Shown piece after piece: positions 1 to 64,000 of a stretch of 64,000 nucleotides of DNA. The position numbers and the translations under genes were made by a program. The notes beneath the pieces are model-generated. The model was given only the letters and a program-made list of their open reading frames with translations, ran no database searches and was not told the DNA's origin. Each line of letters begins with the position of its first letter. Position 1 is the stretch's first letter. The DNA is from Cladosporium halotolerans (lineage: Eukaryota). Location of the stretch: positions 496,001 to 560,000 of the forward strand of contig NW_027191461.1 of assembly GCF_011745625.1 (NCBI RefSeq), in the 5' to 3' direction.

Positions 1-286
1 TGACCCTCTTGTAGCTCGGCCAGGGCCTTCTCTGCAGCAGCCCTTAAGCGATGGGTTGCGATTCAATGACAGTGGGAATGGCTTGGGAGTGGAACATCAA
101 AGAGTTCGGAGTAATCTGAGAGAGTCCTGTCAATCCAATGCTAGCTCAACCGTGCCATAATATCTTGTACGAACATGCTAAGATACGAAAACCTCGCTCA
201 ACTCGCATCAGTAGGGTCTTCGCAAACGCATCATAAACACGCGAAATGTAACCAATCTGCACTTATCCTGCAGATCATCAGCTCCC

Positions 287-1363
287 TCACCGTTTCCAGT
301 CGGGCAAAAGAACCATCCTTCCCTGAATCTTCCCCTCACCCAGGCGCTCAAGCACTTGCGGGAGGTCCTCGATCGACCCTGTCTGAACCTTCGGTCTAAG
401 TATACCCTTTCCCATCAGATCAAGACACTCTTCATAGCTCTGAACACTGCCACTATAAGATGCCTGAATACTCAGGCCATTCGGCACAAACACTACCGGA
501 ATCAAGGGCGCTTGCTCGCTCAACAGCCCAACCAGCACCAACCTACCCGCAGGCCGCAGCGCCAACTGCGCGCTCAGGACCGTGTCCGCGTGCCCGACCA
601 AGTCGATGCACGTGTCGATCGCGATCTGCCGCTCCGCCACAACCTTGTGCAACTTCTTCGCACCAGGATCGTCAGTACAGAACGCATCCTCAGGTCGCAC
701 GCCCAACCTAATCGCCTCGTCGACCGTCTCGCGCCGCTTGTCAACGACCAGCACCCGCTTGACGCCGAGGTGCAGCGCCGTCTGCAGCGCGTTCATGCCC
801 AGCCCTCCGAGCCCAAGAATCGCAACCGTCTGGTCCGGCTTCACAGCCGCAGTCACTTTCACAGCGTGGTAGGCCGTCAGGACCGCGTCCGCGGACACGG
901 CCGCGAGCGGCATCTCGAGGCCGTCCGGGAGGCGGAAGACGCTGCGCGCGGACACGGCCGCGTACTCGGCGAAGAAGCCCTCGCGGCCGATGCCGTACGC
1001 GCCGCCTTCGCTCTTGCACAGCTGCTGCAAGCCGCGGGAGCACTCTGGGCAAGTAGGTTGGAGGCAGCCGGCGACGAGGTAGAGGCCGACGCGGTCGCCG
1101 GGTTTGTAGAGGTTGCTGTCGACGTTGGAGCCGATCTGCGCGATCTCGCCGGCGCCTTCGTGTCCGAGGACGAATTCGTTGGCCATGCCGTACATGGATT
1201 CCTTGATTCCGAGGATCGTGCAGTCGGAGTGGCAGACGCCCATGGCGAGGATCTTGACTAGCACGTCGTCTGGTCCGGGCTTGGGGGTGGGCACTTGGAC
1301 TCGGAGGGGTTTGCCATGGCCAATTTGGCATTTCCATGCTTGCATTTGGTCTGGGACGGGCAT
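287..1363 (-). CDS. Zinc-dependent medium-chain alcohol dehydrogenase
   Basis: 358-aa intronless ORF with GVCHSD, GHEGAG, structural-Zn cysteines (C...CPEC...C) and the GLGGLG Rossmann motif. Confidence 0.93.
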   Translation of the reverse strand: MPVPDQMQAWKCQIGHGKPLRVQVPTPKPGPDDVLVKILAMGVCHSDCTILGIKESMYGMANEFVLGHEGAGEIAQIGSNVDSNLYKPGDRVGLYLVAGCLQPTCPECSRGLQQLCKSEGGAYGIGREGFFAEYAAVSARSVFRLPDGLEMPLAAVSADAVLTAYHAVKVTAAVKPDQTVAILGLGGLGMNALQTALHLGVKRVLVVDKRRETVDEAIRLGVRPEDAFCTDDPGAKKLHKVVAERQIAIDTCIDLVGHADTVLSAQLALRPAGRLVLVGLLSEQAPLIPVVFVPNGLSIQASYSGSVQSYEECLDLMGKGILRPKVQTGSIEDLPQVLERLGEGKIQGRMVLLPDWKR

Positions 1364-1786
1364 TTTGAGTTGCTCTTGTAGGATTGTATGTTGGTGATGT
1401 TGACAATCTTGGGTGCGTAGGGCTAATATAATATGTGGCGGGGCTGTGTCAGCAGCTGATGTCGATCATGAATGGAAGGATCGTGAGAGTTGCATCCTGC
1501 GATACCTCCGAGATCAGCTCCAGCTCAACTGCCTTTAGATTTGATTGTTGTCGTGTTCCTATTCAATCATCAGAGGCTGTCAGGTTTGGGTGGATCGCTG
1601 CAGCGTCGTTGATGCTGATTTCCCTCGGCCCATGATCATGCGGGGCCAAAGGCGATCCACAGGCTGGGTCACTAAAGCAGTAGCTGAATGTACTACAACA
1701 ACTTGTCGAGACTTATCTGCGAGTGTCATAATGATTTCATATATTTTTTCTTCGTATAGCTGTCATCAACGACTTCAGTCGTCCCT

Positions 1787-4072
1787 TCACTCCACAGCCT
1801 TCGGCCTGCCCTTCCTATCCACTCTCTGATCCCTAGGGTCAAACCCACCGTTTCCCCAAGCAGCCCACTCAGGCGTCGCATCGCCAATGTAATCGTGAGG
1901 ACCAAACGGCTTCCCGCTCTCAACGAGCTCGAAGAACTTCGGGTAGTCGATGAGCGTGTGCCAGCGCATCTCGCCGTTCTCGCCCGAAGGCAAGTAGTAC
2001 CTGCTGCGGTCAGCGAGCAGAATGCAGCACGAGTGCGCGTGCTCGGCGCCGATGCCGTAGTCTAGACCGCGGCGCTTAAGCGCCGCCTCGAGCGCGAGCA
2101 CAAAGGCCGAGACTTCCTCGTAGAAGGGCACGTTCTGCATCGTCAGACCCGCGCCGGCGGCCGTGCTGGTGCCGCAGTACGTCACGCCCTTGACTTCGAC
2201 GAAGCTGGGCTGCGCCTGCTCGACGAGCTTGGCGTAGCCCTCGGCTTCCTCGTCGATGTTAAAGCCCTTGACGAGCGTCAGGCGGAAGACAGTGCGATGC
2301 GTGTCGCGCTTCTCGCGCAGAATGTCCATGCAGCGCATGAAGCGCTCCCAGAAGTCTCTGTGGAGGGGTCTGTCGATTTTGCGCAGGGTCTCCTTGTCTG
2401 ATGCATCGATGGAGACGTAGAGCTGTGTTACGGGGCCGAGTGCCGCTAGTTGGTCAGGGTGTTGTGCGTTGCAGACAAGGAAGCTGGAAATGTGCTCCTT
2501 GTGCAGCATGCCCAGAAGCTCGTTGATGTGCGGGTAGAAGATAGGCTCGCCGACCAGGCTGAGAGCGCAATGCCTGATTCGCATACCCTCAGCGAATCGC
2601 TCTGATCGAACACCAGGTACACCTCTCAGCATTTTGATCTTTTTGTAGTGTTCCGCCTTGATTCCTTCAAAGATCATACCAGGTGGATCAACCTGCCATC
2701 TCCATGTAGTGCCGACAGGGTTCGTGCCATGGCGCCAACAGAAGACGCACTTGTTGCTGCAGCTCAATGACGGCGTTGCTTCCATGCAACGATGCGATGC
2801 AATGCCATAAAAACTGAATTTGTAGCATGAACCACGTCCACGCAGAGCAGACTTCGTCCAGCGGCAGATCTTGACGCCAGAGTGCGTTCCCACAATGCTA
2901 TATCCTTGCTTCGTAAGCGAGCCGTATGTAGGCGACGCTTTGGGAACCATTGCTTTGGGTCCAGATGATTGCACTGCGGTTTTTGAGGTTGTCGTGAAGT
3001 CTACAGGGATCGGGGCTTTGCCTCCGATATCCTCAACATCGTCTGTCGACGACTTCTTCGCAGACTTCTTCTGTACTCTCGTGAATGAATCATCTGACTC
3101 TTCCTCATCCTCGGCCTCATCTTCGTCTCCACTCTCGACAGCCTCTCCGCTTCCAGAAACACCTTCGCCGAGACCCTTGCCCTCCGCCAGATCTTCCATG
3201 ATGCTCTTCAAACCGGTCCTCCACTCCGACAGGCTGGCATCGGCGTTGCGCTTCACATCTGCCAAACCGATCGGGAACGCCCTCTTCCTAGCGGTCAACT
3301 TTGACATCCACTTGTCCACTTCGATCGCCTGGCTGCAGAAACCTTGTTGTTCCGTAGGCCAATCTTGCTTATCGCCAAAGCCAAAAACCGAATAACCTGC
3401 CAATTGCTGCAAGGGCGCGGTGTCGATGCGGAAGTCATGGTGCGTTTCTTGCAGGTGCGTAAGGAAGTTCGAGAGCTCCGTATCGATATCGTAACTCGGA
3501 ATGAGCAGGAGGTAGAAGTACGCCGTTCGCTTGCTGTCGTCCTTGGGTTTGGGAATCGAGATGAAGAAGTCGTCGTAGTCAAGCTCTGTCAAGTCGTACG
3601 TCTCCGGCGAAAGGATTTTACTGTCTTCGGATTGGCGCGACAGCTCTTCGGCAAACCTCTCAGCGTAGGCGCGTGTCGATCCACCAAGAGAGTAGTAAAA
3701 GACCAGAGGTTGGATCTGTTCCGGCACAGTCTCGCGAACGGGAGAGGACTTCGCTTTCTTACCGCCCGTCACTCGCTTTGGCCCAGCCTTGGGACGAGTC
3801 GGCTTCTTTGCTGTAACGCTTGGCTCATAATGGTCTGTCTCTGCGAGTTGCGCTTTGGCGTCCGTCGCAGACGGCAGGACAGCTACAGATTTCTCATCGA
3901 CCGGCGACGCAAGTGGCGGCGTCAGAGCAACTTTGGCTTTGCGACTCCGCCAATGCACGACGAGGCGCACAATGGCGAAGAGCACGCCGGCCGAGAGCAG
4001 GACCTCGACGCGGTGAGCATGCCAGAGGAACAGCAGCTCTGCGGGCAGCTGCGCAATGCCGTCGACGGCCAT
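1787..4072 (-). CDS. TYW1: tRNA 4-demethylwyosine synthase (flavodoxin + radical SAM)
   Basis: 761 aa; N-terminal hydrophobic anchor, flavodoxin-like domain, GYSIVGTHSGVKICRWTK, CSNKCVFCWRH (CxxxCxxC), EHAHSCC. Confidence 0.95.
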   Translation of the reverse strand: MAVDGIAQLPAELLFLWHAHRVEVLLSAGVLFAIVRLVVHWRSRKAKVALTPPLASPVDEKSVAVLPSATDAKAQLAETDHYEPSVTAKKPTRPKAGPKRVTGGKKAKSSPVRETVPEQIQPLVFYYSLGGSTRAYAERFAEELSRQSEDSKILSPETYDLTELDYDDFFISIPKPKDDSKRTAYFYLLLIPSYDIDTELSNFLTHLQETHHDFRIDTAPLQQLAGYSVFGFGDKQDWPTEQQGFCSQAIEVDKWMSKLTARKRAFPIGLADVKRNADASLSEWRTGLKSIMEDLAEGKGLGEGVSGSGEAVESGDEDEAEDEEESDDSFTRVQKKSAKKSSTDDVEDIGGKAPIPVDFTTTSKTAVQSSGPKAMVPKASPTYGSLTKQGYSIVGTHSGVKICRWTKSALRGRGSCYKFSFYGIASHRCMEATPSLSCSNKCVFCWRHGTNPVGTTWRWQVDPPGMIFEGIKAEHYKKIKMLRGVPGVRSERFAEGMRIRHCALSLVGEPIFYPHINELLGMLHKEHISSFLVCNAQHPDQLAALGPVTQLYVSIDASDKETLRKIDRPLHRDFWERFMRCMDILREKRDTHRTVFRLTLVKGFNIDEEAEGYAKLVEQAQPSFVEVKGVTYCGTSTAAGAGLTMQNVPFYEEVSAFVLALEAALKRRGLDYGIGAEHAHSCCILLADRSRYYLPSGENGEMRWHTLIDYPKFFELVESGKPFGPHDYIGDATPEWAAWGNGGFDPRDQRVDRKGRPKAVE

Positions 4073-4557
4073 AGTCTGGGTGCTTACGGCGTCCGGCGGT
4101 GGATGGTGGGGTGCATGAGGGGTGCGCGAGGGCGAAATTGATTGACGATGAATGTTTCTGGAATTCTACAGCGCCCCGCGAGCACGCGAGTCGTGAAGGA
4201 CGCGGAGAAGCTGTCGCCGGCAGGCACAGCCAAGGCGCTGCCCGGCCTTGCTGCAAGGCTGACGCTGACGGAGCCCGGGAGCTTGGGCTCGCCGCCAGCC
4301 ATTCGCATCTTCGCCCGCAAGCCTCTTGCTGCCCATCGCGCTCCCTCTGTGCATGGTGAAACCTCGACCGTTGTTATTGCCCTTCGCACACCTCCCGCCG
4401 CCCACCGGCCGCCTGCGCCCATACATGCAGGCCCGGGTCATCCCATTCCGCCCTCCGACCATGCCATAAACCGAGGACGCGCCTGATCTCCCCAACTCCA
4501 TCCCTCTCTATACCACGCCTCACCGCAGGCAGCCATCACACGGCACACACTCCCGCC

Positions 4558-5677
4558 ATGACCGGCCTCTCCAAGCACTGCGCCGCCCTCTCCTCTCCGA
4601 ATCCGTACGCCGTCAGCCTCGCCGCCTTCCTCGTCCTGGGCATCCTCGTGTCCTACTTCCCGCAACATGCGAAGATCATCCAAAGGCGGACCAGCGAGGG
4701 TCTGTCGCCTTGGTGGGTGCTGCTCGGCGGCTTGAGCTCGATAGCAGCCATAGGCAACATCTTGACTCTGCCGGCGAGTCGCGCGGATATCGGATGCTGC
4801 AAGGAAATCCGCGGATCCGAATGCGCCGCCGCGCTTTTAGGCGTCGCGCAAATCGGCTGCCAGTGGGCGTGCTTCATGTTCATGTAAGTGATTAGCGCCG
4901 GACGACGGGAAGACCGCAGAACGCGTTGAAGCTGACAGAGCCAGTGTGATGCTCTTCCTCATCTACTTTCCGACAGAGCCGGATCTCGTTTCCTCCGCGG
5001 CAAGCATCACATCCACCGCCCCGCCCAAGCGCCGCGACGCAGTAGTGGTGGGTGTCACTACTCTTCTCGCGCTTCTCGTTGTCGGCATCACGAGCGTCGC
5101 CATGGTCGCGGCCTTCCCGCACCATACCCAAGGCTGGGCGAATCTCCTCGGGTCCATCGCGGGCGCTCTCGCCGCAATCCAATACCTGCCGCAAATCTAC
5201 TACACCTTCAGGATCGGCGACGTCAAAAGCCTGAGCATCATCACGATGCTCATTCAAGTCCCGGGCGCGTTCGTTTTCGCTTTCAGCCTGTGGCTGCGCG
5301 TCGGATGGGCTGGCTGGAGCACGTGGCTCGTGTACGTGGTCACCGGAATACTGCAGGGCGTGTTGCTCGGCTTGGCGATCAGCTACTACCTCGCGCGTCG
5401 CAAGAGCAAGAGCGGCTCCACTGGCGTCCCTAGCATGGAGGATGAGGAAGAGAATCTGGAGGTTGATGATGCTGCTGCGGAGGAGCCGCCACTCCCGACT
5501 GAGCGCACGAGGCTCATTTCAAGAGATAGCTCGGGAAACGCCAGGCCGATGCCCCAGCGCATTCGCGGCAGCCACGGCACTCAGAGGAGCGTGGCGAGCA
5601 ATAGGCAGCTTGGAATGCTGTATGCTGCGACGCCGCCTGAGCATGATTCGGACAGTAGCGAGGGCAGTGGGAAGTAA
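4558..5677 (+). CDS. PQ-loop membrane protein; one intron 4884-4944
   Basis: Two PQ motifs (SYFPQH, QYLPQI), several TM segments; GTAAGT...GCTGAC...CAG intron restores the frame. Confidence 0.9.
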
Positions 5678-6173
5678 ACGCAGTCATGTATCTATACCTT
5701 ACCAATGCAGCAGCAATTTACCGATGACCAATCCCCATGCCAGTTGAAAACGACATGAAACTTGTTTGTTCGCGGCGGTCAGCGGCCATTTTCCTGGTCT
5801 CATTGACACAAAACTGCGGCAGGACGTGTCCTCACTTGACGTCTCCGCAGCTGAAACCTCCCAACCCCAAAGTGTGGTTGTGCGGATGCAGGCCCTCAAC
5901 TTCAACATCGCCTTTTACCAGGGAATCATCGTTCTCCAACCTTCATATCTATGTGTGCGCATCGTCGCGATCGCCTTTCGAGATGGCAAGAGGAGAAATG
6001 GTTGCCGGCTGCTGGGTTGGGAAGTGCATCGGTTGAATGAGCGCTATCGCCGACGGAGGCGTCAAGCAAGTTTCTTGGCTCGGAAGCTGGATGTGCGACA
6101 TGGTGGCAGCAACGCGACAGTATCTGCGCAGGAGGCAGGTGTACGACAACGGTCACGTGCGCGCTCCTTGCCC

Positions 6174-6400
6174 AAAAAAGCAAAGCCCAAAACAATCACA
6201 AAAGCGAACGCCCCACCCCGGACTCGAACGCAGCAAAAGAACCACCCGACCTCGCTCGGCGGGTGTCAAGAAAACCCACGGTGTTAAGGCGGATTTTGCT
6301 TTCGGTGGCTTCGGCCGGAGAGCAGTCGTCGATCGTCGGCAAGGGGTCGATGTGAAAACCGGCCTCGTCTGCGCTCGTTCCACTGCGCCACGCATGACTG
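6174..6400 (-). ncRNA. Candidate RNA polymerase III non-coding RNA, family unassigned
   Basis: A box TGGCGCAGTGG (6390-6380) inside a tRNA-like D arm; B box GTTCGAGTCC (6229-6220); complementary ends CAGUCAUG/UGUGAUUG; T6 run at 6179-6174; no cloverleaf can be built. Confidence 0.5.
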
Positions 6401-6843
6401 AATTGCCTACTCGTGCTCTGGTTATGTCACAGGGAGTTGCACGTGAATATGTAGGTGAAGCGGGTGCGTGGGGGCTGTCGTGGGGGTACTGAGGGGGTGG
6501 GACGTGAGGTTAGAAGAGGTGAGCTATGGGTGTTGGTAGATGTATACATCATATGCTAGCGATATGTTATTGTTATAGGCGTTTCAACGGTGTTGTATGG
6601 GGATGGTGTTGCTGGGGATGAAGTGAGGTGAAGTGAGGTGAAGTGAAGTGGCATATCACGTGATAGGGGTACCCCCATCGAACTTGTCACATGGAGTAGG
6701 CGCGAGGAGTTTCGACAACTCGCATGCCAGCTGTTGCCACATGGCAACGTAAGCAGTGCAAGTAATACGTGACCATAAGCTCTACATCACATAATCGTGG
6801 AGGCAAGCCTGGTGTTCTGGATAGGAGCGGAAGACAGAGTGTG

Positions 6844-6870
6844 AACCCTAACCCTAAGTATCCATATAAA
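6844..6870 (+). promoter_or_regulatory. Telomere-like repeat (telobox) followed by a TATA box
   Basis: AACCCTAACCCTAA at 6844-6857 and TATAAA at 6865-6870. Confidence 0.4.
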
Positions 6871-7782
6871 TTGCTAAGGCCGCTTGTCGGAGACGGAAGT
6901 GGACTCGGTGCTTTTTCGCTTCCAGACACGGTCAAATCAGATATGCGTACGAATTTGACAATGGTTTGATTCGAGGTGGTTTTAGTGAGCAAACGAGGGC
7001 TGCTGAGTGTTGACGCTGGATGCGCTCATGAGAGAGTCGGATCCGCCGAACAGGTTTGGGTGGTATGTGTGTGCCCATCGACTGATCACTCATCAGGCGC
7101 GAGCGATGTTGGGCGAGCAGGTCACTCCATTCAAACTCTACTGTGTCAGATCAAGTGATCTGACATGGTTCTCGTCCAGTGCGACGGCTCGCACGTAAGG
7201 CGGGCGACCGCTCTAGGCCGTCTGCTTGAGGGGTTGCGTCGTTGCAAAGGCGCTTATCGGCCGTTCTTCTTGGGGCACGTTGCGAAGCAATTCCCTATTT
7301 CGACTGGTGATGTCGTCATGGGCTCAGGAACCTTCACACAAGAGCACTACAAGGTTGTGGAAGGAACAGTACACTTGATCGCAATCGGACAGCAGATTTG
7401 TTTGCATCCAATCACTTTTGCAAAGACGGGCTTTTCTTGCGGCCGTAAACAACGCCACACGCGGAGTTGCAAGCCCGCTTTGTCCGCTTGGTCGTGCCCC
7501 CCCAAACCAAGCGACCTACAGGTACATGCAGGTGTATTGGAATTATCGTGCTTCTCCGCCATCGAGCATCGCAAGCCATGTGTTCGATCTTCGTATTTCG
7601 CTGACAATTTGTCCGATTACGATTGTCAGCATTCGGCCGTACCAACACCTCAGCCTCTGCTACGTGGCCAGTATATATACACGCGTCGAACATAGAATCA
7701 TTGAGAATTTCACGTAGGACATACTCTTGTGTCTTTATTTTCTCATAGAACACTGCTACAAAAGCATCTTTGGATTGATATC

Positions 7783-8699
7783 ATGGCATTCAAGCCTTTG
7801 CTTGTACCTGAGGAGAAGCGTCCGACGTCTGCCTTCTGGGGTGAGGCACTATGGCACAATGTAGGTTCTTCGTTTTCCGCATCGATTCAAGGAGATGCTC
7901 AGACTAACGCTCTCAGATGATGCGTGACCAGTTCACCATAGCCACCTGGCTCGCCATGGGAGCTTTGCTCCAATCCCTCACATTCCTCCTCCTGGGCCAC
8001 CTCGCTCTTCTTCCAGCCGCAGCCTACCTCGCCCTACGCCTGGCCAGCACCCTCCTCGCCGCGGCAGGCTGGAAGCATAACTCCCTCATGGACGGCGTAA
8101 TCCTCGGCAAATTCTCCACGGCCTTCCCCAACTCCAAAGGAGTCTACCCCAGCAAGCCCGCCGACTCCGAGATCGTTGTCTTCCTCCTCGGCTTCCGCAA
8201 CAACCACCCGCTGGGCATCCTGGCGCCGGGCGCCAAGGAGATTCAAGACTACTTCATGCAGATGATCCGCGACCTGGACGCGGGCGCGGAAGAGTTCGGC
8301 ATGCTGGGCATGACGTCCTGGCGGGCGGCGTCGACGCGCAAGACCGGGAACGAGTTCATGCAGGTCGGGTACTTCAAAACTGTCGAGGGACTGCATGCTT
8401 TCGCGCACTCAGAGGAGCATATGAAGGCCTGGAGGTGGTGGAACAAGAATGTCAAGCGTTGGTCGCATATGAGCATTTACCATGAGACTTACCAGGTTCC
8501 TAGGGGGAATTGGGAGACAATCTTTGTCAACACGCATCTTACGGGATTGCCGAGTTCGAGGATGAAAACGGAGGATGGACGCTGGGCTAGCCCGGTGGTT
8601 GATGCGAAGAGCGGTCTGTTAAAGACTGCTAGTGGGAGGATGGCGAGGAGTGATGCGAAGGAGCATGATGAAATGGTGAAGGATCCCTACGAAGTGTGA
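7783..8699 (+). CDS. DUF4188-family monooxygenase-like protein (af470/PhnB-like); intron 7861-7916
   Basis: 26-codon first exon, then GTAGGT...ACTAAC...CAG; motifs VVFLLGFRNNHPLG, LHAFAHSEEHMKAWRWW, IYHETYQVPRGNWETIF. Confidence 0.8.
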
Positions 8700-9043
8700 G
8701 CGTTTGATCGGGTGAGTTGCGAGCTCGTTGATTTGAAAATTTACACTTCTCGATTCATTGGAATCAAATTTGGGGCCCACTCGGGAAAAGGCATCTTTGA
8801 TATTGTCCAGTTCGATCGCAGGAGTTCATAGAAGCAGGTCAAGGTGGAAACTGAGAAACCACTGCATACAATCAACGGTTTATCATGAACCATGGAGCGC
8901 ATGACCCAACGATACGCTGATCATCAATGCTTTTCCGGTATCCCTTCCAACGCCAGATTCCAATCGCCATCGAATGCCCCCAGCGATCCAAGCCCGTATA
9001 CCCAAATCCAACGCCAACTCGAATGGTCCGCAACAATGCGTTA

Positions 9044-9559
9044 TTAACGACGATCACCCGGCGTCCCAAATCCCTACATTGATCGAATTAGCTCACATCT
9101 CCCCTCCAATCTCTCCAGCAACCAACAAACATACATATAGCGTCTTCCCCTTCCGATGCAGCGCATAAACAACATCGACCGTCGTGATCGTCTTGCGCTT
9201 CTTCATATCCACAATCGCGCAGACATCGCCCATCACGCTCTCCAAAAAGCGGCGCAAATTGAGGCGGATCTCTGCGTAAATAGACGACGAGATGCGCTTG
9301 ACGCCGCCGCGGCGCGCGAGGCGGCGGATGTCGGGCTTGGTGATGCCCTGGATGTTGTCGCGGAGAACTTTGCTGTAGAAGCATGTCAGAGAGAATGCAA
9401 GGTGGAGGAAGGTGATGTGTCGTCAAAGATGGTATACCGGTGGCGCTTGGCTCCTCCTTTACCGATACCGAGTCCTTTGCTGGCGATGCCGCGGCTCGCC
9501 TGGCTCGATGCGAGACGTTTGCCGGCGGCGACGTTCTTGCCGGATGTGGGACGCACCAT
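9044..9559 (-). CDS. Divergent histone H4 variant, 129 aa; introns 9373-9437 and 9074-9134
   Basis: Spliced product MVRPTSGK...[37 protein letters not shown]...[31 protein letters not shown]; both introns have GT, branch point and YAG. Confidence 0.92.
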
Positions 9560-9957
9560 GGTGGAATTGCGATGGGAAATAGTCGGAAACGGGTTGCGTT
9601 GCGGTTGCTGTAGTTTGGGGTCTGGAAGAAGCGGGGTGGGAATGTTTGGGGAGTGGAGAACGCAGGGGGTGAAGTGAAACTGCTTAAGCGCGCGGCTACG
9701 GCGTCGCGTGACACCGAGTGCGCGGACGACCTGGACTTCAATTCACTTCACGCGCGAGAAAGTGAAGGCTTGGTGGGGCCAGAAGGATTCTTGCATTGTG
9801 CCTGAGGCGTTCGCTGAGAGTCTCAGCTGCTGGCAGAGATCTGCAAGAGGAGGGTTGATTTTAACATGTCATTAGTGATTGCACAGCTACTACCGCATCC
9901 AGAATCTATACCTAATCTTCTTCAGCATCATACCAGTCGTACTTCTTGTCTCATGTC

Positions 9958-12384
9958 TCATTCCCGTATACCTCCATGCGCTTGGTATCCGCCTCCGCCG
10001 TAAGCGCCTCCTTGGCCGCCCTGACCGTACTGATATCCATATCCACCATTGTACCCTTGTTGCTGTCCGTATCCTCCCTGCTGCTGCTGCTGGTAAGGCT
10101 GCACATGAGGCTGCTCATAACCCTGCTGATAAGCGGTGGGATACGCATCATGATCGCCAGGCTGGAATCCTGCAGGCTGCTGAGGTGCCTGGCCGTAGCC
10201 CGGCTGCTGGTATCCACCGTATCCCTGCGCAGGCGAACCTGTGGACTGCGGCGGCGTGCCGTATCCGGGAGCGCCGTGGGGAGCGCCGGGGTTGTTGCCC
10301 TCGAACTCTCGCGAGCCGAAGATGCCGCCTCCGCTGGAACCGTGCCCGCTGCTGCCTCCTGAGAAGGAAGACAGGATGTTCGAGATACCGCCGCCTGAGC
10401 CACCCTGTCGGTTGCCGGAGCCTGCTAAAGATGAGATCATGCCGCCGATGCCTCCACTGGAGCCGCCTCCCTGGTTGCCGGATCCTCCAAGTGAACCGAG
10501 CATGCCTCCAATGCCGCCAGCTGAGCCGTGGCCGCCGTGAGGGCCATGTGCATGGCCGCCGTGGCCCCCAGAGCCAGGGTTAGGGAAGCCAGTCATTTGC
10601 TGCACGGTGTGATTCTTGCCTGCCTTGACGCTCTCCGAGCTCAGGACGTTGTTCAGTCTGTGTTCAGCGTCGCGCTGGTGGTGGACCCATTTCTCCACGG
10701 TCGCAAACATGTTCCTATGCAGCTCGAGGTTGTTGTCGCGTAAGGCCGGGTGGTGGAAGACCCTGCAGACGTCCTCCAAGACCTCGTGCTCAGGCACGTT
10801 CGGGTGGTCCCAGGCGTACACGATGCGCGGAGCGACGTACTGCAAGATCGTTGCGGCCACTTCGCCTGCCGGCTGATTGAGAATGTTGCTGAAGTGATCC
10901 TTGGACAGCATGGAGTGAGTCGGGTCGGAGCAGTGGGGATCATCCCAGACGAGGTATTGCTGCTTGGCACTCGCGTCGATGACAGTGCTGCTACCAGTCT
11001 TCAGAGAGTTGGATGCAGCAGCGATGATAGGCTTGATATAAGGTGCAAGCAGACCCATGATGAAAAGAGTAACCTTCTCGCTGATCGTCTCAATCATTTT
11101 CTCAAGACCAGGGATCTTGCTAACGATGGAGGAGATCGTGCGCACGACCTTATCGCGGAACTGGAGGATCGGGTAGATCTTCGCAATGGCGGCCTGAGGG
11201 TCGATATTGGTGCCAGGGACGTTCGGGCCAGGCGGACCACCCTGAGAGCCAGGGGGAGCAGCGAAGGTAGGGTCCCCACGAGACGAGCTGTACCCGTCAC
11301 CGTAGCCAGCATTAGCGTTACGCGCTGCTTCAGCATCCGATGCAGCTTTGAGACTGTTGGCTTCTTGGATAAGTCCGCCAGTACCAGGAACCTTGCCAAG
11401 GAGACTGATGAAGTCGGCGCTAGATGAAGATGATCCGCCCATGCCGCGACTGCCAGAGCTGTTGCCTCCGCCCTGCGCTTGCGTGAGGGCGGCGTCCATT
11501 TCGTCGACCTCTGTTTGAGTTATGTGATCGTTCGCTTCACCAAGAACTGAGTGAAGGAAGTCGACGCCTCCGAATGTTCCAGTGACGAGAGGATAGGTGT
11601 GCTTGCCGTGCAGGTTGATGCCGGCGTTGACGCCAACATGAGGGAAGACATTGTGGAATCCCATCTCGCGAAGGGCCAACTCGACGTAATTGGTGTGGGC
11701 ACCAAAGTCTTCGACACAGTGGAGGCCCTGACCCAAGCATCTGAGCGCTTCGCACAAGTCTTCTTCCCGTCCCTTGTTAGCACCATGAGTGTACATGCGT
11801 CCGAAATGGATGCTGCGAGCAAAGCTGTACTTAATGTAGCCGGCGGAAGTAGCCCACCCGCCACGCTCGTTGGCGATGTAGTTCTTCATGCCAGTCTGTG
11901 GATCAATAGCGAGCTCCTCGGGGTGGACTGGACCGCGGAGGCGTGCATCGTACTTTCTCGCGTCTTCATTGTCGGCGTAGTCCTTGGGATTGTCGATGTG
12001 CTCTTCTGGTCGGTAAGTGCCCAGTCGCTCCGCAGTGACCTCAAACTCAGCAGTGGCATAGCCGAACGACATGAAAGCAAGGACCCAGACAAGAATGCGG
12101 ATAGTGTCGGCTTGGACGCCCTTGAGCGTGCCAACGTCGACAGCCTGAGAGTAATCGCGGAGCCAGTTGCCAAAGTAGACGCGCTTGATCATCATGCTGG
12201 ACCATTTGTGACCCTTCAAGCAAGCGACCTTCTCTAGCATGTCTTCGATGTCGCCATGGCGCCAGTTGTGGCCTTCAATCTTGGAGATCGAGGCGATGTT
12301 GCCTGCGCCGAAGGCATGACTGGGAGTGGCCAGGCAGAGCAGTGCGATAAGCCCAAGCAGGAGAAACAGCTTTGTGTTTGCCAT
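9958..12384 (-). CDS. Het-C family protein with signal peptide and Gly/Gln/Tyr-rich tail
   Basis: 808 aa; signal peptide then AFGAGNI, NWRHGDIED, RVYFGNWLRDYSQAVD, YRPEEHIDNPKDY, DPTHSMLSKDHF. Confidence 0.93.
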   Translation of the reverse strand: MANTKLFLLLGLIALLCLATPSHAFGAGNIASISKIEGHNWRHGDIEDMLEKVACLKGHKWSSMMIKRVYFGNWLRDYSQAVDVGTLKGVQADTIRILVWVLAFMSFGYATAEFEVTAERLGTYRPEEHIDNPKDYADNEDARKYDARLRGPVHPEELAIDPQTGMKNYIANERGGWATSAGYIKYSFARSIHFGRMYTHGANKGREEDLCEALRCLGQGLHCVEDFGAHTNYVELALREMGFHNVFPHVGVNAGINLHGKHTYPLVTGTFGGVDFLHSVLGEANDHITQTEVDEMDAALTQAQGGGNSSGSRGMGGSSSSSADFISLLGKVPGTGGLIQEANSLKAASDAEAARNANAGYGDGYSSSRGDPTFAAPPGSQGGPPGPNVPGTNIDPQAAIAKIYPILQFRDKVVRTISSIVSKIPGLEKMIETISEKVTLFIMGLLAPYIKPIIAAASNSLKTGSSTVIDASAKQQYLVWDDPHCSDPTHSMLSKDHFSNILNQPAGEVAATILQYVAPRIVYAWDHPNVPEHEVLEDVCRVFHHPALRDNNLELHRNMFATVEKWVHHQRDAEHRLNNVLSSESVKAGKNHTVQQMTGFPNPGSGGHGGHAHGPHGGHGSAGGIGGMLGSLGGSGNQGGGSSGGIGGMISSLAGSGNRQGGSGGGISNILSSFSGGSSGHGSSGGGIFGSREFEGNNPGAPHGAPGYGTPPQSTGSPAQGYGGYQQPGYGQAPQQPAGFQPGDHDAYPTAYQQGYEQPHVQPYQQQQQGGYGQQQGYNGGYGYQYGQGGQGGAYGGGGYQAHGGIRE

Positions 12385-12952
12385 GGTGGGCCTGAGTGAT
12401 CTTGTTGTGTTCGGTTGTGGTCAGAGTACAAGAGAGCCTCGCAGGCGGGGTGAACTGAAGAATATCAAACTCGCGCTATAGACTGACGCTCGGCGGAATC
12501 GTGGGCTGCATGAAGCTGCCAGCTGAAGCTGCGTGTGGTCAAGTGGCTGTGCTGCGGGTTGACGTAAGACGAAGGCGCTTGGGTTGCGAGCGAGTCAGAT
12601 CGCAGATCTGAGGGCAGACGGGATGAAGCTGGGCAGGCAGGTGAGTAGGCGGAGGAAATCAGCGGTAAAATGTCATTGTCATTAATCGAGTGGACCAACC
12701 CTGTCCGAACGCTATAGCGGGCGATTAATCAATTCGCCCTACAAGGCTGCGCGAGAAGGGTGGCAGGGCTGAGGGGCGGTGGCGCCGACATCGCTGCAAG
12801 GGCAGAGCCTCAATGGCTGAGACCCCGCCAAAATTTAGACCAGTCATGCCACCGGCCGGCCCGCCAGCGTGTCCAGACATTCATCTGCTCAACGCCTGTA
12901 TTTCCACGCCTTGGTATATTGCTCGTTACCGTTGTATCGTGCGACTTCCAGT

Positions 12953-14767
12953 ATGGCATCCCACTCCGCCTCCCAGCGCTACCTGAGCACGCGTGGTGGC
13001 TCCTACGACGTACGTTGAACCCCGCCATCAGCCGGCGCATCGCGCATTGCGAATCGCATCTTTCGATCGGTATGGCAAAGCACGCACAAGAGCTTACGCT
13101 GAGAAGCTAGCCAGCTCTCCTTTGAGGATGTCGTCCTGAAGGGTCTCGCCAACGACGGCGGCCTGTTCATCCCCGAAGAGATCCCTTCCCTGCCTTCCGA
13201 CTGGCAGACCGCTTGGAGGGGTCTGTCTTTCCAAGACCTCGCCTTCGAAATCTTCTCCCTCTACGTTTCGCGAAACGAGATCCCGGAAGCCGACTTGAAA
13301 GAGATTATCAAGAAGAGCTACGGCACTTTCCGCGCCGACAACATTGTCCCGATCACAACCCTCGACCAGGAGAAGAACCTCCACCTCCTTGAGCTTTTCC
13401 ACGGGCCCACCTTCGCTTTCAAGGATGTCGCCCTGCAGTTTCTCGGCAACCTCTTTGAGTACTTCCTCACTCGGAGAAACAAGGGCAAGGAAGATGGTAG
13501 GAACAGGGAACACTTGACAGTCATTGGCGCAACCAGTGGTGACACCGGATCTGCCGCCATCTACGGTCTGCGTGGTAAGAAGGATGTCAGTGTATTTATC
13601 ATGCACCCCAAGGGTAAGGTCAGCCCGATCCAGGAGGCCCAGATGACCACTGTACTGGACGCCAACGTACACAACTTGGCCGTTGAGGGCACCTTTGACG
13701 ACTGCCAGGTAAGGATGCTGAACACCTGAATGGCGACGATACCATACTAACAGAGACAGGACATTGTCAAAGCACTCTTTGCCGATCCCGAGATCAACCG
13801 CACACACCGCCTCGCAGCCGTCAACAGCATCAACTGGGCTCGCATCCTGGCCCAGATGACCTACTACTTCCACTCCTACTTCTCCATTGCGCGCCAGACT
13901 GGCTCCTCAGACCCCAAGGTCCGTTTCGTCGTCCCGACTGGCAACTTCGGCGACATCATCGCCGGCTACTTCGCCACCCGCATGGGTCTCCCCGCCGACA
14001 AGCTCGTCATCGCGACCAACGAGAACGACATTCTGCACCGTTTCTGGAGAACCGGCCACTACGAGAAGCACCCCGTCCACGGCCGTGAAGCCGAGGGCGG
14101 CATCGAAGAGGACGGCGCAAAGGCACACTCAGAAGGCGTCAAGGAGACCCTCGCACCCGCCATGGATATCCTCGTCTCCTCCAACTTCGAGCGCCTGCTC
14201 TGGTACCTCGCGTACCGCACCAGCAAAGTCGAGGAGACCAACCGCCGCCGCATGGAGGCCGGCGAGAAAGTCAAGACCTGGCTCGCGCAGCTGAAGAACG
14301 ACGGCGGCTTCGGCGTCGACCCGGAGATCCTAGCCGCCGCCAAGGACTCCTTCGCCTCCGAGCGCGTCAGCGACAAGCAGACCATCGAGGCCATCAAGGA
14401 CGTCTACGGCTGGGCGCTGCCCGCGCAGAAAGACGCTGGGCGCAAGGCTACTACCGGCACCGAGCATGACGGCCACTACATTCTCGACCCGCACTCAGCG
14501 ATCGGTATCGCGGCGTCGCTGCGCTCTATTGCTGACGCTGGCAAGGGCGCGCACCACATCTCGCTTGCGACGGCGCATCCTGCCAAGTTCTCGCACGCCG
14601 TCGAGCTGGCGCTCAAGGACCAGCAGGGCTTCTCGTTCGAGACTGTGCTGCCGGAGCAGTTCGTCGGTCTCGAGCAGAGGGAAAAGCGCGTGCTGGGTGC
14701 CAAGGCCAGCTGGGAGGGTGTGAGGGAGATTGTGGTCAAGAGGGTTGAGGAGGAGAAGAGGGCATAA
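12953..14767 (+). CDS. THR4: Threonine synthase; introns 13010-13114 and 13709-13759
   Basis: YLSTRG, LELFHGPTFAFKDVALQ (PLP lysine), GATSGDTGSAA, VPTGNFGD, LATAHPAKF. Confidence 0.97.
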
Positions 14768-15649
14768 AGGGACACTGCACAGTTTCAGACTGTGAGTTGT
14801 GGTAGTTTGTGGGAATTTTGCGCGGATGGAAGATGGAAAATACCTTATGCATTGGGTAAAATTGAGCATCAGATAGAATTCAAAGTACAGTGATTTTTGA
14901 GACCAAGCATGATTTCGAATGTGCAGATATTACTTTGCTATGAGCATCACTCACCTGGAGTTGATGATTTGGCGGGCGACGAAACTAAGCATTATCTTGA
15001 ATGTATATTATTTGCAAAATGTGACCTCGTTCAGCTGTTCTGGCTTCCTTAGTGAAGCGGGCTTACGCGTTGCGAGATCCCTGTCCAAATCCGACAAAGC
15101 GTGCCCAGTTCGAACGCGGTGATGGTCGCCCACTCGCATCGGTAACGAGCGATTGCTGCGAGCTACTCTAAGCTTCCGGCGCACCCTTCAGTCGAGCAAT
15201 CGAGCAGAGAGCGTCGGGTCATGGCGTGGCGGTGCCGGACTACATGTCTTGTCGGCGGGATCTATGTGCGCGGTGATGAGCTTCGCGACACTTTTTTGTC
15301 TTTTTTGTCCTTTTTGCCCTCATCATCTATCTACCCTCCAACATAACATGACATAATATACATTATTCCCCAGCAATCAAATGTTCCTATCCGTGCTGAC
15401 AAACTAGCCTTATATAATTATATATGTTGTCTCTTTTCCTTCCATCTCACAAGCCTCATACACACGCTACGCTGCTTCACACACGCATCTCTTTGTTTTA
15501 TATCACAATGTCGCCGCATCCGTCGTTTGCCGCCATGCCAGACAAAGCACAGCTCTCTCTATCATGCACGATTCCTATCATTATCGTCTGCTGGATTGCA
15601 GCTCCAATTTTTCTGACATTACTGCATTCCGGTTTTGGTTGACACCATC

Positions 15650-17305
15650 ATGGCCACGGCGGAGTCTCAGCAAAGCACGCCCAAAGCACATTCCACAGAC
15701 GAGGAGTTTCCCAGCAACGACACCTCAAGGTTTCGGCAGGACTTGCAAGTATTGATTCCAAGTTTTGTCGAAAGATTCGACGCCATCGTTCGAGGCAAAG
15801 ACGACGTGATCGAAGAGTATGGATTCCTATACAATCGTGCCAGACACGATCTGGCGATTGCGCGAGCAACAAAAGTACGGAAGCCGAGCGTTCCGTCTGT
15901 CGAACCGGTCAAGCCTACGAGGAGTCGGAGCATTTGGTCTGGAGCGTCTCTACCGAGAACCACTGCACCAAAAGAGGGTGTCACCACAAACGAGGGCCAT
16001 TTGACCATGAGAATCCAACTGCGACTCTTGCCAGTGCTATGCATACTTAAGAATTCAAACAGATCACCAGCCGCTCGGTCAGAAGCGAAAGCCGTCGCTC
16101 AGCAAGTATCGCAATATGCCCTCGACAACAACGCCAGCAACCCTCTCATCGCTCGTTGCAGCTACTACGTCGCTCACTCTCACCTCAACCTCAACGACAA
16201 AACGCCATCCCAAGACGCACTCAACTGGTTCCAGCGCGCGACAGAAGCCTCAGAAGCCGGCTACCCTGAAGGCCAATGGGCACAAGAATGGATAAACCAC
16301 TACGAAAGCCTCGGCTACAACTCCCGACCCAGCAGCTCCAGCAGTTGGCTAAGAGGGAAACTCAACGGCGTCTGGAGCATGGTCTGGGGCAGCAAGAACA
16401 TTAGCGATGCCGCATCCTCCAATGCATCGAAACCACGCCCTGCGCCTCTCACTCACCTCCACTCAGACAACAGCAACAACAATGACCGTGCGCTCCTCCG
16501 CGCAACCTCCGGCGAACGCATCCCCTCCTTCTCGACCCAAGAGTCTTCCAACTCCAACTCCTCCACCTCCCCAACCAGCACCGGCACCAAAACAAGAGAC
16601 CACCACGGCCTCAAGTGGTCCCCCAACCACACCTTCGGCAAAGGCCAAATCACCGAAGATATCACCTTCGAACTCGTGCACTCCCCGGAGCCCATCCCCG
16701 AAGAAGACGAATCCGAAGACGAAGAAACATACTACCCGGCCAACGTCCTCGGCGGCCTCGTCGACGCCGCTGCCCTCAGTCCCGCCCTGCAGCACCGCCC
16801 GCCCGTCGTAGACCCCAACCCCGGCCCCCGCCGCATCAAGCGCAGCTCCATCGACTACATCCCGCCCGGCGCCCTCGGCAGCAGCAGCGCGGCCTCGTCG
16901 CCGACCGTGCGCGCCCTGCGCATCGCGAACCTGGCTTCGCCGCCCTCGTCGAGCACCTCGAGTCCGACTTCGCTTGCGCAAGGCACGAGCTTCTCGCCGT
17001 TCAGCAGCGAGGGGTCGTACTCGCGGAGTCGGAGCGAGACTTTCGTACCGTCGAGTTTGCTTGCTGGGTCGGTGCTGGCGGAGAGCAGCGGCGGTCAGGC
17101 TGAGGAGACGGGCGGCGAAGCGGTGGTGGCGGCGCAGAAGCGGAAGAAGCGCAATTCGCTGTCGTTGATCATCCGGGCGACGGGGCTGGAGGGGGCCAGG
17201 CGGAGAGACGAGGCGGCGCAGATGGAAGAGGGCGAGAGCCCGTTCAATCCACGGATTGAGGAGGAGGGGTTGTATAGGGGCGATGGGGTGGACGGGGACG
17301 TGTGA
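15650..17305 (+). CDS. Hypothetical protein: helical/TPR-like N-terminal half, Ser/Pro-rich C-terminal half
   Basis: About 550-codon open frame from the first ATG; no family recognised. Confidence 0.7.
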
Positions 17306-17771
17306 GGGTGGTGGTGACGGCGCGGGCTGTGACGTAATGGGAATTGACGGATAGAATGCACACAGAACACGCACACGGAATGAACATACGAAATGGAATG
17401 ACTGGTCTATGTAGTCTAATAAAATATAATATAACAAATAACAACGCTGCTGTCGCAGGTTTTCTGGCCACTCGTCCAATGCGAGGGCATTCTGTGGTGA
17501 TAATATTACAAACAAAAGAAAAATCGTCGCTTTGGTCATCTCAGTAACACTCTCGGTCGAGTTCAGTTCAAAACAAACTTCGACGCGGACACAATGTTTT
17601 GCTTTTTGAGGGCGATGGTAAGCCGGTGTATAACGCGAATGGAGCAGAAAGCAAGTAAAATCAAGAAAAGACAACGCCGTCCCGCTATGCTTGGTGACCC
17701 GGAAAGGCACCGTTCGGTGGATTGGTGTTTCCGGTTTGATTATCCCCCGTATCGTCTTCGTCAGCGCCAAC

Positions 17772-20700
17772 CTAAGGCGCCATGACGAGCGCCAGGAGGG
17801 CCATGCGGACAAACATGCCGTAGCGCATCTGTGAATCATGTCAGTACGTCTAGATCTTGAGCTTTGATGTGTTAGTGCGGAACTTACCTGTCTGAAGTAA
17901 GCGGCCCTGGGGTCGTCATCAACCTCCTTGCTGAGCTCCATGTTGCGAGGCAGAGGGTGCATGACGATCATGTTCTGCTTGGCGCCCTTGAGGGTCTTGC
18001 CGTCGACAACGAAAGCATCCTTGACCTCCTCGTACAGGTTCGGGTCCTCGAAGCGCTCCTTCTGGACGCGAGTGCAGTAGAGCACATCGGTATTGGCGAG
18101 CATCTCAGGAGTGAGGGTGTCGCTCTCAACGAGAAGCTGACCACGGGCCTGCAGGGCGGCGCGGACCTTGGAGGGGATGGCGAGAGCGGCAGGCGCGGCG
18201 AGCTGAACCTGCACGTTGTAGTGACGGAGCAGTTCGCACAGAGAGTGAACGGTGCGGCCGTACTTGAGGTCACCGGTGAAGGTGATGACGAGGCCGTTGA
18301 CGGTGCCGAGCTCCTCGCGGATGGTGAAGAGGTCGAGGAAGGCCTGGGTCGGGTGCTCGCGCGAGCCGTTACCGGCGTTGATGATCGAGCCGTCGGAAGC
18401 CTTAGCGGCGATGTCGGCGCTCTCGTTGTCCGGGTGGCGGAGCACGATGGCGTCGCAGTACTGGTCAAGAGTACGGACAGTGTCATCGAGGTCCTCACCC
18501 TTCTTGGTGCTCGAGTGCGACTCGTTGACGATGATGGTCTCACCACCCAGACGCTTCATGGCAGCGTCGAAGGAGCAAGAGGTGCGAGTAGAGGGCTCGA
18601 AGAAGAGCAGACCAAGAACGCGGCCCTTGAGAGTGTTGAGGCAACCCTCACGCTCAACGCCAAGGCGCATCTCAGCAGCGACAGTGAAGAGCAAGTGGAG
18701 GTCCTCCCTAGTGAATTGCTTCACAGAGACAATATCCTTGCCCTTGAAAGGCGACTTGACGAGCATCTCGGTCAGGGACGGCAGGTTCTCGGGCTGAGGG
18801 GCAATCGCAGGAGCACCCTCGGCCTCGGCGAAGGTGTGGCAGTCAACGTTGCTGACGCTGAGGTCAAAGTTGCGGGCGATAGCCTCAATGAGGATCTTGG
18901 CGTTCTTGACGTTGGTCACCAGCGGGGTCTGGTAGTCAACAGCCATACGTCTGGTGCGGTAACCCTTGGACATGTAGTTGGCCGGACGCCTGAACCTGTT
19001 GGCAGACGGCAGGTTGACGTACAGATCGATGAGGTTGTTGGCGAGAGCGTGGGTCAGGGAGTACTCGTTCCTCTGCTGGTCGTCCTGGAGAGCCTCGAGG
19101 AACTGAACCTCGATGTTGTTCTCAGTCAGGAAGTCGGCGGTACCGGCGGTGGCGAAGATCTTGTATCCAAGCTTGAACAGGGTCTTGATGGAAGGCAGCA
19201 TCTCGACCTTGTCCTTGAAAGCGCCAATGGAGAACAGAACGTTCTTCTTGGGAAGCTTGAAGCCGGTAGCCATGAGACCCTTGAGGTAAGCCTCGTACTT
19301 GTTACGGCCGAAGCAAGCGACCTCACCTGTCGAGGCCATCTCGACACCCATGACCGGGTCAGCACCGGAGAGACGGGAGAAAGAGAACTGCGGAACCTTG
19401 ACACCGACGTAGTCGGCGGGGAGATCGAGAGCCGGGTAAGCCTGGAGAGGAATGTTGGCCATGGCCTTGGTGGCCATCTCAATCAGATCGCATCCAGTAA
19501 CCTTAGAGACGAAGGGGAATGAGCGCGAAGCGCGGACGTTGCACTCGATGACCTTGATGTCGTTGTCCTTGGCGATGAACTGGATGTTGTAGGGGCCAGT
19601 GATGTTGAGCGCGTCACCAATCTTGCGAGTGGCGTCCTCGATGCGGCGGATAGTCTCGGGGTCGAGATCCTGAGGGGGCTGAATAAGGGTGGCATCACCA
19701 GAGTGGACACCGGCGTTCTCAACGTGCTCAGAGATGAAGTGACCGATCATGGAACCGCCACGGGCAACGGCGTCCATCTCAATCTCCTTGGCGCCCTCGA
19801 TGTACTTGGTGATGACAACGGGGTGGTCCTTGGACACATCGGCAGCTTGGTTGAGGTAGAGGGCAAGGTCGTGCTCGGAGTAGACGGTGTTCATGGCGGC
19901 ACCAGAGAGCACGTAGGAGGGACGGACAAGCACGGGGTACTTGACCCTGCTGCAGAACTCCTTGGCCTCGTCGATGCTGGTCAACTCCTTCCACTCAGGC
20001 TGGTCAACGCCCAGTCTGTCGAGCATACGGGAGAACTTGTAACGGTTCTCGGCAGTGTCGATCATCTCAGGCGAGGTACCCAGGATCTTGACGTTGGACC
20101 TGAACAGGGGAAGAGAGATGTTGTTCGAGGTCTGGCCACCCATAGAGAGGATAACACCGGCAGAACGCTCGAGCTGGTAGATGTCCAGCACAGTCTCCAA
20201 GCTGATGTTCTCGAAGTAGAGGCGGTCGGCTTCGTCGTAGTCTGTGAGGATATTAGTTTCTGATCACGGCGACGGCAGGGAATAGAATTACGGACCTGTG
20301 GACACAGTTTCAGGATTATACTTCGATGCTGTTAGCTTTGGTTTCTAATTTTTGTTTGATTTGGAGGTGTGGTGCGGGTATTGGGGGTGGTGGAGGGGGT
20401 GTGTGCAGCGCAGCCGGGGATGCTTCTTTCGGCGGAAAAAGCCCGCTTTTTGAAGCCAGCTGAGAGGGCAGCAGCACGAAGCGCCATTTTTCAACGGGGA
20501 TAATAGGATCTGGAGGTGTGTTGTGGGTGTAGAAAATAGTGCCAGTGTGGGGGATTCTGGATGGATGTGCAGCGCAGCCCGGAAGGCTTCTCTCAGCGGG
20601 CGACGCCCGCTTTTCGAAGCCAGCGGGGAGCGCAGCAGCATGGAGTGCGATTTTTTCTGCGGGGATGGTGGGATACTTACGTTAACCATGACAGTCTTGT

Positions 20701-23700
20701 GGCCGTTCTCGCGCAGGGTGCGGACAGCGCGGACAGAGCACCAGTCGAACTCGACAGACGAACCGATACGGTACACACCGGAGCCGAGGACCATGGTGCC
20801 CTTGTCCTCGAAGCTGATGTCGTGCTCGGCAGCGTTGTAGGTGACATAAAGGTAGTTGGTGAAGGCCGGGAACTCGGCAGCAACGGTATCGATCTGCTTG
20901 ACGAAGGGCATGATATTGTACTCGAGCCTGGCGCGGCGGACGTGGTTCTCGTTGCTGGACCAGAAGACGGCGAGCTGCTTGTCGGAGAAGCCTTGCTCCT
21001 TGGCGTGGCGGAAGACGGCCGGGGTGATGTCGTCGAGCCTGCGGCTGGACATCTGCTTGCGGAAGTCGCTGAGGGCCTTGAGCTTGGTCAGGAACCAGCG
21101 GTCGATTTTGGTCAGCTCCCAGATCTTCTCGACGGAGTAGCCGTTGTGCATGGCGTTGGCGATGGCGAACATGCGCTGGTCGGAGGGAGTCTGCAGCTCG
21201 GAGTCGAGGTCGATGGACATGAGCGCCTCGGTCTCGTTGAAGCCAAGGTTGCTGGGGTCGACAGCGCGGATGGCCTTCTGGATGGCCTCTTCGAAGGTCC
21301 TGCCGATGGCCATGACCTCACCAACACTCTTCATGGAAGAGCCGAGGAGCGTAGAGACACGAGTGAACTTCTTCAGATCCCAGCGAGGAATCTTGACGAC
21401 ACAGTAGTCGAGCGAAGGCTCGAAGCAAGCGCAGGTCTTCTTGGTAACGGAGTTCTTGATCTCGTTGAGAGGGATGTTAAGACCAAGCTTGGCAGCGACG
21501 AAGGCCAAGGGGTAACCGGTAGCCTTGGAGGCGAGGGCAGAAGATCTCGACAGACGAGCGTTGACTTCGATAATGCAGTACTCCCTGCTGTCGGGGTTGA
21601 GGGCGTACTGAATGTTACACTCACCGACGACGCCAAGATGCCTGATGACTCGGACGGCAGTCGTACGGAGCATGTTGTAGTCTTCGTCAGAGAGGGTCTG
21701 CGACGGAGCAACGACCACGGAGTCACCAGTGTGGATACCCAGAGGATCGAAGTTCTCCATGTTACACACGGTGATGCAGTTGTCCTGGCAATCACGAACA
21801 ACCTCGTACTCGATCTCCTTCCAGCCCTTCATACTGCGCTCAACAAGAATCTGAGGGCTGACAGCAAAGGCCTTCTGGCAAAGATCGACGTACTGCTCCT
21901 GGTTCTCGGCGAAACCACTGCCCAGACCACCAAGGGCGTAGGCGGCACGGATAATGACGGGGAATCCGATCTCTTTGACGGCCTCCATGGCCTCGTTAAA
22001 GTTGTTGGCAGACTTGGATTTAGCGCAGGGAGCGCCGATAGAGTCCATGCTCCTGGCGAAGAGCTCACGGTCCTCGGTAGTGATGATGGTATCAATCGGG
22101 GTACCAAGAACCTGAACACCGAGCTCCTCGAACTCATCCTTGAGCTGGATACCGACAGAGAGGGCGGTCTGGCCACCGAAAGTGCAGTAGATGGCGTCAG
22201 GACGCTCCTGCTTGATGACCTTGCGGACGAACTCGGCGTTGACCGGCAGGAAGTAGACCTTGTCCGCAAGACCCTTGGAGGTCTGGATAGTCGCAATGTT
22301 AGGGTTGATCAAGATGGTGTAGATACCCTCCTCTTTCAAGGCCTTGATAGCCTGGGAACCAGAGTAGTCAAACTCGCCAGCCTGGCCAATGCTGAGACCA
22401 CCACTACCGAGAACAAGGACCTTCTTGACGTTGACCCTAGGCTTGAGCGCCGCGTTCTCAGCGGCGTCACCACCAGGGAACTTGACGGGCTGCTGCATCT
22501 TGCTGGGGTCGTTGATCACATCCATGATGGTCTGAATGAAAGTGTCGAAGAGGAACTCAGTGTCGCGAGGACCAGGTGCGCTCTCAGGGTGGAACTGCAC
22601 ACTGAAGTAGGGGCGGCTAGCGTGCCTGATACCCTCGTTGCTGTGGTCGTTGGCGTTGACAAAGAGCTCTTCCCATCCCTCGGTCAGAGTGTCGGCGTTG
22701 ACGGCGTAACCGTGGTTCTGAGAAGTGATATAGCACTTGCCGGAGAGCAGGTTGGTGCAAGGGATGTTGTGTCCGCGGTTACCGAACTTCATCTTGAGGG
22801 TGTCGGCGCCAGAGGCGCGGGCCAGCAGCTGGTGACCAAGACAGATACCGAAGATGGGAGTCCTGGCCTCCTTCATTGCCTCCTGAATGTGCTTGACGGT
22901 GTTCTCCATCAGGGAGGGGTCACCCGGTCCGTTGGACAAGAAGAGACCGTCATACTCTTTGCCGGCCAGCTTGGGGAAATCGTAGTCCCAGGGCACAACC
23001 TCGACCTCCACGCCGCGCGCGATGAGGCAGCGCAGCTGGTTGTATTTGAGACCAACATCGACACAGACAACACGCACGGGTCTACCTGACGGGTGCTTCA
23101 ACGCAACGGACGGGCTTGGAGAATAGATTTTGGGTTTTGAGGTTGAGACTATGAACCACAATCAGATTCAATCTTCTATTTAGGGAGGGCGCGACAAGCT
23201 CACCGTCAGCCACCAGGTTCCTGATGTTCGGATCGTACCAATCGATTTCCTCGAACACCGGGACGTCCTGGGTCGCATCGCCGAAGTAGCCGTTGACAGT
23301 GCCGGGCACCGAGAGGCCGTGGTCGACTGTCGAGACAGCGGGAGTGGTCAGTCCACCAGGCGTCATTGCGCCGCTAGGGGTGAGGGCGCCGTTCGAAGAG
23401 GCGGATTGCTTGCGGGAGCCAGTCTGCATGAGCAGGCGTCCCAGCATGCTACCCTTCTCTCTTATCCTCTTAGTCAATGCACGGGTATCCACACCGCAGA
23501 TGGCGGGCACATTCTGCTCCTTCAGCCAGGTTCCGAGGGAAGACGCGGCGAGGTAGTGAGAGTAGTCCTCTCCGCAGTAAGATGCAACTACGAGACCCGC
23601 GATGTGAATCTGCGAAGCCTCGAAGTGCGCAGGCAGGTCGGGAAGAATGGGGTCCCTGGTCTCTCTCGAGGGAACACCATAGTTACCCACCAGAGGGAAG

Positions 23701-23894
23701 GTAATGACCAGAATCTGGCCGCGGTAAGAAGGGTCAGTGATCGACTCCGGGTAGCCGACCATGCCAGTCTGGAAAACCAGTTCACCGGCGACGCTGCGAT
23801 CGGCACCGAAGCTCTTCCCCTCGCAAAAGCGAATGGCATCGTCGCCACTCTTGACCTCGAGGGCCATCATGCCCGAACTCTCCTGGGCGGCCAT
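17772..23894 (-). CDS. URA2: Pyrimidine-specific multifunctional GATase-CPSase-ATCase, 1864 aa; introns 23149-23203, 20321-20680, 20242-20295, 17829-17887
   Basis: GATase ([16 protein letters not shown]), CPSase ([31 protein letters not shown]), MGS domain, ATCase ([22 protein letters not shown]); exon lengths sum to 5595 nt, in frame. Confidence 0.97.
20402..20675 (-). repeat. Two diverged direct repeats (~105 nt, starting at 20402 and 20566) with internal hairpins in URA2 intron 2
   Basis: Ungapped manual alignment gives 73/90 identity; each copy has GCUUC/GAAGC and GCGGG/(C/U)CCGC stems. Confidence 0.9.
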
Positions 23895-24005
23895 TTCCAG
23901 AAGCTTGTGAGTAGTCGCCCTGCTGTGACCTGCAGAGTGGTGAGAAGGAATGAATTGAGTAAGTTGAGCTTGCGCAGAGCAAGGATCGGTGAGATAAAAG
24001 AAGAA

Positions 24006-24160
24006 AACCCTTCAGAAGCTTTCGGCAGCAGAGAAAGTAGGCCCAAAAATTTAGAACGTGCCAAGCAGCGATCTGCGCTCGAAGCTCGCCCCAATGCGCG
24101 CGCTAACCCCGCGCAGACTCGTAGCAGAGCCCACGCGTGCGGGTGCGCATATGAAGGGTT
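24006..24160 (-). promoter_or_regulatory. Long hairpin with embedded uORF upstream of URA2
   Basis: Five nested complementary segments; uORF 24150-24103; TATATA at 24203-24198. Confidence 0.55.
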
Positions 24161-25000
24161 CAGCCGCCTGCGGGCGGTGGGACAGTAGAAAAAGCTGTAT
24201 ATATCGTATTGGCAGCAGACAATGCGCTCTGTGTGTGGTACAGCATCCGTCATCACTGTATTGAGCTGGCGGGCGTCTGATCTCGCGAAAGACGACATTT
24301 TCGCTGAACGGGCCTTCACAGCGATGCCGGCGAGCATGTGACGTCGAGGTTCCAGCCCTTGAGCAACGTCTGGCACGTGCCTGGCGGTAGAACGTTGGAA
24401 GCGCTTGTGCAACCCATGTGAGAAACGATGGGACGAATCGTCAGCGGTGAAGGTCATCACGACTCCAGATTGTCTCTCTGTTTTGCTCTCCAGTAAATCG
24501 AAAGTGAAGCGAAGTGGTGCAGTGGCGTGCTACCTTTTTTTTTTGCTTCAGATGGTCTTTGATAGGCCCCTGTCGAATTGATCATACCTCGATGAGCGCC
24601 GAACTTTTTACTCAAGAGATCAAAGCGCCGCCGTTTGGCAGACGTTATCACGACCCAGATCGCCAGTCTGTTGGCAAGAAGCCAGGCCTAGAATATGAAG
24701 CGAAGAGGTGCAGTGGCATGCTATCCCTTGCTTATTTCAAGCGCTCTTTGACAGACCCATGCAGTACTGATCAAATGAAGAGCGCCTAGCTTGCAGTCAA
24801 GAGATTCAACGTGTTGCTTGTTGGCAAACGTGGTGAAGACAATGATTCCGATTCTATCGCTCGTGCGCGATCTATTGGTCCCTAACGCCGCCGCTCTACC
24901 CTTGTCTTGCACCGATCAGTAATCCAGCTATGCGTGCAAGTATTCACAAAGAAAGCAAACAAAACAAAACGGTGACAGAAGAGGATAGCACCTCTTTGCC

Positions 25001-26227
25001 TTAGATGCCAAAAAATACCTTCATGCGCTCGTACACGAAGAAGCTCGTTGCCGCTAAGGGCACGACCTTCACATACCCGATCCCAAGACCAACGTAGAAT
25101 CCGCGGAAGCCTTTTGTCTTGTAAATGTTCCCAGCAACCTCAGTCATCGTTAGGCGGTGTCCGTCGCCAACGACACCACCGACTTGCATCCGTCTCCTGA
25201 TAACTTCCAGTGGGTAAGAAAGAGTTTGTGACACAAGACCTGCAAGTGCACCTGTCGTGAGCTCCGCCCATGCGCGGAGAGGCGCAGGCTTATTGGGTGC
25301 CAATTGTCGCTGCGTTCGCTCAGAAAGTGGTAGAATAGTGTAAGGGGCAAGAGCTGGCTTGCGCATAAAGTCGCCTGCAGCATCGTGTGTAAGGAAACTC
25401 GAGCCAGCGTATGGGATCATGCCCCAGAGAGTAGGAGTAAAGCCGCGGAAGAAGTTGGCCAGACCCCGTTGTTGCGTCACCGCACTAATTGCCTGAGTAG
25501 AAGCAGATATCGCGGATGCGGCTGACTCTGGGATTGCTGATCCCAGCTGTGGTGGTGCCCTAGGTGCTGGCACCTTCTCATTGTAGATCGTCCGGCAAAT
25601 GTCAGACAGTCCAACGCGGCCGTGCGATTTGGTCTCAAAAGCTAGCCGCACACGAATAACCTCCAGAGGATATGTTGCGAGAACGCTGAAGCAGCCGGCT
25701 ATGGAACCAGCAAGGAATCTCCTCAAATGCGTCTCTTCTGCCTTGCTTCTAATGACCATTGCGCGCACCTGCTCGTACGCCAGAAATTTTATGCCACCAT
25801 ACGGGAAGATCCTCAACAGTGTTGCTGAGTGTCCACGAAAGAGGCCTTTGCCGCCGTCGCTGCGGTATATGTCTCGCATTGCCTTGAGCGCTCCAGTCCA
25901 TGATCCTGTGTATTTTGCAAACTCCGGATTGCTCGCCTGGAACAAGATCTTCACTCTGTCCAGTGGCCCGACCACTGTCTTCGCTGCACACGCCGCGAGG
26001 CCTCCCGCGACACCACTACGTAAAGCATACTGCCAGCTCTGCTGAGGTACCTTGCTCTTCTCGCTCTTGCCGGACATTTGTATGGGTGCTGCAGCGGCAT
26101 GATCGGAAGAATCGCTTGCGGCTATCGCAGGTGGGCCACTGTTCCCAGACGGTCGGCTGGGTGTCATCTTCGGTGATTCGTGTGACGGTGTGCCATGGCT
26201 GACCTGCCGGTCGGCAATTGCACTCAT
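25001..26227 (-). CDS. LEU5: Mitochondrial carrier, probable CoA transporter
   Basis: Three carrier repeats (PLDRVKILFQ, PLEVIRVRL, PLEVIRRRMQ); GHSATLLRIFPY is typical of LEU5/SLC25A16. Confidence 0.88.
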   Translation of the reverse strand: MSAIADRQVSHGTPSHESPKMTPSRPSGNSGPPAIAASDSSDHAAAAPIQMSGKSEKSKVPQQSWQYALRSGVAGGLAACAAKTVVGPLDRVKILFQASNPEFAKYTGSWTGALKAMRDIYRSDGGKGLFRGHSATLLRIFPYGGIKFLAYEQVRAMVIRSKAEETHLRRFLAGSIAGCFSVLATYPLEVIRVRLAFETKSHGRVGLSDICRTIYNEKVPAPRAPPQLGSAIPESAASAISASTQAISAVTQQRGLANFFRGFTPTLWGMIPYAGSSFLTHDAAGDFMRKPALAPYTILPLSERTQRQLAPNKPAPLRAWAELTTGALAGLVSQTLSYPLEVIRRRMQVGGVVGDGHRLTMTEVAGNIYKTKGFRGFYVGLGIGYVKVVPLAATSFFVYERMKVFFGI

Positions 26228-26831
26228 CTAGCGCGAAATATATGGATATCGATATGGGGTGGCGCTTTTCGCTGCGGGTATGGTCGAACCATGCGGCAAA
26301 CGGGTCGGTGCGGACAGTCTCGTGAGACCCGATATTATCAAGCAACTGGTAGAATATGTCGTCGGCAGTGGTTTATTCGGAGTGAGTACGGAATAAGGCC
26401 AAGCAATGAGAGCGAATTGAAATGTGTTTACCAGCCGGTAAGGCGGAAGTTCCAGATATGACGGCGGCGATCTGCTGCCGATGACCCGAGGCTCACGCGA
26501 GGCGGCTCAAGTGACTAAGCCGAGACGCGGCGCATGTCAACCTCAGGCACACACAACATCAACAAACCACCAACGGCACCCAACTTCAGCGCTTCTCTAA
26601 ATGCACGGTAGAGACGATTTTGCAAACGCGTCAAAATCACACTCGCAACGTATGATAGTGCTCACCTAGTTTTGAACACCGGTAAGCATAATATTATGGC
26701 GTATAGGTATTCTTGTTTCGTGATTGATCTATTCATAGGTAACAGCTCTTCTCAACAAGAGCGACGTTTGAACTTAGAGGTCCAGGGCACCTCCCAAGGC
26801 TGTCATCATAACAATCAGAAAAACGGCAAAA

Positions 26832-28163
26832 ATGCCGAGAGATAGCGCCATAATCTGGCAGAATGCAGATCGCACGGTCACAATTATTGACATACCGCAC
26901 TCAATCTCTTGCGCGCAGACTCTAGGCAACAGACCTCACCCTGGATCACTGCTCTCAATACCACCGCTAGAGAAGCCATATGTTACAAGAGAACCAAAGA
27001 ATGCCTCTAAGCAAGCGAAACTTGCTGGAAATACTGTCGAGCCTCGTTTGCACGCAATATATGCAAGCGCAATCGAGAACGCTTTCGCTAGCATCAGTAC
27101 GACTCATAACGACCAATGGTGTTTTCGTCGCCCTTTCGTCACACAGCCGCCTCCGAGATCTAAAAAGCGCAAGCTGAGCTCAGAACGCGAGGAGCCTGCT
27201 TCAAGCGACGCGGCTCAAGCGGCCTCGCGCCCGACCGAGGTCTCTGTTGACTTCCTTCCGTTCGAGTCTACGCCGTCCATTTCCAAGATCGACGGCGTCA
27301 GATCTGCGGACGTGTATGACGATGATGAAGAGGAGAATTTTGCAAGCGCTGCACCAGATGTCACGTCCCCGGTCAAGATGTCGCTTGTTCATCCGAAGGA
27401 CCAGAAAGCTGTTCTCGACCTCCTGATCCCTCCGAAGTCGTCCTTCGTTCTCGGACCCGTCAGTGATTCCAACAACTTTCGGCATTCCGTTCAGGTTCAG
27501 GCCCAGAAGCTCGACGTACCGAAGAAGTTCGACCTCATCCTAATGGATCCGCCATGGCGGAACAGGTCCGTCAGGCGAACCCACAAGACCCCCAATTCCA
27601 CCTACAAAGTAAGCTCATCACATGACGACATCTTCAGCATGATGGGAAAGATGGACCTCGACATGTTAATGGCAGATTCTTGCTTGGTCGCCATCTGGAT
27701 CACCAACAGTCCCACTATTCGCGAGCTGGTGCTCGGCAAAGGCGGGTTGTTCGAACACTGGGGCGTGAAATTGGTCGAGGAATGGGTGTGGCTTAAGGTC
27801 ACGAAGGACGGCGAGCCAGTCAGCTCGATCGACTCCTTGTGGATGAAGCCCTACGAGGTGCTGCTACTCGGCCGCGTTGACAACGGCTGGCAGCAAGCTC
27901 CACGTCAGGAGCAATTTCAAAGCCAAGAAGAGTCCTCAGCCGATGACGAGGTCAAAAGGCGCGTCATCTTTGGCGTACCCGATCTGCACTCTCGCAAGCC
28001 CTGTGTTAAGGAGCTCATCGAGCCGATGATGCCCGATTGGAGGGAGTATCGAGCGCTTGAGATCTTCTCTCGTCACCTTGTGGCTGGTTGGTGGAGCTGG
28101 GGCGATGAATGCGTGAAGTTCAACTGGCAAGGATACTGGCAGCATGACGATTCGAGCGCTTAA
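26832..28163 (+). CDS. MT-A70 family N6-adenine methyltransferase, METTL4-like
   Basis: FDLILMDPPWRNRSVRR, IWITN, EWVWLKVTKDGEPV, KPYEVLLLG, HSRKP, LEIFSR, WWSWGDE. Confidence 0.9.
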   Translation: MPRDSAIIWQNADRTVTIIDIPHSISCAQTLGNRPHPGSLLSIPPLEKPYVTREPKNASKQAKLAGNTVEPRLHAIYASAIENAFASISTTHNDQWCFRRPFVTQPPPRSKKRKLSSEREEPASSDAAQAASRPTEVSVDFLPFESTPSISKIDGVRSADVYDDDEEENFASAAPDVTSPVKMSLVHPKDQKAVLDLLIPPKSSFVLGPVSDSNNFRHSVQVQAQKLDVPKKFDLILMDPPWRNRSVRRTHKTPNSTYKVSSSHDDIFSMMGKMDLDMLMADSCLVAIWITNSPTIRELVLGKGGLFEHWGVKLVEEWVWLKVTKDGEPVSSIDSLWMKPYEVLLLGRVDNGWQQAPRQEQFQSQEESSADDEVKRRVIFGVPDLHSRKPCVKELIEPMMPDWREYRALEIFSRHLVAGWWSWGDECVKFNWQGYWQHDDSSA

Positions 28164-29137
28164 GTTCAGCAGCAGTCAGTAGTCAGGCTCTCCCAATTGA
28201 AATGCAGTCTCAACAGCCTATAGCAAAAGGTAGCACCCTAACATTTCTTTCCTCTCCGGAGAGACCAGCCATAATGAGAGCATCTCCAGTGGCCGCTGAT
28301 GAGCCAGTGTATACAGCGTGGTTGATAACCCCGATTATCGGCTTAAGCGCGACGCGCTTTGCTACGGACTGCCCCGAGTCAATCGTACGCCTCTGACCCG
28401 TGCCTATCTTTGTTAGTGTGAGCGGGGAGGGTATGACTTCGACCTCATCGTCGCTAGTGAGATCGATAGAGGTCGCGGGCGAAGAGAGGGGAGTCGTCTC
28501 CGTTGCCGAAGTGCCACTGGTAACGTTATGATGGTCGGTAATAGCACCAGTAGCCTATAGCTTCCAGTTCTTGATCGCCTCGGCATTAACCTTGCGACTT
28601 TCTTCTTTGGTATCCCTATCCTTGATAACGACCAGGTTTGAGGGACGCTCACCATTGAGCCCCTCTCCGTCGTAGGCGAACTTATCTGCGGCTTCTCGGA
28701 GAGTTGAGAAATTTGCAAAGAATCGGTTCGTGATGGAACACCACGATCCGCAACCTTTCGGACTTGCCTTCCCCTCACCCCTAGGCAGCGAGATACTACG
28801 GCTTGAACCTTTGCGTTTGTTCGTTCAGACCGTTGTTCCCGAGTTGTATAAACAAAAGCGAGCTTCTATTGCCTAGGATAGTGCTTTGTTTTCGATGAGC
28901 TCGCTACTGCCTTCGGCTTAAACCGACAATCGATCCCTACCATGGAGATACCATGCTGATTCCAGCTCTTTACCCATCGCATTCGAGCTTTCTCAGAGCG
29001 TCTATAGTCAGCTGCGGTCCGCTGCCGGACGAAATACGACCCGTACCCGCTCTTCTTTGCAATCCACTTCGAATTCCCACTCCCGACGTTCACCCGGAGG
29101 AAAAGAACGGCCACAAAAAGGAAGAAACTCGCGTTCC

Positions 29138-29233
29138 TGGCTCTGCCGTGATTCGAACACGGGTTAGTACGGTCGTTGTTTGCTCAGTGATGAGATCCAC
29201 AACGTACTGTGATGCCAGCTACACTACAGAACC
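29138..29233 (-). tRNA. tRNA-His(GTG) with a ~24-nt intron after position 37
   Basis: Acceptor GGTTCTG/CAGAGCC, anticodon stem GTACG/CGTAC with TT-GTG-G loop, T arm CCGTG-TTCGAAT-CACGG, downstream T5. Confidence 0.93.
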
Positions 29234-31270
29234 GTGTGGGCCGACATGATTGGACTGTTTATATCACTTTCCGGTTGCGAAGATGCTGAGGATCATGCGG
29301 TCGACGCCGTTGACGACGGCGTAGACCTCGTAGGAACGGGTTCGAATATAAATAGACATCGGAAGAAGCGCTGGCTGCTGCGTTGAGGGATTTGGACGTG
29401 TGGCCCGACCGAGAATATTTCGTCCAGAAGCCAGCCTCCAGTGGTGCTTTCCAGCTTGATTGACATCCACTGCTACATACGAACGGAGACAGAGGCAGAT
29501 GACGAAGAGCAAGTGAAGGCCAACCGCCGTGAGTATGTGTTGATCACCAGATTCCAAGGAACACTAACGAAGACGTATGCCCGGCATGCCAGGTAGTGTG
29601 GGAAATGTCGTCGCGTATGCACCTTACGTGCAGGGCCTCCCGGGCACACAGCCTCTATGCGCCGGATCACATGGTCTCTGACCGATTGGAAGGGAAGAAA
29701 TATTGGCACGTGTGGAGCAACCGTCGAGCACTTGCCTTGGCTTTCATGTTAGAAGAGATAACTCCGCAACACTTGCGGTGGGTCTTTCTCGACGTGTGAA
29801 TACTCCGTGGACATTGCCGGCGCGCAGAAGCACGTGGCTTAGCCATCTGCACATGCCACGGACAAAGATGGCTTTGAGGCTCGTCTAGTGTCGTAGGTCC
29901 ACTCTATCGGCACAGCAGTGGACCGCCATGGCACTATACAGATGGGACTCTAAACGCCATGGCAATTGGCGTCCGTTAGCAGTTTTTTGGCAGTGGACTT
30001 AGAGCAGTTCTGTTTCTGCCCGAATCGACCAAGATCGCAGCAAGACTCCAGACGCCAGCGTTGGCCACAGCACATCTTCGACTTTCGACACCATGTTCAA
30101 AACACGCTCTAGGGTCGGAAGCAACGGGTCTTGCACATCGAAAGATCCTCGCTCCTGGTTGTCTGTAGCGAGGCCAAGCAGAGGTTCTTGACTCGACCAA
30201 GGAGAGAGTGCCGCCGCTTGAAGGAGTGAAGGAGCGCAAAGAAGAGTTGGCAAAGGAGCCAAGCGTGTTGCATCCGAGATACTCTTAGATCTGCAGACAT
30301 CCGGTCAAACAGCGAGGACGCTGGGCTTTCTTAGGTAGCACGCCTAAGAGTCTCCACAGTTGAGTGTTGTCGTGCCTTGGCTGGGGAGCGGGTCCTGGAG
30401 TCGGGAGCCCATGGGACCCCGTGAGCGGAGCGCGGCACGTTCGCTGCCGCCAACTGTACCTTGGCTGGAGGGCAGACCTCGAAGAATGATTGTTGATGCA
30501 GGAAAAGAGGCGTTGCCGAAAGGTCAGCCTCCTACATCAAGCGCCTGCAAGGCTGGACATGGCACCAGCCCCGAGGACGTGCCAAGGCCGCGGCTTCCTG
30601 AGACGCGACGCCTTTCCGCGCCCTGCGTGGCGCCTGGCATTTGGACTCCCACTCATGCGCGGAAGCCGGTATGCACAATTCAGGTGAACGCGTCTGGTGC
30701 TCTGTATTGTTACGCCCCAACTGCGCGCTATGTGTGTGGTTGGCCTCTTGTTGCCAATAACCATCAAAGTCGTCTGAAAGAAGTGGCAACGGGCTTCACT
30801 GGTGTTGACCCGTGGGTCACCCACGCCATCTTGAGACGAGCCTCTGCAAGACATCAAACTGTCTCTCGTTATCGCCGACACGTTACCATGCACTCCCACG
30901 GTCTTCTCTGTTGCTGGCTTCCGTTATTTCACTCCTTGGCAATGACCTGCGGTCTTGATGCCCCCACCACGTCCGGCTCTGCGAGAATGTTGCCCTTGGC
31001 GCCTAGATGACTTGGGATGCGTAAACACTCAGCGTTGGACTTGGCCTGCTGTCGCCGCGTAAATTCTTTGCTCGTGGTCAACTTCAGGAATTGGCTTCCG
31101 TCACAATAATGGAGACGACGGATTTTCTACGCTGCCGCATACGGCATGCCCGAGATAATGGCGCGACATGACCTTGGCGGCGTTGGGAACCCCAACTCCC
31201 CATCTTCCTATATCAACTGGGGAACCCGCAACCCCAGAAAGGTAGATTACGCCTTGTCCCACCCGCAAAC

Positions 31271-33389
31271 ATGTCGCCCCATCCGGATTCCGAGAAAGTT
31301 GCAAGCAAGGCCACAGCGCCCGACCAGACTATGATCGAGAAGCACGAGAATGAGGACTCAGGAACGTCCTCGCCAGCACGGGCATCACTCAATTACCCAA
31401 CGGAGAGGAAGTCTTCACCTCCCACCACTTTTTGGGGCAAGCTGGGAGCATGGATGGGCAACCTCCCTGAATGGGGTGTTGGAGGGAAAAAGCTTTCGGG
31501 CAAAAGGCTCAACTTCTACATTGGCTTCATCGCTTCCAACGGCTTCCTCATGTTCGGATACGATCAGGGTGTCCTCAGTGCGTTGATTACACTCGAGAGC
31601 TGGCAACGGGTGTTTCCTCTCATGACGCCTAGAGAACTCCCGAACGATCTCTGCTGGATCAACGGCGATCGCAATATGCCTGACCCTAATCAGTGCACCG
31701 GTGATGCGAACATGCAAGCTTTCGCTGTCGCCATCTACCAAATTGGATGCTTCTTTGGAGCTGTTGTCATTCTATTCTACGGCGAGAAATGGGGTCGCAA
31801 ACCGTCAACATTCTGGGGTTCTCTTGTCATGATCATCGGCACTGTCTTGCAAGCTGGGGCCAATGGATACGCGCTTCTCTGTGTCGGTCGTGTTATTGGT
31901 GGAGTTGGCAACGGAATGGTGAAGCGACCTATTTAAACACTGGTAGGACGTCAATACTGACATTACTCACAGGTCACCTCGACAATTCCAACATGGCAAT
32001 CTGAATGCGCCAGGCCCGAGAAGAGAGGTGTCATGATTATTCTGGCTGGAGCTATCATTTCCGGCGGCGTCATGATCGTAAGTGGTCAATTCCTCACGCT
32101 CCCAAGTTTGCAAGAGGATCGGCTAACAATAATTGGCAGGCATACTGGATCGACTACGGGTTCTATTTCCTCAGCGGATCTGTCCAATGGCGTTTTCCGG
32201 TGGCCTTCCAATCTTTCTTCACCATTGTCGTCATGGTTGGACTGCTGTTCCTGCCTGATTCGCCACGTTGGCTTATGATGAATGACCGCAATGAGGAAGC
32301 ACACGACGTCATCGCCCGTCTCCTTGGCCATGATTTGGATCACCCCGATGTCTTGGAAGAGATGAGCAACATCAGGGAATCGCTGTACATTCAGAACCGC
32401 GGCGGCGGCTTCAAATACCGCGAGTTGCTCACGAACGGCCCTTCTCAGAACTTCCGCAGGACCTTCCTTGGAGCACTCTCGCAGTTCTGTCAGCAATTTT
32501 GCGGTATCAACCTGGTCGTAAGTCACTCTTAAAAGCCGTTGTTCAAGTGTGATCAGAAGCTAATTCGAATGTTTCAGACCTACTATGCCACCTACATCTT
32601 TGAGAACTCTCTCGGCTTTGACCCCAACCTATCGCGTCTCATTTCCGCATGCAACGGCACTGAGTACTTCCTGGCATCCTTGCTTGCTATCCCAGCAATT
32701 GAGCGTTACGGTCGCCGTGCGCTCATGTTCTTCGGCGCAGCCGGCATGTCAGCCGCTATGGCTATCCTCGCTGGTGTAGTCTCGACTGGTGTCGTTGATG
32801 AGGTGACTGGTGCCCCAGTGCTTGAGGACCGCTACGGTATTACCGCGGTCGTCATGTTATTCGTCTTCAACTCTTTCTTCGGTATTGGATGGCTCGGTAT
32901 GACCTGGCTTTTGCCGGCAGAGCTCACCAACCTGCGCACTCGCATTCACGCCAATGCAGTCTCCACGTGCTCAAATTGGCTATCAAATGTACGTATCGCC
33001 CCATTCATCCCGACAAAAAATTGTGCTAAAGAGGTGTCCAGTTCGTCATCGTCATGATCGCTCCCCCGGCCTTCACCAATCTGACCTGGCGCACCTACAT
33101 CATCTTCGCCGTGCTCAACGCCGCCCTGATTCCCACCGTCTACTTCCTCTTCCCTGAGCCTAAGGGCCGAAGTCTCGAAGAGATGGACGTCATCTTCGCC
33201 AGCGCCTGGGCCGATGGCGTCAGCCCTGTCAAGCGTGCAAAGCAGATGCCGAAGCTCACTGGCAACCAGGTCGAGACGGAGCTGGCCAAGTACTTCGGCG
33301 AGGAGGAAGCACAGATCAGGAGGAGAAGCTCTGTTGCGCAGCAAGCTCATCAGGGTACGCCGGCTGCTGCGCAGGGTGCTGGGTCCTAG
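31271..33389 (+). CDS. MFS sugar/polyol transporter, STL1-like; introns 31919-31972, 32078-32139, 32518-32577, 32989-33041
   Basis: MFGYDQGV, GRK, PTWQSEC, PDSPRWL, QQFCGINL, PEPKGRSLEEMD. Confidence 0.92.
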
Positions 33390-33850
33390 ACTCGCGCTGT
33401 GAGAAGTCGTCGATCAACGGAGGGCGGTCGACTCCGAACTCTTCGATGAATCCAAAGACCATAGACCTAGACATAGCCGATGATACAGGCTACAAGAATA
33501 GACAAATAGATTGGTTGGCTACAAGCTTGTCTGATGTCAGATTTTCTTCTGTCTTATTGGTACTCAGCAATCATCATGTCTTCAAATCATTGCCATAGTG
33601 TTCCAGTCCTCGCCCGACTCGCGCTTGTCCAGCAAGCAGCGGCCGGCGAAGTCACAGAAACCAAATACCCATAATCTATCAGCCCATGACCTCTCAAAGA
33701 ACCACTCTCGCCTTCAAAACCAATTGAATCCCACCAGAGATGAGTCAGGGACAAAATCCCAGGAGAAACGTACCAAACAAACCAAGCAAACGACCCATCA
33801 CCACAACCCACCAGCACCCTTCAATCCCCCCATCCAAAACCCCCCCCCTA

Positions 33851-34880
33851 TCACCTACCCCTCCCCGCCGCCCACCAAAACCCACACCCGCCAACAAACT
33901 GCTCCAACCCCTCAAGAAACACCCCCACCTCGCCCCTCTCGTCTCCCGAACCATCCAAAATCTCTGCCTTCCGCTCCAAAATCTCCATCTCCGCATCGAC
34001 CGCCGCCCTCTTCACGCTCTCCCGTGCCTTAGCCTCCGACAACCCATGCTCAGCCATCACGACCGCAACCGCGTTCGACAGCCGAGCATTGTTATCCGCG
34101 CTCCGACAAACGCGCGGCCAGGTCCAGTAGTCTTTCGTCAGGAGGAGGCTGGTTGTCGCTGCGCGGATGGCAGAGTCGAGGAGGGCGAGCTCGGAGGCGT
34201 GGAGGTGCAGGCCGAGGGCGAAGAGGAGGGTTGGGATCCAGGGGTTTGTGGCGGTGTGGGACGAGAGGTAAGCTTGCAGGGTGGTGGGGTGCTCGGTTTG
34301 GGGTGGGTTCTTGAGGGGGTGGTTGAAGTGGTTGCGCCAGGCGTGCAGCAGGTCGAGGGCTTGGGATCGGTCGGTGGAGAGGAGGTCGGTAATGAGGGGG
34401 GGTGATGAGGGTTCGGATTGCGGTGGTGCGGCGGGACTTGTGGGAGAGGCCCTTGTGACGGCTGGTCTGATCCAGGCTGGAAATGGCTGGCAGGGCCTCT
34501 GCGAGGCCACTGGTGAAATGTGTCTTCGGCGATGCTTTGCTGGTGGGTGTGCGAAGAGCCATATCTCCCGCAGTCTCCGACAAGAACAGAAGGCTTGCAA
34601 AGCGAGTCATCAGACCGAGTCTGGAGGGGATGGCATCCGGCATCACGACGGCAATCCAGTTGCCGCTGAGCTTATTTTCCGTGGTCAGAGGAACCTCGAC
34701 GCCGTTCTCATAGAAATATGCTGCTAGTTCTCTCTTGACACCCTTCAGAGCATCGTCGCACAACTCCTCATAGATCGAGCGTTTCACCTTGAGGATCGTG
34801 AAACAACCGTACAATCTCAGTTCTTTGCCCGGCACGACGTAAGAGTTCTTTCCATTGCCGAATGTCTCAAAGGAGCGCAT
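33851..34880 (-). pseudogene. Degenerate class I terpene-cyclase-like gene with a frameshift in a homopolymer (pseudogene or sequencing error)
   Basis: Two overlapping ORFs join if one base is removed from the 7-nt run at 34396-34402; LTKDYWTWPRV and NAVAVVM resemble the NSE region of fungal di/sesterterpene cyclases. Confidence 0.65.
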
Positions 34881-36516
34881 GTTGAGTCGTGGGGCTTGAC
34901 GTTTGGGAGCTAGTGAGGTACAAGACGGTGGTCGTTAGACCTTTCAGCGGCGTTCCCCTCCTACACGAAGTTGATCGGCAGACTGAACAGGTCGCAAGTA
35001 TGTGTTGTGGCGCAGCTTAGTCGTAAGGCTACTGTTTGTGCGGATGGATATCAGTGGTAGAAGTTCACTGTCAGAACAATGTAATTGTGCGCCGTGGAAC
35101 ATATTATAGAAACATGGACGGAGCGGACGAAAGGTGTAGAAGAGTAGACGAGGGGCAGGCACAGCTATCGAATGCCAGCGTGCACCACCGATCATACCGG
35201 ACAGCACATGTGAGCGGCCAACACCGGCTTTCGAAGAGTTTCTCCAGTCTGGTGAGCGACCAGGTGGAAGCCGCCTAGCTTTGATACTTGTTTGGTTGTG
35301 AATACAATAGAGGCGAGGTATTGCTCATGCGATGATTCTTGATTGCATTACTCATTATTGGCGTTTCATTTGGCGGAAAATGAATTATGCCTGTATATAT
35401 GGAACTTGTTTGCTTGAGAAAGGCAGAAATGCGGCCTGAAGTTCGATCATCCAAGGCCTGCATGCAAACATGTGCGATTGCCTTCAAGATCGGTCCAGAT
35501 AAAACGTACGCGGCTGCTGTCTCAAGTCCCAGCAGCCATCGCCCCACGTGCATCCTGGAAGAATGTGCATTCGCATCCGAGCACGCCTGACATGCAACCA
35601 CGCCGAAAGTGGCGTGCTATTCCAGTGTCCGGAACAACGAAGACGCCAAGGCCTCCGGCTAGTCTGTCCGAATGAGCAAGTACACCTAATCGACGCTCAA
35701 GGCTGCTGCAACGAAAGCCTTGAGAACGTCTTTCCGACCCTCTTGACGGAGACCTGCGAGAGATGCAGACTAATTTTCCAACGGAGGTGGGATGAAGAGC
35801 TCCAGCGGATGCTGCGGGAGCGGGCCCCTGCTCAGCCAGATGCGCGAAATGGTGATCTTCCACATTGAAGATCATACAGCACTACAGTTTGGTCAGAGGC
35901 TCTTTGCGTGCAGTACCGGCCCCAAACACGTAGCCGGTTGCGACTGGGCTGAATCCCGCCGGCCCAGGAAGCGGGAAGGGTGCTTTTCGCCACGCGCCAG
36001 AGAAGAAGACTGGATGGATCATGGCAGGGTTGAAGGGTTGGGCGGTCGATCCTGGTGTTCGAGAATCAAGGGGGATTTGATGTGGCGGCATGGCTTCTAG
36101 TTGATTTCTAGGTGCGGCGCTCGATTCAGTGGAAGATGGCCTGGTTTGTTGTTGATGAAGTGGGTTCTGGGATTGAGGTGTGGCGACCTGGCAATCATCA
36201 GTAAGTGATTTGGTGATAGGAGTCTGTCATACGAGCAGCCCACCTTCGGTCTCGATGGCTGAAGCGAAGAGATCATATTTTCTGTACGATGACCAAGAGT
36301 AATATGCTCCTCTGTCGTTGAAATAAGATTCACCATCTGACGAAGTGAAGCACCCCGGCCAAAACCCCGCAAGATCAGAAGCCGAGGGTCGGAGAGCTCC
36401 AGCGGCCGATGATGCACGCTGACGGAACGTCTCGTTTTCCAACAAACATGCAATAGCTACCAAAACAAAGATTCAATAAATTATTGAGCCCCTCTCGCAG
36501 CAAGAGAAGGAGAAAC

Positions 36517-38358
36517 ATGTGGCGGAGAGCGCTGGCGCAGATCCGACCACGGCGAATCCCAACCCAATGGCAACGGCACACAACGAGCACCGCGAGCAGC
36601 AAGCCGATCATTGACATCCAAAATGGCACATTCTATAAGACCTACCCCTCCGCCAACCAGAGCTCGCAACCCAACAACCCAGCTCTCTTCCCCAACCTCT
36701 CGTACACCCTCTCCAACACCACCCAGCCCAGCGAAACACAGTACTGGGCAGTGATCTCGGACTCCTCCGTCGCACGAACGACCTTCCTCCAGATCCTCGC
36801 CGGCCAGCATATCTGCCTGCCGCCCACAGCTCGTCGATATCCGGCGCTCTCGGATGCTCACACATCCCTCCAGCATGCGATCAAATATGTCGGGTTCGAT
36901 GCCGAGCGCGGCAGCGGCGTGAGCGGGACGAATGTGCGCGGCGCGTACCTCAGCGCGCGCTACGAGAGCAGGCGAGAGGAGACGGATTTCACGGTCTTGG
37001 ACTATCTGACGGGGCACACGGAGCTCAATGCGCTGGAGCGGGAAGAGACGGCTGGCGAGAGGGAGGTGCTGCAAGAGGTCACGGAGCAGCTGGATCTAGG
37101 ACCATTGCTGTCCATGCCAGTGGCCAATTTGAGCAATGGCCAGACGAGACGAGCCAGGATCGCGAAAGCACTAATGGAGAGGCCGGAGGTGCTGCTGCTC
37201 GACGGGCCGTTCATGGGCTTGGATCCGCGAACGCAAGAAAAGCTCTCCGGCGTCCTCATGCGACTAGCCGAGCGCAGCCAGCCGCGACTAATCATCAGCC
37301 TGCGGCCAGAAGACGGCGTGCCACCCTGGGTCTCGCACGCCGTCGTCGTCGACTCGCACCTCAAAATCCTCTCGCAAGGCCCCAAACCCTCCTCCTCCCA
37401 TCCCTCTCACCCCTCACCCCTCCCCCTCCTCTCCCGCGACGGCTTCCCCAACCCCTCCCCCTCCCCTCCCCCCGGCGAACCCCTCGTCCAACTCACCGGC
37501 GCCCGCGTCTCGTACGGCCCGACAACCGTCCTCGGCGCCTGGCAGCAGCCCTCCGCCCCCTCGCCAGGCCTGCACTGGACGCTCCACCGCGGCCAGCGCA
37601 CCGGCATCTTCGGGCCCAACGGCAGCGGCAAGACCACCCTGCTCAGCCTCATCACCTCCGACCACCCGCAGACCTACTCCCAGCCGGTCAAGCTCTTCGG
37701 GCGCTCGCGCCTGCCCGCGCCAGGGCAGCCGGGCCTCAGCGTGTTCGACCTGCAGCGGCGGATGGGCTACTCGAGCCCGGAGGTGCACGCTTTTTTCCCG
37801 AAAGAGCTGGCGGTGCGGAGGGTGCTGGAGTCGGCGTGGGCGGACGCGCCGCTCGCGAGGCCTTCGCTGGACGAGGGGGCGAGGGAGAGGGTCGATGCGT
37901 GTTTGAGGTGGTTTGCGGGGGATTTGAGGCCGGCGGATGTTGCGCCTGCGGCGGGAGGAGGAGGAGGGGAGGATGAGCTGGCTTGGGCGGGCTCGACGCC
38001 CTTCCGTGAGCTGTCGTTTTCCGCGCAGCGGCTGGCGCTGTTCTTGCGGGCGCTGGTGCACTCGCCGGATTTGGTTATTCTGGACGAGGCGTTTAGCGGG
38101 ATGGACGCGGGGACGCGGGATCGGGCGCTGACGTTTTTGTCGTGGGGCGACGGGGGGGTTGTGAAGGGGTTGGGGGAGGAGCAGGCGCTGTTGGTGATTA
38201 GCCATGCGAGGGAGGATGTGCCGGGATGTGTGAGGGATTGGGTGTGTTTGCCGGAGCCTGGGGAGGGGAGGGCGGTGAGGATGGGGAGGTTGGAGGGCCC
38301 GTTGGAGTTGGTTGAGGGGGGTTGGGAGGAGATTTGGGGGAGTAACAAGGGGAGTTGA
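36517..38358 (+). CDS. Soluble double-ABC-domain ATPase (ModF/YDR061W-like), probable mitochondrial presequence
   Basis: LSNGQ...LLLDGPFMGLD in domain 1; GPNGSGKT, LSFSAQR, VILDEAFSGMD, ISH in domain 2; no TM segments. Confidence 0.88.
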   Translation: MWRRALAQIRPRRIPTQWQRHTTSTASSKPIIDIQNGTFYKTYPSANQSSQPNNPALFPNLSYTLSNTTQPSETQYWAVISDSSVARTTFLQILAGQHICLPPTARRYPALSDAHTSLQHAIKYVGFDAERGSGVSGTNVRGAYLSARYESRREETDFTVLDYLTGHTELNALEREETAGEREVLQEVTEQLDLGPLLSMPVANLSNGQTRRARIAKALMERPEVLLLDGPFMGLDPRTQEKLSGVLMRLAERSQPRLIISLRPEDGVPPWVSHAVVVDSHLKILSQGPKPSSSHPSHPSPLPLLSRDGFPNPSPSPPPGEPLVQLTGARVSYGPTTVLGAWQQPSAPSPGLHWTLHRGQRTGIFGPNGSGKTTLLSLITSDHPQTYSQPVKLFGRSRLPAPGQPGLSVFDLQRRMGYSSPEVHAFFPKELAVRRVLESAWADAPLARPSLDEGARERVDACLRWFAGDLRPADVAPAAGGGGGEDELAWAGSTPFRELSFSAQRLALFLRALVHSPDLVILDEAFSGMDAGTRDRALTFLSWGDGGVVKGLGEEQALLVISHAREDVPGCVRDWVCLPEPGEGRAVRMGRLEGPLELVEGGWEEIWGSNKGS

Positions 38359-38801
38359 GTGGTGCGTTTGGGGATGGGTAGATGTTGGGCCTTAACAGGG
38401 CCATGTAGATGGTAGGTTTGTTAGATCTATTGTAAACATGTAGACCTGCTATAGAAGCGAAGTGCTTCGCATGGGATTGATGTACCGATTGTTGAGTATG
38501 TGGAACTCACCTGTTACATCACCAACCACACATCAGCAGCCGGGTTTACTCTGAGCTCTAATCGTACGAAAAGCGCACGTCAGTGTCCATGACTGCCAGA
38601 GCTTTCGTACAACGGAACACTCAACTCTGCCACGCGGGTCACACAATCGGCGAAACACAGCATACAACACCAAGCACAACAGCAGCCGCACAAGCAGAAG
38701 CAACACACCCTCGGGCTCCAAGTATCCGGTCGGCTTTCAAATCAATTTCATTTTCCCCGATCTATCAACCTCATTCATTTCCCCTCTTTGTCTAGTCGAC
38801 T

Positions 38802-39527
38802 CTAAGCAGAGTGCTCCTTAATCGCCGCCTCCAGCGCAGCCGGGTTCGCGCCGACGACCTCGCCGACCTTGCCGCCGTCCTTGAACAGCAGGAAAGTGGG
38901 CATGGCGCGCACGCTGTGCTCCTGCGCGGCCTCGGGGACCTCGTCGACGTCGACCTTGTAGAAGCGCGCGGAGGTGTAGTTGTTCGAGAACCTGTTGTAA
39001 AACGCTCTGTCAGCATGGAGCGTGGGTTGCAGGGGGGATGGCTGCTGGGCGATTTGTAATCGGGCGGGAGGGCTTTGCTGGTGACTTACTTGACGACCTG
39101 CGGCGCGATGACCTTGCAGGGCCCGCACCAGGTGGCGAAGAAGTCGACGACCATCAGGCCCTTCTCGCCGAGGGCGGAGTCGAAGTCGGCCTTGCTGTTT
39201 GGGAGAGCGAGAAGTCAGCCATTTGTCATCCGGCTTGTCGAGAGCGCTTTTTCCTCTGGCTCGCGGCGGGCGCGCGCGCGCAGAGCAGTAGAGCACGGGC
39301 GGGGGAACTCACGAGGTCAGGTTGTGGACGCCCTGGTTAGACATGGTGGCTGAGAAGTTGCGGCGGGTGGTGGTGCGGAGGAGAGGAGTCGTCGCGGCGC
39401 GAGAAGTGGTGAAAGCGGCGGCGTGGGTGGTGAGGGGTCTGACGGATGTGGGTCTGACGACAGCGCTGCTGCGGGCTGAGCTGGTGAGAAGGGCTCGCGG
39501 GAGGAGGGAGGCGCGCGAGAGGGACAT
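38802..39527 (-). CDS. Thioredoxin with two in-frame ATGs (39527 and 39344); introns 39195-39312 and 38992-39089
   Basis: Spliced [15 protein letters not shown]...YKVDVDE...VRAMPTF...VVGAN. Confidence 0.93.
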
Positions 39528-40843
39528 ATACACGGTTTGGAAGGGGGAGAAGAGGAAGAGGGGGGGAATATATAATACAATAAGATGACGAGGTGATGGA
39601 AGGGCGGGGTGGCGAATTGGGCGTTGCTGAGGTAAGGGAGGTGCGTGGTGAGGTGATGCGATGCTGCGGTTTGAAGGGCTGCTTCGTGTTCGTGCTTGTG
39701 CTCGTGCTGTGTTCTTTGCGATGCTGGACTGGAGGCTGCTTTGTCACCAGCCTTGCGCCCGCCCGAGCATTTCCCGAGGAGAGCAGCGAGACCGACGAGA
39801 CGACTCACCTCACTAATCAATGGTTTGTCGTGCGTGACTGGTTGGTTCGCGACCTAGAGGAATTTCAATGATTATGACAATAATTGAAATAGAAGAGGAG
39901 AAGGCAGTAGAACCAGCGAGTACCGATCAAATTCCCTCGCGCCAGATAGCGTGCTCATCGCATGCACGCATGCATGCACATTATTGTCAGCTCGCTCCCG
40001 CAAGACCGGGACGAAGCAGAGCTCACCGAGGCGCCCCATGAGCAAGCGCCATATGCGGCCGCTGAGCTTCCCGATCCTGCGCATGAAATGTATTTACATC
40101 TCCATGACGTGCGAGGCTCATATTTGTTGTTTGCCTTCAGCAGGCAACTCACGACAATCCAATCCAACAAAGCACAGTACTGACAAGCGAGAACTCTCAT
40201 CAATGAACAATCAAATCCGACTCTGCGAGCCATAATGCATTATGAAGAACTACTTCAAGCAGTAAGGTATCATCGTAGCCCCTGCCGCCGGAGGGGGCTT
40301 CGCGTCGTCTATCCAATCCAAAAAGGCAAGAAGTAAAGGTAAGGTATCCTGTACAATTTTCCCAACCCCATCCCAATCATCCGTCCATCCAATCTGAGGA
40401 AAGGCCGGACCCTGCCGCTCCGGCCTGCTTGCAGACAGAGGTGCACTTCGCTGCCTTTCCGCGTCATCCATCCGTCGGGGAATACTTCCTTCGCCCGAGT
40501 GCTGTGAGAGAGAAAGTCGAACAGAGTACAAGTGGGAAAGGAAAAAGAAAATACATCTTGAGATGGGCTTTCTCTCCGTTAGCCGGGCGGGATGATTTTA
40601 TGATTTCTTGCTGCCTTGTCCCTCCCGAAAAGTTGCTGTGCCCAGAAACGACAAGGTAAAAGAGTTACAAGTTTGTTCGAGTGCTAAAAAAAAGCAGACA
40701 TGCAAGAAGTCGAAAGAAAAGGCTGGGTATCGAGCGCGGGTCGTGGAAACGAATGCTGTGAAAGTTGAAGGGAAACGAGAGGATGAGACGAAATGTCGGA
40801 ATTACGAGAGGAGCGATTGTCGGACCACAGTCGTGTCGCGCCT

Positions 40844-43528
40844 CTAGATCACATTGGAGAAAGAGCCGCCGCTCGCTCTCTTGGAGTCGAGTGCCGCGCT
40901 CTGCCTCCTCGAAGGCGGGAGACTGAGCAACTTCGCGCTGCCCGCTGAGACCTTGCGCGCATGACCGCGGCCGAGAGTGACGGACGTCGCGCGGTGGACT
41001 TGTGATTCCGCCACGGGAGAGGTGGGCGATTCGGCTTCTCCGCCTTCAATCGTGGCGACTTCACCAGTCGCGTATTCGGCGAGGAGGCCTTCGCGAGAGC
41101 GCGCGATCGGGTCGCGGTGGACGAGGGTGGGTTTGCGGCGCACGCTACCGTGCATTTTCATCGGGGCGGAAGGGTCGGCTGGCGAGTCGGGTAAGAAGCT
41201 CTCGTCCTCGTCTTCAGCGTTGGTGATTGTGGGCGTGCCGGAGCGCTGAGGTCTACGCTGCTGCTGCTGCTGCTGCTGCTGCTGTGCTTGAACGTCTGTG
41301 CTCGTGCTCGGGGTGCGGCGGGCGAGGTACTCTGCGTCTTTGTCGTGGCCGCCGAGGTCTTCATAGCTGGCGACGAACTCCTGCGGGCGTCTGTTCAGGG
41401 AGCCGATGCTGCGACTGAGCTGGGAGGAGCGGGAGCCACGCTTGAGCGAGCCGCCGCTGGCGAGCCAAGAGCCCTCTGAATCTACCGAGCCGAGCGATGC
41501 GGACATCAAACCAGTACCCCGGCCATTAGGGCTGACAGGGGTGTCGTAACGCGGTGCGCCGCTGGGGTCGAGATCTGAGTTCCGGTTGTGAAGATTTGGT
41601 CGCTCGATCGGTCTGGGTGAAGATCTCCCCCTGTGGCTCGCTGCAATAGCCGCAGCGCCAGCCGGGAGATCTGGAACATCCGGTGACTGTACGCGAGAGT
41701 CCGGCGGAGACATTGGCATCTCTGGCAGGTCTTCCCTAAATTTGCTCTGAGTGCGTGTCGGCGCGCCGGTTTTGGTTCGCTGGAAGGGTGATTGATCTCT
41801 GCCGAGAAGGTGAGGTGGGATGGGTCCACGAGACATTGATTCTCTAGAGGTGTTTGCGAAGGACGTCTCTGTCGTGGGTGATTTCAAAGGATCCTGTTTC
41901 TTCGTTCCGCTGCGACGGAAGAGCGTTGCCCAGCCTCCTGCGCGTCTAGATTCGATTGATTTCGGCTCGGAGCCCCTTCGTTCTTCGAAAACAGTCGGCA
42001 TGCCAGGCGGAGGCTCAGGAAGAGATGCAGTCCTTTCTTGCCTCAGCTCGGCAATTGTGGGAGATTGCATGGGTTGTGGAATAGAGTGTCTGTTAATCAT
42101 GGGTGAAAGAGGAGGCGTTGCAGACTGCGGGTTGTGTTGCGAATAGCGGACTGCCTGAGCAGTCTCGACAATCGGATCCTCTACGGGGGTCTCAATCGGG
42201 GTGAATGCTCCAGGCATGTCAACATGGCGGGTCTCCAATCGCGGTTCGGGCGCTGGCGAGGGCAGAGGGTCTCTGAACGGATTCTCAGCAGCTTTCCATT
42301 GCTGCTGCTCCTGTGCGGGGCCCTGTTTCCGCGGATCTCCAATTCCTAGACCGACCACTTCGTCGGAATTGATCTGTGGTTCGTCTCGAAGCGCAGGATG
42401 TACAGCTGTAGGGGGCGTCAGAGGTTGGCGAGCTCTTCGCTCTTCCTCCACCCGCGCCCTCGTTTCCTGCTCTCTCTTCGCTTCTTCAGCTTCTCTTCGT
42501 CTCTTGCTGCTGTCGGCTCGGTCTCTTTGGACCTTCGCCTTGAGCTTGCGATCCAGCTTTTCTTGCTGTTCTCTCCTGCGCCTTTCTCGGCGCTTCGCAT
42601 CTCTCTCCATTAATACTCGAAGATCACTCGCATCCATATCGTCCGCTGTAACTCCTATCCTTTGATTTTTCTGCTTGAAGCCATCCACCGGCTGCTTTTC
42701 CTTCGGCGGGTGCGGGCCATCTCGCGACATAGGCGGCTGGCTGTACACGCTCGTACCACCAGGATACTGAGGCGTGCCCGACAGCCTGATCGCAGGCCTC
42801 GGGCTGAACATGTCGAAGACGCCCAGCTCCCAGCCACGCTGCTCCGGCACGGTAGACATCGAGTGGATCGACTCCCCGTACGGCAGCGAGACGCTGGAGT
42901 CCTTCATGTTCCTCCGCTTCTTGCTGTCGCGGCGGAAGATGCCTTCGCTGGGCCGTTTGGGGACGGCGGTCGAGGCGCTCATGGCGCGGATCTCCTCTTC
43001 GCGCACGCGGTCGTCGTCCTTGCGCTTTTTGCTCGAGTGGCGGCGCACGGGCATGGTGTCGTAGGCGCTGCGCTTGGATCGCACGGTCGCGGGCCGGGAG
43101 GAGGGCGGGCGGATGTCTGTTCGCTGGACGCTAGTCTGGGAGGTCGAGTGGTCGCGGAAGGTGTAGGGGATGTGAGGCGGCTTTTCCATTTCCACCGGGC
43201 GGAGGTGCGGCGATCGGTCGAGGTTGTAGCTCACGGGCAGGGCGGTGATGTCTTCAATGCTTCCTCGAGGCCGGCTGGCCGGGCGGCTGGGCTCTTTCTC
43301 GTCGGTCGTCGACGTCACAGGGTACTGCTGATTGGTTTGCTGGTCGTGTGTGTCGGCTGCCTTCTCGGTTTGCTGCGAGGCACGGCGAAGGCGCTGCGCA
43401 AAGCGTGTGCTTGGGCGGCGAGCCGGGGTGGTGGAGGGCTCACTGGGCTCGGAGGGGGCCGTGGGCGGCGAAGAGGTGTCCTTGGAGGTGGCAGCACTTC
43501 GCCGCTTCTTGAAGGGCCACAAGGGCAT
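40844..43528 (-). CDS. Hypothetical low-complexity fungal protein with coiled coil and poly-Q
   Basis: About 894-codon ORF from the first ATG (MPLWPFKKRR); charged coiled coil LMERDAKRRERRRREQQEKL; CAG repeat near 41257-41285. Confidence 0.8.
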   Translation of the reverse strand: MPLWPFKKRRSAATSKDTSSPPTAPSEPSEPSTTPARRPSTRFAQRLRRASQQTEKAADTHDQQTNQQYPVTSTTDEKEPSRPASRPRGSIEDITALPVSYNLDRSPHLRPVEMEKPPHIPYTFRDHSTSQTSVQRTDIRPPSSRPATVRSKRSAYDTMPVRRHSSKKRKDDDRVREEEIRAMSASTAVPKRPSEGIFRRDSKKRRNMKDSSVSLPYGESIHSMSTVPEQRGWELGVFDMFSPRPAIRLSGTPQYPGGTSVYSQPPMSRDGPHPPKEKQPVDGFKQKNQRIGVTADDMDASDLRVLMERDAKRRERRRREQQEKLDRKLKAKVQRDRADSSKRRREAEEAKREQETRARVEEERRARQPLTPPTAVHPALRDEPQINSDEVVGLGIGDPRKQGPAQEQQQWKAAENPFRDPLPSPAPEPRLETRHVDMPGAFTPIETPVEDPIVETAQAVRYSQHNPQSATPPLSPMINRHSIPQPMQSPTIAELRQERTASLPEPPPGMPTVFEERRGSEPKSIESRRAGGWATLFRRSGTKKQDPLKSPTTETSFANTSRESMSRGPIPPHLLGRDQSPFQRTKTGAPTRTQSKFREDLPEMPMSPPDSRVQSPDVPDLPAGAAAIAASHRGRSSPRPIERPNLHNRNSDLDPSGAPRYDTPVSPNGRGTGLMSASLGSVDSEGSWLASGGSLKRGSRSSQLSRSIGSLNRRPQEFVASYEDLGGHDKDAEYLARRTPSTSTDVQAQQQQQQQQQRRPQRSGTPTITNAEDEDESFLPDSPADPSAPMKMHGSVRRKPTLVHRDPIARSREGLLAEYATGEVATIEGGEAESPTSPVAESQVHRATSVTLGRGHARKVSAGSAKLLSLPPSRRQSAALDSKRASGGSFSNVI

Positions 43529-43638
43529 TGCTTGGAGCGGGATATTGGGCGTGGAGGTCAGTGAGGCATCCCCGGGCGCGGCGACGGAGGGCTGCAAGGC
43601 AGTGATGAAGGTGTGGGTTCGGGCGCGGCGCAGGGCGA

Positions 43639-43680
<42 letters not shown>
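43639..43680. repeat. (GCACAG)7 microsatellite
   Basis: Perfect hexamer array about 110 nt upstream of the ATG at 43528. Confidence 0.95.
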
Positions 43681-43683
<3 letters not shown>

Positions 43684-44580
43684 TGTTTCGGGCGCGCAAC
43701 GGCGGGCATGCAGCGATGCAATGTCGGGGGTGTGCAGCGGTGCAGCGGTGCAGAGCGGGCAGGCGTGGTGGTGAAATGGAGAGGAGCGCACTGGCGCAAT
43801 GCCGTGCACGCTGCGCGGACGTGGAATCACGGACGGCGACTCGGCGAGGGTGGACTGTGGGTGGACTGTGGGTGGAGGGTTGTGGACTGTGGGTTGGCAC
43901 TGTGCCCGTTCGAGATGCGACGCCGCAGTGCGCTAGCAGGCACGGCAGGCTTGCCAGAGACACACCAGGGATCGGCCGGCTGGAGAAGACGCGGGAGGCG
44001 TGCCGGGACGTTGTCGTAGCCGCACGCAGGGCACCATGCGCCGCGCTGGCCCGGGGTGACGGGTCTGGGATATATTGTTATTGTTGGCGCTGTGGTGGGT
44101 GAGCGGTCAGTAATGATGTGTACTCGAAGATACAGCTCGAGTTGGGTTGATGAGTGTCCACCAACACACAGACAAGGCGGGCCAGTAAAGAAGGTCTACC
44201 CTACCAGAGCTACGTCCATCTCTCTACCGAACCACACACCTCACAGTCACAGCACTCGCTCTGCACCTCACACCCAGCGTGCAACCTAATCCGGCGTGGT
44301 GGCGCTACGCACATCGCCCTGCCAATGACGACGGTGCAGCCCGTCAGGCTCCGCCAGGCCTTGCTTGCCAGCTTGCGCGTGACAGCTCCACCGACCACAC
44401 GAACGCAGACCCTCCACACACCACGCGCACGTCGTCTGTCACCTCGGCGAGGCATAGCAACAGCATCTCTTTCCCCGTCGCATCACCTCTGCCAACGGTC
44501 TCACGACGCACGCGAGCGCGCAACTCCGTTTCCCTTTCACGCGCCCCAAAGCGTCTACCGGCCGCCAGCCCAGCGCCGGG

Positions 44581-44604
44581 GCAGCAGCAGCAGCAGCAGC
44601 AGCA
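44581..44604. repeat. (GCA)8 microsatellite
   Basis: Perfect trinucleotide array in intergenic DNA. Confidence 0.9.
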
Positions 44605-46168
44605 CGCAGCTCCCAGGACAAGGGACGCGGGCAGACGTCCACGGCGCGCGCGAAGTGCGTGTGTGGCGTGCGCCATCCCGCGAGAGCCGTAGAGTGCGTG
44701 CAGGGGGGAGGGCGAGCGAAGCAACCTACCCTTTCGCAGCAATGACAATCTCCAGCAATCCCGTGACCGGCGCGCCCTAGGGCCGAGGTCTAGAACTTCG
44801 CACATCGCGACGATCGGGCGTGCAGAATTCGAGTCGAGTCGAGAAGCGAATCCACTCTGCCGCGCAAGCGATATTGGGCCAGTTTTTTTTCGGTGCAAAT
44901 AATACGAGCATTTTCTCCACGGCGAGGGCCGGCTGACGTCCGCCGCGAGGCTGACGAAGTACCTCGACTTGTAATAATAATTGCGCTCGAGTTATTGCTA
45001 TGCAGCAGCAATACATAAAACGCACAGCATCCAGCAGCCACCCAACCCGCCCTGCCCTGCGACACCTTCAACGGGCAGGCGCCCTTGGCCCAGACCTTTC
45101 TGGGCACAAACGGAAAACGGGGGGCAGCAGAACACCTCGTGGAGAACCGGGATAGTCTGTGGGCTCCGCCAATCCGCGGGCCCGCTTGGTCAATATAATC
45201 TGCCTCGCCGATCGGGTTCCTGCAAGCGGCAAGGCGCGCCGCGACGGGACACGGGGAGGGGTTCGGGCTGCTGGGTCGCGAACCGTGGATTCGAGGCCCG
45301 GCGGGCGTTGCGGCCGGCTTCACTTCTGTCGGCTCTGTCTTTTGTGTGTGCATGTCCAGAGCGCTGGGATGCGCGTTCCGTGGGTGCGATCGGTAGGTGT
45401 GATGTTTGTTTAATCTTGGGGCGGCAGCGCGTGGAGATTGGCTGCATGCGAGGTCGTTGCTATAGAGAGGCGCGCGGTATGCATGGGAGGTTTTTTGTGA
45501 GCTTTCGACCTTGACAAATTATTGAGGGTGTCGAAGAGCAAGTCGAGACGAGGGCAGAGACATTCGGCGGACTCATCTGCACATTTTTCCTATAGAAATG
45601 GTACCTATACGCAGGTCGCATGTATACAACAATTACCGCAGAATTGCACAGTCCATCCAATCCATCCCCCATCGACATCGTCCCCAAGCAATCTCGCAAC
45701 CAGTTCCGAACGCAGCCATACGTGTGAACCACATCCACCTGCGAACCGCTGGCTCTTATGTACTATAACACAGATGCACCCCACACGGCACCAGCGCGCC
45801 GCGGAGAACGATTCCCACCAGTCCAGGCGCGGCAGCTCGGCATCCGATCGCAGAGTTCCAGAATGTCTCACCCCTATCTGCGCTCGAGAGTGCGATCTTC
45901 AGGAACGGTTTGTGGACGGATCTTATCGTGACCTGATAACGTCATCTGTCTTAGGTGAGGGACGCCTGGAATAGATTGTAGATTGATCGCGGAAGTCGAG
46001 TGGAGGTGCACGGCATGCGGTTTTGAGATCTTTGACAGGCAGGTAATGAATCCAGAGGAGCAGAATAGATGGAGTCGAAAACACACATCGCGCCTGAGGC
46101 CAACGATCCGCAAGACCTCCAGCTACGTGACACAATAGGGTATTTACTTATTCACAACCACCACGCCT

Positions 46169-49133
46169 TCACCCCTCCAGCACCTTCCCAAACAACCCCC
46201 CCAACCTGCCATCCGCCCTGACAAGCTCCACACACCAGCCCCTCAGCTCCCCCTCCCCCTCCACCCCAACAGCAGCCACCAACATCTCCGCAACGCCCCT
46301 CAACCCCTCCCTCACCTCCGCCATGCCCTCCCCCTCCAAATCCAACCACGCCCCCGTCAACCCCCCCAAAACCACAACCCGATGCTCGCCCACGCGCGGC
46401 CAGGCATTCCGCAGCACCGCCCGCAGCGCCTCCAGCGCAGCGAGCAGCACCTCGCGCTGCCGCGCGCGCGCGGCGTTCGTGAGCGCGTCGCGCAGCGGCG
46501 GCAGGAGGTACTGGAGGTGCTTGACGGTGTCAAGGGCGAGGGCGTCGAGGAGGGGCGGCAGGTGGGCGAGGAGGGTGGCGGCGACGAGCGGGTACTGGCC
46601 GGCGTGGGCGAGGGAGTGCAGGAGGGCGGTGCGGAGGTGCTTGTCGAGGGCGCGGAGGCGGGGGGTTGTGGTGGTTGGGTCGCTGGGGGGGAAGCGGGTG
46701 GCGGTCAGGGTTAGGAGGGCGGGGTAGGCGGTGTTGAGGATTGCGGCGGAATCGGGGGCGGGGGTTAGGGGGGGCAGGTAGGTGAGGCAGGGGAGCAGGG
46801 CGTCTTCGAAGACGGGGCCGAGGCCGGTGCGGGTGAGGAGGGTGGGTGGGGTGTTGTGCAGGAGGCTGTGGAGGAGGGATGCGCCGTGGCGTTTGTGTTT
46901 TGTTTCCCAGTCGTCGACGAGGGTGAGGATGGGTGGGACGAGGAGGGGCCAGAGACGCTCGGTGGATTGGGAGTCGAGGCTATGGACGACCCAGTGCAGG
47001 AGTGCGAGGGCGTGGGATTCCTTCTCGTTCTTCCAGGGCTTTGTGATGCGCTCGTCGGAGGACTCTGCCGTCATCTTCGCTGGCAGGTCTGCCGTGACTT
47101 TCTTGCGGCCCTGCTCGGTCACGCTATCCGGTTTGGCCTTCGCGAACAACGGACGGATGGTAAGCTTGAGGAAGTGGCTCGCGAGGGCGGAGGTAAGCTC
47201 ACCATGCTTTTTCACCTCTTCGATCGCCTCGGTAGGGTCCTTGACGTCCGGGTGGCGGAGCTGCCATGCCATGACAACATCGAGAGCGTCCTTCATCCAT
47301 GGGCCAGGTGGAGTCGAGAGGGCCTTGGCCAGCGTCTTGCCGTCGAGGAGTGGCTTGAGGCTGTAGGCCTCGAGGATGTCTAGGTCGCGGAGGTGGGTGA
47401 CGAATGTGGAGTATTTGCGTTGAGTGGCTGTTTCATGATCAGCAGATGTTTCGTACTGGGTCAATAGATCACCTACCATCAACGTCGTCTTGATGCTCGA
47501 TCAGCTCGACCAGTAGCGCATACATGACCTGGCTTCTCCAAGTAGGTCCCCATCTGCGGATTGCCATGCCGAGTGTGTCCCGCGCCGTCAGATCCTCACC
47601 CTCAGGAGCCTGTCGAATACGACGCTTCTGCACCTCTATACCGTTGACGAATTTTGTGATCTCGTCCAAATTACGGACTGACGATGTGATGATATCGCAG
47701 ACCTTGTTCATGGCTTTGATGCCCTCGCGGATCACACCAGTAGGGATTGGAGGAGGCGCCTTCCGCCCCGGCTCCGATGCAGGTTGAGGAGCATCGCGAT
47801 ATGGGACTACCGCAGACAGGATCCATGTAAGGTAACGCTCATCATCGTCTCTGACAAGGATCTCAGACAGATCGCTCCCACTTCCGAGGAGCGTCTTCAC
47901 CTCGTCAATCAGGGCGAGCGTTCCCTCGATATCAGGGCGATAATGTTTGGCGTCATCGACCGAAGGATCAGAGAAAATTGTGAAGTAAAGACCGAGGTCG
48001 AAAACCAAGCGCATGGCCTCATGCGGATCTGGCCCACGTAGAGCCTTCTCTAACTCTACACCTACGCGCTCACGGCTAATTTTTTTGCGGAGAGCGTCGT
48101 TGATATCTGGGTCGCCCATTGCTTTGAGCGCTGCTGAGTCGATAGTGTAGTCCAGTCGACTGGCGAACCGAATGAGCCGAAGTACGCGCAAAGGGTCATC
48201 TTTGAATGTCTGGTAAGGCTCAAGAGGCGTTCTAATAATGGCATTGGCCATATCATCGAAGCCTCGATTGGTGAAGTCTTCGATCTCTTGCGTGTTAACA
48301 TTGTAGAACAAGGCGTTGACAGTGGCATCGCGTCTGAGAGCGTCCTCTTCCGGTGTGCCGAACTCCATTTGTGGGTTTCTGCTCTCGTCCGTGTACGTTT
48401 CCTTGCGAAGGTTGACCAGATCGATGTCCAGCCCAAGAATCTTGGTCGTCACGGTCTCGAGATGTTTTGACTTTTCGGGGTTGGCTTCAATCTTGTGAAG
48501 ACCGCCGACGGTCTTGGACTTGTCGGTCGTTCCGGCTTTGGCACTCTGCTTCTCCGTAGTGGCGACGCCTTCGAGCCCGTACTTTTCAGGATTACCAGGA
48601 ATCTCAAGGTACTCCTTGAGCCGCATGCCGAACTGAAGTCCGGTCATTTTGTTGATTGCAACATCGATGTCGTGACTCGGGACCCCCAGCAGCTTGTCGC
48701 GAACCCAGCCACCGGTGAACCGCAGGATGATGGGCTGTTTGGCAAGCTCGTCAGGGAGTGCAACTTGTTCGTCTCCAACTTGCGGCGGCAATTGATCGAT
48801 GTAAGAAGCGACATCGAGAAGTAGACGGCGAAGGGTGCTTTCGATTCCGGTGAGCTCGAGAGTTTTTGGAGGTCCCGCCTCGTCATCGACCTCTTGAATC
48901 ATTACGGGGCCCATTTTGGGTCTTTTAGAATGGAGTCGTGTGGGTGAAGCTGAGCTTAGTTTTCTTCGTTTGTTGCCTTCGGGTGATGTTGCAATGCGGC
49001 CGGGAGACATGTAAGACCGGTTTGCGCATCTGAGAACAAGCTGCTTGTGTGGTGACCTGTGAAATGCTGGCTGTTTGCACTTCAGAGAAAGCTGCGCAAG
49101 CCGGTGACTCAAGATAGCTTGACGAGCCAGCAT
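46169..49133 (-). CDS. CCA1: CCA tRNA nucleotidyltransferase with a C-terminal Tti2-like domain, 971 aa; intron 47428-47476
   Basis: GGWVRDKLLG...HDIDVA, EDALRRDATVNALFY, DDPLRVLRLIRF; a 49-nt GTAGGT...GCTGAT...CAG intron joins the two ORFs in frame. Confidence 0.92.
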
Positions 49134-49470
49134 TCACTCGGATTTGAGAATTATCATCAAATCAGGGTGAAAGGTCTGAACATTTGAGGTCCAAACAAAA
49201 TCACGTAGCTAGCGCCGGAAGCCACGATACATACATCACTTTGAAGGTCTCGTAGAGTTAGAGACTCCTCGGACCCTCCCGGCAGCTGAATGCCTGAGGC
49301 TGCCAACCTACATGATCACGGAGACACCATCACGGACGATTGATCGGTCGAACGAACACCGGAACTCCGCTCCACAGCACACTCACACTGCCGCCGATAC
49401 TGGAGACAAATGCTCAGAGTAGACATACAACGAAGTCCATCGCCACGCCGGACACCAGCGAGCCCTTCTG

Positions 49471-51903
49471 ATGACACCGACGCCAGATGATCCGCTGCAA
49501 TCACCGCAGGACTCGGACTCTGAGACGACTCTCGATGTCGCCAAGGGCAGACACTCGAAGCCGGGCAGGTCTCCCCTCTCGTCCATAACAAGCCTCCCGT
49601 ACCGCCGATCAAATGCCTCGCTTTCTCAGCTCTTCCAATCGACCACCTCTCTCCCTACTGCGGCGGGGCCGTCTAGCGAATCTGGCACGGTAACCCCGAC
49701 AGCAGCACCGCCAAATGGACTGGTTTTCTCACCCGGTAGCACGGGGTCTGCGCGACCCGCGTCGCCTGCTGTACCAGGAGCAAATCTAAGCGGCGAAACC
49801 AAAGACCTCATTCTGCGGGCGTTTGCGCCCCACGTATCGGTTCTAGCCTCGCAAGATACAGAAGAGTTGATCAGGCATAAGGGCATAAGTGGAGGTCTGC
49901 TGGAGCTTTTGCGGCCATTCGGAGAGCATGTTCAGGGCAAGGTCACAATTAGAGACAGCAGCGGCGCAAGCCGGTCATGGGACGACTTCGCGGTACGCTT
50001 CATGGGCGTCAAGGACGGCTTGGAGAGCCCGCGCATGGCGGATAGACGAAGCATGGAGTCGAACACCGACTCGGCGCAATATGGCGCAAAGCGACTCTCG
50101 GCGTTGGAGTTCAAGCCAGCAAGGCTACGATCTGGCGGCGATGTTCCGCAGATCGAGGAGCTCGTCGAGCGACATCTCACATTTGCTGAAGAGCAGTCCG
50201 GCCCGGTGGAGGCCGACTACCTCACATACAACATGGAGAGCTTGGATCGTGACCCTGGCTCTGACTCGCCTTTTTACATGCTCTACCTACGGCGGCTGTT
50301 GTCAGGTATTCCTCTGGTGCCTTCCGAGACTATCAGCCATCCTGTCGCTACTGTGATAGCCATTTCTTCTCGCTCGCCAAATCCAATTGAGGAGCTTCGG
50401 ACACTTTATGCCTCATCGAACACCGGGGAGCATAGGGTACCGCCTTGGGTTTTGAACGAATTTCTACGATATTATGTCCTGATACACGACGAAGACTACG
50501 ACGACATCTCGAAATCTATGGCCCTTTACGATCAGATGAAGCGCCACTTCGGCTTACACTGCCATCTCCTTCGACTCCGGAGCACTCAATGCGTGCCGTC
50601 CGATGACGACAGCGTTAAGCTCCCTCATACCGAATGGATGTCTGCAGCGGAGGAGTTGACAGAGATCGTGCGCCGAGAGACGAGTGAAGATGACGAAGAT
50701 CCGACTCCATGCGTGTTCGAGTCCGACGCCAACGCCATCCGGTCCTTCGTGCGAGAGATGGTCACGCAGTCGCTGATCCCGAGTATGGAGCGCGCGTCGG
50801 CGCAATGGAACGACCAGGTTGCGTCTAGGAGGCGTGGCATAAGCGGTCGATTCATGTCGCTTTCGAAGCGATTCACAACATTCGGCGGACGCTCTTCTTC
50901 TGGTCCATCGCTGGGTGGCGCCGGCAGCAATTATGACAGCGTTCAGGGCTACTACAAGCCTGACGCACCTGAAGCTATTATGCGAAGACTTGCTGATCAT
51001 GCCATGATGCTACGAGACTTTAAGCTTGCTCAAGGCACTTATGAGATACTCTGTCAAGACTTCAAGAACGATAAGGCGTGGAGATATTACGCGGGTGCAA
51101 ACGAGATGGCGGCGGTCAGTACGCTGTTGGCCGCAGGGGGTCTTAGCAGCAAAGCTCGAACAGAGACGGTCGACCAATACCTTGAAGCGGCTTACTATTC
51201 CTATGTTACCCGTGCGAATGCCCCATACAATGCGCTTCGAACGCTGGTACTTGGATCCGAGCTTTTAAAATTACGAGGAGGCAGCGCACTGGACGACTCG
51301 GCTCGCTGGCTGAGCAAAATCATTGACGATCGCTTGGTGGGCCCTACCGGTTACGCCTTGCTTCTCGAGCGATCTGCTATCTGCTACAGCGAGCGTCAGG
51401 GCGTAGCAGGTCTAAGCGCCGGTGAGAGGAAACGGAAGGCAGCTTTCTGGCACACATTGGCCGCCGAGGCATGGTCAAAGCAGGATAAGAGCAGTCAAGC
51501 CGAGAACTGTCTGCGTGCTGCGGCTCGTCTGTACAAGTCGGGAGGCGCGAATCTCGAGTTTGGCAACATGCAGAACTTCCTTGCTTCTCTACAGGCGACG
51601 GTCAAGGCGAACCGAGCCGGACCGCAACACCTCGACATCGGCGACGACGAGCAGACGCTTGTAGAGCCCATGCAGGAGCAAGATCACCAATTTGGACCTC
51701 ATTCGCCGATAGGCCACCGCAAAAGTATCAGCACCAATGCCGCCTACTTCCCCCAGGTAAACACTTCCTTTGACCCACTCGGAGCGGTGCCCAATGCATA
51801 CGGTGGACCGCCAGCAGACGCATTGAATCCTCAAGCTGCTGCCGGTGGACTTCCTAGTCCAGGGCTGGAGCGTAGACAGACGAGAGACGATGGTTTTGAA
51901 TGA
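49471..51903 (+). CDS. TRS85: TRAPP III-specific subunit Trs85
   Basis: AFAPHVSVLAS, LLRPFG, ETISHPVA, LRYYVLIHD, MKRHFGLHCHLLRL, EAIMRRLADHAMMLRD. Confidence 0.88.
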   Translation: MTPTPDDPLQSPQDSDSETTLDVAKGRHSKPGRSPLSSITSLPYRRSNASLSQLFQSTTSLPTAAGPSSESGTVTPTAAPPNGLVFSPGSTGSARPASPAVPGANLSGETKDLILRAFAPHVSVLASQDTEELIRHKGISGGLLELLRPFGEHVQGKVTIRDSSGASRSWDDFAVRFMGVKDGLESPRMADRRSMESNTDSAQYGAKRLSALEFKPARLRSGGDVPQIEELVERHLTFAEEQSGPVEADYLTYNMESLDRDPGSDSPFYMLYLRRLLSGIPLVPSETISHPVATVIAISSRSPNPIEELRTLYASSNTGEHRVPPWVLNEFLRYYVLIHDEDYDDISKSMALYDQMKRHFGLHCHLLRLRSTQCVPSDDDSVKLPHTEWMSAAEELTEIVRRETSEDDEDPTPCVFESDANAIRSFVREMVTQSLIPSMERASAQWNDQVASRRRGISGRFMSLSKRFTTFGGRSSSGPSLGGAGSNYDSVQGYYKPDAPEAIMRRLADHAMMLRDFKLAQGTYEILCQDFKNDKAWRYYAGANEMAAVSTLLAAGGLSSKARTETVDQYLEAAYYSYVTRANAPYNALRTLVLGSELLKLRGGSALDDSARWLSKIIDDRLVGPTGYALLLERSAICYSERQGVAGLSAGERKRKAAFWHTLAAEAWSKQDKSSQAENCLRAAARLYKSGGANLEFGNMQNFLASLQATVKANRAGPQHLDIGDDEQTLVEPMQEQDHQFGPHSPIGHRKSISTNAAYFPQVNTSFDPLGAVPNAYGGPPADALNPQAAAGGLPSPGLERRQTRDDGFE

Positions 51904-52451
51904 TGACATGGTCGTTTGGAGCGTGAATGGCATTTAGCGTAGGCGCAAGGCGTTTCGGCTCACGCGACAGCAATGATAGCACAAAGATATTAGACCAGGA
52001 TTGTACAGTATGAGTTTGGGGACATCCACCTGTCGTTCCGCTCTCCTTCCGAGGCTCTCCCAAATCGAGGTCACGTAAATCGTCTGGTCACCGCTAATTT
52101 GTTTTGGCTTTACCTGTGACGACTGCGCACGGACCACGCCAGCCACCTGTTAGCTGGCCTACCCCTGCTCCTCCACGAGTGCAAAGATTCGAGCTGCACT
52201 ATTGCGACATCAACCCTCACTACCGCTACAGAGCACCCATACGGCCCCGCAGGACTGCATTGCCAGCCCCTCCTCCACCTGTACATCGAATCGCGCATTG
52301 TATTCCGAGCGCGACTGTTTAGCGCCCGCACCCCGCGTGGGAAAGACAGCTCCGAAACATACAGACCTAGCGTCGCGTCGCGGGCCATCGCAAAACACAT
52401 TACCACACGCGATTTCAAACTCGGCGGTATCGCGCAAACACATCCGACACA

Positions 52452-53917
52452 ATGGCTGCCGAACGCGTCCTCCCGGAAGACAGGAACCCGATGCTCGTGG
52501 AAGAGCGCGCGCCTAGCCGTACGTCGACCACGCGATGCGCCTCGATCGCCGCACCCTTCGCTAACCATCCACGACACTGCAGATGAGATTCTTGTCGAGC
52601 GCCGATGCCTTGGCCAGACCGAGTTGAAAGTAAAGCCTGGCCAGATTGGCACTTCGAACGCGACGAAGCCGGACAACCTGGGCGTGCTCGACTATGCGCA
52701 CCTGCGCGTGCCGCTGCCCAGCGACCTGAGCTCGAGTGGCATTTTCGTCAAGGGACCGAACAGGAAATATCCGGAGGCATACTTTCTGATGGTAAGAGGA
52801 ACAATGTTGGATGAGACGAAAAGCGCGTTGCGCTGACGGTACGCGACAGAGGCGCTCAAGCGACGGATACATTAGCGCCACCGGCATGTTCAAGGCGGCT
52901 TTCCCATATGCGTCTGTGGATGAGGAAACAAACGAGAAAGACTTCATCAAGTCGCTCCCCGAGGCCTCGAGCGAAGAGGTCGCGGGCAACGTCTGGATCA
53001 ACCCGGACCAAGGTAAGACTTTCGCGCGCCTTTCACATGCTCTGCTCGCGTCGCTCACATGACCACTCTTCAGCCCTCAGCTTGGCGGATGAGTACGGCA
53101 TCAAACTCTGGATCGCCGCGCTTCTCGACCCCGAACCTATCACCCACGGCACCAGCGACCCCAAGAAGAGCATCACATCGCCACCCACTTTCCGCATCAA
53201 GGATCCCGTCAACGGCCTTGGAAGATCACCCGAGAAGCCCACCGACGGCCGACGCTCCACACGCGGCCGCAGCCTGCGCTCCGCCTCGCCCATGAAGAAA
53301 GAGACTCCTGCGCGCAAATTCGCCACTCCTCGCAAAGCGCGCAAGGGCCGCGCCGCCGCGAAGCTCGAAGAGGAAGCCGCCGCGATCGCCGAAGAGGCCG
53401 CGGAGTCCATCAACGGCGACCTCGCGACCGCGACCGCCCGCGAGTCAACCGAGAACGTCAAGGTCGAGGTCGAAAATACCACGCAGCCTTCGCCCGGAGC
53501 CGAGGGCGAGGAGATCGAGAAGACAAAGGTCAACATTGAGATGCCCGCGGGCCTTCCGGAACTGGAACTCCCCAACGACGCACAGGCTATGCTTGCTGAG
53601 GCGCGCGCGATGGTGCACGAAGCTGAGAAGATCGGCGGACCGTCGGGCAAGGCCAAGGGCAAGAGGAAGGCGGAGGAGATGATCGAGGACGAGGAGGAGG
53701 AAACGGAGCAGCTGCCGCCCAAGCGAGTAAAGGCCGTGCAGACGGAGCTTCGGAAGGAGAAGATCAAGAGGAGAGCGATCACAGGCATTGCTGCCGGATT
53801 GGCGCTTGGGTGAGTTTTTTTTTTTTTGAAACCGGAATCCTGGTGTGAGATTAGAGACTAATGTTCGGCTACAGTGCGCTCGTCCCCAGCATCATCGCCG
53901 CTTTCCCATGGGCATGA
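52452..53917 (+). CDS. APSES/KilA-N domain protein with C-terminal membrane anchor (Bqt4-like); four introns
   Basis: Spliced [23 protein letters not shown]...AGNVWI...LADEY; basic middle region; hydrophobic tail [18 protein letters not shown]. Confidence 0.85.
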
Positions 53918-54747
53918 TACCCTCCGCTCGCGCATGCTTTTTAGTGTCTTTGAAAAAATTGCCCTGATTTGATTGCTGTTCGGAAATACCATTCTTATTT
54001 CGCTCCTGCTGGAGTCCCGGCCGTCTTCCGCACGAAGGTCCGGTGGTGCCACCAGCTTTTATGCAGAGGGCGGATGAGTCGCGAAACACGAATGCTCTGT
54101 TGGATATGGAGAAAATAGTCGCTGGCGAAGTCGCTTGCATCGACTCAGACAACACGAAAAGCGGTGTCTGCTCTGATGTGTAGTATTACAATATTGTAGT
54201 AATGGAAAGTCAAACAAAAAGGAAAGGAATGACATTTTGCGATGTTTCCCTCAAGTCGTTCGCTTGCTCTATTCGAATCTGTACCGTCTGCAATTCATAG
54301 ATTGTTACATGTATTTCGGTCCATTTGTCTAATCGGCAGGGAGCCGAAGAGTCCGAGAGCTGAATGCCGAACGACGTCATGCTTGTGAAAGTACCCGGAG
54401 CATGACCCTCTCGCAGCAATGCTAGTCTGATGCCTCGAATGGGTTTTGTGTACTCCTCTAGAATAACAGGATAGATCTCGCGAGTCGTAGCTGCGCCTGG
54501 AGTAAGCGCCCAGCCATTGGATCTCGCGTCCGAACCGGTCACATGACCTCACTGCGAGAGGGGTTCCTCGGCTCTCGTCATGGCCCAAAGCCCGATAACC
54601 CGCCCATACCCGTGGGTGGAACGAGTACAGTGCCGCTCGCCCTTAGCAATGCCATGACAGCCGTCGGCTAGGAATCGTTATACTTCATCTCCCGTAGTCT
54701 GTCTGTTGTAGAGCGGGAGATCCATACAACTAAACACACAGCTCGAG

Positions 54748-56055
54748 ATGACTACCGCGGTGAGGGCAGCTATGCCCTGGAAGCATCTAGTCAAGCCTTT
54801 GGGCAGTCAAGCGGGAAGGAGATGTTTTGCTACGGGGAGCTCGTTGCAGGCTAGTTATGGGTTTATTGGGCTTGGTCGGATGGGTGAGTCTTCTCTGAAA
54901 AGTGGGAATGCTTCAATTGGGCCAGTTGCTGACGATTAAGCTCCATAGGCTACCCAATGGCCAAGAATCTTCGAGCAAAGATCCCGGAGTCAGACACCAT
55001 GGTCATTAATGATGTGAACGATTCTGCCACTCAGCAATTTGTTAATGAGGTTGGCAATGTCACCATCGCGAAGACCGTTCGAGAGGTCGCTGAGCAGACG
55101 GTATGTGCATTCATTGCAAAGACTATACCAATGGTCTCGTTCCCTGGATCTCGTTTTGAAGATGATTTTCACAAACTTATTCGAGCAATGATCAACGCGG
55201 TGCAAACCGTCCGTGATTACACATGAACCACCCACAAAATCTGAAGCATTCTTCTGGATTGAAGTAACGTCGACATGTCATCTCGGTGAAATCACCTGCT
55301 GACCATTGGCATATCAGGAAAACATTATCACCGTCCTGCCAGAGCCTCAACACGTAAAAGCAGTCTACAAACAAATCCTAGAACAAAACAATCTCCTCAC
55401 AGCAACTCCGATCAAAAAGGAACGCCTCTTCATCGACTGCAGCACAATCGACCCCATGACCTCCGAAGAAGTCGCCGCCCAAGCCCACAACACCGGCCAA
55501 GGCCGCTTCGTCGACGCGCCCATGTCCGGCGGCGTCGTAGGCGCAGCAGCCGGCAAACTCACCTTCATGATCGGCGCAGAGCACGACATCGTCGCGCGCG
55601 TGACCGAGATCCTCAGCCTCATGGGCAAGCGAGTCGTGCATCTGGGCCCTCCGACCAGCGGCTTGAAAGGCAAGTTGGCGAACAACTACCTCCTCGCTCT
55701 CAACAACGTCGCCACATGTGAGGCGATGAACATGGGCGTCAAGTGGGGTCTCGATCCCGCGAAGCTGGCGGACATGATCAACACCGCCACGGGCAAGTGC
55801 TGGCCCAGCGAGGTGAACAACCCCGTTCCTGGCGTTGTCGAGGGCGCGCCGGCTGGGAAGGATTACGAGGGTGGATTTGGAACGGCGCTCATGCTGAAGG
55901 ATCTGAAGCTTGCGTTGAAAGCTGCCGAGGAGGCGGGCGTCTCACCTTATTTGGGTGAGAAGGCGAAGGAGGTTTATACTGCGGCGGCGGCGGACGAGAA
56001 GTGCAAGGGAAGGGACTTTTCGGTTGTGTATAGATACCTTGGTGGCAAGGAATGA
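54748..56055 (+). CDS. 3-hydroxyisobutyrate dehydrogenase, mitochondrial; introns 54884-54948 and 55101-55317
   Basis: GFIGLGRMGYPMAKNL, IDCSTID, VDAPMSGG, KLANN, NNPVPG, GGFGTALMLKDL. Confidence 0.93.
55152..55248 (+). ncRNA. Intronic box C/D snoRNA with two 18S rRNA guide segments
   Basis: C-like TGAAGATGA (55157), D' ATGA (55188), C' GTGATTA (55213), D CTGA (55241); guides TATTCGAGCA and ACCACCCACAAAAT are complementary to recalled conserved 18S sequences. Confidence 0.82.
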
Positions 56056-56573
56056 AAATGTCTCCAAGTTGGGTAAAATTGAAGAGCTGGTGCCATCGCC
56101 CTTAGTGTAAGATCAATTACTTGATCGGGCGAGAGCTCAGGGAAACATTACGTGCATCTCAATGGTCTACAGGCTGAAGTGTTGAGATAGTCCAGTTGGT
56201 ATCAGCATGAGGGAAATTGTTCTGTTCGGAACAACAGAGTCGAGCCTCTCTGCATCTCAGTGGCAAGTGTCTCAATCAATAATATCAAGGCGAATGGTAG
56301 CAGCACACAGTCGCAATATTTCTGATGGGGTGATGCACCCGAGTTTTTGGTTTTCAGATTGATATTTTTGATAAAGATGCCTACAATTCATACCCGGCCA
56401 TGGCGCCCTTATGGCTCAAATAGCTATGCCCCATTAAGATGAAGCCTAAGTCTGTCGGTGATACGATGCTGAATCCCATGTCTCCGTGATTTCGCGTGCC
56501 CATGATGAGTCCGCTGTTCCCACAATCATTCTTCATCCTGTAGAGAAGCCCTGGTTCCACCCCACTGCCCTGC

Positions 56574-59500
56574 TCAATGGTCGTCCACAATGCCGTCACC
56601 CTCCGCATCACTCTCACGCTCGGCTGCAGGCTGTGGACGTGGAGCAGCATGCTCGCCATCGGCGCCGTCATCGTCCCGATGCGCATAAATGAACGGTCTG
56701 CCGTTGTCGTCCGCAACGACCTTGCCGAACAAGCGGACGAGCTCGTTCGCGCTGATCTTTTCCTTGCGCTTCGATTCGTCCATAGCGTCGTCGATAGAGA
56801 TCTGCTTGGAATCCTGTAAAGCCACGATTGCCTCATCGATGGTATCCTTGATAACTAGTCGTGTCATATGGGTTTCCTTTTCTTGGCCGATGCGGTAGAC
56901 GCGGCTGAATGCTTGCTGTTCGATCGAAGAGTTCCACTGTCGAGCAGGTCAGTGAAATAAGTTCGTGGTGTGTACTGATAAAGGAACATCATACCCAAGG
57001 GTCCAAGCAAATCACACGGCTAGCCATGGTAAGGTTTAGGCCAATCCCACCGCATTTTAAAGAAGCCAGCAGCACGCGTACTTCCTTTTTCGGATCGCCA
57101 AAGCTTGCAAGAGCCTTTTGTCTGCATTCCTGAGACATACCGCCAGTGTACTTCTCCGCTTTCCAATCCTCAGTGTTGCAGATTCGACCCAAGAGATTGA
57201 TCATTGCAATGAACTGGGAATAGACGATGATTTTCACATCGGGATCCTCGGCAATCCATGTCATGATTTGAGCTTTGAGGGCGACAGTCTTAGACGATGG
57301 CAGCACTTCGCCCTTCATGTACAGCCAATTCTCGAGCTCCGGCTTCTTCTTCTTTTTCTTTGAGGAACCTGTGGAAGAGCTGGAATCCTCACTGCTACCA
57401 GTACTGGGATTTCCACCCGCGGAAAACTCTTCGAGCTCCCGTTCGCATGGGCGTGCATCATGGAAAACAATTCCACACTCGATGCATCGGACTTGTTCAC
57501 GTAGTTTGCGATGAGCGCTCGCTGCAAGTTCGTTCAAGCAGTCATGGCAATAGACATGATGACAAGAAGTTACCATCGCTTCTGAGGGCGGCTGCTTGCA
57601 GGCCGCGCATCTTGTCCGCCGGGTTATTTCGTCAAAGACTTCGCTGTTCCGCAGACCATTCAGGTAACGCGAGAAGTTGTAGGTCAGTCCGTGCACTCCT
57701 CCAAGATCATCAGCTAGTGAGTCGAATGCAAGCCTGCCGATTGGTACAGTCTCCGTCTCGGTGATTTTTGTGTCGCCAGTGGAATCAGTACGCTCTCCGT
57801 TAGTGTCCCTGCTCATGCTGTGATGAAGATACTGGAGGAGCTCTTGCGTTTCGTCCGATAGATCCAGGGAGCAAATAGTCCAGAGTTTCTCAAAGTCTTC
57901 TCGCTCCAATAGATCGACTAAGGTTTGCTGAATCAGCAGTACGTGGCTACAGAGCTGACGAAGCCTCAGCAACATTGTCCAGATGGCGCTATTCAAAGGT
58001 TAGCAGATTTCCTCATGATTCGAGGATGCCTCCATACTTGTAACTTTTTTCAAGCTCGCCACTTCGAGAGATGCAATTGATCCGGCTAATGAATCGAGCT
58101 TTCACGATTTCGTAGACCGCACGCTCTATCTCGTTGAACTCGAGCCATCTCGTGTCCTCCGAAGGAGGCGGCAGGACGAGCAATCGTGCATTGAAGAGCT
58201 TGTCGCGGTGTGTGCGTCTGATCATGAATTGAGATAAACGAGATTTCAGTCGCGCCATGCTGGAGTAGTGTGGTACGCTGTTAGCAAACTCTTCAATGCG
58301 ATCCAAAGAGGTGTCGAGTCCAGACTCACCCATCCTCGTCATCTGTGCCAGCGTAGTAGTTCTCCTTGAAAAGCTTGAAAGAATCTGTGTGAGGTACCTG
58401 CTCCCGTCACTATGTTAGAAATGATACTGACAGAATCGATGTCGAATGCTGTTTGACGGGAAGATCATTACCTTCAAGAATTTAAATTGAGAATAGAACT
58501 CTTTTGGGCTGTTGAGCACGATCGTTCCTGAAATGGACCAGCGAAGGTCGGCTTCAAGCGCTGTGCACGCTCTACCGGTGAGGCTCGCATGGTTCTTGAT
58601 CGCTTGAGCCTCATCGAGAATTATGCGGTGCCATTTGATACGGTGAAGCAGACCTTTGTGCTCCTCGTAGTATTCTTCCCACCATTTCTGTTTCTGCTCA
58701 GCAGTCACGAACTTAGAAGGGATTTCGGCGCGCGGATAACTCTTGCAGACTTGCGAATACGTTGTGAGGACAATATCGCATTCACGCAGCCTCTCAAGCT
58801 CCTGGTTTCCCTTAAGTTTCGCGGAAGTGTGGTACTCAATGAAGCGACCAATTCCGTGCTTCTTGTTTTCTGTGTCGGTCCACAACTTGTCTTTGATCTC
58901 TTGCGCCCACTGAGGGACGAGGGCAGCGCTTGCCACTATCAAGGTAGAGTGGCATGTTGTAGTGTGAAGAGGTTTCCCGTTCACAATAGCTGCCAAAGTG
59001 GTGATGGTCTTTCCTAGGCCCATTTGATCTGCAAGGATACCGCCCTTTGGTTGTTCAGTCGAGCTTTCTCGCTCGCGCATGAACGCAGCGCCGAGAACCT
59101 GGTAGGGTTTAAGGGCAACCTTCATGCCCTTGATCGTCCAATTGATGCCATCAGCTGCAGTCTTCACACTGTGACCACTGCCTGTGAAGAAAGCCAGTCG
59201 ATCATTGAAGTATTTTCTGTCCATGGTGGCGATCTTTCTGTTTTCCATTGGCACGCTTTCGATCAGCTGCTTGAATGCCTCGGCCCTTACAGTTGTCGAG
59301 CTATCAAAGGTAGGCGGCTTAGCCAGGTTCTCAGTATGAGCGGCGTCGCTGATGATGTTGCCGTTTATGATATTGTCTGCATTCATCATGACAGGGCCGG
59401 TGTATTTCGGCTGCCGACCCTTTCCCGTACCGTTTCCCTTCGTCTTCGTCTTCGTTTTCGGGGCTTGCTTGGCACGCCCCTTACCTTTGTTGCCGCCTTT

Positions 59501-60322
59501 CGCTACCGTATCGCCTTTGCTCCCAGAATCTTGGCATTCGCGGTACCGTGCAAGAATATCGTCTGTAGCCTCGGGCTGCTCAGGCGCCTTGTTCTTTGGG
59601 GGTCTGCCGCGCTTTTTTGGCTGCGTCGTCGGAGTAGCAGGTGCTTTGCGCTTCTGACCAGCCCGGGGCTGAGGAAGAGCATCCTCCTCTACAGAGCTCT
59701 CTTCAAGATCCGGGTGGCTCATGATGGTTGAAAGGGCGTCTTCGGCAGCGTTAGACTGCATTTCAGTACCAGCGGAGCGACTCTTGAGAAGACGCATCTT
59801 CTCTGCAAACTCGGCTTCGATGAAAGTCTCCTCCTCATCCATGCTGAGCGTCCCCGCGAACCTCTTCTCTTCGACTCTCCGCTTCAAAGCCTGGAACGAT
59901 TCTGCTGGACCCGCAGCATCCGGTGAAACATTGTTGCTGTCCGGAACGAAAAGAGACGATGCGTCCGGCTGGGGTTCCGGCTGCTGAGGTTCTCGCATAG
60001 ACTTCGCAGCGTTGCGCTGCATCTGCTTCAATTTCTCCTCCAGCAATTTCTGCTTGGATTCCTTGTTGTTCGGCTGGGCGGCCTTCGGCTTCTTCAGCAG
60101 AGAGCTCCCGAGATTCACGGGCGCGTTTTGTTTCTTGGGCGGCAATTTCAGGAGCGGCCGGGTTAGCTCGTTGTCTTCTCCGTCGGAGATCAAGTCGATG
60201 ACCTCGGTTTCTTGAGTCTTCGGGAGGATATTGTCGTCCAGAGGCTCGGTTTTGATAGGTGGGGTTTGGGGGAGTGGTGGGACTGGGGATGTTTCTGAGG
60301 CGGGTTCTCTGGGTGAAGCCAT
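56574..60322 (-). CDS. SNF2-family helicase with RING finger (Rad5/Rad16/Uls1-like); four introns
   Basis: GGILADQMGLGKT, RIILDEAQ, RING CAAC...CHHVYCHDC...CIEC, GGIGLNLT, QAFSRVYRIGQ; AT-hook KKRGRPPK. Confidence 0.92.
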
Positions 60323-61808
60323 GGCTGGAATGCCAACGGCGGATGTTAAGTCGTGATTTGAGAGGTGCGAGTAGGCAGGAAGGATGTTTGGTGGGAATTA
60401 GAGAATGGATGGAGAGAGGGAGGGTCGGAGGTAGTTGTGGGTGTCAAAGAGGTAAGAAGAGGGTGAGCACAGTCATATATATAGCCTGCGTTACTGCAAG
60501 TTAGGTTATCACATGCTGAATGGCAGGGTCAGTGATGTTGTAGCTGGGAAGTGATTGAGCAAAGAGATGATGCCCAGTGGGATTCCAGAATGAGGGAAGC
60601 AATGGAACAACTGAGCTGGAAGAATGCTCATACCTCCGATTTTCGAGATGAGCCGGTGGTAGTACCAACGACTACAGGACACTGTGAAACTTACGGGCCA
60701 TTGAGATGGCCCTCAAGACCTTTGGACAAATTGCTGTGCTGCGCGTCTCGATGGCATGAGAAAGGCTTCGCAGTGCTATCAGCGTTCATGAACATATATG
60801 ACATGACTGTGACCATGGCGCGCTGGCTGGCGAGCTCCCTAAAAAGCACGATTGTTTCGTGCTACTACCGTCACCCTCGAGTTGTTGCGTCGCCCCCGGC
60901 GCGGAGAGATGGCAATCCATATACCCAGTTCATAACTTCGCAACTCGTGGAATTTATTACGCGATCCCCGTACGATCCAGAAGAGATGTTTCGGCACAAG
61001 ACGAGCGCAGGTTGAGGTATGATGAAAGACCAGAGTATCACGAGAGGTTGCGCTTGTGAGGGCTTCTGAACCACCCTGTCGGAACCGGTGGCTGGTTTCA
61101 AACATCTTCAAGCGTCCGACTTCGGGAAACCCATCTGGTCAAGGCTGTGTTGCGTGGCAGTCCCTTTCTTGTGCCGACGTCCGCCGTTCTCGAGTAATGC
61201 TGGGTCGAGGGCCAGAAAGGAATATATGGTCAAGCTACTGGCCCTTCTATCGAATTACCTTACCATATCCAGAAATGCTCTCGCAGGCAAAATATTCTTG
61301 CACGCCGATCAGTAATCTCTGGGACCATCCATGACATATACTGTTACCAGAGTTGTGGGATAATATTGTACGTTTGATTCAAGTTCGAGCGCCGAAGCAC
61401 TGGCCGAAGGCACCCCAGAAAACTCCCCTGCAAGTGCCAAAGGCTGCCGTATTGCCGAGGCACTAGTCTCGGTACCAGACGCTAAAGTTGAGTACCATTG
61501 TACTTCTCCGCGGCTGCGACCGCCATAGACTCAGACTAGGTGGGGTGTTATGGCGAGACTGTGTGGTGATCGGAAATCCTCCTTAATAAGCAGTGACGGG
61601 GAGAGCGCACGAGACGCCGATGGCGGATGTGTCGCAGATCCTCAGGCGTCAACCCATGCCGAGTCTTCTTGAGTGATCCTCGCCTATCGTGCATCTATCG
61701 TGCCACTCGAGATACTGCTCTTACCCGCGCCTCTAGCCGCCCAGCCGCAAGTCTTATCTCCTCGGAGATGCTCACCTTCATGCCTTGAAAGAGTCTGCAC
61801 GCGTCAGG

Positions 61809-64000
61809 ATGGCACAGCAGGGTGCAGAGGACGTCAAACAGAGCGGCAGCACAGCGCCCGGAACGACTCTGCCAACGGGATCGGCGAAGCCCAAACAACG
61901 AAGTAGGAGGAAGCATGCGCTGCAAGAGGAGGACGATCCGTCCAAGCGGCGATGCGTTTCCACAGCCTGTATAGCATGTCGGTACGGTCTTGTCCCTCCT
62001 CCCGGCAAACCTAAACACATCTGACCGCTTGGGACCACAGTAAGCGTAAGAGCAAATGCGATGGCAATCAGCCCAGTTGCGCCGCGTGCGCCCAGGTCTA
62101 TAACACTGAGTGTGTCTATTCGCCATGGACGGACCATCGCCGCAAAGGCGTGTACAAGCAGGACGCCGACGGACTCAAGATGAAGAATAGCACGCTGGAG
62201 ACACTCATTCAAGCCATACTTAATTGGCCAGAAGAGGATGTGCCAGGTCTCGTGAGCGAGATCCGATCCTGCGAGAGTCTCGACGAGGTCGCGGAGAAGA
62301 TTGTAGCCAAAGAGAGCGGAATTGAACCGGAACAAGACGATGGTGATACCGGAGCCCTGGAAGGCGCTTCGTCCGTGGACGGGCCGTCGTTTGAGTCGCA
62401 GCTTTTCGGGAAGATGGGCGATTTGCAGCTGGACGACGGCTCAGTGCGATACATTGGAGGTACCTCAACGCTGATTCACCTGGACAACTACGACGTGGCA
62501 CCAAATGAGGACGAGTTTGAGCAACAGGAAGACCCGATCACCTCTTGGACGACTGTCACAGACGACGCAGAACTTGTGCTCCATCTTCTGAATATGTACT
62601 TTACCTGGCACTACACGTTCTTCACTACCTTGTCCAAAACACTGTTCTGGCGCGACTTCTCTCTTGGACGGCCACCAACCGATACTGCGCGCAAGACGCA
62701 TTATTGTACCCCGTTGCTAGTGAATGCGATGCTTGCTTTAGGCTGCCATTTCACATCGAACCCTGGCGCCAGAGATGACCCTAATGATTCAGCAACGGCT
62801 GGCGACCACTTCTTTCGAGAAGCAAAGCGTTTGCTGATGGAGAACGATGGCCACGAAAAAGCGCGCTTAACAACCGTGCAGGCGATGGCTTTGATGTCCG
62901 TCAGAGAAGCCGGCTGCGGACGAGAAGCCAAGGGATGGGTGTACAGCGGAATGTCCTTCAGGATGGCGAATGATATGGGTCTCAACTTGGATTCTGGAAA
63001 CATGACATCTAACAAACATATCAACGGAGACGAAGCAGAAGAGGATGTGCGACGAATCACCTTCTGGGGATGCTTTCTCTTCGACAAATGCTGGTCCAAC
63101 TATCTTGGAAGACTACCGCAAATTCCAATGGCTATGATCACCGTCCCAAAGCCTGAAGTCTTTCCGGACGAAGATGCCACCGCTTGGTGCCCGTACACGG
63201 ATTCCGGCTTCACGCAAGCCAACTCACAGCCTGCGCGCACTCGCGCTGTCGCTTTGCAGATCACTAAGCTCTGCGAAATCAGCAACGACCTCTTGCAAAA
63301 CTTCTACAACCCCTCGGACCTGGCGAAAACGAGAGGAAAGTCAGTCGAGCTCAAGAAATTGAGCGACATCCACACTCGTCTTGAAAGCTGGCGACGAGAT
63401 CTTCCAAAGGAGCTGGAGCCAAAAGAGGGCTGTCTATCGAGCGTCTTGATCATGCAGTAAGTTCCCAGTGTCCTCAATCAAGACAATTACTAACAGCTGC
63501 TAGTATGTTCTTCCAACTCCTGTTCATCCATCTCTTCCGGCCGTTCCTTAAGTACACGCAGGCGACATCACCGTTACCTCCAACGGTAAGCCCGCGCAAG
63601 CTTTGCACAGCAGCAGCGGCAATGGTCTCAAAGCTCATGCGCTTGTACAAACGATCTCATGGACTACGGCAAATTGTCAACGTCGCCATTTACATTGCTC
63701 ATTCCGCCTGTACCATCCACCTCATCAATCTGCCAGAGAAGAATGCTCGGCGAGACATTGTTCATGGCGTCAAGCACCTGGAGGAGATCGCCGAAGGTTG
63801 GCTTGGTGCCCGACGCTCCCTCAGCATACTCAACGTGCTTGCGCGTAAGTGGAACATTGAGTTGCCGGAAGAGGCGGAAGCTGTACTTGCCCGCACCGAG
63901 GCCAAATACGGCGCCTATGCCGGCGACATCTCCTCTCCTTCATCTGAGCAGAATCGCGCACTGGGGAGTGTCATCAATCCCATCCCGAACGTGACACAGC
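61809..64000 (+). CDS. nirA: Zn2Cys6 nitrate assimilation regulator, truncated by window end; introns 61982-62040 and 63457-63503
   Basis: SKRRCVSTACIACRKRKSKCDGNQPSCAAC...CVY...DHRRKGVYK matches the NirA/NIT4 signature; fungal TF middle homology region follows. Confidence 0.88.

Follow-up and report, generated by a model that had tools for sequence, protein, structure and literature searches.

The closest described systems to the element reported here are the tRNA-related SINEs of filamentous fungi, among them AfuSINE2 of Aspergillus fumigatus, Mg-SINE, Foxy and nrs1 (PMC5063351). As described there, these SINEs are 140–493 bp long, occur in 1 to ~160 copies and carry degenerate A and B boxes; their heads do not fold as cloverleaves, and an oligo-T tract served as a search criterion (PMC5063351). 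Set beside them, the element that we identified on the minus strand at positions 6174–6440 of the window, the whole 64-kb stretch of ascomycete nuclear DNA that was analysed, is likewise short and low-copy, with degenerate boxes and no cloverleaf head, a tRNA-unrelated extension upstream of its oligo-T and a location in gene-rich intergenic DNA (PMC5063351). The likeness is one of descriptions, and the element stands apart from these SINEs in having no target-site duplication that we could find, boxes 161 nt apart, a B box at the extreme 3′ end and one paralog with a common upstream flank (PMC5063351).

Nuclear tRNA genes (RF00005), such as the tRNA-His(GTG) gene of the window, resemble the element in the letters of the A box and D arm and of the B box, in an oligo-T soon after the tRNA-like 3′ end and in a TATA-like word near −25 to −30. 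Unlike them, the element has a weak acceptor, anticodon and T stems that are each 3/5 paired, and a 95-nt insert at a non-canonical place. Its D arm may resemble that of some cytoplasmic tRNAs. Vault RNAs and the tRNA-derived BC1- or 4.5S-like RNAs are short products of type-2 Pol III genes in which the ends are conserved and the centre varies. They share with the element a 5′ A box, a 3′ B box followed by oligo-T and a variable middle, whereas the element matches none of them in Rfam and forms no end-to-end helix more stable than chance; vault components are not known in ascomycetes. Few fungal Pol III transcripts have been catalogued beyond tRNA, 5S, U6, 7SL and RNase P/MRP. Literature searches by string and by topic returned no published description of the element; the family may already have an entry in Repbase or Dfam.

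The element is located in the 2.2-kb gap separating a PQ-loop gene from a Monooxy_af470-like gene. The genes of the locus and the parts of the element, the latter in minus-strand order with the smaller motifs beside the modules that hold them, are:

1790–4072, minus strand: TYW1-type gene with Flavodoxin, Radical_SAM and Wyosine_form domains
4558 to ~5674–5677, plus strand: two-exon PQ-loop gene
7917–8696, plus strand: Monooxy_af470-like gene
6394..6440, minus strand: upstream module adjoining the 5′ side of the tRNA-like head; relatives conserve it at one paralogous locus or more
6390–6380, minus strand: A box UGGCGCAGUGG, inside the D-arm mimic
6388–6385 / 6374–6371, minus strand: D-arm mimic GCGC/GCGC with a 10-nt loop; the A box and D-arm module spans 6371–6390
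6309–6379, minus strand: variable middle, replaced or skipped in other copies
6358–6355, 6274–6271 and 6238–6235 (span 6235..6358), minus strand: three internal T4 runs
6217–6308, minus strand: repeated 3′ core of the family, ~92 nt, with two hairpins and the B box; peak at 6232–6276
6297–6289/6279–6271 and 6265–6258/6251–6243, minus strand: core hairpins, the second bearing a weaker A-box-like GCCGAGCGAGG
6229–6220, minus strand: B box GUUCGAGUCC, placed as in a T arm, close to where the repeated unit ends on its 3′ side
6174–6203, minus strand: candidate Pol III terminator region, with T4 at 6203–6200, T4 at 6192–6189 and T6 at 6179–6174

Both boxes lie on one strand in A-then-B order, the arrangement of a Pol III type-2 unit, with 161 nt between them, start to start, which is longer than usual for such a unit. 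A sequence-only reading of this DNA had proposed most of these signals, and the letters agree with it on the A box with its D-arm mimic on the minus strand (6390–6371), on a B box that it placed ~150 nt downstream, and on the internal stems it listed, which are present in the sequence. The T4-then-T6 tracts that it named are found at 6203–6200 and 6179–6174, with the second T4 in between. The ends can pair as proposed, CAGUCAUG (6400–6393) with UGUGAUUG (6200–6193) over 8 pairs, though 3/8 of these are G–U. It had missed the three internal T4 runs, which could impose an early Pol III stop at points within 6235..6358 of the minus strand. A weak TATA-like word, ACATAAC, lies ~25–30 nt before the presumed start, within 6394..6440 on the minus strand, and the weaker A-box-like word of the second hairpin lies ~30 nt before the B box.

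Across the window, 1.04 matches to the A-box pattern are expected and 1 occurs, while the B-box pattern has 3 against 0.64 expected, so that singly each box is at or near chance level. Given these single-box rates, only ~0.0013 ordered A-then-B pairs per window are expected with both boxes on one strand and no more than 250 nt apart, and chance therefore does not explain the pair. The other two B-box matches, at 50055 and 50715, are without an A box or T tract nearby and were set aside.

The sequence-only reading had also described a structured core between the tRNA-like ends, which the folding energies do not support. The minimum free energy of 6174–6400 is −77.7 kcal/mol, compared with −81.9 ± 4.8 kcal/mol for shuffled sequences (z +0.87), with 157 of the 200 shuffles folding as well or better; the repeated core 6217–6308 gives z −0.22 and the 141-nt 3′ part z +0.15. 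One paralog contig of run X3, from the closest relative, is without both 6291 and 6277, paired positions of the hairpin 6297–6289/6279–6271. This joint loss is unrepeated in other copies and was not counted as covariation. A plus-strand reading of the core, with a primer-binding-site-like or polypurine-like flank, was rejected: there is no TGG start, the flanks are not adjacent and the fold gives z +1.05. On the protein side, Pfam matched no family on the ORFs crossing the element on either strand, and a protein search with the element's 80-aa minus-strand ORF, aimed at spurious ORFs over other copies, returned none.

The tRNA-His(GTG) gene of the window, with a 24-nt intron at 29138–29233 on the minus strand, served as a control for the comparison with known RNAs. 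It is a clean ARAGORN call when introns are allowed and is preceded by TATAAA at −30 to −25 (29263–29258); its T5 (29119–29115) starts 19 nt past the 3′ end. Given 401 nt, Rfam finds this gene with 47 bits and an E value of 4e-9, against no Rfam tRNA match at E<=10 for the element on 361 nt. The same gene is missed by ARAGORN at default settings and by both whole-window Rfam runs. A lack of hits at those settings, where a real tRNA is lost, is therefore weak evidence in fungal DNA, and only the small-region Rfam runs are informative; the caution extends to the whole-window run at gathering thresholds, which returned nothing and misses tRNA-His too. In the small-region runs, the 361 nt around the element matched nothing at E<=10, and Rfam 15 runs on 1201, 71, 146 and 361 nt around it gave either no rows or chance-level rows with E values of 3.7–9.2. 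Within these Rfam 15 runs there was no covariance-model match to U6, 7SL, RNase P/MRP, 5S, vault, Y or snoRNAs. The element is therefore unassigned, as the earlier claim of no known family had it.

ARAGORN reports 0 genes in the window at default settings and nothing at the element when introns of 0–200 nt are allowed at the default threshold. With introns allowed and the threshold lowered to 80–90%, it threads one cloverleaf over 6398–6209, which is 1 of 14 hits in the 64 kb at 90% and 1 of 204 at 80%, and which is lost at 92%. The acceptor of this cloverleaf (GUCAUGC/GUGGGGC) has 3 Watson–Crick pairs, 3 G–U pairs and 1 mismatch. Its D arm is intact, whereas the anticodon stem and the T stem are each 3/5 paired, and a 95-nt insert at a non-canonical place is accompanied by a long extra arm. 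Since the cloverleaf draws on the two boxes themselves, it does not count as separate evidence, and the relaxed-threshold score is at the level of a decayed relic. A tRNA with a long intron was rejected, given the loss at the 92% threshold and the empty Rfam result at E<=10 on 361 nt. The statement that the element is not a tRNA holds, since it falls below the ARAGORN threshold and has no Rfam tRNA match at E<=10; the accompanying statement that acceptor, anticodon and T stems cannot be formed was too strong, as relaxed ARAGORN draws weak versions of them on the minus strand.

Words sampled from 5700–6900 are present in 20 listed public runs from 15 studies, none recorded as RNA, and many of the 20 runs carry only about one-fifth of the sampled words. 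A short CACTT/CACCT-type simple repeat at 6602–6650 draws unrelated contigs in 4/4 runs, visible as depth bumps and loose ends at 6619–6657, and probably inflates the word shares of runs matching 5700–6900. Contigs of four public runs (X3, X10, X13 and X16) were aligned to the stretch at 80% likeness. Runs X3, X13 and X16 each contain the orthologous locus together with several other contigs that match only 6217–6308, so that in 3/4 runs of relatives this core is found on several contigs with unrelated flanks. In relatives, the 3′ two-fifths of the stretch proposed as an RNA are repeated DNA, which had gone unnoticed in the sequence-only reading. In the bin 6233–6273, summed contig depth compared with the single-copy flank is 121 vs 11 in X3, 195 vs 12.6 in X13 and 990 vs 270 in X16; it reaches up to ~11–15 times the single-copy flank at the core, and summed depth is not a copy number. 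Run X10, whose contigs are identical to the window at a depth of 4–7, has no depth excess at the core, and no second copy was found within the 64-kb window. Copy number had been named as the check for a SINE, and several loci do occur in relatives, but their count is low: X13 and X16 each have 3 distinct downstream flanks besides that of the ortholog, that is, at least 4 loci per genome. Paralog flanks are common to several runs (loose ends at 6217 and 6429; X3, X13, X16 and X10), and the paralog loci therefore predate the species splits.

The copies vary in a modular way. In one 7333-nt contig of X16, the 71 letters of 6309–6379 are replaced by 68 others, joining 6308 to 6380; in one contig each of X3 and X16, 6276 is joined to 6376, so that 99 nt (6277–6375) are skipped and part of the core is gone too. 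The segment 6376–6440 recurs less often than the core, at ~2 times single-copy depth. Upstream paralog matches cover 6401–6440 in X10 (4 other letters) and 6380–6429 in X16 (7 other letters), and at the loose ends 6394, 6401, 6429 and 6440 different DNA lies beyond. The A-box letters GCGCAGTGG, shown as the complement, are present in the paralog loose ends at 6394 (X3) and 6401 (X10). Beyond 6308, most other copies differ from the window (8 X13 contigs, agreement 0.8), yet on the minus strand their letters start with CAGTCAT, the same as 6400–6394. Many copies are therefore possibly shorter and without a canonical A box, and such shorter forms may be the commonest.

The search for further relatives by pattern was confined to metagenomes and genome collections. 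A metagenome scan for an A box, a gap of 135–160 and a B box returned 99 stretches, none like 5700–6900 at E<=1e-3, and all are therefore noise. A core 19-mer occurs in 12 bacterial or archaeal genomes and in 0 viral contigs; of the flanks, 11 were inspected, and they have nothing in common beyond the 19-mer itself, which was dropped as a lead. By eye, these 11 flanks sort into a few groups that resemble conserved coding DNA and have no relation to the fungal element.

At the 3′ side, similarity between copies ends 0–10 nt past the B box, with loose ends at 6210, 6211, 6214, 6217 and 6220, and each copy continues into its own flank. Within 30 nt downstream, a run of T4 or longer occurs in 4 of the 5 distinct paralog flanks listed, compared with 5.3% of all 30-nt spans of the window (binomial 4e-5), and a run of T5 or longer in 3 of these 5, against a background of 1.2% (2e-5). 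Counted by eye, the T run starts 15–18 nt past the B box in 4 of 6 copies, which is near tRNA-gene geometry. These T-rich 3′ flanks are the best evidence that the family may carry, or may once have carried, minus-strand Pol III units. The spacers from B box to T run differ among copies, which is easier to reconcile with separate genes than with repeated copying of a single transcript. At the other end, similarity to one paralog runs 40–60 nt upstream of the presumed start and includes the weak TATA-like ACATAAC; this counts against retroposition, because retroposed Pol III transcripts should be without it. The 3′ end consists of the B box and then the T-rich flank, with no A-rich, simple-repeat or LINE-like tail. 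No target-site duplication was found in the flanks, in which there is no 10–14 nt match with at most 1 mismatch; the only word of 6 nt or longer on both sides is the palindrome CACGTG, and chance alone would give ~2 common 6-mers. Neither terminal inverted repeats nor direct repeats at the flanks were seen.

We favour, with moderate confidence, the reading that the element is a low-copy, tRNA-derived dispersed repeat of Pol III type, belonging to a SINE-like or pseudo-tRNA family and present here as a relic. On this reading, 6174–6440 of the minus strand would be one copy of a dispersed low-copy family with Pol III type-2 signals that is present in relatives. The unit would be laid out as a tRNA-like 5′ head, with the A box in the D-arm mimic, then a poorly conserved middle and, on the 3′ side, a ~92-nt conserved core with a T-loop-like B box at its end, followed by oligo-T at tRNA-gene distance. 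We infer that the family arose from tRNA gene material; it may have been transcribed by Pol III at some time and may have spread by retroposition of such transcripts or by DNA duplication. The window copy would have been in place before the sampled species split and now appears to drift, presumably inert, like the surrounding intergenic DNA. Because 6217–6308 and, less often, 6376–6440 lie on several contigs with unrelated flanks, a repeat or relic is preferred over a unique RNA gene. The sequence-only reading had left the choice between an unrecognised Pol III RNA and a tRNA-derived SINE or relic; the multi-contig occurrence of 6217–6308 favours the latter, and the element is most likely not a unique new structured RNA. 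The term SINE is only partly supported, because there is no target-site duplication and no tail and the boxes are not 30–60 nt apart; the 161-nt box gap counts against the main reading as well.

A small family of working Pol III genes, each encoding a tRNA-framed RNA of ~200 nt, is an unlikely reading, though several features of the copies speak for it. In such genes, TFIIIC and TFIIIB would be recruited through a conserved upstream TATA-like region together with the A box and the distant B box, T5–T6 would stop the transcript, and paralogs would differ in specificity through their variable middles. Despite the differing spacers, every copy is followed at a tRNA-like distance by a T run of its own; the shared 40–60 nt upstream in one paralog, with ACATAAC, has a counterpart in the TATAAA at −30 to −25 of the real tRNA-His; and the paralog loci are old and retained, with the same flanks in several runs. 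In the ortholog of X3, of the 13 listed among 17 differences, 1 falls at 6121, 12 fall in 6433–6616 and 0 in 6122–6432. This difference-free stretch, however, also continues downstream toward 5700 and is therefore not element-specific. The orthologous copies of X13 and X16 show no more conservation than the intergenic DNA on either side: identity in X13 is 93.6% over 6218–6358, compared with 92.7% over 5700–5972 and 93.7% over 6388–6640, and in X16 ~95.5% over 6067–6290, compared with 93.8% over 5700–5972 and 96% over 6574–6900. Working genes would also have to accommodate a folding energy that equals that of shuffles, three internal T4 runs, stems weak enough to be drawn only at relaxed ARAGORN thresholds, and commonest copies that apparently are without the canonical A box. 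A more specific form, somewhat more doubtful again, would be an undescribed ascomycete gene family whose Pol III RNAs use a tRNA frame split in two, with loci kept across several species. Such genes would combine a D-arm and A-box 5′ module that has its own conserved upstream promoter, a ~70-nt paralog-specific insert acting as a specificity or guide segment, and a 92-nt conserved 3′ module that closes with a T-loop-like B box and has a terminator to itself.

The repeat might instead have nothing to do with Pol III, being a MITE or another piece of a DNA transposon or LTR element in which the A- and B-box-like words are coincidental and the A-rich plus-strand flank reflects a target preference; we regard both the reading and this account of the flank as improbable. 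The repeated part (6217–6308, peak 6232–6276) is indeed far shorter than the proposed RNA, internal deletions and replacements set the copies apart, the similarity extends upstream beyond the Pol III start, and there is no energy signal. Hard to obtain by chance, however, are a D-arm mimic around a canonical A box and a B box that ends the repeated unit with same-strand T runs in 4 of 5 other copies; one ARAGORN cloverleaf threads both boxes, no terminal inverted or flanking direct repeats were seen, and no repeat of the element was found within the window. Least probable of all, in our estimate, is a broken relic of one or two ordinary tRNA genes with insertions, which would lie inside a long 3′ UTR of the PQ-loop gene or in promoter DNA, with the depth excess due to an unrelated short repeat that had landed in it. 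The location between the PQ-loop gene and the Monooxy_af470-like gene, which starts at 7917, would suit it. So would the depth profile of X16, in which a 1904-nt contig at depth 270 extends from beyond 5700 to 6290 and 6462–6900 has a depth of only ~4, like RNA coming from the PQ-loop side. The drop hints at a transcript boundary between 6290 and 6462, which could belong to either strand and to a Pol III unit as much as to the PQ-loop 3′ UTR, and that X16 is an RNA run is a guess. Against such a relic, head and core recur together at other loci, and their union is therefore not a one-off juxtaposition.

If the low-copy tRNA-derived repeat is the correct reading, the locus is a matter of routine repeat annotation, one more such fungal element with little biological surprise, which can serve in masking and can mark the common ancestry of species. 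If instead the copies are transcribed and under selection, the locus would matter more, since a family of several copies that vary in their central segment would open a new class for study.

Some further features of the locus are recorded here in their own right. E-box palindromes CACGTG occur at 6154–6159, 6440–6445 and 6657–6662, three in ~510 nt compared with 10 in the whole window, and CACGTG is also found in the loose ends of relatives around 6650–6690; the cluster may be a regulatory cluster of a neighbouring gene. Just downstream of the element, 5973–6073 is an indel or replacement hotspot, in which ~95–100 nt are swapped for 102–109 unrelated letters in X13 and X16 in otherwise collinear contigs, so that a 50-codon minus-strand ORF beginning at 6100 is largely lost. 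In X3, the closest relative, a G-rich insertion of 24 nt sits behind 6490. Farther along the window, at 9958–12384 on the minus strand, lies an ORF of 808 aa that starts like a signal peptide, has a long C-terminal region rich in Gly, Gln and Tyr, and may encode a Het-C-type protein.

Follow-up and report, generated by a model that had tools for sequence, protein, structure and literature searches.

On the minus strand of the window, by which we mean the whole 64,000-nt stretch of Cladosporium halotolerans DNA that was analysed, lies a complete gene for a CCA-adding enzyme (CCA1), followed in frame by 344 codons that match the Pfam family Tti2 (47203-46172). The frame is open in the DNA from 47427 to a TGA at 46171-46169. 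An earlier note on this DNA had described CCA1 as fused in frame to a Tti2-like domain of about 345 amino acids, and at the level of the DNA the description is right: the strings that it quoted beyond ...AIEEVKKH (KPWK, WPLLVPPILTLVDD, TGLGPVFEDALLPCLTYLPPLTP and NAWPRV) all lie within the frame, and the profile check that it proposed gives Tti2 (PF10521) downstream with E 2.3e-67 and PolyA_pol upstream with E 2.5e-22. At the domain junction sits a 65-nt segment that can be called an exitron, since it is a GT..AG intron inside an exon and is removed in some mRNAs. The features, all on the minus strand, are as follows.

47477..49133, minus strand: CCA1 exon 1, 552 codons plus 1 nt, with in-frame ATGs at codons 1, 42, 74 and 78
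47428..47476, minus strand: intron 1, 49 nt, GTAGGT...ACAG, skipped in contigs of the RNA-type runs X5, X6 and X18
47203..47427, minus strand: exon 2, the C-terminal tail of CCA1 (...PGPWMKDALDVVMAWQLRHPDVKDPTEAIEEVKKH + G), which matches the end of PDB chain 9ns2_A and weakly matches PF13735
47138..47202, minus strand: 65-nt exitron, both intron and coding sequence, skipped with GT..AG ends in X5, X6 and X18
47197..47202, minus strand: splice donor GTGAGC, found in 63/63 distinct DNAs
47160..47164, minus strand: CTTAC, branch-point-like, its A 23 nt before the 3′ splice site, within Leu-Thr codons
47124..47126, minus strand: TAG stop of the spliced CCA1-only mRNA (631 aa, ...KKHGQTG*), the same end as in the deposited protein P0217
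46172..47137, minus strand: remaining 322 codons of the Tti2 part, for a HEAT-like solenoid of helices homologous to the C-terminal two thirds of Tti2 (Pfam Tti2, E 1.5e-66, positions 41-275 of the 279 in the profile)
46169..46171, minus strand: TGA stop of the retained 971-aa frame, as read from the DNA

The upstream part is a class II CCA-adding enzyme by its nucleotidyltransferase head, its RNA-binding domain and its similarity to a solved eukaryotic enzyme. A Pfam search returned PolyA_pol (PF01743, E 2.5e-22) and PolyA_pol_RNAbd (PF12627, E 4.6e-6), and 9ns2_A, ‘tRNA nucleotidyltransferase cca1’, aligns with E 4.4e-84 (residues 213-614) to a point 20 residues short of the end of this unfused chain; the spliced 631-aa product ends 17 residues past the point where 9ns2_A has about 20 residues left. 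The stretches GGWVRDKLLG...DIDV and EDALRRDAT, which we take to be motifs of CCA enzymes, are present in the same alignment. The first 41 residues of CCA1 are basic, contain no acidic residue, and may form a mitochondrial presequence-like segment; yeast CCA1, too, has several in-frame start codons. A likeness of PGPWMKDA in CCA1 to the DPW.T motif of Tti2, which came up in the alignment with stand-alone Tti2, was rejected, because the unfused 9ns2_A has PGPHLRKMLDD there and the stretch is thus CCA1's own motif.

The downstream part is a true Tti2 homologue. Its 344 codons score 227.9 bits against PF10521 (E 2.3e-67, cut-off 25.2), with the profile matched from position 28, and alignment with nine stand-alone fungal Tti2 proteins from Leotio-, Eurotio- and Sordariomycetes gives 45 invariant columns, which include IRPLF, T..GRK, KPWK, VFEDA and N..PR. 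Human TTI2 is also matched (7f4u_C, E 3.7e-5; 9wjy_B, E 3e-5; residues 218-433). The AlphaFold2 model is all helical with a pLDDT of 87.2, and the fold search VIA-align returned HEAT/ARM matches with Z of 15-19; Foldseek with this model gave generic HEAT/ARM solenoids (best E 2.6e-3), and the lack of a TTI2 chain among the fold-search matches listed is uninformative for repeat folds.

Tti2 belongs to the Tel2-Tti1-Tti2 (TTT) complex, a co-chaperone of the PIKK kinases. The part encoded here is not a full-length Tti2 and is without the N-terminal ~185 residues present in stand-alone fungal Tti2, which align with it only from their residues 160-195, or from residue 79 for the N-terminally shorter P0207. 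When the 64-kb window was searched by tblastn with 10 stand-alone Tti2 proteins there was no N-terminal match, and an ESM Atlas query with residues 1-188 of a Leotiomycete Tti2 found no separate N-terminal protein, the matches being clusters of full Tti2 (score 0.86) and otherwise generic HEAT proteins. The missing ~185 residues are roughly the counterpart of residues 1-193 of human TTI2, the piece that pulled down TTI1 (PMC8278493). Tti2 is essential in yeasts, as is established knowledge and as a review states (PMC10178989). The earlier suggestion of one locus yielding two essential proteins stands for the CCA1-only product, which is found in spliced RNA; the Tti2 part is not a whole Tti2.

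In RNA, the main assembled mRNA is without both the 49-nt intron and the 65-nt exitron. In the cDNA-type contigs of X5, X6 and X18, 47203 is followed directly by 47137, so that 47138-47202 (65 nt, GT..AG) are skipped, and these contigs carry both joints and continue for 300-450 nt into the Tti2 part. X5 and X6 are of the same species and 99+% alike, while X18 is a ~97% relative from another study, which makes three runs of two studies; L076, a contig from JGI whose source is an Aureobasidium-like fungus, is missing precisely the homologous 65 nt. Since 65 equals 3n+2, the spliced CCA1 frame meets a TAG after four codons, at 631 aa, and some 950 nt of Tti2 sequence are left as 3′ UTR. The deposited C. 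halotolerans protein P0217 is this spliced product, with 100% identity over the exon-1 query, equal length and the same C-terminal residues. The annotation of P0217 may rest on the same RNA data as X5 and X6 and is to that extent not independent of these runs. A Logan ORF, P0260, ends ...THQANGQPI* just after the junction Gly. RNA structure around the exitron is nothing special (z = 0.59).

The donor-like G|GTGAGC at 47203|47202-47197, which the earlier note had pointed out, is therefore used in RNA (X5, X6 and X18), and the CCA1-only isoform that it thought conceivable is borne out by the spliced contigs and by P0217. A simple fusion as the main mRNA has to be given up, the assembled form being spliced in three RNA-type runs with a stop four codons past the junction; a stop at the junction in reads was what the note itself had named as speaking against its proposal, and for a simple fusion this is nearly what is seen. 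Among the contigs of X5, X6 and X18 there is no RNA that retains the exitron with intron 1 spliced, and depth over the exitron bin is exactly the spliced contig's own contribution; because contigs drop minor variants, this absence sets no upper limit on the retained form. Run X21, which we guess to be RNA, is unspliced at both introns and is therefore DNA- or pre-mRNA-like and uninformative on retention.

When retained, the exitron is read as (G)ELTSALASHFLKLTIRPLFAK, which makes up the first of the conserved helices in the Tti2 part; the 22-residue peptide is present in 117 of the 120 fused proteins among the matches listed, with L86, I90, R91, P92, L93 and F94 invariant against the nine stand-alone Tti2. 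Across the DNAs of relatives, codon positions 1 and 2 of the exitron are fixed and most third positions vary, a strong coding-type conservation; the retained sequence may thus be translated. The length is 65 nt in 63/63 distinct relatives' DNAs, and the frame is open through the junction in all of them (a further contig, L080, has stops or indels); the Tti2 frame is open for 277-385 codons in the 48 of the 63 whose contig reaches the stop. The donor codons are GGT in 45/45, AGT in 18/18 and GAG in 63/63, against backgrounds of 22%, 13% and 57%. The acceptor AG lies at the same codon in 58 of the 63 distinct DNAs, and in each of the six non-AG loci that were looked at, a CAG in phase lies 3 nt earlier or 6 nt later. 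At the CTTAC site, CTT occurs in 60 and ACC in 54 of 61 DNAs, CTT making up 15% of Leu codons in these genes; CTTAC may be the branch point, and it deviates from the usual fungal consensus, CTRAY. Because the donor GTGAGC is fixed at synonymous sites and the peptide is conserved at the same time, the element is a conserved, frame-shifting coding intron.

Fused gene models extend across the Dothideomycetes and to one Arthoniomycete, and 120/120 long relatives among the matches listed are annotated as fusions with both Pfam domains present. No named stand-alone Dothideomycete Tti2 occurs among 93 near-length matches, none of the 10 stand-alone Tti2 representatives looked up is from a Dothideomycete, and no NCBI protein of the C. 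halotolerans genome with the Tti2 part was found in the two length windows searched. In Eurotiomycetes and Lecanoromycetes, CCA1 adjoins a full-length TTI2. Merged models of CCA1 and full Tti2 occur in Aspergillus indologenus, violaceofuscus, japonicus and uvarum, in Helicocarpus griseus and in Teloschistes, where the two genes also carry the adjacent locus tags 000529 (CCA1) and 000530 (Tti2). The joins in Aspergillus, Helicocarpus and Teloschistes are gene models, which may reflect real transcripts or prediction errors. The two genes would have been tandem neighbours in an ancestor, and the lineage leading to Dothideomycetes and Arthoniomycetes would then have lost the intergenic DNA together with the first ~185 TTI2 codons.

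The reading that we prefer, with a probability of roughly 0.6, is that of a composite CCA1-TTI2 gene in which the conserved 65-nt exitron at the domain junction decides the output, either CCA1 alone or a Tti2-carrying form. Splicing of the exitron gives a CCA-adding enzyme of normal length, 631 aa, while a minority of transcripts, as the conservation suggests, would keep it. The Tti2 part, including the invariant IRPLF, is open only when the exitron is retained, and then in the CCA1 frame, and therefore the simplest product is a 971-aa fusion; this CCA1-Tti2 protein could supply Tti2 function to the Tel2-Tti1-Tti2 co-chaperone, and the predicted junction-spanning tryptic peptide of the retained frame is HGELTSALASHFLK. 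The fixed GTGAGC donor, combined with a fixed but off-consensus branch-like CTTAC, might make splicing efficient but incomplete, and incomplete splicing would in turn set a high ratio of CCA1 to Tti2. A bolder version strikes us as doubtful: that the 971-aa protein is real and has its CCA-adding enzyme in place of the N-terminal third of Tti2 that binds Tti1, so that the Dothideomycete TTT, which matures TOR, Mec1/Tel1 and Tra1, physically carries a tRNA 3′-end enzyme, and that regulation of the splicing ratio ties PIKK biogenesis to the state of tRNA or of translation.

The strongest competitor, which we hold possible at perhaps one chance in four, is a pair of overlapping genes. Here, a TTI2 transcript would start from a promoter inside the CCA1 coding region, and keep the exitron; its translation would begin at an in-frame Met within the CCA1 tail (MKDALDVVMAWQL...) and yield a ~375-aa Tti2 that borrows ~30 CCA1 residues, while the CCA1 mRNA would use the exitron only to find its stop. 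In the merged Aspergillus models the Tti2 start (MEELRAAARKSL) directly follows the CCA1 tail; even where it is unfused, TTI2 therefore seems to be set apart from CCA1 by hardly any intergenic DNA, and its expression may be driven from inside CCA1. A conserved exitron peptide agrees equally well with overlapping genes and with a fusion. In the exon-2 product, M44 and M52 hardly vary; however, their motif is conserved in unfused CCA1 too and is thus not evidence for a start. Such a transcript would also carry the same splice signals, with no feature that we see to explain its escape from splicing, and X5 and X6 each give a single unbranched contig from within exon 1 into the Tti2 part, although contigs cannot show single molecules.

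Much less probable is a bicistronic spliced mRNA. Splicing puts an ATG (47205-47203), which overlaps the CCA1 stop (ATGGCCAAACCGGATAG), into one frame with the Tti2 part (a reading of 323 aa, MAKPDSVTEQ...), and reinitiation or a short transcript would then give Tti2. This 323-aa ORF is indeed present once the mRNA is spliced, an in-frame TGA lying two codons ahead of it, and 27/63 distinct DNAs have an ATG at this place; the other 36/63, including all 18 with the AGT (Ser) donor codon, do not. Its product would be without the exitron-encoded helix, although IRPLF is invariant in all Tti2 compared, which would leave no explanation for an exitron so strongly conserved as coding sequence. Reinitiation after a 631-codon ORF is, moreover, not expected.

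Two further explanations are already contradicted, and we give either of them next to no weight. A constitutive fusion, in which a 971-aa bifunctional protein is always made and GTGAGC is accidental, agrees with the frame open in the DNA and with the annotation of all 120 long relatives listed, but fails on the spliced contigs, which come from three runs of two studies and also from a third lineage, on a donor fixed at synonymous sites in 63/63 DNAs, and on the deposited model of 631 aa. A Tti2 part that survives as an untranslated remnant within the CCA1 3′ UTR would suit a main mRNA that stops ahead of it and a deposited annotation that has no protein for it, but not 344 open codons here and 277-385 in 48/63 distinct DNAs, a Pfam E of 2.3e-67, invariant residues shared with distant Tti2, the third-position pattern of variation, or a confident helical AlphaFold2 model.

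Under the preferred reading of a composite gene with a splice-controlled output, the only Tti2 copy detected in a class with many plant pathogens and extremophiles among its members lacks its own start codon, and it can be read only if an intron is kept that is spliced out of the main mRNA. Annotation pipelines therefore either fuse both proteins, as in 120/120 of the long models listed, or drop Tti2, as in the deposited model here, and neither represents the locus correctly. The locus would show cleanly, and throughout a class, how a coding intron that shifts the frame can serve to switch between two essential functions, its splice signals being embedded in synonymous codon positions. For TTT biology it raises the question of how Tti2 works without its Tti1-binding end, and what part CCA1 may play. 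The locus also points to a tight linkage of CCA1 and TTI2 in other Pezizomycotina. Literature searches for Tti2 with tRNA nucleotidyltransferase and for Tti2 with Dothideomycetes found no paper; a search for Tti2 with CCA1, CCA-adding or TRNT1 gave no CCA1-Tti2 link among the matches listed.

How, then, does this locus compare with known systems? With the class II eukaryotic CCA-adding enzymes (yeast CCA1, human TRNT1, PDB 9ns2) it has the head and RNA-binding domains in common, but here the stop codon comes only after a splice, and the unspliced frame continues into Tti2. The Tti2 part shares with stand-alone Tti2/TTI2 the PF10521 match, the invariant residues and the helical solenoid, yet it has no start codon of its own and sits in frame behind CCA1. 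The tandem or merged loci of Eurotiomycetes and Lecanoromycetes contain the same two genes in the same order and on the same strand, some of them joined in models of 1070-1236 aa; their Tti2, in contrast, is complete (Pfam profile 1-279) and has its own N-terminal Met sequence directly behind the CCA1 tail. Exitrons were reportedly described by Marquez et al. in 2015, as coding introns inside exons in plants and humans, and no description of a fungal exitron was seen in the entries, as displayed, of the matches listed by a search for exitrons and fungi. As in known exitrons, the GT..AG intron lies wholly within coding sequence, the retained form is the longer coding form, and a length that is not 3n shifts the frame; the differences are that here the frameshift is the useful outcome, giving an essential enzyme its normal stop, and that the element is fixed across a fungal class. 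Another parallel is SKI7/HBS1, which in pre-duplication yeasts is said to be one gene that yields two proteins by alternative splicing. There, as here, a splice choice at a single locus gives two proteins with separate functions; but whereas SKI7 and HBS1 are paralogous variants of one fold, the alternative here extends a tRNA enzyme by an essential protein that is unrelated to it.

The CCA1 gene and the Tti2 part lie on the minus strand and are laid out as follows.

49133 (start) to 47477, minus strand: CCA1 exon 1, 552 codons
47476-47428, minus strand: intron 1, 49 nt, GTAGGT...ACAG
from 47427, minus strand: open frame after intron 1, ending at the TGA at 46171-46169

The upstream part matches Pfam PolyA_pol (E 2.5e-22) and PolyA_pol_RNAbd (E 4.6e-6), and the last 344 codons match Pfam Tti2 with 227.9 bits (E 2.3e-67) over profile positions 28-275 of 279. 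These matches to both domains, far above chance, bear out the in-frame joining of CCA1 to Tti2 that an earlier note had read from the sequence, and every string it quoted is found in frame. Upstream of CCA1, some 290 nt from its start, lies a divergent 826-codon open frame (49423-51903, plus strand; Pfam TRAPPC-Trs85, E 7.7e-150). Downstream of the Tti2 part is a Ser/Pro/Arg-rich frame of 1077 codons (40847-44077, minus strand), in which a dinucleotide repeat near 43600-43700 encodes a (PV)n run and for which the Pfam search returned no family at E <= 0.001.

We placed contigs of four public sequencing runs on 46000-49300. Two of these, X5 and X6, belong to one study of the same species (contigs 99+% alike), and X18 comes from another study of a ~97% relative. 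The contigs of all three carry two minus-strand joints with GT..AG ends, skipping 47428-47476 and the 65 nt at 47138-47202; the second begins at the very G|GTGAGC that the earlier note had singled out as donor-like. Since 65 is 3n+2, splicing moves the message out of the Tti2 frame, so that it reads ...EEVKKH-G-Q-T-G-TAG (stop at 47126-47124), giving a protein of 631 aa as against 971 aa for the unspliced frame. The spliced contigs extend 300-450 nt into the Tti2 part, which is therefore 3' UTR in the spliced mRNA. No mature RNA retaining the 65 nt, hereafter the exitron, was seen among the contigs of the examined runs; those of the fourth run, X21 (guessed to be RNA), span both introns unspliced on 47103-47709 and so resemble DNA or pre-mRNA. 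Splicing at the junction is visible in other lineages too: an Aureobasidium-like JGI contig (L076) lacks exactly the 65 nt, its breakpoints coinciding with where the genomic relatives L037 and L066 have donor and acceptor, a Logan ORF (P0260) ends in ...THQANGQPI and a stop, and the Teratosphaeria nubilosa model has 632 aa and no Tti2. The annotated isoforms t2 (P0277) and t1 (P0086) of Dothideomycetes sp. NU459 differ in their use of the junction, t2 joining the donor residue (...DMHG) to a site ~106 residues downstream and t1 skipping 18 residues within the exitron peptide, which may be further alternative splicing or model error.

The 631-aa product corresponds to a publicly named Cladosporium halotolerans protein (P0217) that is 100% identical to the exon-1 query, shares the same C-terminal residues and has no Tti2 domain; as its model could have been built from the same RNA data, it is not counted as independent evidence. 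Judged by its alignment with an unfused solved enzyme (9ns2_A, 'tRNA nucleotidyltransferase cca1', 502 aa; E 4.4e-84), which reaches residue 614 of 631 and leaves 20 residues of 9ns2_A, the short form ends naturally.

The exitron is also coding in character. When the exon-2 product was aligned with 120 long relatives, the peptide [G/S]E-L..L..HFL.LTIRPLF.[K/Q] was found in 117, with a length of 22 residues in 112. Alignment with nine stand-alone Tti2 proteins from Leotiomycetes, Eurotiomycetes and Sordariomycetes (27-33% identical) leaves L86, I90, R91, P92, L93 and F94 invariant, all encoded within the 65 nt, and in tblastn with ten stand-alone Tti2 the homology begins at 47233-47173, at the donor. 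Across 61 distinct DNA sequences from relatives, codon positions 1 and 2 of this stretch are largely fixed and most third positions vary, a pattern that reads as the signature of translation in the Tti2 frame. The AlphaFold2 model of the exon-2 product (pLDDT 87.2) has a confident helix at residues 76-95, then a disordered linker and a solenoid, and several of its HEAT/ARM alignments begin at residues 72-85.

Splice signals are written into the same codons. A scan of metagenome contigs gave 80 loci, 76 with the motif, which together with the window make 63 distinct sequences; in 63/63 the putative intron has 65 nt and the donor GTGAGC. The donor residue, Gly or Ser, is spelt GGT (45/45) or AGT (18/18) and always followed by GAG, codons that in the same genes make up 22% of Gly, 13% of Ser and 57% of Glu. 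The last exitron codon ends in AG in 58/63 (AAG 41, CAG 17); where it does not, a CAG in the same phase occurs 3 nt upstream or 6 nt downstream, which keeps the intron length at 3n+2. One Leu-Thr pair uses the codons CTT-ACC (CTT in 60/61, ACC in 54/61, CTT being 15% of Leu codons in these genes), and the resulting CTTAC, whose A stands 23 nt ahead of the 3' splice site, is a candidate branch site. The usual branch consensus is CTRAY, from which CTTAC departs, and this could leave splicing incomplete. Once spliced, 62/63 meet a stop within 1-29 codons (the remaining contig ends before one), and the C-terminal tails are not conserved among the 63. One further metagenome contig (L080:960-1100) has its exitron frame broken by a TAG and indels, with frame changes nearby; poor sequence, poor assembly or a dead copy would account for it.

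In human TTI2 the Tti2 part corresponds to the sequence from about residue 218; it does not have the stretch upstream of IRPLF found in stand-alone fungal Tti2. In pull-downs on the human complex, TTI1 came down with TTI2 1-193, while TTI2 194-508 was insoluble (PMC8278493), and a review positions the N-terminus of TTI2 at the C-terminus of TTI1 (PMC10178989). Neither tblastn of the window with ten stand-alone Tti2 nor an ESM Atlas search found a separate N-terminal piece.

Both Pfam domains occur in all 120 long relatives listed (of 141 matches), which span many Dothideomycete orders and include one Arthoniomycete, Alyxoria varia, and one genome bin that bears the label Sarea resinae (Sareomycetes). 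Among 93 near-length matches there was no named stand-alone Dothideomycete Tti2, the close ones being exon-2 ORFs with the CCA1 tail still attached. An exhaustive HMMER search gave 855 relatives; among 48 examined, those without the CCA1 tail were at most 43% identical, and ten that were looked up belong to Eurotiomycetes, Lecanoromycetes or Leotiomycetes. CCA1 joined to a complete Tti2 (profile 1-279) occurs in models of 1070-1236 aa from four Aspergillus species, Helicocarpus griseus and Teloschistes, and Teloschistes chrysophthalmus has adjacent locus tags for the two; outside Dothideomycetes, CCA1 and a full-length TTI2 thus sit side by side, in some models merged, in P0429 and P0443-P0445 (Aspergillus), P0378 (Helicocarpus) and P0438/P0439/P0326 (Teloschistes). 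The CCA1-then-TTI2 tandem therefore predates the fusion, and along the dothideomyceta lineage the spacer and the first ~185 TTI2 codons have apparently been lost.

We give a probability of roughly 60% to the locus being a splice switch between CCA1 alone and a Tti2-carrying frame. Splicing of the exitron, the step seen in the contigs, gives the CCA-adding enzyme alone; retention, to which conservation points, would leave the sole frame for translating Tti2 with its exitron-encoded helix, most simply as the 971-aa fusion. The main rival, clearly the less probable, is a TTI2 transcript that begins inside CCA1 and starts at a Met of the CCA1 tail; the joined Aspergillus models pass straight from the CCA1 tail to the Tti2 N-terminus (MEELRAAARKSL), a hint that read-through or a promoter within CCA1 operates in Aspergillus as well. 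In the window, an ATG at 47203-47205 (minus strand), in frame once spliced, opens a 323-aa Tti2 ORF overlapping the CCA1 stop (ATGGCCAAACCGGATAG). Translation of a downstream ORF from such an ATG is a minor rival, the ATG being present in only 27/63 DNAs and its product lacking IRPLF. This reading, a constitutive fusion and an untranslated Tti2 remnant are all contradicted by the spliced contigs, the invariant Tti2 residues, the 63-DNA scan and the codon-position pattern.

The CCA1-Tti2 combination is not in itself new data, because public databases already contain fused models, and we found no mention of it in the literature; listing-level records of the exitron literature yielded no fungal exitron. 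What is new is that the junction holds a conserved intron which shifts the frame and is itself coding in character, that the Tti2 part is truncated at its N-terminus, and that the arrangement descends from an old gene pair. The locus is of clear interest for fungal RNA and chaperone biology, and it is akin both to known cases of alternative splicing and exitrons and to conjoined genes.
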